Positions 1 through 64,000 of a stretch of 64,000 nt of DNA are shown here, one piece after another; position 1 is the first letter of the stretch; every line of letters begins with the position of its first letter. Origin of the DNA: Acidobacteriota bacterium (GTDB lineage Bacteria > Acidobacteriota > UBA6911 > RPQK01 > JAJDTT01); the NCBI GenBank assembly GCA_965209055.1, contig OZ242374.1:224001-288000 (forward strand). The letters are read 5' to 3'. The notes below the pieces were generated by a model. That model was not told the DNA's origin and searched no databases. It was given only the letters and a program-made list of their open reading frames with translations. A program made the translations under genes and the position numbers.

Positions 1-1008
1 GACCAGGGCGCCGCCGTGAGTCCGCCCGGCTGCGTAGATCATGTGGTTGGTCCCGGGCGCGTGGGGCGCCGCTACGCTGAGGAAGGACCAGGTCTTGCCG
101 CCGTCCCGGCTGATCCAGCACTCGGCGCTGCCTTCCCACAGGCCGTGCGCGGGCTCGCTGAAGACCGTCGCCACGATGGAGCCGTCCGGCATGGGCGTCA
201 GGTTGGGCCAGTTGCCCCTGTTGTCGATGGCCACGTACCGTTCCAGGTTGTCCATTCTTCGCTCTGCGGCCGGCTTCGTCTGCAGGATCGCGTCGGAGTA
301 GCTCTTCCGGATCCAGGTGCTCATGTGACGGAAGGAGCCGGTCTGGGGCGTGACGCCGCCGGCCCGGTCCAGGGCGTCGGCTTCGAGCCGGTCCTTGCCG
401 ATGGCGCCGGCGTCGTAGATTGCGTCCGCAGGGTCCCGGTTTCCCCGAAGGGCTTCGATTTCGTCGATGAAGGTCCGGCCCCCGCCGCTGGCGACGTAGA
501 GGGCGAGATACCGTCCCCCGGCTCGAAGTCCCCCGGTCCAATAGTCTCCCGACACGAACCGGCGGCGACCGAATTCGCCTTCCGGGACGACTTCGTTGAT
601 CAGGTCGGTGACGTAGCGCCAGGTTTCTCCATCATCCGAGACGTAGGCCAGCACGGCGGCTGGAATTCTGACGCCGGGCCTGCCCGACGCCGTGTGCAGG
701 CTCAGGGTCTCGATCGGTTGGACCGTTCCCAGATCGAACCGGATCAACACTCCGGGAACGGAACCCAGGTCCCATCCCACCGATCCCTGGTGGTTCCAGA
801 AGTCGGTCCCGCTGTTTGATTGCCAAAGTATCCCGTCGGTGAGGGAGGTCCTGGAGCCGCCGTTGCAGTGGCTGCAATCTGGTGCGACCGAGAATGCCGC
901 TTCTTTGGCGGTGAGCAGGTTGTCTCCCGGCAGGGGGAGGATCTGTTGGGACGATGCCGGCGCGGTCAGGACGGTCCCCAGGAACAGGGCGGTTGCGTAC
1001 TGTTTCAT
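1..1008 (-). CDS. Secreted protein, 3'-truncated by window edge: discoidin/CBM32-like N-domain followed by BNR/Asp-box (sialidase-like) domain
   Basis: Not in ORF track; read by hand. ATG at 1008 (MKQYATALFLGTVLTAPASSQ, signal-like) stays open to base 1. Contains LIRFDLGTVQPI, VSDDGETW and the Asp-box ISRDGGKTW. Confidence 0.7.
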   Translation of the reverse strand, partial: MKQYATALFLGTVLTAPASSQQILPLPGDNLLTAKEAAFSVAPDCSHCNGGSRTSLTDGILWQSNSGTDFWNHQGSVGWDLGSVPGVLIRFDLGTVQPIETLSLHTASGRPGVRIPAAVLAYVSDDGETWRYVTDLINEVVPEGEFGRRRFVSGDYWTGGLRAGGRYLALYVASGGGRTFIDEIEALRGNRDPADAIYDAGAIGKDRLEADALDRAGGVTPQTGSFRHMSTWIRKSYSDAILQTKPAAERRMDNLERYVAIDNRGNWPNLTPMPDGSIVATVFSEPAHGLWEGSAECWISRDGGKTWSFLSVAAPHAPGTNHMIYAAGRTHGGALV

Positions 1009-1210
1009 TCGTAGACGACAGGCGCCGAAGGGAATCGCCGGGAATTGAGGCTCCGATTCATGGTGCTTGCGAGGATGCGTCATTTTTGGCCTTCTCCTGT
1101 TTCTCGGCGTCGCGGAAGGGGGACTGCCGTCCGCCGGGAACCTCTCGGTCGGCGGCAGGGATACGGTTGCTCCTCCGGCGGCAAGGATACCGCCGCTCCA
1201 TATCTTCCCG

Positions 1211-2581
1211 TCAGGACAGTCGAGCGATGATGTCGCCGCGGACGAGCGTTCGGATGGTGTCCTGAAAGACGTTGAGGGTCTCACCGATGTCCCGCTCCGA
1301 GTGGGCGGCGGAGGTGACTCCCGCCATGAAGGAGAGCACGTCGACGCCTCTGATCTGGAGATTCTTTTGAAACGCGGAAATGACAGCGCCGGGAATCCCC
1401 TTCAGGCGGCCGGCGTCGGTGGTTCTGACCGCGGCGCGGTCGTTGGCGCCCGAACCGGGGTGAGCTTCCAGGTAGACGTGGAAGCCGGACGAGTCTCCGT
1501 AGGCGTAACCGGCCACCCGCTCCCGTTCCAGGATCTCCTCCATGCCGTCGCGAAGCAGCGCGGCCATGCGGTCGGCCTGGTCCTGCGGCCGGCCGGTGGC
1601 GGCCTGTTTCAACGTGGCGATCCCGGCCGCCGCCGAAAGGGGGTTGGCGTTGAAAGTGCCCAGATGTTGGATCCTTTCATGCCGGTCGTGGCGGGGGTCT
1701 CCCGTGAAATCGAACAGGCTCATGATGTCGGCCCGGCCCACCAGGGCACCGCCGGGGAGTCCGCCGGCCATGATCTTTCCCAGAACGCTCATGTCGGGGG
1801 TGATGCCCACCAGTCCCTGGTAGCCGCCCGGACTGTACCGGAACCCCGTGATGACTTCGTCGTAGATCAACAGCACGCCATGGTCCGCGGTCAAGCGGCG
1901 CAGCTCGCGGTTGAATTCGGCGTCGAGAGGGACACGGCCCCAGGACGCACCCGAAGGCTCCAGCATGACGGCGGCAATGTCGGGATCGGTGCGGAACGTC
2001 TCGTCGACCACGTCAAGGTCGGCGGGAACGACCACGATGGTGTCGAGCGTGGCAGGAGGGATGCCGGCTGAGATGGAGGCGTCGAATGGAGGCATGGCGC
2101 CCCGGCCCACGTAGTCGTGCCAGCCGCTGAAGTGGCCCTCGAAGCGGAGCACCTTGGTGCGCCGGGTGAAGGCCCGGGCCACCCGCAACGCCAGCATCGA
2201 ACCTTCCGTCCCCGAGTTGACGAATCGAACGCGCTCGGCCGAGGGAATCAACTGCTGAATCAGGGCGGCCCACTCGACCTGGACCGGGTGATCCAATCCG
2301 AAGTGGAGCCCCTTGCCCATCACCTCGCGGACCGCATCCAGCACTTCCGGAGGGGAGTGGCCCAGCAGGCAGGCCGCGTTCCCCATGCCGTAGTCGATGT
2401 ACTCGTTTCCATCGGCGTCCCAGATGCGGGACCCGGCGGCGCGATCGATATAGCGGGGGAAGGGAAACGAGAACCGCAGGTCGTGGCCGACGCCACCGGC
2501 CGTATTGCGCTTCGCCTGCTCGAACAGGTCCCGGCATCTGGGGCCCCGCTCGACGTAGGCCGTCAGCCAAATATCGGACAT
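1211..2581 (-). CDS. Class III PLP aminotransferase, glutamate-1-semialdehyde aminomutase-like
   Basis: DADGNEYIDY, FVNSGTEG, LIYDEVITGFR, PLP lysine in VLGKIMAGG, GTFNANP. Confidence 0.88.
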   Translation of the reverse strand: MSDIWLTAYVERGPRCRDLFEQAKRNTAGGVGHDLRFSFPFPRYIDRAAGSRIWDADGNEYIDYGMGNAACLLGHSPPEVLDAVREVMGKGLHFGLDHPVQVEWAALIQQLIPSAERVRFVNSGTEGSMLALRVARAFTRRTKVLRFEGHFSGWHDYVGRGAMPPFDASISAGIPPATLDTIVVVPADLDVVDETFRTDPDIAAVMLEPSGASWGRVPLDAEFNRELRRLTADHGVLLIYDEVITGFRYSPGGYQGLVGITPDMSVLGKIMAGGLPGGALVGRADIMSLFDFTGDPRHDRHERIQHLGTFNANPLSAAAGIATLKQAATGRPQDQADRMAALLRDGMEEILERERVAGYAYGDSSGFHVYLEAHPGSGANDRAAVRTTDAGRLKGIPGAVISAFQKNLQIRGVDVLSFMAGVTSAAHSERDIGETLNVFQDTIRTLVRGDIIARLS

Positions 2582-2601
2582 ATCTGCCTCTCCTGGTGTG
2601 G

Positions 2602-5415
2602 TTAATCGGCCCGAATCGTAACGCGGGTCAAATAGGGGGACGCATACCCCATGCCGGCGATCAGTGTGACCCGATATTGGAGCCAGGTATCGTGGTCCCC
2701 TCGCGAGAGCCGGCCCGACTCCGGGACCGTTCTCCAGTCGGCTTGCTCAAGGCCGTTGCGGTCAGGCGAAAAACGGGTCCGGAGTTGGATCCGGGATCCG
2801 CGGGGAGTCTCCGCCTCGCGGGTCAGCTTGATATCGCCGGGCCAGGTGGAGAGGTCGAGCGCCGGCGAGGTGTAGGACGCCTCCGGCTTCCGGGTCGCCA
2901 GGTTCCCCACGTCCACGTTCTGCAGGAAATGCGGACCCGGCGCGGGCAGATAGCTCCGGTTCGCCACCGAGAATCCGTCCTGAGCGCCCCAGTAGAGATA
3001 GCTCTCGACGCTGTGGTTGTCTTCGCCGACCGAGAGCTTGTGGTTCATCACCAGAAGATCGGTGTGTCCGTCGTAGTCCATGTCCGCCGCCATGAGAGCC
3101 GAAGGGGACTCTCCCGGCAGGTCGGTGCGGCGCCGCGCCGAAAATCCCCCCCGGCCGTCGTTCCAGAACAGCAGCACCGGAAGCTTCCGGTGGCTCCGGG
3201 ACTGGTATTGGGAGACGGCCAGATCGAGAACGCCGTCCCCGTTCAGGTCCGACGCCAACACGTCGATGGCCCCCACCGTGGGGAAATCGAACCTCGGCTC
3301 GGCTTCCAGTCCCCGTTCGTTCCCGTGGTAGACCTTGATCCAGGAGTCGGCCCGATTGACCCCGTCGTCCCTGGAATAGGGACGCAGCAGAACCAGATCC
3401 AGCCGGCCGTCGGCGTCGAGGTCCGCCACCTCCGCGTTGCCGATCCCCGGCTCTTCCAGTCTTTGAACCCGTCCGGACGAATAGCCGTCGGGACCGCCCA
3501 GCAGAATCTTGCTGTAGGGACTCCCGATGTCCGCGGTCAGGATGTCCAGCCAGCCGTCACGGTCGAAATCCAGCAGCCGGCAGTTCTGGCCCATGCGGGC
3601 CACGTCCGGAATCCGGATCTGGCGGCCGGGATCCGAGAATTTGCGGGGACCTCCCCAGGCGAAGAAAAGGGTGTCGAAATCGAACCCCACGATGTCCAGG
3701 TAGCCGTCCCGGTTCAGGTCGGCGATTTCCCAGGAACCGTTCTCGTTGAGGTCGAATTCGTGGCGCTTCTCCACCGCGGGTCCGCCGGGAGTCCCCCAGT
3801 AGAGGTAGCTGGCTCCGGGCAGCCCCGAGTAGTGCCGTCCCGAGTTGGCCACCAGCAGTTCCGCATGGCCGTCGTCATCCAGGTCGACCATGGCGATCCC
3901 CATGGCCATGACGCAGGGATAGCGGCTGACGAAGGCGGGGGAATAGCCGCGGTGAGGCCGTCCCCAGTAGACGTAGACGTACTCGTCCTTGCCCCCGGAG
4001 ATCCCGCTCCCGGTGTTTCCGAAGAGCAGGTCCTTGCGGTGGTCGCCGTTCAGGTCGCCCACCGCCACCGCGGCGGCGCCGAAGGTCTGCAAATCGGTCC
4101 GGCGCGCGTCGGCATACCCGTGAACGCTCCCCCAGAAGACATAGGAAGAGACGTCCAGGTTGCCGTAGGCGCCCTCGGAGTAGTTGGCGAAGATGAGTTC
4201 GGGAAAGCCGTCGCTGTTGAGGTCGGAGACGGCCACGTCCCTGGCGTTGAGGGTCGGGATGGGGGTTTCGGAGCGGTCCTTTCCCCAGATGACAGCCGAC
4301 GTGTCCCCGCCGGCCAGGACGATCTCCAGCCGGCCATCCCGGTCCAGGTCCGCGAGGCGTACGCGCGCGCCGCCCCGGTCCACGGTCGTTTGCAGGACCG
4401 GCTGCCGAGACGAGAACGCGAAGAGCCGTAGCTCCTTTTGCGAGAGCGCTGCCAGCATCGTCCCGCGATCCGCTGTTGCAGCCGTCTCCAGGGACACCAG
4501 GCCGGGGATCGGAAACCGCGAGGGGGACTCCGGATCGGGCCCCGCATCGCTTCCCCAGTAGATCTCGAGTCCTCCTTCTTGTCCGTGGGTGGCGAAGATC
4601 AGGTCGGGATGACCGTCCGCGTCCAGGTCGGCGATCCGGCAGCCCACGGCGCCGTCCGTGGGCATGGCGCTGCGGTGACGCTCTCCATAGAAATCGGTCG
4701 TTCCCCAGTAGATATAGGAGCCCGGGTTCCTCCGGCCCGGGCCTGTCCGGTTGGCGAAGACCACGTCCTGTCGGCCGTCCCGGTTCAGGTCTCCCACGGC
4801 CACGTCCCGGGCGCCCACCGTGGGCAGTGCGGTGCGGGAGTCGCGCCGGTAGCCGGATTCGGAGCCCCAGTAGATGAGGCTGTCGGAGAAGGGGGTGTCC
4901 CCGAGTCCCGAGGAGGCGAAGAGGATGTCGGCGTGGCCGTCCTGGTCCAAGTCGCTGAAGAGGACCGCGCTGGGGCGGTCGGCCGGGAGCCGCAGCGTGC
5001 TGGAACGGCTTTTTTCCTCCTGCAGCCACAGGTCGTACAGGGCCAGGGACCGGTGCAGGGGAGAAAGGACCGACCGGTAGCCGCGGTTCGTCTGCAGGTA
5101 GCCCAGAGCGTCGATGCTCCCCACCATGACGTTGTGGGTGCTGGCGAAGGGGAGGTCGTAGTAGCCGTCGTTGTTCAGGTCCCAGCGTCGAATCAGTTGG
5201 ACGCGGCCCTTGCGGGAGACGTAGATGTCCTGCCCCGCATGCTCGAAGCTGCCCTTGGAGAAGCTTTCGAAGCCCTCGTGCACGATCTTGAACTCGGCGG
5301 CTTGGGCGAGTGTCAGCGTGAGGAGAATTGGCAGAAGGGCCCAGAGGGGGACTCGCGATGCAGGGTTCCGTCTGGTTTCCACTTCTTCAACGTGCGCGCG
5401 ATCAGTGATCGACAT
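2602..5415 (-). CDS. Secreted FG-GAP/VCBS repeat beta-propeller protein
   Basis: Many DLNxDGxxDL repeats alternating with YxYWG motifs; hydrophobic signal LWALLPILLTLTLAQA; true start may be slightly downstream. Confidence 0.85.
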   Translation of the reverse strand: MSITDRAHVEEVETRRNPASRVPLWALLPILLTLTLAQAAEFKIVHEGFESFSKGSFEHAGQDIYVSRKGRVQLIRRWDLNNDGYYDLPFASTHNVMVGSIDALGYLQTNRGYRSVLSPLHRSLALYDLWLQEEKSRSSTLRLPADRPSAVLFSDLDQDGHADILFASSGLGDTPFSDSLIYWGSESGYRRDSRTALPTVGARDVAVGDLNRDGRQDVVFANRTGPGRRNPGSYIYWGTTDFYGERHRSAMPTDGAVGCRIADLDADGHPDLIFATHGQEGGLEIYWGSDAGPDPESPSRFPIPGLVSLETAATADRGTMLAALSQKELRLFAFSSRQPVLQTTVDRGGARVRLADLDRDGRLEIVLAGGDTSAVIWGKDRSETPIPTLNARDVAVSDLNSDGFPELIFANYSEGAYGNLDVSSYVFWGSVHGYADARRTDLQTFGAAAVAVGDLNGDHRKDLLFGNTGSGISGGKDEYVYVYWGRPHRGYSPAFVSRYPCVMAMGIAMVDLDDDGHAELLVANSGRHYSGLPGASYLYWGTPGGPAVEKRHEFDLNENGSWEIADLNRDGYLDIVGFDFDTLFFAWGGPRKFSDPGRQIRIPDVARMGQNCRLLDFDRDGWLDILTADIGSPYSKILLGGPDGYSSGRVQRLEEPGIGNAEVADLDADGRLDLVLLRPYSRDDGVNRADSWIKVYHGNERGLEAEPRFDFPTVGAIDVLASDLNGDGVLDLAVSQYQSRSHRKLPVLLFWNDGRGGFSARRRTDLPGESPSALMAADMDYDGHTDLLVMNHKLSVGEDNHSVESYLYWGAQDGFSVANRSYLPAPGPHFLQNVDVGNLATRKPEASYTSPALDLSTWPGDIKLTREAETPRGSRIQLRTRFSPDRNGLEQADWRTVPESGRLSRGDHDTWLQYRVTLIAGMGYASPYLTRVTIRAD

Positions 5416-5662
5416 TTTTCCTATGCCCGACCTTGATTACAAATACGACAAGCTGTTTGTCCCTGATGGAGTAGAGGATACGGCAGACTCCGACTCGGAT
5501 TCGATATCGGGCACGTCCCGGGAGTTTTCTGCAGCCGGGAGGACGCGGGTCGTCCGCCAGACGGCGAATCCTGGTGACAACACGCCGCCGGTCCGTCTTG
5601 GAGGCGATGGCCTCGATCGCCTTGACCGCCGATGGCTTGATCAGAACATCAAATCCGGCCAC
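5402..5662 (-). CDS. Type II toxin, RelE/ParE family
   Basis: 86 aa, basic; LADDPRPPGCRKL, YRIRVG..RILYSI, VIKVGHRK. Confidence 0.9.
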   Translation of the reverse strand: MAGFDVLIKPSAVKAIEAIASKTDRRRVVTRIRRLADDPRPPGCRKLPGRARYRIRVGVCRILYSIRDKQLVVFVIKVGHRKNVDH

Positions 5663-5882
5663 GCCGCTTCAAGTCTTTCACGACGGCTTCAAACGAGAGG
5701 TTTTTTTCGAGGGCTCTTTCCTCGAAGGCAGCGAGATCCTCTGCGTCTTCGGCCAAGGAGAGTCGGACAGCCTCGTTGACAAGGTCTGAGAGACTGCGCT
5801 CAGTTTCGATCGACTTGAGTCGCAGGGCATGGTGGATCGCGGACTCGAAATAGATGGTAGTCCTTCTCGATTCCCGGAGCAT
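5649..5882 (-). CDS. Type II antitoxin, CopG/ribbon-helix-helix family
   Basis: RTTIYFESAIHHALRLKS..RSLSDLVNEAVR (RHH) with acidic tail EDAEDLAAFEER; overlaps the toxin start. Confidence 0.87.
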   Translation of the reverse strand: MLRESRRTTIYFESAIHHALRLKSIETERSLSDLVNEAVRLSLAEDAEDLAAFEERALEKNLSFEAVVKDLKRRGRI

Positions 5883-5928
5883 GGTGACATTGTGACGTTT
5901 TGACGTCTTTACATCAAGACGTCACCAT
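5881..5928 (-). promoter_or_regulatory. Sigma70 promoter and palindromic operator of the TA operon
   Basis: Minus strand TTGATG (5917-5912), 17 bp, CACAAT (5894-5889), then 6 nt to ATG. Perfect inverted repeat TGACGTCTT-N6-AAGACGTCA at 5901-5924; TGAC at 5885, 5893 and 5901. Confidence 0.7.
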
Positions 5929-5964
5929 TTTGGTTGCCTGGAAGGGGGGACGGTCTTGTCGGCG

Positions 5965-5994
5965 GAAGAATCGGCGGCTGGAAACCGCCGCTCC
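5965..5994. repeat. REP-like palindromic repeat, copy 1
   Basis: GAAGAATCGGCGGCTGGAAACCGCCGCTCC; 27/30 identical to 18998-19027; CGGCGG/CCGCCG stem. Confidence 0.7.
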
Positions 5995-5999
5995 CGGCG

Positions 6000-8900
6000 T
6001 TACGGACCCGCGGTGAAACGGCGGGTCTCCAAGGACTCTCCGTAGACCTCTTCCCCGGGACCGTATCCTCCTCCCACGGCGCCGGTTACGTATTGGTAGT
6101 CCAGGATGAAGGTCATGACGTCCGCCATTTCCTGTCGAGAGATGGTCTCCTCCAACCCCTCCGGCATCAGGGACTGCCCGGTGGCCCGGATCTCCTGGAT
6201 GTCCCTCCTCAGCAGCGTGTTCTGCAACTCCTCGCTCTCCACCAGGGTGATGCTGGCCGCCGTCTCCTGGGCCATGAGGCCGGTGTAGAGACGCCCCTTC
6301 CGGTCGGTCACCACGTAGTTGGTGAATTGAGGCTCCACCATCCGGTTCGGGTCCAGGATGCTGGTCAGGAGCGTCTCCCGGTCCTGGTAGCCCGCCACGA
6401 TGAGATTCGGCCCGACCACGTGCCGTGTGGTGCCCACCTGGTGGCACTTGATGCACTCGCGGCGGTAGACCTTCTCGCCGCGCACCCGGTCCCCCGGCAG
6501 CGTCAAGGCGGCCTCGTAGCTGGCCACCACCTCCTGCCGGTCGCCGGGCGCGGCAGATTCGAAGAGTGCCAGGGACCGGTCGCGGATCCCCCGGTCGTCG
6601 TGGTTCATCAGCAGGTCGCGGCGCTTGGCGTCAATCTGGTGGACCGGAACCTCCTCCGACTCGATGGCCTCCAGCAGGGAGCGGGTCCATTCCGGGCGGG
6701 AAAACACTCCCGACAAGACCCCGCCTCGAACCTTGGGCGTCTGCGCGCCCCACGACTCCAGAAGGAGCGGAGCGATCTCGGGGTCGTCATAGCCGGCCAG
6801 CGCCCCGATGGCGGCCAACTGCAGCGCCTGGGACTGCAAGGGGTCGATCAGTTTCGCCAGCGTCTCCCTGACCTCTCCCAGAGCGGCGTGCCGGAGCAGT
6901 CCGATGGCCGCCAGCCGTTTTTCTTCCGGTTGTTCCGCGTCGGCGGCTGCCGCAAGAGATCTCTCCAGGTGGTTGCGGATCATGCGGGCGGCTGCGGGGT
7001 GGAGATTCTTGAGCCCGGTGAACGTCCTTCCGTTGACGGCCAGTCCCTCGGCCAGGCTGGTGACGATGGCCAACTGCAGCTCCGGCCGGGAGGTCAGCGC
7101 CTCATGGGTGGCGGCTGCGCGGGTCAGGCGGCGGAGTTCCGAGGCGACGCCGCGGCCCCCCACGGTCCGGGCCAACGGAGGCAGCCACTGCCCCGCCAGC
7201 GGTTCCTGCTGGAACTCGTCCAATGCCACAAGCTCCGTGAAGAGACGGTCGGCCAGGCGGGTGCTGGAACTGAGCACCGAGTTGCGGATCCAGCGGTCTC
7301 CGCCGTCGGTGCGGGCGATCTTCAAAAGGGCCGGGAGAACCCGCCGGTCGCCGATCACTCCCAGAGCCAGAGCCACCCTCATTCGCACCCGGGGATTCTC
7401 GTCCCCGGCCAGCTCCAGGATCTTCCGAAAGAGCCGTCCGGAGCGCTTCATCCGGAGCTCCGCGTGCGGCACGGCGTGTTCCCGGACCCCGGGCGAGGAA
7501 TCGGACAACGCATTCGCCACGTCCGTGTTTCTGAGAGCGCCCAACCCGTGCAGCGACCAGAGGGCGTGCATCCGGGCCAGGGGGTGTTCGCTCTCGGTCA
7601 AGAGCCGCCGCAGCAGCGGCACCGCGGATTTGTCCTGACGCTCGTAGATGAGCCGGTGCGCCGTCTCCCGCCACCAGCCGCCGGGATGCTCCAGGTGTCC
7701 AACCAACTCCTGGATGCTCGCTTCTCCCAGCCGGGGCGCCGGCGGCACCTTGAAGTCCAGGGGCGCCACCCGGTAGATCCGTCCGTGTTCGGACCCTCGG
7801 GAGAAATCCAGATGTGCCAGGACCCGCTCCGGGACGTGGCCGTGCTCCACCAGCTCCCGGCACATGTCCAGCACGTAGAGGGTGCCGTCGGGGGCGTTGA
7901 CCGAGTTGATCGGGCGGAACCAGTTGTGGCTGGAACGGAGGAATTCCTTGCCCTCGGGTTCGCCTCGCACTCCCTTGAAGGTGACCCCGTCCGGTTCCAG
8001 AATCCGGCGATGCAGCAGATTGGCGGTGGCGGCTCCGGTGAAGATGTTGCCCCGGTATTCCTCCGGATAGGCGTGACCGGTGTAGGCCTTTACCCCCGCC
8101 CAGGCGGCGGCAAACTCCTGGTAGTTTTCCCGGCCGCCCTCCTCGACGCGGGTGATCCGTCCGGCGAAAATCCGCCGGGCTTCCCGAACCTTGCGCCATC
8201 GTTCGATGGGGCTGGCGCGGTAGATGGGGAGCCGTCCCTGGGTCAGCGGGTTGGTCTCCATGGAACCCGCGGTCAGGAACCCGTGGAGGTCGAAGAAGAG
8301 GTAGGGATTCCGCTCCAGGTATCCGTGCGGCATGACCACGTGCCGGCCGAAGGACCCCGCCCGGCAGACGTAGCGGTTGAACCACTCGTCGAAGGTGTAC
8401 CCGAACTGGAAGGTCTGGGTGGTGAGCTCCATCTCCAAGCTCACCGGACTGAACCGGAAGTCCCGGTTGTAGACGGAAACCGGCTCCGCGTCCGGCTGGC
8501 CGCCGGGGCGGATGTAGCCTCCGTTGCCGCCGGTGGAGGCGTAGATCTTGTGGTCCACGCCCCACATGATGTTGTTGACCATCTGCTGCTCGTTGGTGAC
8601 GCCGAACCCGGTGTAAATCTGCTTGCGGACATCGGCCCGGCCGTCGCCGTCCGTGTCCTTGAAATAGAGGATGTCCGGCGCCGCCGAGACGAAGAGCCCC
8701 CCTTTCCAGACCGCCACGCCGGTGGGCCAGACCAGCTTGTCGGCATACACCTGCGCCGTTTCGAAGGTGCCGTCGCCGTCCCGGTCCTCCAACATCCGGA
8801 TCCGGCCCGTGCCCTCCTCACCCGGCCGCGGCTGGCGCGGATAGCCGTAGAATTCGGCCACGAACATGCGGCCGTTTTCGTCGAAGGTGGCGGCCAGGGG

Positions 8901-9215
8901 TTCCACCACCTGAGGCTCGCGGGCCACCAGTTCCACGCGAAAGCCATCGGCCACCTCGAGGGCCTTCAGGGATTCGGCCGGATCCAGCGGCGGGATCGGT
9001 TTCAGGTATTCTCGGAGCTGGTCCGGATTTCTGGAGATGTCGGTGATCCGCCGCCACTCTTCCGTTTCCTCATCCGGTCCGCCGGCGCAGGCGAGAGGCA
9101 GAAGAAGAGCGGTCAGCAACAAAATCCCTCGGAGCCGGCTCCAGTGCTCGAATTGCCGAGGCCAGATCGCTGCCTGTTGGATGCGCGGAAACCAAGTTCG
9201 TCTCATGGCGATCAT
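6000..9215 (-). CDS. PVC-type heme-binding CxxCH protein (sorbosone-dehydrogenase-like propeller + HEAT-like repeats + cytochrome c), probable lipoprotein
   Basis: GFRVELVAREPQV, LEDRDGDG, APDGTLYVLD, GRIYRV, helical repeats, CIKCH, GPNL, SLMPEGLE; lipobox-like LLLPLAC; start uncertain. Confidence 0.88.
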   Translation of the reverse strand: MIAMRRTWFPRIQQAAIWPRQFEHWSRLRGILLLTALLLPLACAGGPDEETEEWRRITDISRNPDQLREYLKPIPPLDPAESLKALEVADGFRVELVAREPQVVEPLAATFDENGRMFVAEFYGYPRQPRPGEEGTGRIRMLEDRDGDGTFETAQVYADKLVWPTGVAVWKGGLFVSAAPDILYFKDTDGDGRADVRKQIYTGFGVTNEQQMVNNIMWGVDHKIYASTGGNGGYIRPGGQPDAEPVSVYNRDFRFSPVSLEMELTTQTFQFGYTFDEWFNRYVCRAGSFGRHVVMPHGYLERNPYLFFDLHGFLTAGSMETNPLTQGRLPIYRASPIERWRKVREARRIFAGRITRVEEGGRENYQEFAAAWAGVKAYTGHAYPEEYRGNIFTGAATANLLHRRILEPDGVTFKGVRGEPEGKEFLRSSHNWFRPINSVNAPDGTLYVLDMCRELVEHGHVPERVLAHLDFSRGSEHGRIYRVAPLDFKVPPAPRLGEASIQELVGHLEHPGGWWRETAHRLIYERQDKSAVPLLRRLLTESEHPLARMHALWSLHGLGALRNTDVANALSDSSPGVREHAVPHAELRMKRSGRLFRKILELAGDENPRVRMRVALALGVIGDRRVLPALLKIARTDGGDRWIRNSVLSSSTRLADRLFTELVALDEFQQEPLAGQWLPPLARTVGGRGVASELRRLTRAAATHEALTSRPELQLAIVTSLAEGLAVNGRTFTGLKNLHPAAARMIRNHLERSLAAAADAEQPEEKRLAAIGLLRHAALGEVRETLAKLIDPLQSQALQLAAIGALAGYDDPEIAPLLLESWGAQTPKVRGGVLSGVFSRPEWTRSLLEAIESEEVPVHQIDAKRRDLLMNHDDRGIRDRSLALFESAAPGDRQEVVASYEAALTLPGDRVRGEKVYRRECIKCHQVGTTRHVVGPNLIVAGYQDRETLLTSILDPNRMVEPQFTNYVVTDRKGRLYTGLMAQETAASITLVESEELQNTLLRRDIQEIRATGQSLMPEGLEETISRQEMADVMTFILDYQYVTGAVGGGYGPGEEVYGESLETRRFTAGP

Positions 9216-9381
9216 GATGCGCCGGATGGTCCGGGGCTGCAAGCGCGGCAGCGAGTCGTGAATCGATATCAGCCTCGAATGGGTCATCTCATTCGAAGCG
9301 GGCGCCCTGCCGGACTCCGGGCCATAATTGTTTTGGCAGGAGGAAACCGGTGGTTTCACCGTAGACCGGAGGAATCGAGAA

Positions 9382-9837
9382 ATGTCGGAACATCACGCGA
9401 CAGTGGAATGGGAAAGGGGCGCAGTCGAATTCGATTACCGGTCCTATTCCCGCGATCACACTTGGAAGTTCGAGGGTGGCGTTCGGGTCAGTGCGTCGTC
9501 GGCGCCCGAGTACCTGGGAAACGCGAACCTGGTCGATCCCGAAAAGGCATACGTTGCGGCGCTCGCGAGCTGTCACATGCTCACGTTTCTCGCGATTGCG
9601 GCTCGAAAGCGGCTGGTCGTGGATCGCTACCGGGATGCGGCGGTGGGGTTCCTGGAGAAGAACGCGGATGGAAAGTTGGCCGTGACCCGCGTGGTCCTGC
9701 GTCCCGAGGTCTCATTCGGTTCCGGGCCGCCATCGCCCGAAGGACTGGAGAAGATCCACGAACTTGCACACAAGGAGTGTTTCATCGCCAACTCCGTCCG
9801 CACTTCGGTCACGGTCGACGCCGGCCGGGGGAGCTGA
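9382..9837 (+). CDS. OsmC/Ohr family peroxiredoxin-like protein
   Basis: YSRDHTW, DPEKAYVAALASCHML and ECFIANSV (two Cys). Confidence 0.9.
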   Translation: MSEHHATVEWERGAVEFDYRSYSRDHTWKFEGGVRVSASSAPEYLGNANLVDPEKAYVAALASCHMLTFLAIAARKRLVVDRYRDAAVGFLEKNADGKLAVTRVVLRPEVSFGSGPPSPEGLEKIHELAHKECFIANSVRTSVTVDAGRGS

Positions 9838-9855
9838 CCGAGCCAAGGACGGCGT

Positions 9856-12204
9856 CTACAAGACGCTCGGCTTGGCCATGCCGTAGCCGATTTGGCGTTC
9901 GGTGAAGATGTAGGAGGGCTTTGCGGCATCATCGCCCAGCTTGCGGCGGAGATTCTTGACGATAGAGCGGATCGGCCGGAGATCCCCGGAGCGCCGCTGT
10001 CCCCACACGTGGCGGAACAAGGAATCGTACGTTACGACACCTCCCGCGTTGACCGAGAGCAACCGAAGCATCTCGTATTCGGTGGCCGTCAGCCTCAACT
10101 GGCGATCGGCCAGGGTCACCCGGCGTTCCTCGTAGTCGATGATCAGGTCCGCCAGCCGGAACGGCGCCTGCGGCTCGTCGTTTCGGCGCAAGGCCGCCCG
10201 GACTCTCGCCACCAGTTCCGTCCGCGAGAAGGGCTTGACGATGTAATCGGCGGCCCCGATGTCGAGGGCCCGGGCGATGGTCTCGTCCCTTCCGTAACCG
10301 GAGATGAAGATGACCGGGCGATCGGCCAACTCGGGAACGGACTCCATAAGCTCGATGCCATCGGTTCCGGGCAGCATCAAATCCAGCAGGACCAACTGGG
10401 GCCTCGCCGTCCTGATCAAGTCGGGCACCTCCCGCGGATCCCCCGTCACGTGCGAGGAATAACCGGCCGCCGCGAGCGTGTCTCGCACATACCGGAGCAT
10501 TTGCGGATCGTCGTCCACGACCAGGATGGACGCCGGCTCCCGGCCCGCGCGGGACGGACGGGAAACTCCCCGGCCGGACCGGGGCGCGTCGCCGGCCGCG
10601 GGTTCTTCCGCCACTGGAATCGTGAAGGTAAACCGCGAACCCAGCCCTACGCCGTCACTCTCGGCCTGGATCCGTCCCCCGTGAGCCTCCACCAGGCCCT
10701 TGCAGATGGCCAGCCCCAGACCGGATCCCCGGATCCCGCCGTCCCCCAGACGCACATGCTTCCGGAACAGGTGCGGCAGCAGGTCCGGCGGCACCCCCCG
10801 GCCTTCGTCCGAGACCGAAATCGCCACATGAACACCGTTCTGTACCGCTCCGATCCGGATGGGGGAGGACTCGGGCGAGTACCGGGCGGCATTGGACAAG
10901 AGGTTGTTCAGGATCTGGACGATGCGCTGCCGGTCGGCCATCACCTGGGGCAGGTCCAGGGGCAGGTCGATGTGGACGGTATGCCGGCCGCCGCCGCTCA
11001 AGAAGGTGCCCCTGGCCTTGTCCACGAGTCTGGCCATGTCCGAAGGTTCGGGGGAGACCGACAGCGTGCCCGTCTCGATATGCCCGGCATCCAGCAGGTC
11101 GCTGATCACTCCGAGCATGTGATCGGCCTGTTCGTCGATGATGCGGAAGAACTGGCGCGTCTCGGCCGGGGGCAACGTGGCGCCGAGCACGGCGGCGGCG
11201 GACCCCTTGATCGAGGTCAGCGGGGCCCGCAACTCGTGGCTTACCAAGCCCAGAAACTCCGCTCGCAATCGCTCTGTCTCCTTCAGCGACTCCAGGTCCT
11301 GCAGGGTGACCACCATGGACTCGATGGTGCCGTCCTCGGCCCGGATCGGCGTCGCGTTGACCAATGCCGTGAGGCTTCGGCCATCGGGGACATGGAGGAC
11401 GATCTCCTCGGCCCGGATCGGAGCGGTGTCGCTCAGCGTCTGCGCCAGTGGGAGTTTCTCCAGGGAAACCTCCTGCCCGTCGGCGCGCCGGCACTTGATG
11501 ATCTCCAGCAGTTGGTCGAATGGACAGCCCGGCGTGCGCAGGCCCTCCACAAGCCGCTTTGCCTCCCGATTGAATGAGACCGGCTTTATCGATTTGGCGT
11601 CGAAGACCACGACACCCACCGGTGAGGTGTTGATCAGGGCCTCCAGGTCGGCCCTGGCCCGCTGCTCGTCCCGGTAGGTTCGGGCGTTGGCGATGGCCAC
11701 TGCCGCCTGGGATGCGAACAGCACGAGTATCTCTTCGTCCTCGCTCGTAAATTTCCGTCTGCCTTTTCCCCCGATGAGGAAGAAGTTGCCGACATGGACG
11801 CCGCGATGGCGTATCGGGGTGCCCTGGACGGCCTTCGCCCACGGAAGCAAGTCGAAGGAAAAGCCCAGCGTACGGACAAAGGCGGTCGCGTCTCGCATCC
11901 TCACCGCTCCCGGGAGGTTCCGAAAGTACTCGAAGAGCCGCAGTCCGTCGGACCATTCCGACAACTTGCGATGTTCGTCCGAAGTCAAGCCGGAAGAGAC
12001 GAAGTCCTCGATCTGCCCCGAGTCGTCGACGGTCGCGATCAAGCCGCAGTCAGCTCCCGTCAACTCCCGGGCGCCTTGCACAATTTCGCGCAGCACGGTG
12101 TCGACATCGAGGCTTGCAGTGATGCGAACGCTGGCCGCGGTGAGCTGGGAGATGTTGTTCCGCAGCCGTTCTATCTCTTGTCTGAGTTCCTCGGGATTCC
12201 TCAA
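9856..12204 (-). CDS. Soluble hybrid sensor kinase/regulator: GAF-PAS-HisKA-HATPase-REC-OmpR wHTH
   Basis: SHELRAPL H-box, NLLSNAARYS, DEGRG, GSGLGL, VVDDD/LLDLMLPG/KPF receiver, LTATEYEML..LRRKLGDD wHTH; no transmembrane segment. Confidence 0.92.
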   Translation of the reverse strand: MRNPEELRQEIERLRNNISQLTAASVRITASLDVDTVLREIVQGARELTGADCGLIATVDDSGQIEDFVSSGLTSDEHRKLSEWSDGLRLFEYFRNLPGAVRMRDATAFVRTLGFSFDLLPWAKAVQGTPIRHRGVHVGNFFLIGGKGRRKFTSEDEEILVLFASQAAVAIANARTYRDEQRARADLEALINTSPVGVVVFDAKSIKPVSFNREAKRLVEGLRTPGCPFDQLLEIIKCRRADGQEVSLEKLPLAQTLSDTAPIRAEEIVLHVPDGRSLTALVNATPIRAEDGTIESMVVTLQDLESLKETERLRAEFLGLVSHELRAPLTSIKGSAAAVLGATLPPAETRQFFRIIDEQADHMLGVISDLLDAGHIETGTLSVSPEPSDMARLVDKARGTFLSGGGRHTVHIDLPLDLPQVMADRQRIVQILNNLLSNAARYSPESSPIRIGAVQNGVHVAISVSDEGRGVPPDLLPHLFRKHVRLGDGGIRGSGLGLAICKGLVEAHGGRIQAESDGVGLGSRFTFTIPVAEEPAAGDAPRSGRGVSRPSRAGREPASILVVDDDPQMLRYVRDTLAAAGYSSHVTGDPREVPDLIRTARPQLVLLDLMLPGTDGIELMESVPELADRPVIFISGYGRDETIARALDIGAADYIVKPFSRTELVARVRAALRRNDEPQAPFRLADLIIDYEERRVTLADRQLRLTATEYEMLRLLSVNAGGVVTYDSLFRHVWGQRRSGDLRPIRSIVKNLRRKLGDDAAKPSYIFTERQIGYGMAKPSVL

Positions 12205-12333
12205 TTGCCAAACCTCACCGAATCAAAAAGCGAGACCCGATTCAGCGGTGGCAATCGTCGGCTTGGAGCAGGAAGCGGGCTCAAGAAGTATCGGGCCTCA
12301 TCAGCACTCAATATATCCCCATGCCGAAAGAAG

Positions 12334-12392
12334 TCACCATATATTCACCAAATAATCACCAGAATCGATGCTGATCTCACCCTGAAATCACT
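12334..12392. promoter_or_regulatory. Tandem 11-bp-period TCACC direct repeats, putative OmpR/PhoB-type binding array
   Basis: TCACC at 12334, 12345, 12356 and 12377; TCACT at 12388; AT-rich spacers. Confidence 0.6.
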
Positions 12393-12540
12393 CTTGGTTT
12401 CTGAATTCGCTTGCGACCTGCCGTTCCTCAGGTTGGGTGTTCGGCCACGATTGACCCTATAGTCCGTGGTGAGGCCCCGACGCCTCCGGGTCGGGCGAAG
12501 TCTTCCAGGATCTCCCGGCCTCGCTGTGCGCTTCGCGTTC

Positions 12541-13059
12541 TCACCCGAGGGCCGTGTTGCAGTTCTCATCCCCGATGGATAAGAAAGCGGACGCATGTTC
12601 GATCCGCGTTCCTTGCAGGCCGCCCCCGGAAAGAGCGAGGCCCATCAGGCCCGGCCCGGCGTATCGGCACGACATGCCCAGCACAGCCTCCCGGCTGAAC
12701 CCGAAGCGCCGGTAATAGGAAGGATCGCCAAGCACGACGACTGCCTCCCAGCCCTCCGTCCTTGCCCGTACAAGTCCGTCCTCGATCATCCTGGCGGCAA
12801 TTCCCCGGCGGCGGCGGTTCGCCGCTACGGCGACCGGCGCCAGGGAAAGCGCTCCATCCGGTGCGCGCAGTCGAGAGAATAGGGCATGGCCGATGACTTC
12901 CGACGCCGCCACGGCGACCAGCGAGAACATGACATCGCCATCCCTGCGGAGTTGCTCGACGAGCCTGGCTTCCCAGGACGTGGGGAAAGCCGCCAGCAGA
13001 AGCCTTGCGATGCCCTCCCGGTCGCCGTCCGTTTCAGGCCGGATGAGAAAATCGGTCAT
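12541..13059 (-). CDS. GNAT N-acetyltransferase (YhbS-like)
   Basis: IRPETDGD, LAPVAVAANRRRRGIA, VVVLGDPSYYRRFGF; start trimmed to MTDFLIRPE. Confidence 0.88.
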   Translation of the reverse strand: MTDFLIRPETDGDREGIARLLLAAFPTSWEARLVEQLRRDGDVMFSLVAVAASEVIGHALFSRLRAPDGALSLAPVAVAANRRRRGIAARMIEDGLVRARTEGWEAVVVLGDPSYYRRFGFSREAVLGMSCRYAGPGLMGLALSGGGLQGTRIEHASAFLSIGDENCNTALG

Positions 13060-13117
13060 GGCGCTGGATTTGTTGCGGTCGGAGAGAGAAGGTGACCGTC
13101 CCCTTTTCCCGCTCGCT

Positions 13118-14212
13118 TCAGGCCGTTTCCGGGCCGATCCGTTTTCCGGTCGCGGCATCGAAGAAAAAGAGGTGTTCCGGGATAACGGAAACGGAAATGA
13201 TCTCGCCGACCCGGATCGAGGAATCGGGAGGCGCGGCGACGCTAAGCCGCTGTCCTCCGTTGGCAGAGCCGTAGATGAATTTCTGGCCTCCCCGGTTTTC
13301 CACCAACTCGGTCCGCAGCCGGATGTGCCCGGTGGGGGAGATTCGCGCCGCCTCGGGACGGAAGCCAAGGACGACGGGCATGTTCTCTTCACGGGCCGGC
13401 TGGCACTGGTTCAGGTGGGGCAGGGTCACGGAGAACTCACCCCGAAAGTGCCAGGCGCCGTCTTCATGCAACAGATCCGCGGGGAAGAGATTCATGGGCG
13501 GGGAGCCTACGAACCCGGCCACGAACAGGTTTGCGGGTCTGCCGTAAATCTCCTCCGGCGTCCCCGTCTGCTGCAGCGTCCCGTCCTTCATCACGGCGAT
13601 GACGTCCGCCAGCATCATTGCCTCCACCTGGTCGTGGGTGACCAGGATGAAGGTGCCGTTCAATTGCCTTTGCAGCTTCAAGAGCTCGACTCGGGTCTCG
13701 GTCCGAAGCTGCGCATCCAGGTTGGACAGTGGTTCGTCCAGCAGGAACACCGCCGGCTCGCGCACGATGGCCCGGCCCAGCGCCACCCGTTGCTTCTGGC
13801 CCCCGGAAAGCTGGCTCGGGTAGCGTTCCAACAACTCTTCCAATCCCAGGAGCCGGGCCGCGGTCCGGACCCGGTCCCGGATCTCGGCGGCGGGTACGCG
13901 GCGCATCTTCAAGCCGAATCCCATGTTTTGAGCGACGCTCATGTGGGGGTAGAGGGCATAGGACTGGAACACCATGGCCAGATCCCGCTTTTGGGGAGGG
14001 AGGTGGTTGACGACCTCGCCGCCGATGAGAATCTCGCCCTGGTCCGGTTCCTCCAGCCCCGCGATGAGGCGCAGCGTCGTGGATTTTCCGCAGCCGGAAG
14101 GCCCCAGGAGGACCGCGAACTGCCCGTGCTCCACTTGCAGCGTCAGGTCCGACACCGCAAGTACGTTTCCCGAGAAGGTCTTGGTGACCCCCTTCAGTCC
14201 GACGTCAGCCAA
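13118..14212 (-). CDS. Carbohydrate ABC transporter ATP-binding subunit (MalK/UgpC-like)
   Basis: GPSGCGKST, VFQSYALYPHM, LSGGQKQR, LLDEPLSNLDA. Confidence 0.95.
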   Translation of the reverse strand: MADVGLKGVTKTFSGNVLAVSDLTLQVEHGQFAVLLGPSGCGKSTTLRLIAGLEEPDQGEILIGGEVVNHLPPQKRDLAMVFQSYALYPHMSVAQNMGFGLKMRRVPAAEIRDRVRTAARLLGLEELLERYPSQLSGGQKQRVALGRAIVREPAVFLLDEPLSNLDAQLRTETRVELLKLQRQLNGTFILVTHDQVEAMMLADVIAVMKDGTLQQTGTPEEIYGRPANLFVAGFVGSPPMNLFPADLLHEDGAWHFRGEFSVTLPHLNQCQPAREENMPVVLGFRPEAARISPTGHIRLRTELVENRGGQKFIYGSANGGQRLSVAAPPDSSIRVGEIISVSVIPEHLFFFDAATGKRIGPETA

Positions 14213-14227
14213 GGGTCGAGCCCTCCT

Positions 14228-15127
14228 TCATCCCTTCACTCCCGACCTCAGGAATCCCGACACCAGGTAACGCTGAAAGAACCCGAAGAGGAGGACGCTG
14301 GGAAGACTGACGATGGAGGATGCGGCCATCAGTTGGGCCCAGGTCGACTCGCCCAGGAACCGCCCGGTGAAGTAGGCGTGCACACCCACCGGGGCAGTAT
14401 ACGCCGCGGCTTCGTCCATGATCACCAGGGCGAACAGGAAGTCGTTCCAGGAAAGGATGAAGGCATAGGAACCTGCGGCCAGCAGACCCGGGATCGACAA
14501 GGGGAGGACGATGTGCCGGAGGACCTGAAGCAGGTTGGCTCCATCCACGTACCCCGCCTCCTCCAGGTCGGGGGGAATGGACCGGTAGAAGTCGCGCAGG
14601 ACCCAGGTCGCGAAGGGGATGGTGAAGGTGGCGTGGACCAGGATCAGGCCGGCGTAGGAGTTGTTCAGGTCCAGTTTCACCAGGATCAGAAAAAGCGGCA
14701 CCACGATGATGATCGACGGCACGGCGTAGCTGATCATGCTGAACCACTGCACGGCAGCCTTGCCGCGAAAAGCGAGACGGCTCAGGGCGAAGGCCGCCGG
14801 CGCCGAGACCAACAGCGACAACACGGTTGTCGAAGCCGCCACCAGCAGGCTGTTCCCCACCCAACTGAAGAGATCGGTTCGGCCCAGAGCCAGGCGATAG
14901 CTGGAGAGGTCCAGGCTTCGCGGCAGGGCATCCCGTAAATCCAACGTCAGGAAGTTTTGGGGGTCCCGGAATGACGAGAGAACGATCCAGAGGAACGGGA
15001 AGAGGATCGCCAGAGTCGCGGCCAGCGCCAGGAGCGCCAACATTCGGGACCGCCGCCGTGCGGAGGTGGTGGGTGTGATCGGGCGTCCGGCATCCGAGTC
15101 GAAGACTTTTCGGGGAACCGTGCCCAT
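14228..15127 (-). CDS. Carbohydrate ABC transporter permease (MalG-like)
   Basis: EAA motif IPPDLEEAGYVDGA, FILSWNDF, multiple TM helices. Confidence 0.93.
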   Translation of the reverse strand: MGTVPRKVFDSDAGRPITPTTSARRRSRMLALLALAATLAILFPFLWIVLSSFRDPQNFLTLDLRDALPRSLDLSSYRLALGRTDLFSWVGNSLLVAASTTVLSLLVSAPAAFALSRLAFRGKAAVQWFSMISYAVPSIIIVVPLFLILVKLDLNNSYAGLILVHATFTIPFATWVLRDFYRSIPPDLEEAGYVDGANLLQVLRHIVLPLSIPGLLAAGSYAFILSWNDFLFALVIMDEAAAYTAPVGVHAYFTGRFLGESTWAQLMAASSIVSLPSVLLFGFFQRYLVSGFLRSGVKG

Positions 15128-16011
15128 CAGGTTTTCCTCGCCTCCCTGTCGAGCGAACTCCACCCCAGCACGGCCAGCGCCAGCAGGCCGGCAGCGAAGA
15201 TGGAGACGCCCGCCACCGCCGCCCGGGCCGTATCCAGAGCCTTGAACTCCTGGTAGTAGAGCAGCAGGGGAAGCGTCGTGGTCTCACCCGCCGGTCCGCC
15301 GCCGGTCAGCAGGAAGGTGATGTCGAAGAGGGAAAAGTTGTAGATGCCCGAGAGCACCGCCGCCAGGGCGATGGAGGGCTTGAGATGGGGCAGGATCACA
15401 TGGGTGAACTGAGCCATCCGGCCGGCGCCGTCCACCCGGGCCGCTTCCATCAGTTCGGGCGGGAGCGATTGGAGAGCGGACAGAATGATGACGAAGACCA
15501 ACGGCAGACCCTTCCAGGCGTGGGCGATGGTCACGCTGGGCAGCGCCAGCGCCGGAGAACCCAGAAACGCGACGGGAGCCTCCAGCAGCCCGAGTCCGAG
15601 TCCCAACTGGTTGAAAAGCCCGTAGTTGGTGTTGGCCAACCACAGGAACGCGGCGGCCACGGCAATGGTGGGAACCGCCCACGGCAGCATCAGCGCCGTC
15701 CGGCAGAACCCGCGGGCCGGGATCGCCTGATTGAGCAGGAGCGCTGCCGGAATGGCGATTACGAGTTCCAGAAGAACCGACCCCACGCCGATGTAGAGGC
15801 TGTGCTTGAAGGCTTCAAAGAACGCGGGGTCCAGGATCCAACGGTAACCGGCGAGAGTCGGACCCGTACCTGCTTCGGGCGAGAGACTCCACCACACCGC
15901 CGTGACGAAGGGGAACACGACCCCCAGCGCCAGCAACAGCATGGCGGGAATCGTCAGAACCACCCCGGCGATCTGTACGTAGACGCTGTGCTTCAAGTTT
16001 GCAGCCCGCAT
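15127..16011 (-). CDS. Carbohydrate ABC transporter permease (MalF-like)
   Basis: LPPELMEAARVDGA, LLTGGGP; start trimmed to MRAANLK. Confidence 0.92.
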   Translation of the reverse strand: MRAANLKHSVYVQIAGVVLTIPAMLLLALGVVFPFVTAVWWSLSPEAGTGPTLAGYRWILDPAFFEAFKHSLYIGVGSVLLELVIAIPAALLLNQAIPARGFCRTALMLPWAVPTIAVAAAFLWLANTNYGLFNQLGLGLGLLEAPVAFLGSPALALPSVTIAHAWKGLPLVFVIILSALQSLPPELMEAARVDGAGRMAQFTHVILPHLKPSIALAAVLSGIYNFSLFDITFLLTGGGPAGETTTLPLLLYYQEFKALDTARAAVAGVSIFAAGLLALAVLGWSSLDREARKT

Positions 16012-16025
16012 CCGGGATCCGAAAC

Positions 16026-17342
16026 TCAGGCAAGTGCTTTCCGCAGCACCGAGTCGGCCCACTCCAGGACCTCCTCGGGACTCTGGTCGAAGACCACCAG
16101 CCGGTCTCCGATCTGTTTTTCGATATCGGTGGCGATCAGGACCCTGGAGTGCCGGGAAGGCCCGAAATACCCCGTGGAGACAATCCCGGTCTCCTGCGAG
16201 ATCCGGCCCACTTCCAGGTACTCTCTCACCGCCGCGATCCGGGGGTGATTCAGGTACCGGTCGGTCCAGGCGTCCTCGAGCATGGGAACCCATCCCACCA
16301 CGGTCCGGGTCAGAAACTCCTGGAAGTTTTCCGGCTCCAGGAGGAAACCGATCATGTCCTTGGCCAGTTCGGGTTGTTTCGACCGGGCCGGCAGCGCGAG
16401 CGCATTGAAATCGAGGGACGCCCCCCTGGCCCCGGGTTGGATGGGGTAGGCGAACGCCCCCTGACGGGTCAGGTCCTCGGGGCCGAAGTCGGCGGCGAAG
16501 CTGGTGGTCGTGAACATGTGGGCGACTCGGCCGTCCAGCATCAGCTCCCGGCTCTCCAGGTCGCCCTGGGCCATGGACCCGGGCGGGGAATATTTCCCCA
16601 GCTTCTTGTAGAAGGCCCATGCCCTCAGGGTTTCGGGCCGGTCCAAAGCCAGGTTGTCCTCGGCGTCGAAGAAGTAGGCGCCATGGGTCCACATGGCCGT
16701 CTTGAGATTGAAGGTGTCTGCGATGTACTGGTTCGTCAGCAGATAGCCGTAACGGCCGGGCGGATCGTGCAGGGCGGCGACGTTTTCCAGCAGCTCCTCG
16801 TGCGTCTCGGGGGGACGGAGTCCCTTCGCGGCGTAGAGGTCCTTTCGGCAGTAGACGAAGAACGGGAAGCCGACGAAGGGAACGGAGTAGTAGGTCCCGT
16901 CCACCCGGATTCCGTCCAGAACCTGCCGCGGATAGCGGTCCGGACCGATCCGGGACATGAGGTCGTTGAGAGGGCGGACCAGACCTTCGAGGCCGTAGGC
17001 GTAGAGGTTCTGATTGTAGGTCCAGAGGATGTCCGGGACGCTGGTCCCGGCGCGGTGCGCGGCCTTGAGCTTGACCGTGTCCTCATCGTAGGGGACCGTG
17101 AGTTGCTCCACCCGAAGCTGAGGATTGGCGGCCATGAAGGCGTCATGCCACCACCTCTCCGAGGCCAGCGCCGCGTCCCGGGTGTCCGGACTCCAGGTTC
17201 GGAGGGTGAGACGGTCCGGGTCGCCGTCGGGCGCACCGCCCGGTCCGCAACCGCCCACGAACGGGAACGCCGCCGGCGTTCCCGCGATCATGGCCCCTCG
17301 TCTGAGCAGTTCGCGCCGTGAAATTCGCAGGCTGGACCCCAT
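16026..17342 (-). CDS. Sugar ABC transporter substrate-binding protein, Tat lipoprotein
   Basis: SRRELLRRG twin-arginine motif, FVGGC lipobox-like, SBP family 1 motifs (VPDIL, GLRPPETHEEL). Confidence 0.88.
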   Translation of the reverse strand: MGSSLRISRRELLRRGAMIAGTPAAFPFVGGCGPGGAPDGDPDRLTLRTWSPDTRDAALASERWWHDAFMAANPQLRVEQLTVPYDEDTVKLKAAHRAGTSVPDILWTYNQNLYAYGLEGLVRPLNDLMSRIGPDRYPRQVLDGIRVDGTYYSVPFVGFPFFVYCRKDLYAAKGLRPPETHEELLENVAALHDPPGRYGYLLTNQYIADTFNLKTAMWTHGAYFFDAEDNLALDRPETLRAWAFYKKLGKYSPPGSMAQGDLESRELMLDGRVAHMFTTTSFAADFGPEDLTRQGAFAYPIQPGARGASLDFNALALPARSKQPELAKDMIGFLLEPENFQEFLTRTVVGWVPMLEDAWTDRYLNHPRIAAVREYLEVGRISQETGIVSTGYFGPSRHSRVLIATDIEKQIGDRLVVFDQSPEEVLEWADSVLRKALA

Positions 17343-17573
17343 TCCCGGTCCTCCAGTGAGGCGGGCCGTTTCTTGGTTCACCAGTATTGCAGATCGGAAT
17401 CCCCCAAGCCGGGAAATTGGAGCGAGGCCTACAGCCGCCGAACTCCCAGAGTACGACCGACCTCCCAATGGAGTGGCGGACAGCGGGCGCGGGCAACCGA
17501 AACACGGTCGTTTTCCCTTTTTCAGGCATTTTTCAGGCAGTGTTTACTGTCCACTGACAATTCCGGCCCAGAT

Positions 17574-17591
17574 TTTACTATTTATAGTAAA
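17574..17591. promoter_or_regulatory. AT-rich palindromic operator between divergent transporters
   Basis: TTTACTAT-TT-ATAGTAAA, a perfect 8-bp inverted repeat in a low-GC intergenic region. Confidence 0.55.
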
Positions 17592-17727
17592 TCACGTCGA
17601 TTCCTTTTTTTTCTTTCCTCCTTCCTCCATGTAGACTCCTAACCAATGGGACCGTCCGCATTGTGCGGCGGCGGTCGTAAGCCCAACCCCTCCCCCTCCC
17701 GGGCGAGTCTGAAAGCAGGTGTTTGAA

Positions 17728-18801
17728 ATGTTCGGTGACTCCGCCCATATCGTTTTCGGCATTGCCCTGATCTCTCTGGGCGCCTTCATTGACGGCGGGC
17801 TCGGACTGGGCCTGAAGTGGATTCGGGTCTGGCGATGGGAACACCTCTGGATGGTCTACTCCGTCATCTCCTTCTGCTTCATGCCCTGGATCCTGAGCTT
17901 CGTGACGGTCAACGATCTCATGGGCGTCCTGGCGGCGGCATCCGGACTCGATATCTTCCGGGTCTTCATCTTCGGTTTCGGTTTCGGTTTCGGAGCTGTT
18001 TTTTTCGGCCTCGCTCTGAAGATGGCGGGCATGGGTCTCAGTTACGCCATTGCCACCGGATTGGGGGCGGCGGTCGGATCCATATCCCCCCTGGTGCTGC
18101 TCCACCGGGAACAACTCTTCACCATGCAGGGACGGATCATCATGGGCGGGGTATTGGTGGCGGTGGTGGGAGTCGTGTTCTGTTCCTGGGCCGGCCACCT
18201 CAAGGACAAATCAGCGGCCCCGGCGGAGGCCGCCCCGGCGAGCGGAGAGGTCAAGCAGTGGCGGCTCGACATTCACGTCAAGTACGGCGTGATCGCCGCC
18301 GTTCTTTCGGGTCTCCTCAACCCCATGATCAATCTGAGTTTCGCCTATGGGGCTCCTCTGGCCGAGCTGGCCGAGCAGCGGGGCACGCTCCCCTTTCTGG
18401 CCCTCAACGTGATCTGGGCCATCGGGATGACGGCCGGCTCGCTGGTCAACGCCGCCTACTGCGCCTACGTCATCACCAAGAAGAAGACCTGGGGTCTGTT
18501 CCTGCCTCCCTCCCGGGACTACGTCATCGGCCTGGGCATGGGGTTGCTGGGACCCATGGGGCTGCTGCTCTACGGGGTCGGCACCTGGAAAATCGGCAAT
18601 CTGGGCGAAGTGATCGGATTCCCCATGCTCTCCTCTATGGGAATCCTGAGCGCCAATCTCTGGGGGGCGGTCAGCGGAGAATGGGCCGGCAGCGGCAGGA
18701 GACCGCTGGGGGTCATGGCCATTGCCGTCGTGATCCTGATCTCCGCGATGTTCATCCTGGGGTGGAGCGGCCACTTGGCCGAAGCCTGGGGCCGCCCTTA
18801 G
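17728..18801 (+). CDS. rhaT: L-rhamnose/proton symporter RhaT family protein
   Basis: WRWEHLWMVYS, GMGLSYAIATG, ANLWGAVSGEW; about 10 TM helices. Confidence 0.75.
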   Translation: MFGDSAHIVFGIALISLGAFIDGGLGLGLKWIRVWRWEHLWMVYSVISFCFMPWILSFVTVNDLMGVLAAASGLDIFRVFIFGFGFGFGAVFFGLALKMAGMGLSYAIATGLGAAVGSISPLVLLHREQLFTMQGRIIMGGVLVAVVGVVFCSWAGHLKDKSAAPAEAAPASGEVKQWRLDIHVKYGVIAAVLSGLLNPMINLSFAYGAPLAELAEQRGTLPFLALNVIWAIGMTAGSLVNAAYCAYVITKKKTWGLFLPPSRDYVIGLGMGLLGPMGLLLYGVGTWKIGNLGEVIGFPMLSSMGILSANLWGAVSGEWAGSGRRPLGVMAIAVVILISAMFILGWSGHLAEAWGRP

Positions 18802-19076
18802 CCCGCATTACTCACCAGGTCGCTACGCGTATTATGAAAAAGGACCTGTTTTTGAGCAATTTCGCGAATATTTCCAAGGTTTCTCCGGGACAGACAGCGC
18901 TGGGCGCGCGCTCGCTGGTCCTTTCACCCTCAGCGCGCACATGCTCCCTCAAACGTAGTCACCACTACGCTCTCGGTCGCGAGCACGCGGGGATGATGAA
19001 GAGTCGGCGGCTAGAAGCCGCCGCTCCGGCGAAAATCCTGCGCGATCGTCACGCCCCCTGGTGAGAAATGCGGGCT
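18800..19076. mobile_element. MITE (~277 bp) with 20-bp terminal inverted repeats
   Basis: AGCCCGCATTACTCACCAGG (18800-18819) vs CCTGGTGAGAAATGCGGGCT (19057-19076) match 19/20 as inverted repeats; no transposase; internal hairpins. Confidence 0.8.
18998..19027. repeat. REP-like palindromic repeat, copy 2 (inside the MITE)
   Basis: GAAGAGTCGGCGGCTAGAAGCCGCCGCTCC, near-identical to 5965-5994. Confidence 0.7.
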
Positions 19077-19096
19077 TGAGTGGATGCGACAGGAGG

Positions 19097-20113
19097 CTAG
19101 ACGCCGCCCGACGCCAGCTTCCGTTCCAGGAAGAGTTCCTCCACTTCGCTGATGGGGTGTTCCAGGATCTCCCGCCGGCACTGGTTCAGGACCGGGCAGC
19201 CGGCCAACTGCTCCAGGTTCCAGTCGCGGACCAGCTCGCCGGCCTTGATCCGGGCCAGCATCTGCCGCATACGCTCCCGAACGTCTTCGGTGACCACGTC
19301 GCCGGTCTTGGTCAGCGCCAGGTAGGTGGCGGTGGGCGATCCGAAGGCGACCGCCTGGCCGAAGGGCATTCGGCAGATGGACTCGGTGAGGAATTGAATT
19401 TCATAGAAGGTCTCGCCGTAGGCCTTCTCGGCCGAAAAGCCTGCTTCCACCAGGACTTCGAAGGCGGTCAGGAGGTACTTGATCATGCCGCTCAGGCCCG
19501 CGGTTTCGGCGAAGAGATTGACGGCGACCTCGTCTCCGAAGGTGGTTTCGGTGGCCCCGAAGCGCAGGATGCCGATCCCCATGGAGACGGCCAGGGCCAG
19601 ATCGTGGGCCTGTCCCGTCACGTCCTGATAAACGCCGAAGTGACCGAAGATTCCCTGGCCCCGGGCGTAGCGCTCACGGACGATGGCGCCGACGCAGGTG
19701 GGAACGGACAGAATCACGTCCAGGAAGTCGGGCGGTGTGATAAGCCCGAAATGCACGGCGTATCCGCTGGCGAAGACCAGGGTGTGGTCCGGGGTCAGGT
19801 GCGGTCCGATATCGGTTTTGAAGACGGCAGGCTGCACCTCGTCAGGAATCAGCATCAGGATCACCCGGCCGCGCTGAACGGCGTCGGGGATGGGGACGAC
19901 TTCGAACCCGTCGCCCCGGGCCTGTTCCGCGAATCGGTCTTCGACGTTGCCGATGATGACGTCGAGACCCTGGTCCCTCATGTTCTGAGCCTGGGCGTGC
20001 CCCTGGCTACCGTAGCCGAGGACCGCGATCGGGAGGTCCTTGATCAGACCGAGATCGGCGTCCTCTTCGGTGTAGAAACGATCCCGTTTCAGCGTGCCTT
20101 TCGCTTCTGCCAT
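19097..20113 (-). CDS. Ketol-acid reductoisomerase (IlvC) family paralogue with altered active site
   Basis: AVLGYGSQGHAQAQNMRDQG, LIPDEVQ, ETTF, LVEAGF; start at MAEAKG. Confidence 0.85.
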   Translation of the reverse strand: MAEAKGTLKRDRFYTEEDADLGLIKDLPIAVLGYGSQGHAQAQNMRDQGLDVIIGNVEDRFAEQARGDGFEVVPIPDAVQRGRVILMLIPDEVQPAVFKTDIGPHLTPDHTLVFASGYAVHFGLITPPDFLDVILSVPTCVGAIVRERYARGQGIFGHFGVYQDVTGQAHDLALAVSMGIGILRFGATETTFGDEVAVNLFAETAGLSGMIKYLLTAFEVLVEAGFSAEKAYGETFYEIQFLTESICRMPFGQAVAFGSPTATYLALTKTGDVVTEDVRERMRQMLARIKAGELVRDWNLEQLAGCPVLNQCRREILEHPISEVEELFLERKLASGGV

Positions 20114-20245
20114 TGTGCTAACCTTCCTGAACGAAATGGAATTGAGGAGTGACGAGCCGCGGTCATTCACGACCCCTGTTCGAAACCTTTTCCACATTAG
20201 ACGCCCGCCGGTGGGGGATGTCAATGTGAGCGCGGAGGGGCTGGA

Positions 20246-22486
20246 ATGAAGATCGTCGGCTACGGCGACCGGCTCAGCGTCCAGCAGGGCGAGACGGTCC
20301 GGTTCATGGTCAGTTGCCGGACGGACGCCTATCGGGCCGGGATCGTGCGCCTGATTCACGGCGACGACAACCCCAAGGGGCCGGGCGTCAAGTCCGAGCC
20401 GGTGGCGGCTCCGGCGAACGGCCGATACCCGGGCCGGGTCCAGCCGTTCCATCGCGGATCGTATCTCGTGGTCCCCGATCCGTCGGTCCTCGATTTTACC
20501 GGCGGGTTCACGTTTCAGGCCTGGATCCGTCCCACGATGCCGGAAAAAGCGGGGCAGGGGATCCTGACCCAGTGGTCCGAATCGGATCATGCCGGTTACG
20601 GCCTGTTCCTGGACGGGGACCGGGGTCTGAGCCTGTGGTTCGGCGACGGCGACGGCCGGGTGGAGAAGTTTCGGACCGGGACACCGCTGACGGCATCGCA
20701 ATGGTACTTCGTGGCGGCCACGTGGGATGCCGCGGAAAGGAGCGTTCGGCTGTACCAGGAACCTGTCACTACGTGGCCGCTGGACCGGTCGGGAGCGGTG
20801 GCGTCCGCTACCGCCGGGAGGGCAGGCATCGTTGCCCGTCCGTTCCCGCTCCTGATGGGCGCCTGCTGGAAACGGCCGGACGGATCACGGGCTCAGGTGG
20901 CCGGGCATTTCAACGGCAAGATCGACGGTCCCTGCCTCTACGGGCGGGCGCTGGAGTCCGCCGACGTCGAAGGCCTCAAAGGGGGAGCGGCGCCCGGCGA
21001 CGTGGATGAGGCCTTGCTGGCGGCATGGGATTTCTCACTCGGCCCGTCCGGACGAAAGGTCATCGACACGGGTCCGCACGGCCTGCACGGACAGACCGTT
21101 AACCTGCCGGCGAGAGCCGTGACCGGCCACAACTGGACCGGCAACGAGGTCGATTTCAAGGCGGCGCCCGGAGAGTACGGCGCCATCCACTTCCATGACG
21201 ACGATCTGGAAGATGCCGGGTGGGAGGTCGACTTCGAATTTGAGGTGCCTTCCGACCTCCGCAGCGGGGTCTACGCCGCCCGGCTGACCGCCTCGGACGC
21301 CGAGGACCACATCCCCTTCTTCGTCCGGCCCCGGCGAGGCACGGCCACCGCCGACATCGCCTTCCTGGCGCCCACCTTCAGCTATCTCGCCTACGCCAAC
21401 CAGAAGTTCAACAATCCGGATCGTATGGCAGTCAAGGGCCTGGCGCCCGGCTCGTCGCGGCCCCAGGACCAGTTCATCGTCAATGAACGGCTCCACAGCC
21501 TGTACGATCTGCATACCGACGGCAGTTGCGCCCATTACTCCTCGCGCCTCAAGCCCATCGTCAACATGAGGCCGGAGCACCGCCTGCCCCCGCTCTCGCT
21601 GGGCGCGGGTTCTCCCCATCAGCTCAGCGGAGACCTCCACCTGGTGGACTGGCTGGAGGCCAAGTCCTACCGCTATGACGTGATCACCGACGAGGATCTG
21701 CATCACGAAGGGGTCGAACTCCTCTCTCCCTACCGGGTGGTTCTCACCGGCAGCCACCCCGAATACTGGACCCGGCAGATGATCGCCGGTCTCCAGGCGT
21801 ATCAGGCCCGCGGCGGACGATTCATGTACCTGGGCGGAAACGGCTTCTACTGGGTGACGGCGGTCGATCCCGAACGGCCCCACGTCATCGAAGTGAGGCG
21901 CTGGGGCGGCAGCAGGAGCTGCGAGGCCGAACACGGACAGTACTACCACAGTACGACGGGTGAGCTGGGGGGCCTCTGGCGCTATCAGAATCGGGGACCG
22001 CAGAAGCTGGTGGGTGTGGGAATGACGTCGCAGGGAGCGGGATCGGGCCGTCCCTATCGGCGGCGGACCGGCAGTTTCGATCCCCGGGCCGCCTTCATCT
22101 TCGAGGGGATCGGCGAGGACGACCTGATCGGAGACTTCGAGTCATTGGCTTTCCGGTACGGCGCCGCCGGCTTCGAGCTGGATCGATTCGACCTCGCCCT
22201 GGGCAGTCCGGCCCACGCCCTGGTGCTGGCCTCCTCCTTCGGTCACTCGGATGGGTACGAGTGTGTGATGGAGGACCTCCAGAATCTGACCGGCCCCCTG
22301 TTCGGCGACAAGAGCCCGCTGATCCGGTCGGACATGGTCTATTTCGAAGGACCCCGGGGCGGAGCCGTCTTCTCGGTCGGTTCGATCGCCTGGTGCGGCA
22401 GTCTTTCCTACAACGGTTACGACAACGCGGTTTCGCGCATCACGGGCAACGTGCTGCGCCGGTTCGCCTCCGACGCGCCGCTGTGA
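20246..22486 (+). CDS. N,N-dimethylformamidase beta-subunit family protein with LamG insert
   Basis: GAIHFHDDDL, LRSGVYAARL, YLAYAN, SLYDLH, TGSHPEYW, YLGGNGFYW, AGFELD. Confidence 0.9.
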   Translation: MKIVGYGDRLSVQQGETVRFMVSCRTDAYRAGIVRLIHGDDNPKGPGVKSEPVAAPANGRYPGRVQPFHRGSYLVVPDPSVLDFTGGFTFQAWIRPTMPEKAGQGILTQWSESDHAGYGLFLDGDRGLSLWFGDGDGRVEKFRTGTPLTASQWYFVAATWDAAERSVRLYQEPVTTWPLDRSGAVASATAGRAGIVARPFPLLMGACWKRPDGSRAQVAGHFNGKIDGPCLYGRALESADVEGLKGGAAPGDVDEALLAAWDFSLGPSGRKVIDTGPHGLHGQTVNLPARAVTGHNWTGNEVDFKAAPGEYGAIHFHDDDLEDAGWEVDFEFEVPSDLRSGVYAARLTASDAEDHIPFFVRPRRGTATADIAFLAPTFSYLAYANQKFNNPDRMAVKGLAPGSSRPQDQFIVNERLHSLYDLHTDGSCAHYSSRLKPIVNMRPEHRLPPLSLGAGSPHQLSGDLHLVDWLEAKSYRYDVITDEDLHHEGVELLSPYRVVLTGSHPEYWTRQMIAGLQAYQARGGRFMYLGGNGFYWVTAVDPERPHVIEVRRWGGSRSCEAEHGQYYHSTTGELGGLWRYQNRGPQKLVGVGMTSQGAGSGRPYRRRTGSFDPRAAFIFEGIGEDDLIGDFESLAFRYGAAGFELDRFDLALGSPAHALVLASSFGHSDGYECVMEDLQNLTGPLFGDKSPLIRSDMVYFEGPRGGAVFSVGSIAWCGSLSYNGYDNAVSRITGNVLRRFASDAPL

Positions 22487-22548
22487 GGGGTGGATTGAAC
22501 GAAAAAGTTCTGCGGGATCATCGCGCCTCCCGGTGAGGAACGTGGCTT

Positions 22549-23271
22549 ATGAGACTTTCAGGCAAACGGGCTGTGGTGACGGGTGGTTCGCGCGGAATCG
22601 GATTCGCCGTGGCGCGGGCTCTGGTTCACGCCGGTGCCGGGGTGATGATCTGTGCCCGGAACGGCGCAGCCGTCGAAACGGCCGTCGACGCCCTCCGGAG
22701 CAGCGGCGCGGGACCGGTCCTGGGACGGTCCTGTGACGTCAGGGACCCGGAGCAGGTCCGGGCGCTCATCCAATACTGCGTTTCCCGGATGGGCCGGATC
22801 GACATCCTGATCAACAACGCCGCCGCCGTGCGCGCCTTCAAGAGCGTGGAGGAGATGCCCGTAGAAGAGTGGCGGACCACCATCGGCACCAATCTGGACG
22901 GTGTCTTCTACGGCTGCCACTTCGCGGTCCCGGAAATGAAGAAGACCGGGGGCGGGTTCATCATCAACATCAGCAGCCTCGCCGGCAAGAATGCCTTCGC
23001 CGGAGGATCAGCCTACAACGCCTCCAAGTTCGGACTGACGGGACTGAGCGAAGCCCTGATGGAGGAGGTCCGGCACGACGACATCCGCGTCGCCTACATC
23101 ATGCCGGGCAGCGTCAACACCCGTTCGCGGTCATCGGGGGACGGGAGCGGAGACGCCTGGAAGATGGCTCCGGAGGACGTGGCGGAGGTCGTTGTCAGCA
23201 CCTTGACCCAACACCCGCGGTGTCTGGTGAGCCGGGTCGAGATGCGGCCGTCGAAACCCAGGAAGAAGTGA
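22549..23271 (+). CDS. SDR family oxidoreductase
   Basis: TGGSRGIG, INNAA, YNASK. Confidence 0.92.
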   Translation: MRLSGKRAVVTGGSRGIGFAVARALVHAGAGVMICARNGAAVETAVDALRSSGAGPVLGRSCDVRDPEQVRALIQYCVSRMGRIDILINNAAAVRAFKSVEEMPVEEWRTTIGTNLDGVFYGCHFAVPEMKKTGGGFIINISSLAGKNAFAGGSAYNASKFGLTGLSEALMEEVRHDDIRVAYIMPGSVNTRSRSSGDGSGDAWKMAPEDVAEVVVSTLTQHPRCLVSRVEMRPSKPRKK

Positions 23272-23315
23272 TTCCGCCGCGGCCGGCGGCCTGCCGGCTC
23301 TCGCGACCAACCCGG

Positions 23316-24707
23316 TCAGGTCAGAAAGTCCTTCAGGGCATTCGTGTCGAGCGTCCGCGTCAGCCGGAAGACGCCGGCCGGACCGGCCGGGTAGCCCATG
23401 TAGACGAAGACATGCTGGACGCCGCGGCTGGAATCGATGATGGAGGCCCCCGGATGGAGTCCGTCGATCCGGCCCAGGACGTCGCAACGTGCGAAAAGCG
23501 CACAGTCGAATCGCCACCGAGAGCTTCCTGAAAAGAAATCCTCCGGTTCGATGCTCCAGATGTTCAGGGACATCTTCCCCGGATAGGGACGGTCCGGTCC
23601 GCTGCCGGCCCGCGCCGGAACCACGGCCTCGATCCTTTCCGTGACCGGATTGAAATCGATATCGAGCGTATCCTGGCGTCCCCGCCTGCCTGCAACGCGG
23701 ATACCGGAGTGCTTCGACTTGAGAGGATGCCAGCCGCTCTCCGACCAGAGTTGGGCGTAGACCGAGGTGCCCGTCCGAGCGTCGTAGGAGGCGGGATCGT
23801 AGCTGCGGCAGACGATGGCGAGCCGGTTTTCGTGGAGCAGTGCGACCGGCTCGGCCGGCCGGACGAAGGTGGGAAGGGATTGCGCCTCCTCGGCCCAGGT
23901 GCGTCCGCCGTCCCGGGAATAGCGGAAGTGGATCTTGTCGTCGATGCGGACACTTTTGCCGTCGGTGTCCGGTGGATGTGGCCCCTCATTGTACTGTTCG
24001 GTCACCAGGTTGGAGTGCCCCGCCACGACCAGTCCGTAGTCCGGGTGCTCGAACAGGCGCGGGCCGACATAAATCACTGGACCCGATGTGGTGTCCTCCC
24101 GCATCGCGCGGGAAAAATGCACCCAGGTCCTGCCCTGGTCGTCGCTACGAAATACCCCGTGGTCGCTCACCAGGACCACTCCGCCGTCGGACGCCGTCCC
24201 GATGGCATTCAGATGGATCTTGTAGCCCAGGGTCGGATCCTGGTCGCGGGCGAACTTGTAGCGGTGGGCCAGTGGAATGTGTCCTCCCCGGAAACGGTCT
24301 TCCCGGGTCATCACCTGGCGCAGGTCGAAGGGTTCGGTCCAGGTCTTCCCCTCATCCGTCGACCGCACCATCATGGTGTAGCTGTGCCGGTCGTCGGTGC
24401 GCTCCAGCCCCTTCCAATGGCCCGGAATCCGGCGGTGCACCACGATGATGGCGTCGCCTGCCCGGGTGGCCACCGGCCAACCGAAATGGTTGTTGAGGGC
24501 GCCGGGATCGGGAGGGAGACTGACGGGAGCGAGCTCCATCAATCCCCGCCTGCGGCCTTCCTCCAGTTGGGCCGATTGCCGGGGAGACATACAGAGCAGG
24601 TGCTCCACCGTCGATTCGCCGGCGGGGACCGAGCCGGCGCTCCGGATCGCGGAGCAACTCACCGTCCCTTGCGCTGCCAGCCGGAGAAACCGGCGCCGGG
24701 AAATCAT
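23316..24707 (-). CDS. Tat-exported BNR/Asp-box (sialidase-fold) protein
   Basis: MISRRRFLRLAA; Asp-boxes STDEGKTW, SDDQGRTW, SRDGGRTW. Confidence 0.8.
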   Translation of the reverse strand: MISRRRFLRLAAQGTVSCSAIRSAGSVPAGESTVEHLLCMSPRQSAQLEEGRRRGLMELAPVSLPPDPGALNNHFGWPVATRAGDAIIVVHRRIPGHWKGLERTDDRHSYTMMVRSTDEGKTWTEPFDLRQVMTREDRFRGGHIPLAHRYKFARDQDPTLGYKIHLNAIGTASDGGVVLVSDHGVFRSDDQGRTWVHFSRAMREDTTSGPVIYVGPRLFEHPDYGLVVAGHSNLVTEQYNEGPHPPDTDGKSVRIDDKIHFRYSRDGGRTWAEEAQSLPTFVRPAEPVALLHENRLAIVCRSYDPASYDARTGTSVYAQLWSESGWHPLKSKHSGIRVAGRRGRQDTLDIDFNPVTERIEAVVPARAGSGPDRPYPGKMSLNIWSIEPEDFFSGSSRWRFDCALFARCDVLGRIDGLHPGASIIDSSRGVQHVFVYMGYPAGPAGVFRLTRTLDTNALKDFLT

Positions 24708-24825
24708 GCGGGAACTCCTCTTGCGGGAAATGGCCAGTGGCCACGATAATGGAAGACAACAAGACCCACGGCAAGGCCTGCGCGTGGATTCCTGCATGCG
24801 CTCTTCCGGGCGGAAAGGTTGAATC

Positions 24826-25686
24826 ATGGCGATCACGAGTCTCTCGAACGATCAGGTGGACAGTTATCGGCGAGAGGGTTACCTGCTGCTGCCCGGGTTC
24901 TTCGGCGCGGACGAAATGGCGGCAGTGGATGGGGCGATTCGGGAAGTCTCGGAAGCGGCGCTGGCGAGCGGGGACTGGAGCGACGTCCTGGAGTTGGAGC
25001 CGGAGCTGCAGGACGGACGTCCGGTGCCGCGACGGATCTATGAACCGCACATCCGGCACGAGACCTTTCGCCGCCTTGGATCCGACGCGCGCCTACTGGA
25101 TTGCCTGGAGCCGCTGATCGGCCCCAACATTGCGGCCCAATACAGCAAGATCAACATGAAACCGGCCCGGGTGGGATCGGTGGTCAAGTGGCACCAGGAC
25201 ATGGCCTATTTCCCCTCCACCAATGACGACCAGGTGGCGGTGCTGATCTACGTCGACGACGCCACGGAGGAGAACGGCTGCCTCCAGGTATTGCCGCGGC
25301 ATCATACCCACTTCTTCGACCACACCGGCGCCGACGGCCAGTTTGCGGGCATGGTCACCGAGGATCTCAGCGATGGCCGCTTCGGTCAGCCGGTGTCTTT
25401 GGCCGGTCCTTCCGGAAGCGTCATCCTCCTGCACTGCATCGCCCCCCATGCCTCGCTTCCCAACCGGTCCGAGCACCCCCGCCGGACCCTGATCTACGGG
25501 TACCAGGCCGCAGACTGCTATCCGATCTACTTCGGAGAGATGACGTCGTACGGGATGACCGGCCAGGTGTTGCGCGGCAGGCCGTCCCGCTTCGCCCGGT
25601 TCGGCGGACCGCCGCCTCTGATTCCCCACTACGACGGCATGTGGAAATCGCTCTACCAACTGCAGGAGGAGGCTAAGGTCGAATGA
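24826..25686 (+). CDS. Phytanoyl-CoA dioxygenase (PhyH) family Fe(II)/2OG oxygenase
   Basis: WHQD, DDATEENGCL, PHASLPNRS..RR. Confidence 0.9.
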   Translation: MAITSLSNDQVDSYRREGYLLLPGFFGADEMAAVDGAIREVSEAALASGDWSDVLELEPELQDGRPVPRRIYEPHIRHETFRRLGSDARLLDCLEPLIGPNIAAQYSKINMKPARVGSVVKWHQDMAYFPSTNDDQVAVLIYVDDATEENGCLQVLPRHHTHFFDHTGADGQFAGMVTEDLSDGRFGQPVSLAGPSGSVILLHCIAPHASLPNRSEHPRRTLIYGYQAADCYPIYFGEMTSYGMTGQVLRGRPSRFARFGGPPPLIPHYDGMWKSLYQLQEEAKVE

Positions 25687-25797
25687 GATTGTCCCCATTC
25701 CGGCGCACGGATCCCTCTTGGACCCGCCGGACCCGAATCCGCCCGGGTTTGTCGACCACCCGGTCCGGGGAGTAAACTGTTGTCAACCTTGCGAGAG

Positions 25798-27414
25798 ATG
25801 GTGAACCGCCTGATCCGCCTCCTGCCCGTCGGTCTGGTCTTCTTCGGTACGGTGTCTTTTGCCTCTCCCTCAGCCGGTCAGGACGCCCGGGCCGAGGAAA
25901 AGGCGGATCCCTTCGCCCAGTGGCTGAATCGGGACGTGGTCTACATCATCTCGCCGGAAGAGAAAGCCGTCTTCTCCAAGTTGACCAGCACCGAAGAGAA
26001 GGAGAGTTTCATCGAGCAGTTCTGGCGCCGCCGCGACTCCGATCCCTCCACCGCCTTCAACGAGTTCAAGACCGAGCACTACCGCCGCATCGCGTACTCC
26101 AACGAGCGGTATCACAGCGGCGGCATCCCGGGATGGAAGTCGGACCGGGGCCGGATCTACATCGCCCTGGGTCCTCCCACCTCGGTGGATCGCTACGGAG
26201 CCGGGCAGACCTATTACCGGGACATCGACGAGGGGGGCGGGACCACCGCCGTCTATCCCATGGAGAAGTGGTACTACAACCACGTGGAGAACATCGGGAG
26301 CGGAATCGAGATCGAGTTCGTGGACAAGACCATGACCGGGGAGTACCGCATGGCCCTGAGGCCGGAGGAGAAGGATGCCCTCCTTTACATGGACGGGGCG
26401 GGCCTCACCCTGTTCGAGCGGATGGGCCTCGACACCCGGGCCGGACGGATCCGCGCCATGGACCCGATGCGGTCGGTGGGCGGGGAATTCGATGCGGTTC
26501 ACAAGCATGCGGAGAATCCGTTCCTCCGGCTGGATCGGTTCTTCCGGCTCCAGCAGGCGCCCCGGATCCAGTTCAATGACCTCAAGGCCGCGGTCGCCAC
26601 CAACATTACCTACGACGAGCTGCCGATCTTCGCCGCCAACTCCTACACCCGGCTGACCGCCGAATCGTTCATGGTTCCCATCACCGTCTTTCTGCCCCTG
26701 AACGAACTGGCCTATGAGGCTCCGTCCGCCGGCGCCGCACCTCGGGCGACGGTGCAGCTTTACGGTTCGGTGAAGAGCATGGGAGGCCGGATCGTCAGCG
26801 AGTTCGAGGAGACGATTTACGACGACCAACGGGTCTCGGCCGCGGAGGTGAAGGGACGGAAATCCTTCCAGAAGGTCCTCCCGCTGGCCCCCGGCATCTA
26901 CAAGCTCGATCTGATCGCCAAGGACCTGGGGAGCCAGAAGATCGGCCACCTGCAACAGCGGCTGGTGTTGCCGGTGTCGGTGCCCGAGGGGCTCTCCCTC
27001 TCGTCTCTGGTGCTCTCGGACACGATCGTTCCGGCCAAGGAGGCAACCCTGCCCAGCCCCTTCGTCACGGTTCTGGGTTGGAAGGTGTACCCGGTACAGG
27101 GCCGGCGATTTCATACGGGGGACCGGCTGGGGGTCTACTTCGAGGTCTACAGCTTCGAAGTCGATCAGAGCCGAGACCTGGCGGATCTCGACATTTCGGC
27201 GACCATCGTCAATTCCAGAGGCGAAGAGCTCATCGACGGGCCTGCCACGCACCTCTTTTCGCGCTTCAGCGACCGGGTGGCGGCCGCTCTGGTTTTCCCG
27301 CTGGAGGGCATCGAAAGCGGGGACTACACGCTTCTACTGGAGGTCGAAGACAAGATCCAGCAACGAAACGTTCGGGACAGGGTCCGGTTCAAAGTCGTTC
27401 CCGCCGACTCCTGA
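25798..27414 (+). CDS. GWxTD domain-containing exported protein
   Basis: WLNRDVVYII, FIEQFWRRRD, EHYRRIAY, GWKSDRGRIYI; signal peptide. Confidence 0.9.
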   Translation: MVNRLIRLLPVGLVFFGTVSFASPSAGQDARAEEKADPFAQWLNRDVVYIISPEEKAVFSKLTSTEEKESFIEQFWRRRDSDPSTAFNEFKTEHYRRIAYSNERYHSGGIPGWKSDRGRIYIALGPPTSVDRYGAGQTYYRDIDEGGGTTAVYPMEKWYYNHVENIGSGIEIEFVDKTMTGEYRMALRPEEKDALLYMDGAGLTLFERMGLDTRAGRIRAMDPMRSVGGEFDAVHKHAENPFLRLDRFFRLQQAPRIQFNDLKAAVATNITYDELPIFAANSYTRLTAESFMVPITVFLPLNELAYEAPSAGAAPRATVQLYGSVKSMGGRIVSEFEETIYDDQRVSAAEVKGRKSFQKVLPLAPGIYKLDLIAKDLGSQKIGHLQQRLVLPVSVPEGLSLSSLVLSDTIVPAKEATLPSPFVTVLGWKVYPVQGRRFHTGDRLGVYFEVYSFEVDQSRDLADLDISATIVNSRGEELIDGPATHLFSRFSDRVAAALVFPLEGIESGDYTLLLEVEDKIQQRNVRDRVRFKVVPADS

Positions 27415-27467
27415 CTCCTGGTTCGGGGGGCGAAGGAATCTTCAGCCGGTTCGCCTCGGAGGTGCGA

Positions 27468-28307
27468 ATGACGACGGAGGAGAGAATCCGCCGCTTGAAG
27501 ACGGACGGGTTCTGTGTGATCGAAGGGGTCATCCCCGACGACAAGGTCCATCAGGTCCGGCAAAGCGTGGTGGAGGCCCAGGCCCGGCGCCATGCGGAAG
27601 CCGAAGCCGAGTTGGCGGCGACGCGGGCCCGGGGCCACCGGGTCGGGGTCATGGGTGTCGCCAATCTCCGGCAGGTGATCAACGAGACCCAGGCCTTCGC
27701 CCCCTACCTGGCCGACCGGCGGATCCTGGATTTGGCGGAAGCCTTCTTCGGTCCGTGGGTCCGGATCTCCTGCACCGACTGTGTGATCAACAATCCGGGA
27801 AACGGGCGCGGCTATCTGCACGCGGACTGGCCCTACAATCGAACCAACGCCTCTCACGTTCGCGCCCCCTATCCCGACGTCATGATGCACATCTCGACGA
27901 TTTGGATGCTTTCCCCCTTCAGCGCCGAGACGGGCGGCACGCTCGTGGTGCCCGGAAGTCACCGGACCTCCAGCAACCCGGCCGGCGGCGGAAACTCCGT
28001 CCCTGAAGACGACCCCTACCCGACCGAGATGAACGTCTGCGGTCCCGCCGGCAGCGTGTTCGTGAGCGACAGCCGGCTCTGGCATGCGGTCGCTCCCAAT
28101 CGGAGCCGGGAGCCCAGGGTCGCCATCCTGATTCGCTACGCTCCCTGGTGGCTCAATCTGAATCCCACCATGATCGGCACGCCGGAGCACACCGCCATGG
28201 TGGTGGAGACGGGCGGCAAGAACTACGAGTTGCCGCCGGTTCGAAAGAGCGTCTACGAATCCCTGCCGGAAGACGTGAAGCCGCTCTACCGGTTCTGGGT
28301 GAAATAA
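27468..28307 (+). CDS. PhyH family Fe(II)/2OG oxygenase
   Basis: DGFCVIEGV, LHADWP, GGTLVVPGSH, LWHAVAPNRS; start at MTTEERI after GGAGG RBS. Confidence 0.88.
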   Translation: MTTEERIRRLKTDGFCVIEGVIPDDKVHQVRQSVVEAQARRHAEAEAELAATRARGHRVGVMGVANLRQVINETQAFAPYLADRRILDLAEAFFGPWVRISCTDCVINNPGNGRGYLHADWPYNRTNASHVRAPYPDVMMHISTIWMLSPFSAETGGTLVVPGSHRTSSNPAGGGNSVPEDDPYPTEMNVCGPAGSVFVSDSRLWHAVAPNRSREPRVAILIRYAPWWLNLNPTMIGTPEHTAMVVETGGKNYELPPVRKSVYESLPEDVKPLYRFWVK

Positions 28308-28325
28308 CGCGCGAAACGGCGGTTG

Positions 28326-28826
28326 TCACCCGGTCGAATCCACGGGCCACCGGCCAGACAGGATTCGGCGGTGTTTGATGTCCGTCGACTCCAGAGTGTA
28401 GACCCAGGCGAGTTCGCGGCATCCGGACGCCGAAGTCACCACCAACACGCGGCGGTAGAGGCTCCGGCCATCCGGACGGAAGCCTTCCAGCCGGTCGATG
28501 GCCGGCAACCGGGATTCGGGGTCGTCGAAGGTGAGAAGTTCCCCGTACACTGTTCCCCAGTCCCCCGTTTTGGCGCCTCCCGGAACCGGGCGGGGATACT
28601 TTCCGGCCCCGTCGGCAAGGCGCGTTTGCGTGGCCACGTCGGCGAGGGGGTCCGCAGTTCCGCAGGCCAGAACATCCTCGCCGGGCACCTCGAGAACCGG
28701 GAAGCCGGGTCCGTCGTAGAGCCGGCCGCGAACTTGCGCCTCCCCAATCTCCAGCGCTCCCCGGCAGAATTGGTTGTGGTTTCGGCAGCCTCGCTTGAGA
28801 GTGCCATAGACGAAGAGTTTCAACAT
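28326..28826 (-). CDS. Gamma-glutamylcyclotransferase (AIG2-like) family protein
   Basis: LFVYGTLKRG, VYGEL, IDRLEG, YRR, AWVY; RBS AGGAGGAG. Confidence 0.85.
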   Translation of the reverse strand: MLKLFVYGTLKRGCRNHNQFCRGALEIGEAQVRGRLYDGPGFPVLEVPGEDVLACGTADPLADVATQTRLADGAGKYPRPVPGGAKTGDWGTVYGELLTFDDPESRLPAIDRLEGFRPDGRSLYRRVLVVTSASGCRELAWVYTLESTDIKHRRILSGRWPVDSTG

Positions 28827-28985
28827 TTCGGATGGACTCTCCTCCTGGGATTTTCGGATTCTGCGGCTTGTTTCGAGAGTTGTCCATTGGTCACCGAAAA
28901 ACTCCATGAGGCTGGAGTCACGAACCCGTGCGGCAGCACGGCCTGGCGTTTCGGGACGGGTGCTGAACGAAAACCTCCCCTGGTC

Positions 28986-29015
28986 TTGACAATGGTCCCT
29001 GGGCGCAAACACAAT
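28986..29015 (+). promoter_or_regulatory. Putative sigma70 promoter of the TonB receptor locus
   Basis: TTGACA, 18 bp, CACAAT in an AT-richer intergenic region. Confidence 0.5.
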
Positions 29016-29139
29016 GTTCTCAACTCTTTTTCAGGTATCCGGTTTTTTCTGATTTCCAGTTTTCTCTGGCCACCTGATCTTTCCGGGGAAACGCCTTCTA
29101 TGCGTCCCCTGCACGGCTCGTCTTTCTGGAGACACATCA

Positions 29140-32100
29140 ATGACAAGGAAACCCTCGCGCCTCGCTCTGGCGGCGGCTTTGGCACTGTTCGCCTGCGCTA
29201 GTGTCCTGGGCCAGCAGATCTCAGGGACCATAACCGGCAACGTGGCCGATACTTCCGGCGCAGTGCTTCCCGGAGCGGAGGTCACCGCCACGAATACGGC
29301 CACGGGAGTGGATTCGGGGGCCCTGGTCAATGACCAGGGACTCTATCGCATCCCCAATCTCCCTCCCGGCATCTACGATCTCACCGCCTCCCTGCCCGGT
29401 TTCAAGACCACGGTAATCAGTGGCATCGAGGTCCGGGTCGACAGCGTGGTGAGGCGGGACGTGGCCCTCGACGTGGGCGCAATCGCCGATCAGGTGACCG
29501 TGGAAGCGTCCCGGAACGTGGTCGAGTCGGAGGAGCCCTCGCTGGGTGAAGTGGTCGGAGAGACGGAGATTCTCGAGCTGCCCTCGGGTGAAAAGAACTT
29601 CATGACCCTGGCCAGCATCACCCCCGGAGTGACGCCCGAACTCCCCACCGGCGAGTTCGGTTCCTCCTACGCGAACCGGAGCAACCTGCAGGTGGCCATT
29701 TCGGGACAGAGGCACGTATCGACCAACGTCCTCTTCGACGGCATTCCCAGCAAGGAGTTCTACATCGGTTTGGTGGCCACGGTCCCGGCGGTGGAGACGC
29801 TGCAGGAGTTCAAGGTCCAGAAAGGGTACTTCGCCGGCAACTACGACAATGCCGCCGTCATCAACGTGGTGACCAAATCGGGCACCAACGAAATCCACGG
29901 CACGCTCTGGGAGGCGCATCAGAACGACAACACCAACGCCCGCAGCTTCTTCGACGTGGGCAGCCCGGAGACCCTGCGCAACCAGTACGGTTTCGAGGTG
30001 GGGGGGCCGATTCTTTCCGACCGGTTGTTCTGGTATGGAAGTTATGAGGAGATCCGTGGCCGGGAGTCCGGGACCGGGAGAGGGAGCGTTCCCAATGCCG
30101 GATGGCTGAACGGCGACTTCTCCGATCTACTCCCCGGCACCCAACTGGTCGATCCCATAACCGGAAACCCGTTCAACAACAACCAGATCCCGAGTTCTCG
30201 AATCGACGGCTTCGCTCAGACCTGGATGGAACGGGGATTCATTCCGGGTCCCACGCATCCGGGAGCGGCGCTGAACTACATCGGCCCCACGCTGACTGTC
30301 GTGGACGAAAACAAATTGCTGGTGCGGTTCGACTACGCGCCCTCCGAGAGCGACAAGTTCTTCGGCCGCTATTCCTACAGCCGGTCGGACCGGTTTGAGG
30401 ACCGGATCATTCGGGAGGACTCGACCCGCCCGCTGCACGCGGACAACATGGTGGTCGATTGGGTTCACGTCTTCGGTCCCGCACTGACCCTCAATCTCAA
30501 GGGAGGTCTCAACCGCGTGGACTTCTCGGCTGCCGGCCGGTCCCAGGACACCGAGACCAATTGGGGTCAGGTGTTCGGCGTAAAAAACATCAATGTCGTT
30601 CCGGTGTGCAACCGAGTGCTCTCCCTGGGCATCGGCGGAGTCGGGGGCTTCGGGACCTGGAGCAACAACTGCGAAGAGCCGGTTCAAAAGGACCAGCACT
30701 ACCTAGTCAATCTGAACTGGATCGAAGGAAGACACCAGGTCATGCTGGGTGCGGAGGTGCGGAGAAAGCGCCAGGATCTGGCCATCGTGAGCGGTCACGC
30801 CGGGCGTTTCACCTTCAACAACAGATTCAGCGGGCACAATTTCGCCGACTTCCTGCTCGGGTATCCCAGCGGTATCGATGGGGTCAACTACCAGAACCCG
30901 GTCAAGAAGCACGCCTTCTGGTACAACGGCTTCATTCAGGACGACATCAAAGTGACCCAGAACTTCACTCTTTCGTTAGGAATGAGGTATCAGGTCTATC
31001 CTTGGGAATCCGATGAAGACCACCTCATCATGCTGTTCATTCAGGAGGGTGACGGAAGCACGATCCAGGCCTCGCCCGAAAGGCCGAGACTGGTGGACAT
31101 CGACGCCAACGACTTCGCGCCCCGCATCGGGTTCGCCTGGACGCCGAACGGGCGTGACGATCTCGCCATCCGTAGCAGCTTCGGGGTCTTCTACGACGAC
31201 GTGCCGGGCAACGACCGGGGCTGGGACTCCATCGGACCCAGCGTGGGCGTCGGCCAGAACTTCATCAGCGACCTCCTGACCCCCACCCTGCGCACCACGG
31301 GGCAGCTCCCGGATCCGCCGGCCATCGAGCCCACCTCCATCATGGGGCCCAACGTCTTCTTCATCATGAACAGTGAGACGAAGCGGCGGGATCCCTATCA
31401 GCAGGTCTGGACGCTGAGCCTCCAGAAGACCTGGGGTTCCGACCTGTTCACCGAGATCGCCTACGTCGGGTCCCACGGCATTCACATGTCCAAGCGCCGC
31501 AACCTCAACGTCCTGCACCAGGCTCAGCCGCCCGAATGCGGGGCCGAGTGCCGGATTTCCAAGCGGCGCTTCAAGAACTTCGCCTGGATCCTGACCGACC
31601 AGGGTGAAGGCCAAGCCTACTATCACGGGTTGGAGAGCAGCCTGCGCAAGCGGCTGAGCCACGGCTTCAGCTTCACCGCGGCCTATACCTACTCCAAGTC
31701 GCTGGACTGGGATTCCTTCGACAACAAGGGGGCCCGGGCCTACGTGCCAGGCAAGCCGGACAAGGGACGCAGCACCTTCGACGTGCGCCAGCGTTTCGTC
31801 ACGAGTTTCATCTACGAGACCCCCAAAATGCAGAATCTGAGTGCGGTGCCCCGGACCCTTTTCGGGGGTTGGCAGCTTTCGGGGATCGGAAGTCTGCAGA
31901 GCGGATTCGGCTTTCATCCCACGACTTCGTTCGATCCTTCCAACACCGAACAGATCGCCACCAACAAGCGGCCCGACCGCACTTGTGACGGAAACGGCGG
32001 CCGGGCCATCAACCAATGGTTCAGCACCAGATGTTTCCAAATGCCGGCCCTCGGCACCTTCGGCAACAGCGGCGTCCATTTTCTGGACACCGACGGGTTC

Positions 32101-32310
32101 ATCAACTTCGATTTCTCGCTGGCCAAGAACTTCTACATTCCTCAGATCAACGAGGAGAGCAAGATTCAGTTGCGGTTCGACTCCTTCAACTTCTTCAACA
32201 ACGTGAACTTCGGTAAACCGGGAAGCCGACTGGAGCGGGCCAGTTTCGGCGTCGTTTCGAGCGCCCTGCCGGGACGAATCTTCCAATTTGGACTGAGGTT
32301 TTCATTCTGA
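29140..32310 (+). CDS. Oar-type TonB-dependent receptor with N-terminal carboxypeptidase-regulatory-like domain
   Basis: GTITGNVADTSGAVLPGA, INVVTKSGTNEIHG, FIQDDIKV, FAPRIGFAW, C-terminal QFGLRFSF. Confidence 0.93.
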   Translation: MTRKPSRLALAAALALFACASVLGQQISGTITGNVADTSGAVLPGAEVTATNTATGVDSGALVNDQGLYRIPNLPPGIYDLTASLPGFKTTVISGIEVRVDSVVRRDVALDVGAIADQVTVEASRNVVESEEPSLGEVVGETEILELPSGEKNFMTLASITPGVTPELPTGEFGSSYANRSNLQVAISGQRHVSTNVLFDGIPSKEFYIGLVATVPAVETLQEFKVQKGYFAGNYDNAAVINVVTKSGTNEIHGTLWEAHQNDNTNARSFFDVGSPETLRNQYGFEVGGPILSDRLFWYGSYEEIRGRESGTGRGSVPNAGWLNGDFSDLLPGTQLVDPITGNPFNNNQIPSSRIDGFAQTWMERGFIPGPTHPGAALNYIGPTLTVVDENKLLVRFDYAPSESDKFFGRYSYSRSDRFEDRIIREDSTRPLHADNMVVDWVHVFGPALTLNLKGGLNRVDFSAAGRSQDTETNWGQVFGVKNINVVPVCNRVLSLGIGGVGGFGTWSNNCEEPVQKDQHYLVNLNWIEGRHQVMLGAEVRRKRQDLAIVSGHAGRFTFNNRFSGHNFADFLLGYPSGIDGVNYQNPVKKHAFWYNGFIQDDIKVTQNFTLSLGMRYQVYPWESDEDHLIMLFIQEGDGSTIQASPERPRLVDIDANDFAPRIGFAWTPNGRDDLAIRSSFGVFYDDVPGNDRGWDSIGPSVGVGQNFISDLLTPTLRTTGQLPDPPAIEPTSIMGPNVFFIMNSETKRRDPYQQVWTLSLQKTWGSDLFTEIAYVGSHGIHMSKRRNLNVLHQAQPPECGAECRISKRRFKNFAWILTDQGEGQAYYHGLESSLRKRLSHGFSFTAAYTYSKSLDWDSFDNKGARAYVPGKPDKGRSTFDVRQRFVTSFIYETPKMQNLSAVPRTLFGGWQLSGIGSLQSGFGFHPTTSFDPSNTEQIATNKRPDRTCDGNGGRAINQWFSTRCFQMPALGTFGNSGVHFLDTDGFINFDFSLAKNFYIPQINEESKIQLRFDSFNFFNNVNFGKPGSRLERASFGVVSSALPGRIFQFGLRFSF

Positions 32311-32315
32311 ATCAA

Positions 32316-32349
32316 GCGGGTGGGGGGCATCGGCCCCTCACCCGCGTTT
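32316..32349 (+). terminator. Hairpin after the TBDR gene (terminator or mRNA stabiliser)
   Basis: GCGGGTGGGGGGC-ATCG-GCCCCTCACCCGC followed by a short GTTT. Confidence 0.6.
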
Positions 32350-32389
32350 CCGGCCAATTCCGTTAAAAAGGACTAAGGGATAGAGGCTT

Positions 32390-33781
32390 GTGAAAGACTT
32401 TGTTCCTTGCCGCCACCTCCGTTGCCAATCATCAGGCTGCGGGCCGATTCCGTTTCCCGAGCGTCAGGCGGATCACTGCCTGACCCGCGTTACCGCCGCC
32501 TGTGGTCTTGCGTCCAGGATCGCGGCGCTTCTCCTGGTCCTGCTCGGTGCCGGTTCGATCCTCCCGGGACAGGATCGGGCCCGGGCGCAGGAGCTCTATG
32601 GGAGCGCCGTCGCCCTGCTGGAGTCGGGGGACTATGCCGGAGCCGACGAGAAGATCGGTTCCCTTCTCGCCGACTTCCCCGAAATTCCGCAAGCGCTGAA
32701 CGTGGCCGGGATTATCGCCGATCTTCGTGGGCAGCCGGAGCGATCCATCGCCTGCTTCGAGCGGGCCGTGGTCCTGCGCGACGATTTCATCGATGCTCGA
32801 AGCAACCTGGCCCGCCTCTACGCCAAGACCGGTCGTCTCCAGGAGGCCCGGCGTCAGTTCGAGCGCGTGCTCGATTGGAACCCCGCCCATCTGCCGTCGC
32901 TGAAGGGCCTGGTCGAACTGCTCAATGAAACGGGTGACTACGAAGCCGGACTGGAAAACGCAGTCCGGGCACTGGCCCAGGCGCCTGGGGACCCGGAACT
33001 GCTCCTGGTACTGGCCAAGGCTCAGTTCAAGCTGGGGCGGGAGGCGGAGGCTGCGGCAACGACCCGTCGGCTGCGCCGCCTGTTGGCCTTTGACGGCGAA
33101 GGACTCCATGCCCTGGGGCTGATGCTGTTGGAGAACGGCCGCTACGCCGATGCCGTCACGATTCTCCGCGAAGCCGGAGAACGCCAGGGGCGGGATCCGG
33201 AAATCGTCAGCTCCATGGGTATCGGCTACGGTCTGGCCCGGAAGGTCAACCAGGCCATCTCCTCTTTCCAGGAGTCCATCCGTCTGCGCCCCCGGGAACC
33301 GCAGGGATACTTTCACCTGGCTCTTGCCTATGGAATGCAGGGCCGTTTCGACGAAGCCGCCGCCGAGCTTCGCAGAGTGCTGAGATTGGACCCGGAATCC
33401 ACCGACGCGGCTCACCACTTGGGCGTCAGCCTCTACAAGCAGGGGCTCGAGGCCGAGGCGAAGCCATTCTTCACGCAGGTCCGGCAGCGGGAGCCGGACC
33501 GGGTGGAGACCCTCTACTACCTGGCTCTCATTCGTTTCCAGGAGGGCGACTACCCGAAAAGCCTGGGTCTCCTGAGCCGGGTGCTGACTTTGCAAGAGGA
33601 TCACATTTCCGCACACTACAAGGCGGCGCAGGTCAACGCCAAGCTGGGACGCCGGACGGAGGCCCAAGGGCTGCTCCGGGAGTTCAAGCGGCTGGAGTTG
33701 CAGCGGGAGCGTTCGCGGAAGGAAAGATTCCACATCTATGCAGGGGTCGGCGACGACTTCTCCGTCTTCGGAACGAATTAG
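32390..33781 (+). CDS. Tetratricopeptide repeat protein, exported
   Basis: Multiple TPR-like repeats (ARSNLARLY, YFHLALAY, AHHLGVSLY); hydrophobic signal segment; start uncertain. Confidence 0.88.
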   Translation: MKDFVPCRHLRCQSSGCGPIPFPERQADHCLTRVTAACGLASRIAALLLVLLGAGSILPGQDRARAQELYGSAVALLESGDYAGADEKIGSLLADFPEIPQALNVAGIIADLRGQPERSIACFERAVVLRDDFIDARSNLARLYAKTGRLQEARRQFERVLDWNPAHLPSLKGLVELLNETGDYEAGLENAVRALAQAPGDPELLLVLAKAQFKLGREAEAAATTRRLRRLLAFDGEGLHALGLMLLENGRYADAVTILREAGERQGRDPEIVSSMGIGYGLARKVNQAISSFQESIRLRPREPQGYFHLALAYGMQGRFDEAAAELRRVLRLDPESTDAAHHLGVSLYKQGLEAEAKPFFTQVRQREPDRVETLYYLALIRFQEGDYPKSLGLLSRVLTLQEDHISAHYKAAQVNAKLGRRTEAQGLLREFKRLELQRERSRKERFHIYAGVGDDFSVFGTN

Positions 33782-33803
33782 GACGATCGGGTTCCGGGCA
33801 CGG

Positions 33804-35438
33804 ATGGCCCTGCCGGCCCTGGCGCTTTGGACCTGGCTGCCGGCGGCGCCGGTCCAATTCACCGATATTACGGCGGAGGCCGGGATTCGATTCCGGCATT
33901 TCAACGGGGCCGCCGGCCATTTCTATTTTCCCGAGATCGCCGGACCGGGAGCCGCTTTTCTCGACTATGACCGGGACGGCGACCAGGACATCTTTCTGGT
34001 CAACGGATCGAGCCTGCCGGCGCCGAACCCCGCCACCGACCCCAACAGCCAGTTGTATCGAAACGACGGCAGTGGAACTTTCACCGAGGTCACACCCCGG
34101 TCCATGATCGACCTCAGGGGGTTCTTCGGCATGGGGGCGGCAGCGGGAGACTATGACAACGACGGCGATCCGGACCTTTACGTCACCGGCTACCTGAGAA
34201 GTGTCCTCCTGGTCAACAACGGGGACGGCACCTTCCGGGACGGCACCGATGCAGCGGGAGTCCGGAACCCGGGGCACTGGGCCACCAGCGCCGGGTTTTT
34301 CGACTTCGACCGGGACGGTCTCCTGGACCTCTTCGTCTGCAACTACGTCCGGTTCGACACCGCCGTGAATCCCCCCTGCTCCGGCGGCGGATTCCGGTCC
34401 TATTGTCATCCCAGCGCCTTCGAAGGCGACCCCAACGTCCTCTACCGCAACAACGGTGACGGGACCTTCTCCGACGTGAGCGGGGAGAGCGGGATTGCGG
34501 GCGCGCGCGGAAAGTCTTTGGGAGTGGCCTTCGCCGACTATGATCGGGACGGTTGGATCGACGTGTTCGTGGCCAACGACACCGTGGCCGACTTCCTCTT
34601 CCACAACCAGGGGAATGGCACCTTCCAGGAGGTCGGTTTCCTGGCGGGCGTCGCGTACAATGAGGATGGTCATGCCCGAGCCGGAATGGGAGTGGACTTC
34701 GGCGATTACGACGGGGACGGCCGGCTGGACCTGATCGTCACCAACTTCACTTCCGAGGGAAACGCGCTCTTCCGCAACGCCGGGGATGGGTCGTTCGCCG
34801 AGGTCACCCGCCACACCGGGATCCGCAAGAACAGCTTCCTGAAGGTGGGGTTCGGCGTTCGCTTCTTCGACTACGACAACGACGCCGACCTGGATGTGAT
34901 GGCCGTGAACGGGCACGTGATTCCCCGCATCGCCGAGTACCGGGACGACACCAGCTTTCCCCAGGAAAAGCTCCTTTATGACAACCGGGAAGGGAAATTC
35001 CGGGAACGGTCGAGGGAGTCGGGAGACTGCTTTTCGGTCCGGGACGTGGGGCGGGGCGCCGCCTTCGCCGACATCGACAACGACGGCGACGTCGACGTAC
35101 TGGTGACCAACAATGCCGGCGGGGCGCAACTGCTTCGGAACGACGGCGGTAATCGAAACAACTGGCTGCTCCTGAAATTGGTCGGCGCCAAGAGCAACCG
35201 GGACGGCATCGGAGCCCGTCTCACCGCCCGCATCGGCGGCCGGGTCGTCGTCACCCAGGTCCAGCGGGCGGCCAGCTACCTGTCGAGCCAGGACCGGCGC
35301 GTGCACCTCGGGCTGGGCGCCTCCCCGATAGTGGATCGGCTGCGGATCGAGTGGCCCAGCGGCAGGTCCCAGACGATGCGCGCCCTGCCGGCCAATCGTA
35401 TTCTGACCATCGAAGAGACGGTTCGAGAAGGACCGTGA
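33804..35438 (+). CDS. CRTAC1 family protein (FG-GAP repeats + ASPIC/UnbV)
   Basis: FTDITAEAGI, repeated DYDNDGDxD and LYRNNGDGTF, C-terminal YLSSQDRRVHLGLG..IEWPSG. Confidence 0.92.
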   Translation: MALPALALWTWLPAAPVQFTDITAEAGIRFRHFNGAAGHFYFPEIAGPGAAFLDYDRDGDQDIFLVNGSSLPAPNPATDPNSQLYRNDGSGTFTEVTPRSMIDLRGFFGMGAAAGDYDNDGDPDLYVTGYLRSVLLVNNGDGTFRDGTDAAGVRNPGHWATSAGFFDFDRDGLLDLFVCNYVRFDTAVNPPCSGGGFRSYCHPSAFEGDPNVLYRNNGDGTFSDVSGESGIAGARGKSLGVAFADYDRDGWIDVFVANDTVADFLFHNQGNGTFQEVGFLAGVAYNEDGHARAGMGVDFGDYDGDGRLDLIVTNFTSEGNALFRNAGDGSFAEVTRHTGIRKNSFLKVGFGVRFFDYDNDADLDVMAVNGHVIPRIAEYRDDTSFPQEKLLYDNREGKFRERSRESGDCFSVRDVGRGAAFADIDNDGDVDVLVTNNAGGAQLLRNDGGNRNNWLLLKLVGAKSNRDGIGARLTARIGGRVVVTQVQRAASYLSSQDRRVHLGLGASPIVDRLRIEWPSGRSQTMRALPANRILTIEETVREGP

Positions 35439-35464
35439 CGTCTTGGTTTGAGGGAGGCTTGGAT

Positions 35465-36673
35465 ATGAGCAATTGCTTGAGACGCCGGGAATTTCTGAAG
35501 ATGGCAATCGCGGCAAACGCGGGGATGCCCTTTTGCGCCCCGGCGCCGCCCCTGCGGACCCGTCCCTTTATTCGGAGCGAGGATCTCTTCGTCGCGGGCG
35601 TGAACGGGGTTCGCGAGTATCGGATTCCGGCTCTGGCGACCACGGCGAAAGGGACGCTGCTGGCCCTCTGCGATGCCCGCGTGGAGGAACCGGGGGATGC
35701 CCCCAACAACATCGACCTGGTCCTGAAACGCAGCGAAGATCAGGGGGAGACCTGGTCGCGGATGGCGGTGGTGGCCGACTTTCCGGGACGCAGGGCGGCC
35801 TGCGATCCCTGCATGCTGGTCGATGGACGGACCGGTAGGGTCTGGGTGATCTACGATCATGTCTGGCCCGACCTCGAGTCTCTGGAGCGGGCGAACCAGG
35901 TTCTTCCCCAGGGGGTGATGCCGGACGGGACGGGCCGGATCATCACTTTGCACGCCATCGTCAGCGAGGACGACGGAAAGACCTGGTCTCCGCCGGAGGA
36001 CATCACCGGCCAACTCACCCAAGAGGGCTGGGTGGCCGTTATGGCCGCTCCGGGAAGAGGGATCCGGACCGCCAGCGGCCGTCTTGTCGTGCCCTGCTAC
36101 TCCCGCCGTGTGGACGGGTCCGGCCGTCAGGGCGACTACTCCTCGGTGGCCTACAGCGACGACCGGGGCCGGAGCTGGACACTGGGGTCGGCCGCCGGTC
36201 CCGCCACCAATGAATGCCAGGTGGTCGAACTGGCGAACGGAGACCTGATGCTGAACATGCGGAGCTACCATGGAAGGGGGTGCCGGGCGGTCGCCACGTC
36301 CGGCGACGGCGGCGAGTCCTGGTCGGAGTTGAGACACGACACCGAGCTGATCGAACCCCGGTGCCAAGCGAGCTTGATCGGATACGGTGCCGGGGCGGGC
36401 AGCGGCGGCTGGAATCGGCTTCTGTTCTCGAACCCGGCCCACCGCAAGGAGCGGGTCAACATGACGGTGCGGCTGAGTTCGGATTCGGGGGCCACCTGGC
36501 CGGTTTCCAGGGTCATTCATCCCGGCCCGTCGGCCTATTCGTGCCTCACGGTGCTGGAGGACGGCAAAGTCGGTCTGCTGTACGAGAATGGCTCCGGGAG
36601 CCCCTACGAGCGGATCAGCTTCGCCCGATTCAATCTGGAGTGGCTGACCGGCGGGAATGTGCCGCCGGCGTAA
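35465..36673 (+). CDS. Exo-alpha-sialidase (GH33), Tat-exported
   Basis: RRREFLK signal, YRIP, five Asp-boxes (SEDQGETW, SEDDGKTW, SDDRGRSW, SGDGGESW, SSDSGATW), TNECQ, SAYS. Confidence 0.9.
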   Translation: MSNCLRRREFLKMAIAANAGMPFCAPAPPLRTRPFIRSEDLFVAGVNGVREYRIPALATTAKGTLLALCDARVEEPGDAPNNIDLVLKRSEDQGETWSRMAVVADFPGRRAACDPCMLVDGRTGRVWVIYDHVWPDLESLERANQVLPQGVMPDGTGRIITLHAIVSEDDGKTWSPPEDITGQLTQEGWVAVMAAPGRGIRTASGRLVVPCYSRRVDGSGRQGDYSSVAYSDDRGRSWTLGSAAGPATNECQVVELANGDLMLNMRSYHGRGCRAVATSGDGGESWSELRHDTELIEPRCQASLIGYGAGAGSGGWNRLLFSNPAHRKERVNMTVRLSSDSGATWPVSRVIHPGPSAYSCLTVLEDGKVGLLYENGSGSPYERISFARFNLEWLTGGNVPPA

Positions 36674-36751
36674 ATCCCGGCGGCCTGGGATAATCGTAGT
36701 CTGGTGGGGCCGGCTGCTCCCGGCCTGCGGTCCGGACAGGAGGAATCAACC

Positions 36752-37597
36752 ATGAGACTAGCGCTGATTCAGATGGAGAGCGCCATCGGCGGACTCGACG
36801 GAAACATTGCCCGGGCCTCCCGCTTCATCGACGAAGCGGCAGCCGGAGGAGCCGAGCTCCTGGTCCTCCCCGAGTTCTGGAGCACCGGATATTTCCCCCT
36901 GTCGGTGGATTACAGCTTCTACGACCTGGCCGACAGCGACGCCGGAAAGGCCACTACGGCGGTCCGGGATAAGGCGCGGCAGCACGGAGTGCACATCGCG
37001 TCCACCATCTACGAGCGCCAGGGCCCCGGACTCTTTTACAACACCTCCATGATGGTGAGCCCCAAGGGCGAAATCGTCAGCAAGTACCGGAAGGTCCATG
37101 TCCCGGCCCGGAGAGGTCTGGAAAAACTTTTCTACCGCGGCGGTTCCAAGTTTCCCGTGGCTCCGGTGGGCGAGTGGCGGGTCGGCACCATGCTCTGCTA
37201 CGACACCCTGCTGCCCGAACCAGCCCGGTGCCTCGCCCTGAACGGGGCGGAACTGATCCTGGCGCCTTTCGGGGCGTCGACTACCGAGGGGGGGATCTGG
37301 GAACACATGATCATCACCCGGGCCTTCGAAAACGGTGCCTACGTGGCCGCCTGCAATGCGGTCGGGGAACTGCATCTTCCCGATGGCGACGTCTTCGTCC
37401 TGGGCGGCAAGAGCATCATCGTGGATCCGGAAGGGGGGATCGTGGCCGAGGCCCCGGCGTCCGGGGAGATGATCGTCTATGGAGATCTCGGGCTGGACCA
37501 GGTGAACGAGGTCCGCAACCGCTACTTCATGTTCCGGGACCGCCGGCCCGACGCGTATCGAGTCATCACCGCCGACACGGAAGACATTCCCGGGTAG
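36752..37597 (+). CDS. Carbon-nitrogen hydrolase (nitrilase superfamily amidase)
   Basis: Glu-Lys-Cys triad in LPEF, YRKVH, LCYD; RAFENG; DRRPDAY. Confidence 0.92.
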   Translation: MRLALIQMESAIGGLDGNIARASRFIDEAAAGGAELLVLPEFWSTGYFPLSVDYSFYDLADSDAGKATTAVRDKARQHGVHIASTIYERQGPGLFYNTSMMVSPKGEIVSKYRKVHVPARRGLEKLFYRGGSKFPVAPVGEWRVGTMLCYDTLLPEPARCLALNGAELILAPFGASTTEGGIWEHMIITRAFENGAYVAACNAVGELHLPDGDVFVLGGKSIIVDPEGGIVAEAPASGEMIVYGDLGLDQVNEVRNRYFMFRDRRPDAYRVITADTEDIPG

Positions 37598-37652
37598 ACG
37601 GAAAATCCCCCCGGGCCGCCATGAATTCCGGGACTTGGTTTGCCACCGATGG

Positions 37653-39305
<1,653 letters not shown>

Positions 39306-39372
39306 GTTCCGTATCGGCCTCCGGCCTGCGCCGCGGGGACCGGATGGAGCCGCCGGGAGGCGCCGCCTTCTC

Positions 39373-40440
39373 TCATCGGTTCCGGTCCGGGCAATGGCCT
39401 TCCCGGAAGGCAAAGGGGTCGGCCGATGAAGAATCCTGCGATCTCAGACGTTCGACCCGCTCCAAGGCCCGGCGCGCCAGATCGAGTTCTCCTGCCTCCC
39501 GGTAGAGCTGGGCCAGCAGGTAGTTCGGAGCGATGAACGACGGACACAGATCGATGCTTTTGCGGACAGCAGCCAAGGCATCTTCGGTACTGCCGAGATT
39601 CCGGTGGGCCTTGGCCAGAAGGAAGTAGACACGATGTTTCAGGGAGTCTTCAATTCCGGGTTCCGCCCGCGATAGCTGGCGTTTCGCTTCTTCTACCGTC
39701 CCCTGTTGCAGCAGGATCCCGGCCAGCTCCAGCCGGGCTCTGGCGTGGCCGGGATAGAGGGCGATCTCTCTTCTGAAGGCAGCCGCCGCATTTACCGGGT
39801 TGGACAGGTGGGAATGGAGCATGCCCATCTGAAAACTGAGCCATGGCCGGTTCGGTTCTCCGGAGGCAACCGTGGAATACTCCTTGAGCGCCATCTCGCT
39901 GAAGTTCAGGTTGTTGTAGCTGCGCGCCAGGGACATCCTCGCTTCGACGTTGCCGGGACTGATCTCCAGGACGCGTTTCAGCGCGGTGGCGGCATCCTCA
40001 ATGAGCCGCCTGGCCCTGGGATCGAAGGGATGCAGTCCGGATTCCTCCTGGCGGCCGAGCAGGAACTGCGCCAGATTGTAGTGGAAATCGGGCTGTTGGG
40101 GTTGGATCTCCACCGCCCTGCGAAGATGCCTCTCCGCCTCTTCGTTTTTTCCCAAGCCAGCCAGCACCATGCCGTAGAGTTCCTGGTAGACGGCATTCGA
40201 GCCGTCCTGTTCGACGGCTTGGCGGGCCAACACCGAGGCCTCCTGAAAACGGCCTTGCCGGAACTTCTCCAGGATCTGTTGGTCGAGTCCGGACTGGGAG
40301 AAAACGAGGCTCGCGGTCATGAAGCAGGAGAGAATCCACAGGCCGCCGGTGATGGATCGCCGATGAAGAGGGGGACAGGAAAGTCCCCCCTCCTGTCCCG
40401 CCTCCCACCGGGGACGGACCTGTCTTGAAATTGACGTCAA
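39373..40440 (-). CDS. Tetratricopeptide repeat protein, exported
   Basis: TPR-like repeats (FHYNLAQFL, ARLELAGIL, NYLLAQLY); signal-like segment; start uncertain. Confidence 0.82.
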   Translation of the reverse strand: MTSISRQVRPRWEAGQEGGLSCPPLHRRSITGGLWILSCFMTASLVFSQSGLDQQILEKFRQGRFQEASVLARQAVEQDGSNAVYQELYGMVLAGLGKNEEAERHLRRAVEIQPQQPDFHYNLAQFLLGRQEESGLHPFDPRARRLIEDAATALKRVLEISPGNVEARMSLARSYNNLNFSEMALKEYSTVASGEPNRPWLSFQMGMLHSHLSNPVNAAAAFRREIALYPGHARARLELAGILLQQGTVEEAKRQLSRAEPGIEDSLKHRVYFLLAKAHRNLGSTEDALAAVRKSIDLCPSFIAPNYLLAQLYREAGELDLARRALERVERLRSQDSSSADPFAFREGHCPDRNR

Positions 40441-40448
40441 TCCTGCTC

Positions 40449-41894
40449 TCAGAAGCCGACCTCAGTCAGAAGCTCTCCATACTCCGCGACGAGGAGATCC
40501 ACCGTTTCCGCCACGGGAGGCGCGGGAATATCGTAGGTTCTGACCGCCGCCTCCACCGACATGCCGCCCTGGGCCACCGTCTCGGCCGTGGGCATGTAGG
40601 CCAGAACCCCGTTGCAATACCCTCCGAACATGGTGTGCTTCGCCTTGGATCGTTTCTTGACCCCCAACCCGATCTCCACGAAGGGCTCTCCCGGCTGCGC
40701 CACCAATACGAAATCGTCCAGCCGGATGGCCACGATGTCGAACGACAACGAGTCTTCCCGAACGCCCGCCTTGACTTTATCCAGGACGCCTCTGGCCCAG
40801 ACCTCAACGAGTTGCGCGGGACAGACCTCGGTCGTATCGGCGCCGCTCTCCACCAGCTTTCGCACATTGGCGGCGGCTTCGGCGTATTGGGCTTTTGCCT
40901 GGTCCAGGGAGGGTAGAGGCTGCAGGGGAAGGTCAACCTGACGGCTGGCGGCTTTCAGGACCTTGTGGGTGGGGCCGTCCCTGAACTCCTTGTGGTAGAG
41001 GGCGATCCGGGAGAGCGAGAGGCCGCGTTCCCGGATTTCCTCGTGGGGCCGCGTCTCGATGCCGTAGAAGGCTTGCAGCGCGGCGGCGCCGACAATTCCG
41101 CCGGTGCGTTCCTTCTCGCCCCAGTCGCTCTGCAGAAACGAATAGCACGCCTGGTTTCCTGCGGCTCCGGTGAGGTAGAGGCAGGTGGCTCCGGTCGCCT
41201 GTTCCACGACCCGGCGGACGACGCCGGGAAAATCCTGGCTCAGCAGGTAAGTCTCGAAGCCCATGACCACCGGGTGGGCGGCATAGCTGGCCACCACGGC
41301 GATAGGGTTGCCGTCCAGATCATCCACCCGCAGCACGTCGACGCTATGGTCGGTGGTCCCGTCGGGATTCCGGCCGACCACGACGAGGCCATCCTCGGGC
41401 GCCCGTTCCTCCCGGTTCACGGCCACCGGGGCGTGGCCGCTTCCTGCCGCCGCACGCGCGGGTTGGCGGTCGCTGTCCGCAAGAGCCGCCAATCCGGCGA
41501 GGCGGTTCACCAGGTCCTCGACATAGGCGTCGAGGGCCCGAATCTCTGCCGGGTCGCCGGCGATGTGATGCACGCCACCCAGGATCCGGCGTGCGGTACA
41601 GGGACCGTTGTGGGTGTGGGTGCAACCCAGCGCCACGCAGCCGGGAGATATCCCCACGCGGTCGGCAATGGCCTTGCGGATCTCCGCGGCCAACGGCATG
41701 TCGAATCCGATCAGGTCGCAATCGATGACGACGACCTTGGTTCGCTCGTCGGCCAGTACCAGCGCGGTGGCCAGGAGCGGCGTTTCGACCCCCACCGAAG
41801 GATCCACCCGGCGCATGGCGCCCTCCATCCGGAAGCCCACGGGCGGCGTGATGTCGATGCGCGCAACCCCTGCCGTGAGATGCAGGTTGCTCAT
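40449..41894 (-). CDS. Neutral/alkaline ceramidase-like metallo-amidohydrolase
   Basis: AGVARIDITPP, CTHTHNGP, YAAHP, SQDFPG, GAAGNQ, PGEPF. Confidence 0.85.
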   Translation of the reverse strand: MSNLHLTAGVARIDITPPVGFRMEGAMRRVDPSVGVETPLLATALVLADERTKVVVIDCDLIGFDMPLAAEIRKAIADRVGISPGCVALGCTHTHNGPCTARRILGGVHHIAGDPAEIRALDAYVEDLVNRLAGLAALADSDRQPARAAAGSGHAPVAVNREERAPEDGLVVVGRNPDGTTDHSVDVLRVDDLDGNPIAVVASYAAHPVVMGFETYLLSQDFPGVVRRVVEQATGATCLYLTGAAGNQACYSFLQSDWGEKERTGGIVGAAALQAFYGIETRPHEEIRERGLSLSRIALYHKEFRDGPTHKVLKAASRQVDLPLQPLPSLDQAKAQYAEAAANVRKLVESGADTTEVCPAQLVEVWARGVLDKVKAGVREDSLSFDIVAIRLDDFVLVAQPGEPFVEIGLGVKKRSKAKHTMFGGYCNGVLAYMPTAETVAQGGMSVEAAVRTYDIPAPPVAETVDLLVAEYGELLTEVGF

Positions 41895-41963
41895 ATTGTT
41901 TCCCTCCTCGTATCTCGGACTTCAATCCACGATGCGATGGATCGATGCAAGACGATACCCCGT

Positions 41964-42764
41964 TCAGGTTCCTCTGACGGGGAGAATGCTCAGCATTCCG
42001 CCGTCCACGTCCAGGACGACTCCGGTCAGAAAGGCTGATTCCTCGGACAGAAAGAACAGGATCGCATGGACGATGTCTGCCGTGGTCGGATTGCGCTGCA
42101 ACGGGATCTCCGCCGCGGTTGCAGCCAGGATGTCTTCCGGAGCCTGTCCGCTGAGCTCGATTTTCCTCTGAAGAACGGATCGACCCATCCCGGTGGTGGA
42201 GACCCCGACCGGGCTCACACAGTTGACGGTCACACCATCGGCGGCGAGCTCGGCCGCCAGGGATTTCGTCAATCCCACCACGCCGGACTTGGCTGCACAG
42301 TAGGGAACGATCTGTGGGCAACCGATTCTGGCGGCATCCGAACCGATGTTGACGATGCGTCCGCGTCCGCTCCGGCGCAGCAGCGGGGCGGCGGCCTGGC
42401 TGCAGAGAAAGGTCCCCTTCAGGTCCACGTCGATGACGTGATTCCATTCTTTCTCCGTGATCTCGTCCAGGGGGGTCATGTGGATGACCCCTGCCGAGTT
42501 GATGAGCGCATCGAGACCTCCAAAACTTGTCCGGCAAGCCTCCACTGCGGTTCTTGCAGACTGTCTCGACGTAACGTCGAGCCCGATCGGAAGCAGATGG
42601 GGATGGTTCAGGGTCCGCGAAGCGCGCTCGAGTTTCCGGGAGTCGACGTCGCCGATGCCCACCTGGTGGCCGCGGTCCAACAACGCGCGGGCGGTCGCGA
42701 GTCCGAAACCATCTGCCCCGCCGGTGACCAGAACACGGCGCGGGTTCGACCGGTTGTCCAACAT
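41964..42764 (-). CDS. SDR family oxidoreductase
   Basis: TGGADGFG, INSAG, YCAAK, VDGG. Confidence 0.9.
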   Translation of the reverse strand: MLDNRSNPRRVLVTGGADGFGLATARALLDRGHQVGIGDVDSRKLERASRTLNHPHLLPIGLDVTSRQSARTAVEACRTSFGGLDALINSAGVIHMTPLDEITEKEWNHVIDVDLKGTFLCSQAAAPLLRRSGRGRIVNIGSDAARIGCPQIVPYCAAKSGVVGLTKSLAAELAADGVTVNCVSPVGVSTTGMGRSVLQRKIELSGQAPEDILAATAAEIPLQRNPTTADIVHAILFFLSEESAFLTGVVLDVDGGMLSILPVRGT

Positions 42765-42867
42765 GTCATCGACTCCGGAATCGGCCGGCGAGCCCAGGCA
42801 TGATAGGTCGGAGCGAACCACGGAGTAAAGGCGGGTAAACGAGCCTTTCCGTCAGGCGCCGCGGCGA

Positions 42868-42897
42868 TTGACAGTAATGAAGAGCAGGGTGTAAGCT
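42868..42897 (+). promoter_or_regulatory. Putative sigma70 promoter of the DUF1553/DUF1501 operon
   Basis: TTGACA, 18 bp, TAAGCT, with TG upstream of the -10. Confidence 0.5.
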
Positions 42898-43035
42898 AAT
42901 TGCCATATGTCCTAAGCCAATGTCCGGGTGTCCGGGTTTCAAAATACCGTGTGCCGTGGTCAGGTAAAACATCGGCGTCCCCGCAAAAGCTGGGTTAATT
43001 CTTCCCTTACACACGCCAATCGTTCAGTAAGGACA

Positions 43036-46000
43036 GTGTCCTATTCCGTCTCCGCAAGGCGGTTGGCGGCGGTGGTCTTTCCGGGTCTGCTGTTCTGCCT
43101 CTTGGGCGTTGCCCAGGCGGGCGCCCCGGGCAAGGTGGACATCAGTCCGGAAGCCCGGGAGTTTTTCGAGCGGAACATCCGTCCGGCACTAGCCGACAAC
43201 TGCTACGTCTGCCACAGTGCCGACTTGGCGCAGGGAGAACTGCGGCTCGATTCTCCCGGCGGCTGGGAGCAGGGCGGCAAGTCGGGGCCGGCCATTTTCC
43301 CGGGTGATCCCGACGCGAGCCTTCTGATTCGAGCCATCCGTCACCAGGGGCCAGGCCTGCCCATGCCCCTGGGCGGCGAGAAACTGTCCGCTGATCTGAT
43401 CGACGTCTTCGAAAGATGGGTGCGCCTGGGGGCGGCCGCTCCGAGAGACGCCGGCGGGCCGGGAGCGGATTCTGCGGACGAGGCTCATGCCGATTGGGAG
43501 CAGGTCTACCAGGACCGCAGCCGTTGGTGGTCCCTCCAGCCGGTCTCGCAACCACCGGTTCCGCAAGTCCAACGGAAGGAGTGGTCGGAAGAGCCCGTCG
43601 ATCGCTTTCTCCTCGCCAGGTTGGAAGCAAACGGCCTGACCCCGGCTCCGCGCGCCGATCGGCGCACCCTGTTGAGGCGGGTCAGCTATCTGCTGACCGG
43701 ACTGCCCCCGAAGCCCGGGGAAGTCGCCGCCTTCCTCCGGAATCCCGACTTCGACGCTGCGTACGCCCGGGAAGTGGACCGCCTGTTGGACTCGTCCCAT
43801 TTTGGAGAGGAGTGGGCGCGGCACTGGATGGACGTGGTCCGTTACAGCGACACCTACGGCTATGAAACGGATGCCGAGATCAAGGGTTCGTGGCGTTATC
43901 GCAACTACCTGATCCGCGCCTTCAATGAGGACATCCCCTTCGACCAGCTTGTCCGCGAACACATTGCGGGTGATCTCCTCTCGGAACCGCGAATCGATGC
44001 CGCCAGGCAGATCAACGAGTCCATGGTCGGTCCCACCTGGTTCCAGATGGGTGAGAATCGTCACGGCGACAGCCTGATGTTCAACGGCATCCACCAGGAG
44101 ATGCTCGACAACAAGGTCGACACCTTCTCGAAGGCGTTTCAGGCGACCACGGTCGCCTGCGCCCGCTGCCACGATCACAAATATGACGCCATCGCCCAGC
44201 AGGACTACTACGCTCTGGGCGGCGTCTTCATGAGTTCGCGCTGGGTGACCCACACGCTGGACCTCCCGGAACGCAACGAGAACGTTTTGGAGGAGTTGGC
44301 GGGTTTGAAGACGAAACTCCGCAGCCCGCTGGCGGACTGGTGGCTGGAGGAGGCGCGGCAGATTCCCCGGTACCTGTTGGCGGCGCAGGCCGTCGTCGAG
44401 GGCCGGATGGATCCGGCGCAAGCGGCGCAGGATCTGGATCGGGCTCGCCTCTCCGCGTGGGAGAAGGCGATCAGTCCCAGGCCCTTCGAAGGGCAGACCA
44501 CAAAACAGGACGAGGAAGAAGCGGCCGAAACGGCTGCTCGGGACACCATGTCCGGTCCTCTCTTTCCCTGGTTGGAAATCCAGGAATCCCTGCTTGAGGG
44601 TGAGCAACTGGAATTGGCCTGGCGGAGTCTCGCCGGGGAGTATTCGCAGGCTCGCCGGGAACGAATCGAGAACAACGCCAGGGACTTTACCCTCGCCGCC
44701 GACTTCAGCCGCAGAGACCTTCCCGAGGGATGGTCGGTGGATGGAGTCGGAGTGCGCCACGGTTGGGTCGAAGACGGCGATTTCACGGTGGCGCTCAAGG
44801 GTTCCGGGGCGGTGGGAATGCTCCTGCCAGCCGGAATGTTCACACACGCGCTCTCGCCCCGGCTCAATGGGGCGGTCCGGACACCGTTTCTGAATCATTC
44901 CGGCCGGTCCTACGTCAGCATGGGGGTGATCGGCGGCGACTACAGCGCTCACCGGCTCATCGTGGACAATTCCTTCCGGACGGAGCGGCAGACCTATCTG
45001 GAGGACCATCGTCCCCACTGGATCCGCCATTCGACCCTGGCGGATCACAGGACCAATCGTTCGCCGAGCTCCGACGAGTCCGCGGAGACTCGGATCTACA
45101 TCGAGTTGGCGACCAAGGCGTCGAACCCCAACTTCCCGCCGAGAGTGGGACTCGGGCCCGACATCTCGGCAGCCGAGGCCCGGGACGCCCGGAGCTGGTT
45201 CGGCGTGACCCGGGTGTTCCTGCACGACAAGAAGGAACCGCCCGCCGACGAGCTGGGCCGTTTCACGTCCTTGTTCAGCGGTGATGCGCCGGTCGATCTG
45301 ACACAACTCGCCGCCCGCTACGGAGAGTGGATTGCGGCGTCGGTGGAAGACTGGGCCGAAGGTCGCGCGGACGAAGAGGACGTCCTGCTGATCAATGGGT
45401 TGCTGGAAGCCGGACTGTTGCCGAACCAACTGCTGCCCGGCAACATGCTTGCCCGCAAAGAGATTTGGGACCTGGTCGCCTCCTACCGCGAGGTCGAGGA
45501 GAAGCTGGTCGACCCGGTGACGGTCCTGAGCATGGCCGACCTGGATCCTGGCCGCGACTACCGCCTCAACGTGCGAGGCGTCTACACGGATTACGGCCAG
45601 CGGGTGCCGCGCGGGCATATCCGGGTGCTGTCGGGCCAGTCCAGCGGTTCAGACCCCAAGGGCAGCGGGCGCCTGGAGCTGGCCCGGTTGATCGCCAGTT
45701 CCGAGAACCCACTCACGGCCCGCGTCTTCGTGAATCGGGTCTGGCACTGGGTCTTCGGTTCCGGAATCGTCCGAACCCCGGATGACTTCGGTCATCTCGG
45801 CGACCGGCCCTCTCATCCCGAGTTGTTGGACTATCTCGCCGGCCGCTTCGTCCAGGAAGGCTGGTCGGTGAAGAAGCTGGTCAGGATGCTGGTGATGACG
45901 GAGACGTTTCAGCAATCGAATCAGGCCAGCGCCCGGGCCCATGAGGTGGACCCCGTCAATCGGATGTTGCACCATTATCCGCTCCGCCGGCTGGACGCCG

Positions 46001-46569
46001 AGTCCATTCGGGACGCCATGCTCGCCGTCTCCGGACGTCTCGATCCTGAACTCCTGGGCGGATTCGTGGATCCCTACCGGCCCAAGAGCAAGGTGGTCAA
46101 GGCGGATCAGACCTATTTCTCAGGGCCTTTGGACGGGAACGGACGGCGCTCCATTTACCTCAGAAACACGATCATGGAGCCGTACAAGTTCCTGGAGACG
46201 TTCAACAAGCCCATTCCCAAGATGCCCACCGGCCGGCGTGACGTCACGAATGTGCCCAATCAGGCCCTGACCATGCTCAACGATCCCTTCGTTGCCGGGC
46301 AGGCCGAATTCTGGGCCCGCCGGTTAATCGCCGAATCGCACGGCTCGCTTGAGCAGCGGCTGACCGACATGTTCCGGCATGCCCTGGGACGGGAGCCGGA
46401 GGCGGGCGAGTTGACGACGTGGACCCAGGCGGTCCATGATTTCAATGCTCTTCACCAGAGCCACTCTGACGGGAGTCCGTCCTCGGAGGACCTCCTGCAG
46501 TCGGTGGCGGTCTGGAAGGACACGGCCCACGCCATCTTCAATACGACGGAGTTCATCTATGTACGCTAA
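43036..46569 (+). CDS. Planctomycete cytochrome c / PSCyt1-PSCyt2 (DUF1549)-PSD1 (DUF1553) protein
   Basis: CYVCH, WWSLQP, FGEEWARHWMD, CARCHDHKYD, NPLTARVFVNRVW, PSHPELLD, QALTMLN. Confidence 0.93.
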   Translation: MSYSVSARRLAAVVFPGLLFCLLGVAQAGAPGKVDISPEAREFFERNIRPALADNCYVCHSADLAQGELRLDSPGGWEQGGKSGPAIFPGDPDASLLIRAIRHQGPGLPMPLGGEKLSADLIDVFERWVRLGAAAPRDAGGPGADSADEAHADWEQVYQDRSRWWSLQPVSQPPVPQVQRKEWSEEPVDRFLLARLEANGLTPAPRADRRTLLRRVSYLLTGLPPKPGEVAAFLRNPDFDAAYAREVDRLLDSSHFGEEWARHWMDVVRYSDTYGYETDAEIKGSWRYRNYLIRAFNEDIPFDQLVREHIAGDLLSEPRIDAARQINESMVGPTWFQMGENRHGDSLMFNGIHQEMLDNKVDTFSKAFQATTVACARCHDHKYDAIAQQDYYALGGVFMSSRWVTHTLDLPERNENVLEELAGLKTKLRSPLADWWLEEARQIPRYLLAAQAVVEGRMDPAQAAQDLDRARLSAWEKAISPRPFEGQTTKQDEEEAAETAARDTMSGPLFPWLEIQESLLEGEQLELAWRSLAGEYSQARRERIENNARDFTLAADFSRRDLPEGWSVDGVGVRHGWVEDGDFTVALKGSGAVGMLLPAGMFTHALSPRLNGAVRTPFLNHSGRSYVSMGVIGGDYSAHRLIVDNSFRTERQTYLEDHRPHWIRHSTLADHRTNRSPSSDESAETRIYIELATKASNPNFPPRVGLGPDISAAEARDARSWFGVTRVFLHDKKEPPADELGRFTSLFSGDAPVDLTQLAARYGEWIAASVEDWAEGRADEEDVLLINGLLEAGLLPNQLLPGNMLARKEIWDLVASYREVEEKLVDPVTVLSMADLDPGRDYRLNVRGVYTDYGQRVPRGHIRVLSGQSSGSDPKGSGRLELARLIASSENPLTARVFVNRVWHWVFGSGIVRTPDDFGHLGDRPSHPELLDYLAGRFVQEGWSVKKLVRMLVMTETFQQSNQASARAHEVDPVNRMLHHYPLRRLDAESIRDAMLAVSGRLDPELLGGFVDPYRPKSKVVKADQTYFSGPLDGNGRRSIYLRNTIMEPYKFLETFNKPIPKMPTGRRDVTNVPNQALTMLNDPFVAGQAEFWARRLIAESHGSLEQRLTDMFRHALGREPEAGELTTWTQAVHDFNALHQSHSDGSPSSEDLLQSVAVWKDTAHAIFNTTEFIYVR

Positions 46570-47992
46570 AGGATGGAACGAATACCCACCCATCAGTCGC
46601 CGTGAATTGCTGCGCAGGACCTCCACCGGCTTCGGGGCCCTGGCCCTGTCGGCGCTGTTGGCCGAAGAATACGGCTTGGCGGCGCCGTTGATCGACGGCA
46701 AGACCCATTTCCCCGCCAAAGCGAAGAACGTCATCTTCTGCTTCATGGACGGAGGACCGAGCCACATCGACCTGTTCGACTACAAACCCATGCTGAATCA
46801 ACGGCAGGGCGAGGAGATCGGGAAATCGGCGGTCTCGGAAAAATCGCAATCGACGGCCGACCGGGTCTGGTTGGGGACCCCCTGGGAGTTCCAGCGGCGC
46901 GGCAAGAGCGGAATCTGGGTCAGCGAGCTGTTCCCCCATATCACCAAGGTGGTGGACGATATCTGCCTGGTCCGCTCCATGGTCGGTGAGGTTCCCCTCC
47001 ACGGCCAGCAGAATCTGCTGATGCACACCGGACGCCTCACGGGCCGGTCACCCAGCTTCGGATCGTGGGTCTCCTATGGGCTCGGCAGCGAGCGGGACAA
47101 CCTGCCGAACTACGTCCTGCTGGACAACGGACTGAGAGTTCCAAACGGCGGTTGGGAGAACTTCAGCAACTCTTTTCTTCCCGCTTCGCATGCGCCCAAC
47201 GTGCTGCGGGCGCGAAACCCGGTGATGGAAAACATCATGCCGGCGGATCATCCGGCCGTGCAGCGGCGCAAGCTCGACCTGCTCCGGGAACAGAGCCTCC
47301 GATTCGCGGCCAAGACCGGCGACAGCGCCATCGAGGCGGTGATCAAGAACTATGAAACGGCGTTCCACCTGCAGACGGCGATGCCGGAACTGGCCGACGT
47401 GAGCGGCGAGTCCGAAGCCACGCGCACGATGTACGGGCTCGACAGCACCAACGAGTACAAGAAGTTCTACGGTCTGCAGTGTCTCCGGGCCCGGCGGCTG
47501 GTGGAAAGAGGCGTGCGCTTCGTGGAGGTCGCCTGTCCCCTGACCCATGCCAACAACTCGCCCTGGGACCAGCACAGCAATCTGAAGAAGTACCACGAGG
47601 AAAACGCCATGATCACCGATCAGGGCGTCGGAGCGCTGATCCAGGATTTGAAGCAGCGGGGGCTGCTCGACTCCACCATCGTGCTCTGGGGAGGCGAAAT
47701 GGGCCGGACCCCCCATACCCCCAAGATCAAAGAGGGGATGGGAAGGGACCATCACGTGAACGGGTACTCGATTTTCCTGGCCGGCGGCGGCTTCAAACCA
47801 GGTTTCACCTACGGGACGACGGACGAATTCGGAAACTCGGTCGTCGAGAAGCCCACGTCGATCCACTCCGTCCACGCCACGATTCTCCATCAGCTCGGAC
47901 TGGATCACGACAAGCTGACCTTCCGGTTCGGCGGGCGGGACATGAGTCTCACCGACGTGCACGGCGAGATCCTCAAGGAACTTCTGATCTAG
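46559..47992 (+). CDS. DUF1501 domain protein
   Basis: SRRELL, GGPSHIDLFDYKP, ARRLVERGVRF, WDQH, GEMGRTP, GRDHH; overlaps the upstream stop. Confidence 0.93.
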   Translation: MYAKGWNEYPPISRRELLRRTSTGFGALALSALLAEEYGLAAPLIDGKTHFPAKAKNVIFCFMDGGPSHIDLFDYKPMLNQRQGEEIGKSAVSEKSQSTADRVWLGTPWEFQRRGKSGIWVSELFPHITKVVDDICLVRSMVGEVPLHGQQNLLMHTGRLTGRSPSFGSWVSYGLGSERDNLPNYVLLDNGLRVPNGGWENFSNSFLPASHAPNVLRARNPVMENIMPADHPAVQRRKLDLLREQSLRFAAKTGDSAIEAVIKNYETAFHLQTAMPELADVSGESEATRTMYGLDSTNEYKKFYGLQCLRARRLVERGVRFVEVACPLTHANNSPWDQHSNLKKYHEENAMITDQGVGALIQDLKQRGLLDSTIVLWGGEMGRTPHTPKIKEGMGRDHHVNGYSIFLAGGGFKPGFTYGTTDEFGNSVVEKPTSIHSVHATILHQLGLDHDKLTFRFGGRDMSLTDVHGEILKELLI

Positions 47993-48016
47993 GGACCGGT
48001 CGTCGTCCGCGGGAAA

Positions 48017-48922
48017 TCAGGCCAGGGACCGCAGCAGATTGCGCATCTTCACCGTTTCGGTGAAGACGTCCGCCTTGTCCAGGTCCATCCACCCCTCCAG
48101 GTGCTCGTATTCCAGGGACAGGAATCCCGTGTAGGTCGCCGAGGCGAGCTTGCCGATGATTCCGGTGAAGTCCAACGTTCCCTCGTCCCATCGAGCCTGA
48201 AGTTTTTCAGGGGCGGCCTGCCTGAGATGGACGTGGGCCGTGTAGGGGACGAGGGGGTCCACCTGCTCCTGAGCGTGGCCGAGACAGATGAAGTGGCCGT
48301 AGTCCAGGGTCAACTTCAATTCCGGATTGGTCTGCACGAAGGTCAGCGTGTCCAGGGGCGACTCCAGAATCGACCCGACATGGGCCTCGAACGTGGTGGT
48401 GATTCCTTCTTCCCGGGACATGGCGGACATGTGATGCAGCTCTTCCGCCGCGAGTGCCAGGGCCTTCTCCCGCGTCCATCCTTCCTGCACGATTCCGGGG
48501 AGCACCGTGACGGAAGGAATCCGGCAGGCCCTGCAGAACTCGATCACGGATCGGTAGTCTTTTCGATTCCGTTTCCGGACGCCTGCGTCTTTGTGGTTGA
48601 TGGCCCGTTCGTGAAAGTTGGCGGCGAAGTTGTAGTTGAGGTTGGAGACGGGAGCGCCCAGGTCCATGATCTCCCGCGCCAGTTTTCGGGGCCGGCGGAG
48701 GATCTGCTCGCTCGCCAACATCGGCGAATCGGGATTGCCCGGCACGGCGATCAGATCTGCGGCCCCGATCCCCAATGCACGATAAATCCGAAGCGCCTCA
48801 GGCAGGGTCGCGCCGACGAAGGACCAGGTGGAACCGCTTACGGGCATGGTCCCGGCGACGGTCAGTCCCCGCGTCCGGGACCGCGCCCGGGCCAGAAGGG
48901 AAGATGGCTCGGACCGCTCCAT
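48017..48922 (-). CDS. Sugar phosphate isomerase/epimerase (xylose-isomerase-like TIM barrel)
   Basis: FEAH, TLDYGH, HVHLRQ, GFLSLEY; start uncertain (48922 or 48848). Confidence 0.85.
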   Translation of the reverse strand: MERSEPSSLLARARSRTRGLTVAGTMPVSGSTWSFVGATLPEALRIYRALGIGAADLIAVPGNPDSPMLASEQILRRPRKLAREIMDLGAPVSNLNYNFAANFHERAINHKDAGVRKRNRKDYRSVIEFCRACRIPSVTVLPGIVQEGWTREKALALAAEELHHMSAMSREEGITTTFEAHVGSILESPLDTLTFVQTNPELKLTLDYGHFICLGHAQEQVDPLVPYTAHVHLRQAAPEKLQARWDEGTLDFTGIIGKLASATYTGFLSLEYEHLEGWMDLDKADVFTETVKMRNLLRSLA

Positions 48923-48944
48923 GTCGACTCCTGTCCGTTTTGGG

Positions 48945-50009
48945 TCAGGGCAGAGACTCGCGCACCATGGCGGTCCCGGCCACCAGCGCTTCCAGCTTGG
49001 CGTAGGCCACGTCGCGCGGCAGGAACCACATGCCGCAGTCCGGCGCTGCGCGCAGCCTTTCCGCCGGGACGACTTCCAGCGCATCCCGGAGGCGCCGGGC
49101 GATGTGTTCCGGTGTTTCCACCTGCCGCGAACCCAGATTGAGCAGTCCCAGGATGACCTCCTTGTCTCCGCAGTGACGCAAGAGGTCCGGCTCGTGACCG
49201 GGCTGTTCATATTCCAGGCTGATCTGTTGAGCGCGGGAACTGGCAATCGCCTCCAGTGCCTGCGCGTAGCGTGGATTCACCTGCTTCTTCCCGATCAGAG
49301 CGTAGCCGTAGCAGATGTGGACGGCGGTGGTGCAACGGATTCCCGCCAGGGCCACGTCCAGGGCCCGGGTTCCCCAGCGGCAGGCCTGGTCGGCCCGGAA
49401 GTGGAAATCGGGTTCGTCCAACTGCAGGACGTCGGCGCCCTCTTCATCCAGGGCGCGCAGTTCCCGGTTGATGACGGAAGCGAGGTCCATGCCCAGCGCC
49501 TCCTCGTCCGCGTAGAACTCGTTGACCAGGCGGGCGGCGGCCGTCAGGGGACCGATGACGGTCATCTTCACGGGACGCGAGGCATGCCGTTTCAGAAAAC
49601 GGAGATCTTCGAGGGCGGCCGGGCCCGGCCAGCCCAGCTTGTCCACGACCCGGGGAGCATAGGCTTGGCCCAGACGGCCTTTCAATGCCGGATCGAGTTG
49701 AATGAAGCTCATGTCCCGGTCATCCATGGACCACTGGCCCAGCCGGGTTGTATTGAGTCCGCGAAAACGAAGGAAATAGGAATCGAAACGATGCCGCCGC
49801 TCTTCCCCGTCGGTGATCACGTCCAGACCGGCGCGTTCCTGATCGGCGATGGCGAGGCGGGTCGCGTCATCCTGGGCGTCTTCGAGCACTTCCGGCTCCG
49901 GTCTCCAAAACGTATCATCGCCGTAGGGGGTCGTGACCCGGTGGTGACGAATAAGCCAGCGGGGCTTGCTGTAGCTTCCCACGAGTTGGGTCAGCAGAGA
50001 GCCCTTCAT
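48945..50009 (-). CDS. Single-barrel cobalamin-independent methionine synthase II family protein (MetE catalytic domain only)
   Basis: VGSY, GLDVITDGE, LQLDEP; Zn ligands in HICYG, LEYE and PDCG. Confidence 0.88.
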   Translation of the reverse strand: MKGSLLTQLVGSYSKPRWLIRHHRVTTPYGDDTFWRPEPEVLEDAQDDATRLAIADQERAGLDVITDGEERRHRFDSYFLRFRGLNTTRLGQWSMDDRDMSFIQLDPALKGRLGQAYAPRVVDKLGWPGPAALEDLRFLKRHASRPVKMTVIGPLTAAARLVNEFYADEEALGMDLASVINRELRALDEEGADVLQLDEPDFHFRADQACRWGTRALDVALAGIRCTTAVHICYGYALIGKKQVNPRYAQALEAIASSRAQQISLEYEQPGHEPDLLRHCGDKEVILGLLNLGSRQVETPEHIARRLRDALEVVPAERLRAAPDCGMWFLPRDVAYAKLEALVAGTAMVRESLP

Positions 50010-50187
50010 GCGGTTCATTCTCGGGTCCGGCGGTCCTGAAGGCAAGGAGCCTCCAAGGCGGTCGAACCTTGTGGTCGCCCTCCCGGGACCGTCGATTGAT
50101 GCGGGCACGTTGGAGGGTACCCACACAAGGGGGGTCCCCTACAACCGAACCACCAGAATAATGGGGGCAGTCTGGTGCCCGCTTCTT

Positions 50188-50216
50188 TTGACACGAATCG
50201 AAAGAAGCAATATACT
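50188..50216 (+). promoter_or_regulatory. Near-consensus sigma70 promoter of the RRM gene
   Basis: TTGACA, 17 bp, TATACT. Confidence 0.75.
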
Positions 50217-50420
50217 CTCGCCGTCTTGTTCAACAGAGGGCTCCACGGATAGCGTCGCAAGTTGTTGTTGAGAGCCCGAGCTAGTTTCATCCCTGCGAAA
50301 GACTCCCTAAGGAATCACCGATCGGATCGTGGAACCAAAGAGAATCGGGCCCGGCTCCTCTCCATTTGCAGTTGGCGCCTCAGGGTGGATGGCTACATTT
50401 CATGCATTTAGGAGGAGAAA

Positions 50421-50765
<345 letters not shown>

Positions 50766-50790
50766 GTTTCGACGGCGAAGCGTGATTCGG

Positions 50791-50843
50791 GGCGTTCCCT
50801 GGCTTCCGGTCTATGACCGGTGGCCGGGGTCGCCGGAATGCCT
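50791..50843. terminator. Long hairpin between convergent RRM and DUF1501 genes
   Basis: GGCGTTCC..CCGGTC-TAT-GACCGG..GGAATGCC nested stem. Confidence 0.5.
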
Positions 50844-50875
50844 CTCCCCCCATACATTTCTGCACGCAGGTCGGG

Positions 50876-52285
50876 TTAGCTCAGTATCTCCTCGACCACC
50901 CGGCCCCCCACGTCGGTCAGGCGGAAGTCCCGCCCTCCGTAGCGATAGGTGAGCTTCGTGTGGTCCAACCCCAGGAGGTGCAGGACGGTGGCGTGCAGGT
51001 CGTGGGGATGGACCCGGTCTTCCACCGCCTTGAAGCCGAAGTCGTCGGTGGCGCCGTACGTCATGCCTCCCCGGACGCCGGCGCCGGCCAGGAGCGTGGT
51101 GTAGCCGTGGACGTTGTGGTCGCGGCCGTAGCCGTACTTCACTAGCCCGCTGTTCTGAATCATTGGAGTTCGGCCGAACTCGCTTCCCACGATGAGGAGC
51201 GTCTCTTCGAACAGGCCCCGCGCCTTCAGGTCCTGAATCAGGGCGGCGATGGCCCGGTCAGCGTCCGCCGCCAGGATCCGGTGGTCCAGGATGTCGTCAT
51301 GGCTGTCCCAGGGTTGGGACTTGCCGTAGAAGATCTGGACCATGCGCACCCCGTGTTCGACGAGGCGAAGCGCCATCAGGCAGCCGCGGGCGAAGTCGGT
51401 GTCGCCATACCTGGAGCGAGTCGACGGTTCCTCCCGGGTGACGTCCAGTGCCAACGGCGCCTCCATCTGCATCCGGAAAGCCACCTCCATGGCCTGGATT
51501 CCCGATTCCAGTTGCGGTTGGTGTCCGACCCGGTCCAGGTAGCGCCGATCGAGCCGGTCCAGGAGGGCCAGCTGGCGCCGCTGCTGGTTCGGGGTCAAGG
51601 CGGAATTGCGGACGTTGCGGACCAATTTCTCCGGGTCGATCTCGTTGTTTGGGACGTAAGTGCCCTGGTATGAGTTGGGCAGGAAAGCCGAGGACCAGAG
51701 CTGGGGGCCACCCACCGGATACCCGGGACAGAGAACCACGAAAGCGGGCAGATTCCGGTTCTCGGAGCCCAGTCCGTAGGTGATCCACGAGCCCATGGAG
51801 GGGTGCCCGGCCAACTGGTGGCCGGAGTTCATGAGGTACAGGGACGGCACGTGATTGCCATTGTCCGAATACATGGACCGGATCACGCAGAAGTCGTCGA
51901 TGAGTCCCCCGATCCGGGGGAAGATCTCCGACACCAGGATGCCGCTCTCACCCCGAGGCCGGAATCGGAACGGGGACTTCATCAGATTTCCGGTCGCGCT
52001 GTCGGTCCGGATCTTGGGGCCCGGCATGGGTTTTCCGTCGTGCCGGTCCAGTTCCGGTTTGGGGTCGAAGCTGTCCACCTGTGAGAGGCCGCCGTTGAGG
52101 AAGAGAAAGATCACGTGCTTGGCGCGGGCCGGGAAGTGCGGGGTTCCCGCCGAGGCGGGCATGCTCCGGGAGGCGGCGCCCAGGGAACCGGACAACCCCA
52201 CCGTGCCGAAGCCGGCGCCCATCATCGACAGCAGCTCACGGCGGTTCATGGAACCAGTATAGGTTCCTGCGGCGACTTCCGCCAT
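50876..52285 (-). CDS. DUF1501 domain protein, second copy
   Basis: MNRRELL, GGLSQVDSFDPKP, WDSH, SEFGRTP, GRDHN, GRDFRLTDV. Confidence 0.93.
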   Translation of the reverse strand: MAEVAAGTYTGSMNRRELLSMMGAGFGTVGLSGSLGAASRSMPASAGTPHFPARAKHVIFLFLNGGLSQVDSFDPKPELDRHDGKPMPGPKIRTDSATGNLMKSPFRFRPRGESGILVSEIFPRIGGLIDDFCVIRSMYSDNGNHVPSLYLMNSGHQLAGHPSMGSWITYGLGSENRNLPAFVVLCPGYPVGGPQLWSSAFLPNSYQGTYVPNNEIDPEKLVRNVRNSALTPNQQRRQLALLDRLDRRYLDRVGHQPQLESGIQAMEVAFRMQMEAPLALDVTREEPSTRSRYGDTDFARGCLMALRLVEHGVRMVQIFYGKSQPWDSHDDILDHRILAADADRAIAALIQDLKARGLFEETLLIVGSEFGRTPMIQNSGLVKYGYGRDHNVHGYTTLLAGAGVRGGMTYGATDDFGFKAVEDRVHPHDLHATVLHLLGLDHTKLTYRYGGRDFRLTDVGGRVVEEILS

Positions 52286-52330
52286 GGGCGTCCCCATTGC
52301 GGCGAATTTCGGTGGGCGCCGAGCGCCTTG

Positions 52331-53983
52331 CTATCGCTCGGCGCTCTTCCCGCGGTCGATGCCCACCACCGCCAACCCGGGCTGGGTCCGGAGATAGACA
52401 CAGACCGGGTGGGACCCGCCGTTCGCCGGGTCGGTAACGGGTCGAATGCGGACCTTCAGGAATTCCGGTCTGGCCGGGGGCAGCGGGATGGGGGAACCGG
52501 CGGACGACCCGGCCGGGCCGAGGGACCTGCTCTGCCGGGTCCCGTTGTCGAATTCGGACCATTCGTAGAGGTAGGTCGGACTCGTGGCCGGGGCTTCCCT
52601 TCGGGACAGATCCGAGAACTCCAGGACCGGGGCGCCGTCTCGATTCCGGACCCGGAATTCATCCAGAGGATTGATCCCGGCCAGGTAGTGGCGAACGATT
52701 TTCCGGCGCCGCTCCAGGAGCGTCCGGACCAGGTACTCCTCCGACTCGTCGTCGACCAGTTTCCCCGTCCGCACGACGGCCCGAATCGATTCCTCGTTCA
52801 GCCGCATCAGGATGCGGACGGCCCAGAAGGCGTCCTCCGGGAGCATGCGTTCGAAGGCCGGGTTGGGATACTCCGGTTTCCAATCCTGAGGCTGGAAGTA
52901 ATCCGCTTCGAAACGGCCGACGCCGGGATGCTCCGGGTACTTCACATGTCTCCAGGGCCGGTCCCAGAGGCCCAGAGTCAGTCCCGCCTTGAGGATGGGA
53001 GGCCACTCCACCAGATACTCGTTGCCGGCGCGGCGGCTCTGTCTTTCGATGCTGCCGCTTCCCAGGCAGGAGCCGAAATCCAGCAGGTGGTGTTTCACAT
53101 ACCCCTGATCGCCCCGGGGAAGGTACATGTCCAGCGTGTTGATGCTTCGGGAGTCGTCGTGGTTCAACCAGGCCGCGAAGATCCTCAACGCTCGCAACTC
53201 TCTCCGATTCTCGTGCCGGAAGATGTCGTTCGCGTCGTCGCTCCGGGTTCCGAAGTACTCGAACGGGCCCAGGGGACGGCCCGGCAGAAGCCGGCTCGCC
53301 AGCACCTGGATTTTTCCGTCGGGCAGTCTGGGAACCAGGCGAAGGATCCGATCCACATCCGCCTGCGTCATGACCCGCTTCTTGCCCCGTCCCTCTCGCA
53401 GCGTGGACTCGGACATCACCTGCAGATTCGCGGGCAGGATCCGGACCAGGTGGTTTTCCGGAACGTGATAGCCGAAGGCGTGGAAGAACCGAGTGCTGAT
53501 GGCCTCCGCCGAGGTGGCCAGTTGAGGATGCTCCAGGGGGTCGAACTTGATGAAATAGGTTTCTCCCCGGCTGTCGCGGATGGTGAAACCGGGAGTGATT
53601 CCCTCCGTTTTTGCGGAGACGATCCGCCAGGGCCTCGAGACGTCGGGCGGCTGCCGGTTGGGTCCTCGCGCCAACTCGGCCGGACTCATGGGCCGGTGTC
53701 CCAGCCGATTGTGAAACCAACTGGAATCGGGAACCTCTCCCAGCGTGTTCACGTTCTGCGCCGGGAGGACGGCCTCCCCCTTGGCGGGACGGTTGGAGAA
53801 CGAATTCTCCAGCAGGTCCACGATACGGCTCAGGGAGCGCGGCTCGGGCATGGGAATGGGAAGATCGTCGGCATCGGCCCGGATCGGATCGTCCGGAAGA
53901 AACCGCTGTCCGTGGATCGGGGGCAGTGGGGCCGTCAGGCAGCCCAGAAGCAGAACCAAAGGCGTGACCTGTGGGTGTGTCAA
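52331..53983 (-). CDS. Exported hypothetical protein with atypical protein-kinase-like motifs
   Basis: RBS GGAGG before TTG start; hydrophobic N-terminus; YFIKFD, SAEAI, NHDDSRSIN, LLDFGS. Confidence 0.75.
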   Translation of the reverse strand: MTHPQVTPLVLLLGCLTAPLPPIHGQRFLPDDPIRADADDLPIPMPEPRSLSRIVDLLENSFSNRPAKGEAVLPAQNVNTLGEVPDSSWFHNRLGHRPMSPAELARGPNRQPPDVSRPWRIVSAKTEGITPGFTIRDSRGETYFIKFDPLEHPQLATSAEAISTRFFHAFGYHVPENHLVRILPANLQVMSESTLREGRGKKRVMTQADVDRILRLVPRLPDGKIQVLASRLLPGRPLGPFEYFGTRSDDANDIFRHENRRELRALRIFAAWLNHDDSRSINTLDMYLPRGDQGYVKHHLLDFGSCLGSGSIERQSRRAGNEYLVEWPPILKAGLTLGLWDRPWRHVKYPEHPGVGRFEADYFQPQDWKPEYPNPAFERMLPEDAFWAVRILMRLNEESIRAVVRTGKLVDDESEEYLVRTLLERRRKIVRHYLAGINPLDEFRVRNRDGAPVLEFSDLSRREAPATSPTYLYEWSEFDNGTRQSRSLGPAGSSAGSPIPLPPARPEFLKVRIRPVTDPANGGSHPVCVYLRTQPGLAVVGIDRGKSAER

Positions 53984-53997
53984 CTGCGCACCTCCCG

Positions 53998-55344
53998 CTA
54001 GAACGCCGGCCCGACACTGACCCGGACCCGCGCACCTTCCCGGCCCCTTGCCAGGTCCACCCGGAAGAGGACGCGGTCCCGGCTCTTGAATCGAAACCCG
54101 AACCCCACGTTTTTCCGGAGCCCCGTCAGATTGAAGTCCGATCGGTCCCGAAACACCTTGCCCGCGTCGTAGAAGAGGGCCAGTTCCAGAGCGGGCGCCG
54201 CCTCCCAGCGGTACTCGGCCGAGAGGTAGATGAGATTCCGGTCCCGGAAACGCTGATCCCTGAAGGATCTCAGAACATGCGGCCCCCCCAATGTGGGCTG
54301 ATAGTAGAAGGGCACCCGGCTTCCGCTCTCGGGTTGGGTCGTCGAGGTCAGGAAACGCAGGGCCAGCACCCGCTGGCGGGATCCCAACGACAGGTATTGA
54401 CGCCCCTGCATAGCGAAGCCCGAGAAATGGTAGTCGGCCCCGCCCAATTGGGCGTGGCGGGACCAGGACAGGTCAACGACGCTCCCCGAGTGGGTGTTTT
54501 CCGGCCGGTCCCGAAAGTCCAGGGAGAGAGTGGCGCGGGTCCGAAGGAAACCGGGTTGGCGGGCGAGGCCGGGGGTCGTGGCATCGTCGAAGACACTTGC
54601 GACGGGAACGGCGCCGGGGTCGGTTCCGGGACCGGTGTTCACCTGTAGCACTCCCACTTCCGACTCTCCCAGCAACCACGCGCCCACCCGGTACCGGACG
54701 GTCTTCCCATAGAAAACCTCCTCCAGGCGGTAATCGCTGCGGTCTCGCTCCCTGGAGTCGGCGCCGGGTCCGAAGTAGTTCAGCCTGGGAAAGTTGCGGT
54801 ACCGGATCTGGCCGAAGACGCTGAGCCGTTCCGTCGTTCGACCTGGCTCGGCTCGCTGGCGGAACCCGTGGTCTTCCGGGTCGAGTTCGAAACCGGGGCC
54901 GATGTTCGGGAGCCGGCCGAACTGCAGGTCAACCAGTTGGTAGCCGCGGATGGAATAGCCGCCCGTCAGGGCCGCGCCGAGCCGGCTGCGCCTCAACTTC
55001 GGCTGCCAGTACCGTGCGCCGAAGGCGACGGCGGACCGGGGCCCCAGGACGCCCACCACCGGCTTGAGTCCCGGTGAACCGGTACCGCCAAGCGTACCGA
55101 ATCCTCTCTTTTCCACCCAGAGAAGAGCCTTTTCGAGGCCGCCGGCACGAGGCGGAGTGACGCGGGATCGCTTCTCGATCCGTTTCTGCTTCCAGCGTCC
55201 GGCCCGGGTGTCCTGGGGGGAAGCGGACTTTGTGCCTGGGGTTTCTTTCCCGGCGCCGGAATCGCCGGATTCCGCACTCCCGGCAGCAACGCCTGGAAAG
55301 GAGAGCAGCAGGTAGGCCGAGCAGAGGACTCGCAAGCCGAGCAC
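53998..55344 (-). CDS. BamA/TamA (Omp85) family outer-membrane barrel, apparently without POTRA domains
   Basis: LGGPHVLRSFRDQRFRD (loop-6 VRGF-like), AEYRW, LFYDAGKV, GFGFRF, C-terminal Phe; start trimmed to GTG 55344. Confidence 0.85.
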   Translation of the reverse strand: MLGLRVLCSAYLLLSFPGVAAGSAESGDSGAGKETPGTKSASPQDTRAGRWKQKRIEKRSRVTPPRAGGLEKALLWVEKRGFGTLGGTGSPGLKPVVGVLGPRSAVAFGARYWQPKLRRSRLGAALTGGYSIRGYQLVDLQFGRLPNIGPGFELDPEDHGFRQRAEPGRTTERLSVFGQIRYRNFPRLNYFGPGADSRERDRSDYRLEEVFYGKTVRYRVGAWLLGESEVGVLQVNTGPGTDPGAVPVASVFDDATTPGLARQPGFLRTRATLSLDFRDRPENTHSGSVVDLSWSRHAQLGGADYHFSGFAMQGRQYLSLGSRQRVLALRFLTSTTQPESGSRVPFYYQPTLGGPHVLRSFRDQRFRDRNLIYLSAEYRWEAAPALELALFYDAGKVFRDRSDFNLTGLRKNVGFGFRFKSRDRVLFRVDLARGREGARVRVSVGPAF

Positions 55345-55420
55345 GAAGCGGCATTCTATCGCAGCCGGCCGCCTTGGGGGTAACGGGCCGGTGCGGCTCC
55401 ACTCAGGGATGTCGGCGGAC

Positions 55421-55449
55421 TTGACCCGGCCCGTCGCCTCGGCTACGTT
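55421..55449 (+). promoter_or_regulatory. Sigma70 promoter upstream of the riboswitch
   Basis: TTGACC, 17 bp, TACGTT. Confidence 0.55.
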
Positions 55450-55451
55450 GA

Positions 55452-55633
55452 TCCCGCGTCGGTGCTCCGGCCATCCGGAGCGGCGAGAGGGAACCCGGTG
55501 AGAGTCCGGGGCTGCCCCGCAGCGGTAAACGGGAACGACCGCCGTCTTAGCACTGGCTCCGGGGAGTTGGGAAGCGACGGCCTGTAGGAGCGGCGAAAGC
55601 CGAATGCCCGTGAGTCCGAAGACCTGCCGGCAC
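55452..55633 (+). ncRNA. Cobalamin (B12) riboswitch
   Basis: AGGGAA-CCCGGTG..TCCGGG-GCTGCCCCGCAGCGGT, CACTGG..GGGAAG, B12 box GAGTCCGAAGACCTGCC; lies upstream of btuFCD-like genes. Confidence 0.93.
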
Positions 55634-55734
55634 CATATCCATTGACCTGTGCCTTCGAGGGAAGGAACAGGGTCGCTCCGGCCGGCCTGGCTTTCCTCTT
55701 CCTCATCGAAACCCCGGGTCGTGGCCGAGGGACC

Positions 55735-56511
55735 ATGAACGGCGCGGAACCGCAACAAAAACCGGGGGAGGAAGACACCCTGCCGTTAAACGGTGCCGGC
55801 GAGTCCATCGCCATGTGCTTCAGCGGGGGAAAGGACAGTTCCCTCGCCCTGTGGGAGATTCGCCGCGCGCAGACGTATGTGGTCGAAACCCTTTTGACCA
55901 CGGTCAACGCCGAGTACGACCGGGTCAGCATGCACGGCGTTCGCCGTGAGCTGCTGCGGGAACAGGCGGACGCCATCGGGATTCCAATGACGGAGGTCCC
56001 GGTGCCCCGAGTTTGCACTAACGCCGTCTACGAGCGGGAGATGGGGGCGGCGTTCGCGCGGCTGGCGGCCGGCGGAATTCGGCGCGTGGCCTTTGGCGAC
56101 ATTTTCCTGGAAGACCTGCGGACCTACCGGGAAGAGCAGTTGGCCGCCTCGAAGCTGGAATGCTTCTTTCCGCTCTGGAAGCAGGACACCGGGAAGTTGG
56201 CGCGCCGGTTCATCCAGGGTGGGTTCAAGGCCGTCCTGGTCTGCGTGAATTTGAAGGTCCTGGATTCGACCTTTGCCGGCCGCCGCTTCGATGAGGCCCT
56301 GCTGTCCGACCTTCCGCCGGGTGTCGACCCGTGCGGCGAGAACGGAGAATTCCACACTTTCGTGTACGACGGACCGGTCTTCCGCCGGTCCGTGCGCGTG
56401 TCTACGGGCGAGGTCGTCCAACGGGACTCCTTCGTTTTCTGCGACCTGCTGTCCGCGTCGCCGCCCCGGCGATCGGCTCCACCGTCCCCCAACCCAGGAG
56501 GAGAGGAATGA
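55735..56511 (+). CDS. Dph6/MJ0570-like ATP pyrophosphatase (diphthamide-synthase family, AANH)
   Basis: PP-loop SGGKDS, MHGVR, FGDIFLED, FPLW, DPCGENGEFHT. Confidence 0.9.
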   Translation: MNGAEPQQKPGEEDTLPLNGAGESIAMCFSGGKDSSLALWEIRRAQTYVVETLLTTVNAEYDRVSMHGVRRELLREQADAIGIPMTEVPVPRVCTNAVYEREMGAAFARLAAGGIRRVAFGDIFLEDLRTYREEQLAASKLECFFPLWKQDTGKLARRFIQGGFKAVLVCVNLKVLDSTFAGRRFDEALLSDLPPGVDPCGENGEFHTFVYDGPVFRRSVRVSTGEVVQRDSFVFCDLLSASPPRRSAPPSPNPGGEE

Positions 56512-56606
56512 AACCTCGGCGCTCCCCGATGCTGGCGCTGCTGTTCAGCGGCGTGTCCCTGAAACAGCCGGTGCCGGCTCAGGCATACCGGTTCGGCGGC
56601 TCATAA
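56508..56606 (+). pseudogene. 32-codon coupled mini-ORF, probable remnant of a deleted exported protein
   Basis: RBS AGGAGGAGAGG and ATGA overlap; MKPRRSPMLALLFSGVSLKQPVPAQAYRFGGS. Confidence 0.45.
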
Positions 56607-56615
56607 CGGGTCGAA

Positions 56616-57539
56616 ATGTCTCATCGGATCATCACCCTCATCGCCAGCGCAACGGAGATCGTGTGCGCACTCGGCTTCGAGCGCGAGCTGGTCGGCCGTT
56701 CCCACGAATGCGACTATCCCGCCTTCGTGTCCCGGCTTCCGACCTGCTCGAGTTCGAAGGTGGAATTGGAGGCCGTCAGCCGGACCATCGACGATCAGGT
56801 CCGGACCATCGTCTCCGACGGCCTGTCCGTCTACCGCGTCGATCCCGACCTTCTGAATCGCCTGGCGCCGACGGTCATTGTCACGCAGACGCAGTGCGAG
56901 GTCTGCGCCGTCAGTCTGCGGGATGTCGAGGAGGCAGTGTGCGAACTCGTGACTTCGCAGCCTGCGATCGTTTCCCTGGAACCCATGGCCCTGTGCGACG
57001 TTTGGGAGGACATCCGCAAGGTGGCGGCGGCGCTTGGAGACCCGGGACGCGGCGACGATCTCGTGACCGGCCTCAAGGATCGGCTCCAGGGGATTCGCAC
57101 ACGGACGGAGCCGGTGCGGACCCGTCCTTCCATTGCGTGCATCGAGTGGATCGATCCTCTCATGACCGCGGCCAACTGGATGCCCGAGCTGGTCGAATGC
57201 GCCGGCGGCCGGAACCTCTTCGGTGAGCCGGGGAAACACTCCGGCTATTTCGACTTCGACCAGCTTGCGGCTGCCGATCCGGACGTGATCGCCCTCTTGC
57301 CGTGCGGCTTCGATATCGAGCGCACCTGCCGCGAAATGCCCCCGCTGGCGACCCATCCGGGATGGCCGGAACTGGCCGCGGTCCGGAACGGACGCGTGTT
57401 CGTGACGGACGGGAACCAGTATTTCAACCGGCCTGGACCGCGAGTCGTGGAGTCCGCCGAGATCCTGGCGGAGATCCTGCATCCTGGACTCTTCGATTTC
57501 GGGCACCGCGGGACCGGGTGGAAACGCTGGGAAGGTTAA
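56616..57539 (+). CDS. BtuF-like helical-backbone binding protein lacking a signal peptide, Cys-rich
   Basis: RIITLIASATEIV, SHECDYP, QCEVCAV, EWIDP, PCGF, FNRPGPR. Confidence 0.85.
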   Translation: MSHRIITLIASATEIVCALGFERELVGRSHECDYPAFVSRLPTCSSSKVELEAVSRTIDDQVRTIVSDGLSVYRVDPDLLNRLAPTVIVTQTQCEVCAVSLRDVEEAVCELVTSQPAIVSLEPMALCDVWEDIRKVAAALGDPGRGDDLVTGLKDRLQGIRTRTEPVRTRPSIACIEWIDPLMTAANWMPELVECAGGRNLFGEPGKHSGYFDFDQLAAADPDVIALLPCGFDIERTCREMPPLATHPGWPELAAVRNGRVFVTDGNQYFNRPGPRVVESAEILAEILHPGLFDFGHRGTGWKRWEG

Positions 57540-57624
57540 GAATCGGCATTCGCCTGACGATCCTGTGAATCGCTTGGAGGAATGCGGGCGGAGAGCCGTA
57601 AGCGGATGGACTTGAGAAGTGCAG

Positions 57625-58521
57625 ATGAATCGAGCCCGGCGAGCCCTGCGGATCCTCCTGCCCGTATTGCTGTTGGCAGGATGCCGGGAAGAGCAGACAC
57701 CTCGTCCGAACAGCGCGTCTCCCGCTTCGGAACCGGAATCTGACGCCCGGCGAGTCATCGCCTACGGCCCCAGCATCGTGGAGTTTCTGTTTACCATGGG
57801 TCTGCAGGACCGGATCGTCGGGGTGTCGCCCCACTGCGACCACCCTGCCGAGGCACGCCGTTTGCCTGTAGTCGGGACCGCGGTCGAACCGAACGTGGAG
57901 AAGATCCTGGCGCTCCGGCCCGACCTGATCGTGGCGCTGGGGAAGGGGTTCAAGCTGGAGCGCATCGCTCGCCGGCAGGGAATCCGGTTCCTGGCCCTGG
58001 AATCGACATCGGTCGGGGACGTGCTCCGAGCGCCGGTCCGGTTGGGCGATGCGCTGAGAAATCCCCGGGCCGGCGAGCCCGTGGCCACGCGCCTGAAGCG
58101 GGAGTTGGACGAAATCCGGCAACTTTATTCCGGACGTCCCCGTCTCGACGTCCTGGTGGCGATGGGCAGCAAGAGCCACCAGGTGTTCTCCGCGGGGAAG
58201 GGATCCTTCCTGACCGGGTTGGTGGAACTGGCGGGCTCGCGCTCCATCACCGCCGACCTGGAAAAACCGTGGCCCGTGGTGAGCCTGGAGACGGTCCTGG
58301 TGCGCCGTCCCCAGGTCATCCTGGTGCTGGACTCACGGGACCATCTTCCGGAGGAGGTGAAGAACCGGTTCCTGGCGGAATGGCGGATGCACCCCACGCT
58401 GCCGGCGGTCCGCGACGGACGGGTCCGGGTGCTGAACGGCAGTTTTCTCCTGCGTTCGGGTCCACGCCTTCCCCAGGCCGCCCGGCTCATCGCCCGGGCC
58501 ATCCACGGCGGCGAGGAATGA
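57625..58521 (+). CDS. btuF: Cobalamin ABC transporter periplasmic binding lipoprotein (BtuF-like)
   Basis: Lipobox LLLAGC, PNVEKILALRPDL, LPAVRDGRV, RSGPR. Confidence 0.8.
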   Translation: MNRARRALRILLPVLLLAGCREEQTPRPNSASPASEPESDARRVIAYGPSIVEFLFTMGLQDRIVGVSPHCDHPAEARRLPVVGTAVEPNVEKILALRPDLIVALGKGFKLERIARRQGIRFLALESTSVGDVLRAPVRLGDALRNPRAGEPVATRLKRELDEIRQLYSGRPRLDVLVAMGSKSHQVFSAGKGSFLTGLVELAGSRSITADLEKPWPVVSLETVLVRRPQVILVLDSRDHLPEEVKNRFLAEWRMHPTLPAVRDGRVRVLNGSFLLRSGPRLPQAARLIARAIHGGEE

Positions 58522-59381
58522 GTAAGGGAGAAGAAGAGGAGGGGAAACTGGACGCTTCTTTTTCACTGACGGCGCAGGGAGTGGCGTTTCGTTACGCCGG
58601 GCAGGAGTCATTGCTGGAGGACGTGCAACTTTCGGTCGAGCCGGGTTCGCTCACCATGCTCATCGGTCCCAACGGCGCCGGGAAAAGCACTCTGATGAAG
58701 ATCCTGGCCGGTCTGCTGGAGCCGGCGCAGGGGACCGTCCAACTCCAGGCCGGGCCTGGAAAACGCTCGCACGACCTGGCCGGCCTGTCACTTCTGGCCC
58801 GGGCCCGGACGGTCGCCTATCTGCCCCAGGAAGTCCTTCCTCCCGACGGTTACACCGTGCAGGAGGTGGTCCTTCTGGGCCGCTTTCCCCACCAGCGATG
58901 GTGGACTCTCCCTGGTGAGCAGGACCGGGAGATCGTGGGGGAGTCGCTGGAGCGAATGGGGGTGGCGCAGCTGAGGAATCGGGTGTTCGAATCGCTCAGC
59001 GGCGGGGAGCAGCAGGCGGTTCTCCTGGCGGGGATCCTGGCCCAGCAGAGTTCGCTGTTGTTGCTGGACGAACCGGGGAAGGGGCTGGACGTCCACCATC
59101 TGGCGACGTTCTCACAGAGGCTCCGGCGCTTGGCCCGTGCCGGCAGGGGCATTCTCTGCATCACCCACGACCTGAATCTGGCCTCCCGTTTCGCCGACGT
59201 GATCTACCTGCTCTCGGACCGAAGGATCCGCGCTCGGGGCCGGCCCCGGCAAGTGTTGACCCAGGACTTGATGGAGGAATCCTACGGAAGCGACGTCGAG
59301 GTCACGCGGGATGCCGGAAGCGGACTTCCCGTGGTCCTGCCCGGTTCCCGGTCCGACAAGCCCGGCGGTATCCGGAGATGA
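58518..59381 (+). CDS. btuD: Cobalamin/iron-chelate ABC ATPase (BtuD-like)
   Basis: GPNGAGKST, LSGGE, LLDEP, THDLNLA; ATGA coupling. Confidence 0.85.
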   Translation: MSKGEEEEGKLDASFSLTAQGVAFRYAGQESLLEDVQLSVEPGSLTMLIGPNGAGKSTLMKILAGLLEPAQGTVQLQAGPGKRSHDLAGLSLLARARTVAYLPQEVLPPDGYTVQEVVLLGRFPHQRWWTLPGEQDREIVGESLERMGVAQLRNRVFESLSGGEQQAVLLAGILAQQSSLLLLDEPGKGLDVHHLATFSQRLRRLARAGRGILCITHDLNLASRFADVIYLLSDRRIRARGRPRQVLTQDLMEESYGSDVEVTRDAGSGLPVVLPGSRSDKPGGIRR

Positions 59382-60448
59382 CCAGGGACGGCTCCGGGGG
59401 TCGAACGGGCCAGGTTTTGGGAACCGTGGGGTTGTGCTTCCTCTTTTTGTTCACGGCTCTGGCCATCTCGCCGTTCTTCGGAGCCGAAGAGGTCGACGCG
59501 CTGTCGGGGCTGAAATTGATCTCCCGGCACGGTTTCACGTCCCCTCTGCCGGAGGAACTGCCCGAAAGGGATCAGAATCAGGTCCTGCGCAGCATCGTCT
59601 CCAATCGCATTCTTCGGTCCTGGATGGGGGTCATTGCCGGCGCCGGACTGGCGGTGATCGGAGCGGCGCTGCAGGCGATCCTGCGCAATCCTCTGGTAGC
59701 GCCGTCGACTCTGGGGGTCTCAACGGCGGCGGCCGTCGGCGCCTTCTGCGTCATCATCGGATTCGGGTCCGGACTCACCTGGGGCCCCTTCTCGCCGATC
59801 CAGGTGGCCGCCTACCTGGCGGCGGTCCTGGACATCCTCCTGATCTACGGCATCGCGAGACTGGCCGGACGCCTCAGCATGGCGACCCTGCTGCTGGCCG
59901 GGATCACGGTGAACCTGATCTGCGGCGCTCTCATCCTGCTGATGCGTCACCAGGCCGAGAACCCTTATGACCTGCACGTGTTGGACCACTGGCTCATGGG
60001 GAGTCTGAACTCGCTATACACCTGGAGCGATCTCTGGAGCATTCTCCCCTTTGTTCTGCCGGGAGTGGCCGTGATCGTCTGGTTGTCGCACCGGCTCAAC
60101 CCCTTGGCTCTGGGCGATGACTACGCGGCGGGTCGCGGCGTGCCGGTCCGCCGGGTCCGGCTTCTCGTCTTCGTGTTCGGCTCCCTGGCCGTGGCCGGAA
60201 TCGTCTCGGCGGTGGGGCCCATCGGATTCGTGGGGCTGATCGTGCCGCACATGGTCCGCCGCCTGGTGGGAACCGATCAGCGGCTGGTGATGGCGGCTTC
60301 GCTCCTGGTGGGGGGCGGGTTCCTGCTCGTCTGCGACTGCATCGTCCGGTCCAGGCTCATCGGAGGCGTGGAGTTGCCGGTGGGCGTTCTGACCGCCCTG
60401 CTGGGCGGCCCCACGTTCCTGTTCCTGCTGATTCGCTCCCGCCGTTAA
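59378..60448 (+). CDS. btuC: FecCD/BtuC family ABC permease
   Basis: LQAILRNPL, WLMGSL, GPIGFVGLIVPH, LPVGVLTALLGGP. Confidence 0.88.
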   Translation: MTRDGSGGRTGQVLGTVGLCFLFLFTALAISPFFGAEEVDALSGLKLISRHGFTSPLPEELPERDQNQVLRSIVSNRILRSWMGVIAGAGLAVIGAALQAILRNPLVAPSTLGVSTAAAVGAFCVIIGFGSGLTWGPFSPIQVAAYLAAVLDILLIYGIARLAGRLSMATLLLAGITVNLICGALILLMRHQAENPYDLHVLDHWLMGSLNSLYTWSDLWSILPFVLPGVAVIVWLSHRLNPLALGDDYAAGRGVPVRRVRLLVFVFGSLAVAGIVSAVGPIGFVGLIVPHMVRRLVGTDQRLVMAASLLVGGGFLLVCDCIVRSRLIGGVELPVGVLTALLGGPTFLFLLIRSRR

Positions 60449-60505
60449 AGTGCCGCCGAAAGCGGGAGTATCGGCGGGTCAGGGACGCGAGTGGACGAGG
60501 TCCGG

Positions 60506-61261
60506 TCAGGAAGCCAGCATTCCGCCGCCCACCTCGATGACCTGGCCGGTGATGAACGCCCCGTCGTCCCCGGCCAGCAACAGATAGGCGCCGACACAGT
60601 CCTCGGGCAGTCCGTCGCGTCCCAGGGGAATCCGCCCGATCAGGTACTGGTAGCGTTCCGCGGAGGCCCGGGCCTGGAGGCGGGTGCGGATGATGCCGGG
60701 TGCGACGGTGTTGACGGTGATGCCGCGGGGCCCGAATTCCTGGGCCCAGTTGCGGGTCATGCCTTCGAGGGCGGCCTTGGAGGCCACGTAGGTCAGCGCG
60801 CCTGCCGTGGCGCCCGTGCGGGCGCTCATGGAGCCGGTGAGGATGATGCGGCCCCGCCCGCCGGGCAGATGAGCCATGGCGTGCTTGACGCAGAAGAAGG
60901 CGCTCCGGCAGTTGGTGGCCAGGTCATGCTCCCACTGCTCCCCGGTCAGCTCGCTGGTCAGGCCGCCTTGACCGGGGGCTCCGGCGTTGGCCACCAGGAT
61001 GTCCAGACCGCCGAACCTCTCCACGGCGGCCGTCATGAGATCCGCCACCTGTTGCTCGTCGGTCACATCCGCCCGCACGGCGAGCGCCCGTCCTCCCGCT
61101 TCCTCGATCTTCTCCACCGTCTCGGCGGCTTCCCGGGCGCTTTGGCTGTAGTTCACCACCACCGACGCTCCGCAACGGGCGAGACCGATGGACACGGCGC
61201 GTCCGATGCCGGTGCCGCCGCCGGTGACCACCGCTGTTCGCCCTTCGAGATCGACGACCAT
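60506..61261 (-). CDS. SDR family oxidoreductase (FabG-like)
   Basis: TGGGTGIG, VANAG, YVASK, ITGQVI; start uncertain. Confidence 0.9.
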   Translation of the reverse strand: MVVDLEGRTAVVTGGGTGIGRAVSIGLARCGASVVVNYSQSAREAAETVEKIEEAGGRALAVRADVTDEQQVADLMTAAVERFGGLDILVANAGAPGQGGLTSELTGEQWEHDLATNCRSAFFCVKHAMAHLPGGRGRIILTGSMSARTGATAGALTYVASKAALEGMTRNWAQEFGPRGITVNTVAPGIIRTRLQARASAERYQYLIGRIPLGRDGLPEDCVGAYLLLAGDDGAFITGQVIEVGGGMLAS

Positions 61262-61547
61262 GGGAACCGATCCTGGATTCTCGTTCATTTCAAGACCCTT
61301 CAAACCGCGGGATGACGAGAGGTCCGGCTCCCGCCTGAAATGACCGTCCCGTCGAACGGCATCTGAAGAACTTTACCTTGTTCCGCGAACCCGTGCTGCG
61401 AAGAGGGAAGGCCGTCCGGCCCGGGAGACCGAAGCGAAAAGGGAGGGAAGTCATCGCCGTCGCCTCAAGCATGGCGACAGCAGATGTATCATGAATGGAG
61501 GAGCGACGACACGACGACAGGTCTGTGAGGCAGGAAGGGAGCGGGAC

Positions 61548-61973
61548 ATGACCAAGCAGGAGATGATCGAGAATCTGAATGAAGACCTGGCCGGAGAGTT
61601 GGGTGCGATCATTCAATACCTGACCTACGCCGCCAAGACGACGGGCCCCTACAGACCCCAGTTGTCTCAGTTTTTTCTCGGTGAAGTGGCCGACGAGCAG
61701 TTGCATGCCCAGTACTTGGCAAACAAGATCGTGGCCCTGGGCGGCGAGCCGACCACGGTGCCCCGGCCGGTCCCGGCGGCTGCCACCAACCGGGAGATGG
61801 TCGAGCAGGTCCTGGCGGCCGAACGACTGGCGACGCGCGACTACACGGAGCGGGCCCGGCAGGCCGAAGAACTGGGTGACAAGGGATTGGTGGTCCAGCT
61901 TGAAGACATGGTGCGCGACGAAACCACCCATTCGGAGGAGACGGAACGGCTCCTCCGCGACTGGCCTCTCTGA
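61548..61973 (+). CDS. Bacterioferritin-related ferritin-like protein
   Basis: ELGAIIQY, DEQLHA, ERLATRDY, DETTH di-iron motifs. Confidence 0.85.
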   Translation: MTKQEMIENLNEDLAGELGAIIQYLTYAAKTTGPYRPQLSQFFLGEVADEQLHAQYLANKIVALGGEPTTVPRPVPAAATNREMVEQVLAAERLATRDYTERARQAEELGDKGLVVQLEDMVRDETTHSEETERLLRDWPL

Positions 61974-62006
61974 GAGCGCCGGACGGCCACGGCCGGCCGG
62001 CCCGTT

Positions 62007-63523
62007 TCAACCGCCGAGAAGATCTTTGGCCGCCTGCCGCGCCTCGTCCAGTGTCGCGACGAACTGGCTCGCGGGAACCCGCCGCAAAACGGCCAGGGCA
62101 TGAAGAGTTTCGGCAACCGGGCCGGAAAGCCCCATCACCACGAACTCGGTCCGCTCTTCCTGGGCGATGTCCATGAGCTTCTTGATCAACATGGCCGCGC
62201 TGTCATCGAGGTAGGTGGCTCGAGAGAAGTCGAAAATGACCACCTCGTGATCCCTGATGTCGGCGCTGATGGCCCGGGCCAATCGGTTGGAGGAGGCGAC
62301 GGTGAAACTTCCCCTGAGCGCCAACAGACCCACGCGCGCCAGATGGACGTCGCCGCCGGACTCGTCCTGTCGATTGGAGAAGAACGCCTGGTCCAGCAGC
62401 GGCACGGAAACGACACTGTCCATCTCAAGGCGTTCCAACTGCCGTGCATGGGCCATTGCGGCGGCGATCAGTCCGATGGCGATGCCGGTGACGAGATCGA
62501 CCAACACAGTCAGGCCCAAGGTGATCATCATGACCACCAGGTGTTCCCGCCGGATGCGGTGGAGCCGGGCCAGGAGGTGCCAGTCGATGATGTCCCAGCC
62601 GACCTTGATCAGGAGGCCGGCCAGTGCGGCGCGGGGAATCGGCTCGACGAATTGGCCGAGGCCCAGCAGAAACATCAGCAGGACGATGGCGGAAAAGGCC
62701 CCCGAGGCCCGGGTCCGGCCGCCGGCCCGGATGTTGACGGCCGTCCCGATGGTGGTCCCGGCCCCGGGCAGGCCCCCGATGAGTCCCGAAGCCACGTTGC
62801 CGATGCCCTGACCCACCAGTTCCCGATTCGGGTTATGACGTCCGCCGGTGAGTGAGTCGGCAACCAGCGAAGTGAGGAGGCTGTGCACGGCGCCGAGCAG
62901 GGCCAGGATGATCGCCGGCTGCAGGGCCCGCGCCAGAAAACCGGCGGTCCCGCCGGCACGTCCCCGACGACGGGAGCCTCGCTCAGCCACAGAACGCCTG
63001 CGAGAGTGCCGGCGATCAGGGCCGCCAGGGGAGCGGGCACCACTCTCGCCAGGCGGCGAGGCCAGGGCCCGCCCGGTACGGCCGGCGCGCCGAGGAACGG
63101 CAACACCTGAATCAGGATCATGATGATGCCGACGCCGGACATGAATCCGGAGACCACCACATAGGGCGTGTAGGCCACGAATCGCCCGATTCCGGAGACG
63201 CCCATGAGCACTTGCAGCAGGCCAGCCAGAACAATGACGGTCAAGGCTTCCGTGAGGTTGGCGGAAAGGCTGGCGAGGATGACCGCCAGGGCAACGGTGG
63301 TGGGACCTGTGGGCGCGGACAGTTGAGCCCGCGTACCGCCGAACAGGGCCGCGAAAAATCCGACGGCGATTGCGCCGTACACGCCGGCGGCCGCTCCCAG
63401 GCCCGACGCCACGCCCAATGCCAGGGCGACCGGCAGCGTCACCACCGCGGAGGTGAATCCGCCGGAGAGATCCCCTCTGAAACGTTGCAGGTCGTAGATC
63501 TTCTGGCGCCGCCGGTTCGTCAT
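62007..63523 (-). pseudogene. SulP family anion transporter with STAS domain, frameshifted and internally deleted
   Basis: N-half (FRGDLSGG..APTGP) and C-half (LLTSLVAD, NRELVGQG, STAS YLDDSA) are in different frames, switching near 62948. Confidence 0.85.
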
Positions 63524-63726
63524 GAAGCGTCAGGTCCGGGACGGAAATCGAACGAGCGAAAGAATACTGCATCCCGGTTCGATGCGCCCGTGTCAATGAT
63601 GGACGGAATCCGCGGCCACCCGCCGTGCTTCGTCCAGGTTCGAGACGATCTGCTTCTTCGGGACGCGCCGAAATTCGGAGAGCGCTTGCAGGGCCGGCCC
63701 GGCGGCATCGGTGACACCCCTGACCA

Positions 63727-64000
63727 TCAATTCGGTCCGTCCTTCTCCTTGAACCGGAAAGCATAGAGCTTGCAGTCCTGGAGGTGGAAACGGAGCCGAA
63801 CCGATTCCCCCGCCAGCTTCTTCAAGTCCGGCTCCCCCTTCCAGCGTACGGGAAGGCGGACCGAGTTCCCGTTCAAGGGCAGAGCCTCGTCCCGCGAGAA
63901 TCCTGGTACGGGCTGCCCCGTTTGATCCAGGATCTCCACCCGAGCCTCGCCTCCTCCTCCCGTGTCCAGGTTCAGTTCCAGTTGAGATCCAACGAAGCGG
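63727..64000 (-). CDS. 3' end of a truncated gene; C-terminal beta-sandwich typical of glycosidase-like propeller proteins
   Basis: Frame is open from the window edge: RFVGSQLELNLDTGGGGEARVEILD..PGFS..VRLRFHLQDCKLYAFRF. Confidence 0.65.
   Translation of the reverse strand, partial: RFVGSQLELNLDTGGGGEARVEILDQTGQPVPGFSRDEALPLNGNSVRLPVRWKGEPDLKKLAGESVRLRFHLQDCKLYAFRFKEKDGPN

Follow-up and report, generated by a model that had tools for sequence, protein, structure and literature searches.

A B12 riboswitch-controlled DUF71-B12 enzyme and its cytoplasmic, cysteine-rich BtuF-like partner in an acidobacterial uptake operon: a candidate unit for corrinoid processing

Most microbes import vitamin B12 rather than make it. 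Nevertheless, little is known about the fate of the vitamin in bacteria between its passage through the inner-membrane transporter and its arrival at the enzymes that use it. That Dph6-like proteins are associated with B12 is already known and was published in 2012, when the DUF71-B12 subgroup of DUF71/COG2102 was tied to B12 transport genes (de Crecy-Lagard et al., Biol Direct 7:32, PMC3541065). According to the parts of that paper used here, 75 of 102 DUF71-B12 members adjoin B12 transporter genes and 18 of 102 adjoin cbiB, while the subgroup is defined by an ENGEF/YH motif replacing the EGGE/DxE motif of Dph6. DUF71-B12 was given as "function unknown" in a table from 2016, and our literature search on the DUF71-B12 and BtuF-like families found no biochemical data.

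The window analysed here, a stretch of 64,000 nucleotides from an Acidobacteriota genome, contains a DUF71-B12 gene which stands first behind a cobalamin riboswitch (Table 1). The riboswitch scores 100.1 bits against RF00174 (gathering cut-off 31.5, E 7.5e-24), and its aptamer is complete, with model positions 1-189 of 189 matched and a renewed recovery in the whole-genome search. All elements named in the original prediction were recovered at the positions given, and position 55452, its start of the region, lies within this aptamer. A GAGGGA box is located 5 nt before the ATG of the first gene; the hairpin predicted over this box is as stable as shuffled sequence (z 0.15), and scanning the operon for promoters and terminators returned nothing above shuffled sequence. 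The genes of the DUF71-B12 enzyme and the BtuF-like protein lie on the same strand inside the string running from the riboswitch to btuFDC, with overlapping or short junctions.

Table 1 Features of the riboswitch-controlled operon (positions refer to the window)
Feature	Position	Strand	Evidence
Cobalamin riboswitch aptamer	55443..55645	+	RF00174
Putative leader/expression platform to first start codon	55646..55734	+	GAGGGA box
DUF71-B12 type PP-loop ATP pyrophosphatase (Dph6 homologue), 258 aa	55735..56511	+	PF01902
Relic of DUF6580 (PF20221) membrane-protein gene, 32 codons	56508..56606	+	DNA alignment with sister-species locus L008
Cytoplasmic BtuF-like protein (class III binding-protein fold), 4 conserved Cys and 1 His, 307 aa	56616..57539	+	PF01497
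BtuF-type lipoprotein, substrate-binding protein of the importer	57619..58521	+	PF01497, NF002894, LLAGC lipobox
BtuD-type ABC ATPase	58518..59381	+	PF00005
BtuC-type permease (FecCD family)	59378..60448	+	PF01032, NF007081

An exported binding protein, a FecCD permease and an ABC ATPase are encoded in one string (57619-60448) and make up an importer, as expected from the originally predicted lipoprotein BtuF and BtuDC. The binding protein matches PF01497 with 102 bits, carries a lipoprotein-type N-terminal signal ending in LLAGC and finds its best NCBIfam match in NF002894 (110 bits, cut-off 234). The start of btuD overlaps the btuF stop, and its product matches PF00005 (E 9e-29), with heme and corrinoid ABC ATPases as best NCBIfam models (212 bits for the corrinoid ATPase, cut-off 537). 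BtuC, finally, matches PF01032 (E 2.8e-75) and has its best NCBIfam match in NF007081 (198 bits, cut-off 461). Since all three proteins score under the respective equivalog cut-offs, corrinoid was assigned as substrate of the importer from the riboswitch context only.

The product of the first gene is indeed a PP-loop homologue of Dph6, with a PF01902 hit of E 1.6e-35 and an alignment to 3rjz and 2d13, two Dph6-type proteins of solved structure. Its PP-loop, SGGKDS, and the stretch DPCGENGEFH are invariant among 23 aligned homologues (alignment A3), and GENGEFHT is aligned with GEGGEFET of 3rjz, placing a histidine at the position of the catalytic glutamate. With PF01902 and an intact PP-loop, the ENGEF/YH motif and clustering with B12 transport genes, the enzyme belongs to DUF71-B12, and the predicted link to corrinoid handling is strengthened by the ties of this subgroup to btuCDF, as described in the parts of PMC3541065 used here. 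One reported trait of the subgroup, its anti-correlation with CbiZ, does not hold in this case, as CbiZ (165 bits) is encoded in the same genome. When 20 PF01902 genes from the phylum were sampled, 18 had the His-type motif. Identity with Dph6 itself was rejected, as the enzyme reaches only 87 bits against the Dph6 equivalog TIGR03679 (cut-off 197.3) and the catalytic glutamate (E188 of PF0828) is replaced by histidine. Diphthamide is not known from bacteria; hence, the substrate of the enzyme must differ from that of Dph6.

The BtuF-like protein matches PF01497 with 61 bits. Its domain begins at residue 5 and no in-frame ATG, GTG or TTG is found upstream of its start, which leaves no room for a signal peptide; likewise, most of the 150 representatives listed have a match that starts within their first twelve residues. 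The predicted motifs are located at residues 30-33 (HECD), 94-97 (CEVC, the CxxC motif) and 229-231 (PCG), with H30, C32, C94, C97 and C230 kept in 90-100% of 119 representatives. An AlphaFold2 model of the protein (pLDDT 96) retrieved heme- and B12-binding proteins as top Foldseek matches (~20% identity, probability 1.00), and the nearest solved structures are heme-binding ShuT, RhuT and PhuT as much as BtuF. Against the BtuF equivalog NF002894, the protein scores 18 bits (cut-off 234). Of the aromatic cavity residues of E. coli BtuF (Y50, W66, W85, F162, F168 and W196, listed in PMC5269720), 0/6 are retained in an hhalign alignment, the corresponding residues being E31, S67, Q91, E177, M183 and S209. 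Binding of corrinoid in such a cleft is, hence, an assumption of the reading given below. The four conserved cysteines and the histidine are placed on cleft-facing loops: C32 adjoins the position of BtuF Y50, and the CxxC motif is part of an 8-residue insertion directly after the W85 position. What stood of the predicted intracellular binder is, thus, the cytoplasmic location and the class III fold, while the lost cavity residues and the many loci without B12 genes (see below) speak against the simple picture of a BtuF inside the cell. A second periplasmic BtuF was also considered as candidate and rejected, based on the missing signal peptide and the fusion of the domain to cytoplasmic enzymes. 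The protein is a member of a large family present in many phyla. No publication on a cytoplasmic BtuF-like family was found in the literature, and the protein atlas returned its own family only, automatically named "cobalamin-binding protein".

The DUF71-B12 enzyme and the BtuF-like protein form a pair and probably a complex, judging by their occurrence as one polypeptide in other organisms. DUF71 is fused to the BtuF-like domain in 17 of 60 long homologues; the ExGEFH motif is present in all 17 fusions (16 ENGEFH, 1 EWGEFH), SHxC is kept in 16 and the cysteine of (P/C)CG in 15 of them. Besides, the BtuF-like domain is combined with an Asn-synthase-like PP-loop domain (P0239 and a protein of Chara braunii), a CN-hydrolase domain (P0447) or the homocysteine-binding domain of MetH (P0418), and a further domain, the Cys-rich DUF5522, is carried by 17 of the 60 long homologues, chiefly ones from algae and chytrids. 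Among 301 sampled genomes of the phylum, 62 have the BtuF-like gene, 83 have PF01902 and 28 have both; in 15 of these 28, the two genes are less than 1 kb apart. The originally proposed module of Dph6-like and BtuF-like protein is, thus, seen in both gene distance and fusions. PF01902 is missing from 34 of the 62 genomes with BtuF-like gene; the binder, hence, functions in the absence of the enzyme as well. Prediction of a complex between both proteins (alignments A3 and A1) scored 0.00 in both runs and gave no answer, neither for nor against binding.

Taken together, the locus can tentatively be read as a B12-repressed corrinoid uptake operon (riboswitch, BtuF, BtuD and BtuC) which additionally encodes a two-protein cytoplasmic unit processing the imported corrinoid by amidation, a reading that we hold to be possible, if somewhat short of probable. 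On the cytoplasmic side, the BtuF-like protein would receive the corrinoid in its remodelled cleft, whose lining of His30, Cys32, Cys94, Cys97 and Cys230 would provide either sulphur ligation of the cobalt or a site for Zn or Fe-S. A side-chain carboxylate of the corrin would then be presented to the enzyme, which would adenylate it with ATP and subsequently form the amide with ammonia. As a result, deamidated cobamides might be repaired or under-amidated ones completed. Corrinoid binding, the function of the cysteines and amidation itself are inferred; re-amidation of corrinoid carboxylates would fit the chemistry expected of a PP-loop enzyme. The retained PP-loop argues for an amide ligase, as does the absence of CbiB from 81 of the 83 PF01902 genomes of the phylum, which speaks for a substrate that needs no rebuilding of the nucleotide loop. 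The fusions of the BtuF-like domain to Asn-synthase-like and CN-hydrolase domains point in the same direction.

The four cysteines and the histidine would fit redox or cobalt-ligand chemistry equally well as substrate presentation. A cytoplasmic B12 processing or chaperone function without amidation is the best of the alternatives, albeit a rather doubtful one: the BtuF-like protein would bind cobalamin base-off via a cysteine thiolate, remove or exchange the upper ligand or reduce cobalt, and hand the cofactor to adenosyltransferase or methionine synthase, with the PP-loop enzyme performing another ATP-dependent step. The positions of C32 and the CxxC motif in the cleft suggest such a role, as do the fusion of P0418 to the homocysteine domain of methionine synthase, the frequent DUF5522 domains and the genomes having the binder without PF01902. 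A further hint comes from the 104-nt stretch between the enzyme and BtuF-like genes. It holds a 32-codon relic of a DUF6580 gene which was left by an internal deletion of ~500 bp: in a global DNA alignment with locus L008 of a sister species around its intact gene (7389-7991), the flanks are ~90% identical and the middle is missing. The relic starts with an ATGA overlap with the stop of the preceding gene, an arrangement also seen in L008. The BtuF-like gene directly follows DUF6580 at 9 of 80 related loci. Using a model of the sister-species protein (mean pLDDT 72), the best 14 matches of a wide structural search were all S-components, BtuM or the CbiM-type cobalt ECF component (Z 7.8-11.9, full length). 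For BtuM (structure 6FFV; 8ovv and 8c7p were matched here), Z was 11.5 over 165 of 175 residues. ECF S-components and BtuM were matched over the full length of the model at Z 11-12, values which chance matches between helical bundles can also reach. A sequence search of DUF6580 against the PDB gave no match, Foldseek E-values were 0.8 or worse, and neither DUF6580 nor nine other ORFs recurring in the neighbourhood received a name from NCBIfam. BtuM provides a precedent for cysteine-ligated base-off B12 with decyanation (PMC6072759, in the parts used here). The S-component match, however, rests on a model of pLDDT 72 and Z values within reach of chance, and a chaperone function leaves the adenylating PP-loop enzyme, to which the binder is joined in 17 of 60 long homologues, without a role.

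Genomic context bears on a second alternative, according to which the ligand is not a corrinoid at all. Related loci were searched with an alignment of closer relatives (A2) as seed, yielding 80 loci from many phyla; as related genomes are not independent, all counts are descriptive only. The co-occurrence with B12 genes proposed in the original prediction was found in part of these loci: a riboswitch, BtuC-like gene, DUF71 or DUF6580 is located within 8 kb at 27 of 80, while no B12 gene is nearby at the other 53. Individually, a riboswitch lies upstream on the same strand at 7 of 80 loci (nhmmer profile), BtuC-like genes are near 12, and 10 have PF01902 close to the BtuF-like gene, in most cases immediately upstream and on the same strand. 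At 9 loci with DUF71 or DUF6580 modules, no Rfam cobalamin riboswitch was found within 8 kb, a search that also served as a check on misses of the nhmmer profile. No recognisable B12 gene or riboswitch is near 17 of 20 sampled DUF71 loci, and clustering of neighbours at 20 further DUF71 loci revealed no recurrent partner. The 9 loci without riboswitch as well as the 53/80 and 17/20 loci without B12 neighbours were also counted against the re-amidation model. In this alternative, the pair would handle another ligand (a heme-like tetrapyrrole, a metal or something Fe-S related) or substitute B12-independently for a B12-dependent step, being under riboswitch control in some lineages only. The missing B12 neighbours are in line with this possibility, and so are the heme-binding proteins among the nearest structures, the lost aromatic B12 cage and a four-Cys site that could bind metal. 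Where context is present, however, it is always B12; DUF71-B12 clusters with B12 transport genes in the sections of PMC3541065 used here; the binder occurs in all five CbiZ genomes of the phylum sample; and both genes are embedded in the riboswitch-to-btuFDC string. Overall, a non-corrinoid function appears very unlikely.

The corrinoid genes of the genome and the phylum concern the only published proposal. With four B12-binding domains and only two TP_methylase genes in the genome of the window, the organism is a B12 user unable to build the corrin ring itself; CobS, CobU and CobT were not found in this genome, whereas CbiZ and DUF71-B12 are both present. Beside a second BtuFCD-like cluster at another site, the genome carries one copy of a canonical CobQ/CobB-type amidotransferase, which was counted against the re-amidation model. 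Five sister genomes with the same string of riboswitch, DUF71 and BtuF-like gene contain neither CbiB nor CbiZ. Within the phylum sample, the BtuF-like gene is found in 5 of 5 CbiZ genomes and 9 of 17 CbiB genomes, compared with 62 of 301 overall. CbiB is present in only 2 of the 83 PF01902 genomes, i.e. the enzyme is independent of CbiB in this phylum. Replacement of bacterial CbiZ by DUF71-B12, which would cleave adenosyl-pseudo-B12 or cobinamide to cobyric acid (or use another route) before CbiB and the nucleotide-loop enzymes rebuild the cofactor, is based on the strict bacterial anti-correlation by which CbiB genomes have either CbiZ or DUF71-B12 and on the members next to cbiB (PMC3541065, as far as used here), but is hardly tenable in view of the joint presence of CbiZ and DUF71-B12, the near absence of CbiB, the five sister genomes, the lack of CobS, CobU and CobT hits and a reviewer's remark in the same source that a PP-loop ligase is very rarely turned into an amidohydrolase; the authors there conceded that their hint came from phyletic patterns only.

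For this phylum, the phyletic test, thus, removes the only published functional proposal for a family which has been an open case since 2012. Pairing and fusion with a binder-like protein turn DUF71-B12 into a defined two-component system with natural fusions to express and a short list of substrates, and these fusions offer a direct way to learn the function of both proteins. If deamidated cobamides were indeed repaired, this would constitute a new class of cofactor repair and would alter the accounting of environmental "B12 analogues" as usable vitamin. More broadly, the enzyme and the four-Cys protein might represent a widespread, unrecognised intracellular B12 step, i.e. ATP-dependent re-amidation on a thiolate-held corrinoid, which is common to many bacterial phyla and, through the fusions, to B12-using algae and chytrid fungi, with a role comparable to animal processing chaperones; in this general form, the proposal is unlikely to hold.

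Compared with known systems, the locus is closest to DUF71-B12 as described in the parts of PMC3541065 used here, with the same PP-loop fold, ENGEF/YH motif and place next to btuFCD under B12 control. It differs in that DUF71-B12 coexists with CbiZ here and, throughout the phylum, almost always occurs without CbiB, unlike the CbiZ-like role proposed there; moreover, the cytoplasmic BtuF-like partner is absent from these parts of the account, where BtuF is a transporter subunit only. Dph6 (diphthine-ammonia ligase, EC 6.3.1.14; relatives 3rjz and 2d13) is homologous over ~200 residues (E 2.5e-18) and has the same ATP-binding residues, so that adenylation of a carboxylate is probably the same chemistry, but Dph6 employs a catalytic glutamate where the enzyme described here has histidine. 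With BtuF (E. coli, Vibrio; 1n2z, 1n4a, 5ysc) and ShuT/PhuT/RhuT, the BtuF-like protein has the two-lobe class III fold in common (TM-score ~0.7, hhalign probability 98.3), and it retains the arginine corresponding to BtuF R246. In contrast to BtuF, it lacks a signal peptide and all six aromatic cavity residues, is ~20% identical, is often fused to cytoplasmic enzymes and displays family-specific HxC, CxxC and C-G motifs as well as an inserted helix at residues 46-63. CobQ/CbiP and CobB/CbiA perform the type of reaction proposed here, ATP-dependent amidation of corrin carboxylates, yet have an unrelated fold (CbiA P-loop and GATase_3) and act on biosynthetic intermediates. The predicted fold of DUF6580 may resemble that of BtuM from Thiobacillus denitrificans, a match of middling strength with no sequence match; BtuM is the precedent for B12 held base-off by a cysteine, while the DUF6580 gene is destroyed in the genome of the window. 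The animal B12 chaperones MMACHC and MMADHC, in the parts of their description used here, handle incoming B12 in the cytoplasm with Co-S chemistry, as a chaperone function of the BtuF-like protein would imply; neither is joined to a PP-loop enzyme, and both are likened here by function, with no homology implied.

A full-length cobalamin riboswitch aptamer (100.1 bits, E 7.5e-24), the sole Rfam family matched in the whole 64-kb window, is followed on the same strand by five genes and a gene relic whose junctions are short or overlap, and the string ends at a convergent short-chain dehydrogenase gene. The original prediction had described a riboswitch-controlled PP-loop homologue of Dph6 (here termed DUF71 enzyme) and a cysteine-rich BtuF-like protein next to a regular BtuF transporter. 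All of these observed elements, including the HECD, CEVC and PCG motifs, were confirmed using Rfam, Pfam, NCBIfam and gene coordinates. On the opposite strand, the 5' end of a long Omp85-family frame overlaps the riboswitch; its Pfam domain spans residues 304-570 only and, therefore, the true start is probably placed well downstream of where it is listed.

Features of the riboswitch-led gene string (window positions)
Feature	Position	Strand	Basis
Omp85-family long frame	53998-55758	-	Pfam
Cobalamin riboswitch aptamer	55443-55645	+	Rfam
PF01902 protein (DUF71 enzyme)	55735-56511	+	Pfam/NCBIfam
32-codon relic of DUF6580 (PF20221) membrane-protein gene	56508-56606	+	in frame; alignment with sister locus L008
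PF01497 protein without signal peptide (BtuF-like protein)	56616-57539	+	Pfam/NCBIfam
BtuF-type lipoprotein	57619-58521	+	Pfam/NCBIfam
ABC ATPase	58518-59381	+	Pfam/NCBIfam
FecCD/BtuC permease	59378-60448	+	Pfam/NCBIfam

Locus L008 of a sister species is arranged in the order riboswitch, DUF71, DUF6580, BtuF-like, second riboswitch, TonB-dependent receptor, BtuF, ATPase and BtuC. Here, an intact DUF6580 gene (7389-7991) is located between the same two genes as the window's relic, which arose by internal deletion of about 500 bp. A second DUF6580 gene was not found elsewhere in the window's genome, by a search that gave no match in any control genome either. Modelled at a mean pLDDT of 72, the sister species' intact protein gives full-length matches to ECF S-components and BtuM, and the best 14 rows are all of this kind (Z 7.8-11.9), with poor Foldseek E-values. 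Should DUF6580 be a vitamin carrier that works alone, the BtuF-like protein would follow directly on two distinct B12 entry routes, a position that would suit a cytoplasmic acceptor. The second riboswitch-like match of L008, at 9036-9184 (+), lies between the BtuF-like and receptor genes; hence, the genes for the cytoplasmic trio and those for transport form separate riboswitch units in the sister species, while receptor gene and second switch are both absent from the window.

The DUF71 enzyme (258 aa) aligns with the solved Dph6-type proteins 3rjz and 2d13 over about 200 residues (E 2.5e-18) and scores far below the NCBIfam Dph6 equivalog cut-off (87 versus 197 bits). Where an archaeal Dph6-type protein reads GEGGEFET, the window enzyme reads GENGEFHT, and exactly this ENGEF/YH motif defines the 'DUF71-B12' subgroup of de Crecy-Lagard et al. 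2012 (PMC3541065), in which 75 of 102 members adjoin B12 transporter genes and 18 adjoin cbiB. Those authors cautiously proposed a substitution for bacterial CbiZ based on anti-correlation with the latter, and conceded that the hint was phyletic only after a reviewer had objected that PP-loop ligases are almost never reused as hydrolases (PMC3541065). A table entry from 2016 still reads 'function unknown, B12 salvage', and no experimental work after 2012 was found in the literature searches. A connection of Dph6 homologues to B12 has hence been published, but not the reaction. Two further loci show DUF71 genes in other settings. On the minus strand of L118 (G002:C1:5184500-5196000), a riboswitch, a TonB-dependent receptor, BtuD, BtuC and BtuF accompany two tandem DUF71 paralogues differing in motif (ERGEFH versus EHGEYH), and the neighbourhood lacks a BtuF-like gene. 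In L121 (G142:C143:7000-12824), a DUF71 gene at 3978-4697 (+), preceded by a riboswitch and a TonB-dependent receptor gene, is interrupted by one in-frame TAG, either as a broken gene or through a sequencing error.

Pairing of DUF71 and BtuF-like genes was assessed in 301 sampled genomes of the phylum, including the unpublished G024 and G049 and counting related, non-independent genomes. The BtuF-like gene (E <= 1e-40) occurs in 62, PF01902 in 83 and both in 28, and in 15 genomes, among them six of the genus to which the window belongs, the two are at most 1 kb apart. Across 80 BtuF-like loci from many phyla, PF01902 is found nearby in 10 (usually immediately upstream and in the same orientation), DUF6580 in 9 (usually immediately upstream), a BtuC-like gene in 12 and, using our own riboswitch profile, a same-strand upstream riboswitch in 7. 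At least one of these four is present in 27 loci and none in the other 53; according to Rfam, the riboswitch is truly absent from nine loci with the DUF71/DUF6580-BtuF-like module. Additionally, 17 of 60 longer homologues unite DUF71 and BtuF-like domains in one protein, mostly in the window's gene order and reversed in one chytrid protein. All 17 carry the ExGEFH motif (16 ENGEFH, one EWGEFH), and SHxC is retained in 16, CxxC in 17 and the last cysteine in 15; the PP-loop reads S(T/S)GKDS in seven inspected bacterial fusions and TGGKDS in the chytrid protein. Considering neighbourhoods and fusions together, the pairing is therefore solid, and a direct complex of both proteins is likely. An Asn-synthase-like PP-loop domain is joined to the BtuF-like domain in P0239 (an unbroken 1484-codon frame on a 4.9-kb contig) and a Chara braunii protein, and further partners are a CN-hydrolase domain, the homocysteine-binding domain of methionine synthase and AHSA1. 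DUF5522 also recurs: 17 of the 60 carry the 48-residue, cysteine-rich DUF5522, mostly in algae and chytrids (Volvox, Diacronema, Podochytrium, marine transcriptomes) and in some bacteria. It sits behind the BtuF-like domain with a conserved C-C-x3-C-x2-C followed by Pro (P0431, P0441, P0443, P0202) and looks like a metal or cluster site; we know of no description of its function.

The window's genome (G000), a single contig of 6.08 Mb, contains four B12-binding domains and just two TP_methylase genes, and searches for CobS, CobU, CobT and the ring methylases had no result. A second cobalamin riboswitch (G000:C1:2022289-2031100, L006 8184-17085) controls a PduO-type adenosyltransferase, CobN and a ChlI/ChlD-like protein. 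Divergent from it lie CbiZ and CbiB. Transposase genes flank this island, and CbiZ and CbiB are missing from the five further sampled genomes of the genus. A few kb beyond (G000:C1:2034400-2040750, L007 426-6744), a second BtuF/FecCD/ABC-ATPase cluster has a DUF7676 gene before it and a CobQ/CobB-type amidotransferase (CbiA + GATase_3) after it. DUF71-B12 and CbiZ thus occur together in this genome. Among the 301 genomes, CbiZ is present in 5 and CbiB in 17, the latter in only 2 of the 83 PF01902 genomes, and the five sister genomes with the riboswitch-DUF71-BtuF-like string lack both. As 18 of 20 further PF01902 genes fetched from the phylum carry the His-type motif, this count does concern the B12 subgroup. 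The BtuF-like gene occurs in all five CbiZ genomes and 9 of 17 CbiB genomes, versus 62 of 301 overall. A CbiZ-like role is sensible only if CbiB can use the product, which is not so in this phylum; the DUF71 substrate would therefore need no nucleotide-loop rebuilding. The obvious candidate, judging from chemistry and distribution, is a cobamide that is complete, or almost so, and has a free carboxylate on a side chain, as originally proposed. Our preferred, still tentative reading is a cytoplasmic corrinoid-processing pair, most likely re-amidating side-chain carboxylates. The strongest competing reading, in which B12 is processed or handed over by thiolate chemistry with no amidation, is rather unlikely.

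The family of the BtuF-like protein (307 aa) comprises 1189 representatives of 50%-identity clusters (E <= 1e-30), with relatives of 50-70% identity in Acidobacteriota, Planctomycetota, Chloroflexota, Proteobacteria, Gemmatimonadota, Nitrospirota, Verrucomicrobiota, Bacteroidota and others; among the matches listed, the match begins at the extreme N-terminus in most representatives. Database names, where given, are 'cobalamin-binding protein' or 'ABC transporter substrate-binding protein'. Narrow phrase searches of the literature found no publication on such a protein, and this partner perhaps appears absent from print. In an alignment of 119 representatives, H30 (96%), C32 (100%), C94 (92%), C97 (90%) and C230 (97%) are conserved along with D33, Q91, E177, W178, W188, D265 and R272. 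The entire 12-residue signature is exact in 88, and C94 and C97 are usually lost jointly. The confident AlphaFold2 model (pLDDT 96) is closest, among solved structures, to heme- and B12-binding periplasmic proteins of about 20% identity. Its cleft may hold a corrinoid, a metal site or both. In a profile alignment with E. coli BtuF (probability 98.3), the cavity residues Y50, W66, W85, F162, F168 and W196 of the latter (PMC5269720) correspond to E31, S67, Q91, E177, M183 and S209, with no residue of the aromatic cage retained. C32 adjoins the position of Y50, the CxxC pair lies inside an eight-residue insertion immediately after that of W85, and C230 is located in the loop following the corresponding C-lobe strand. 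With the cage lost and cysteines at cleft positions, thiols and acidic residues thus shape a remodelled cleft.
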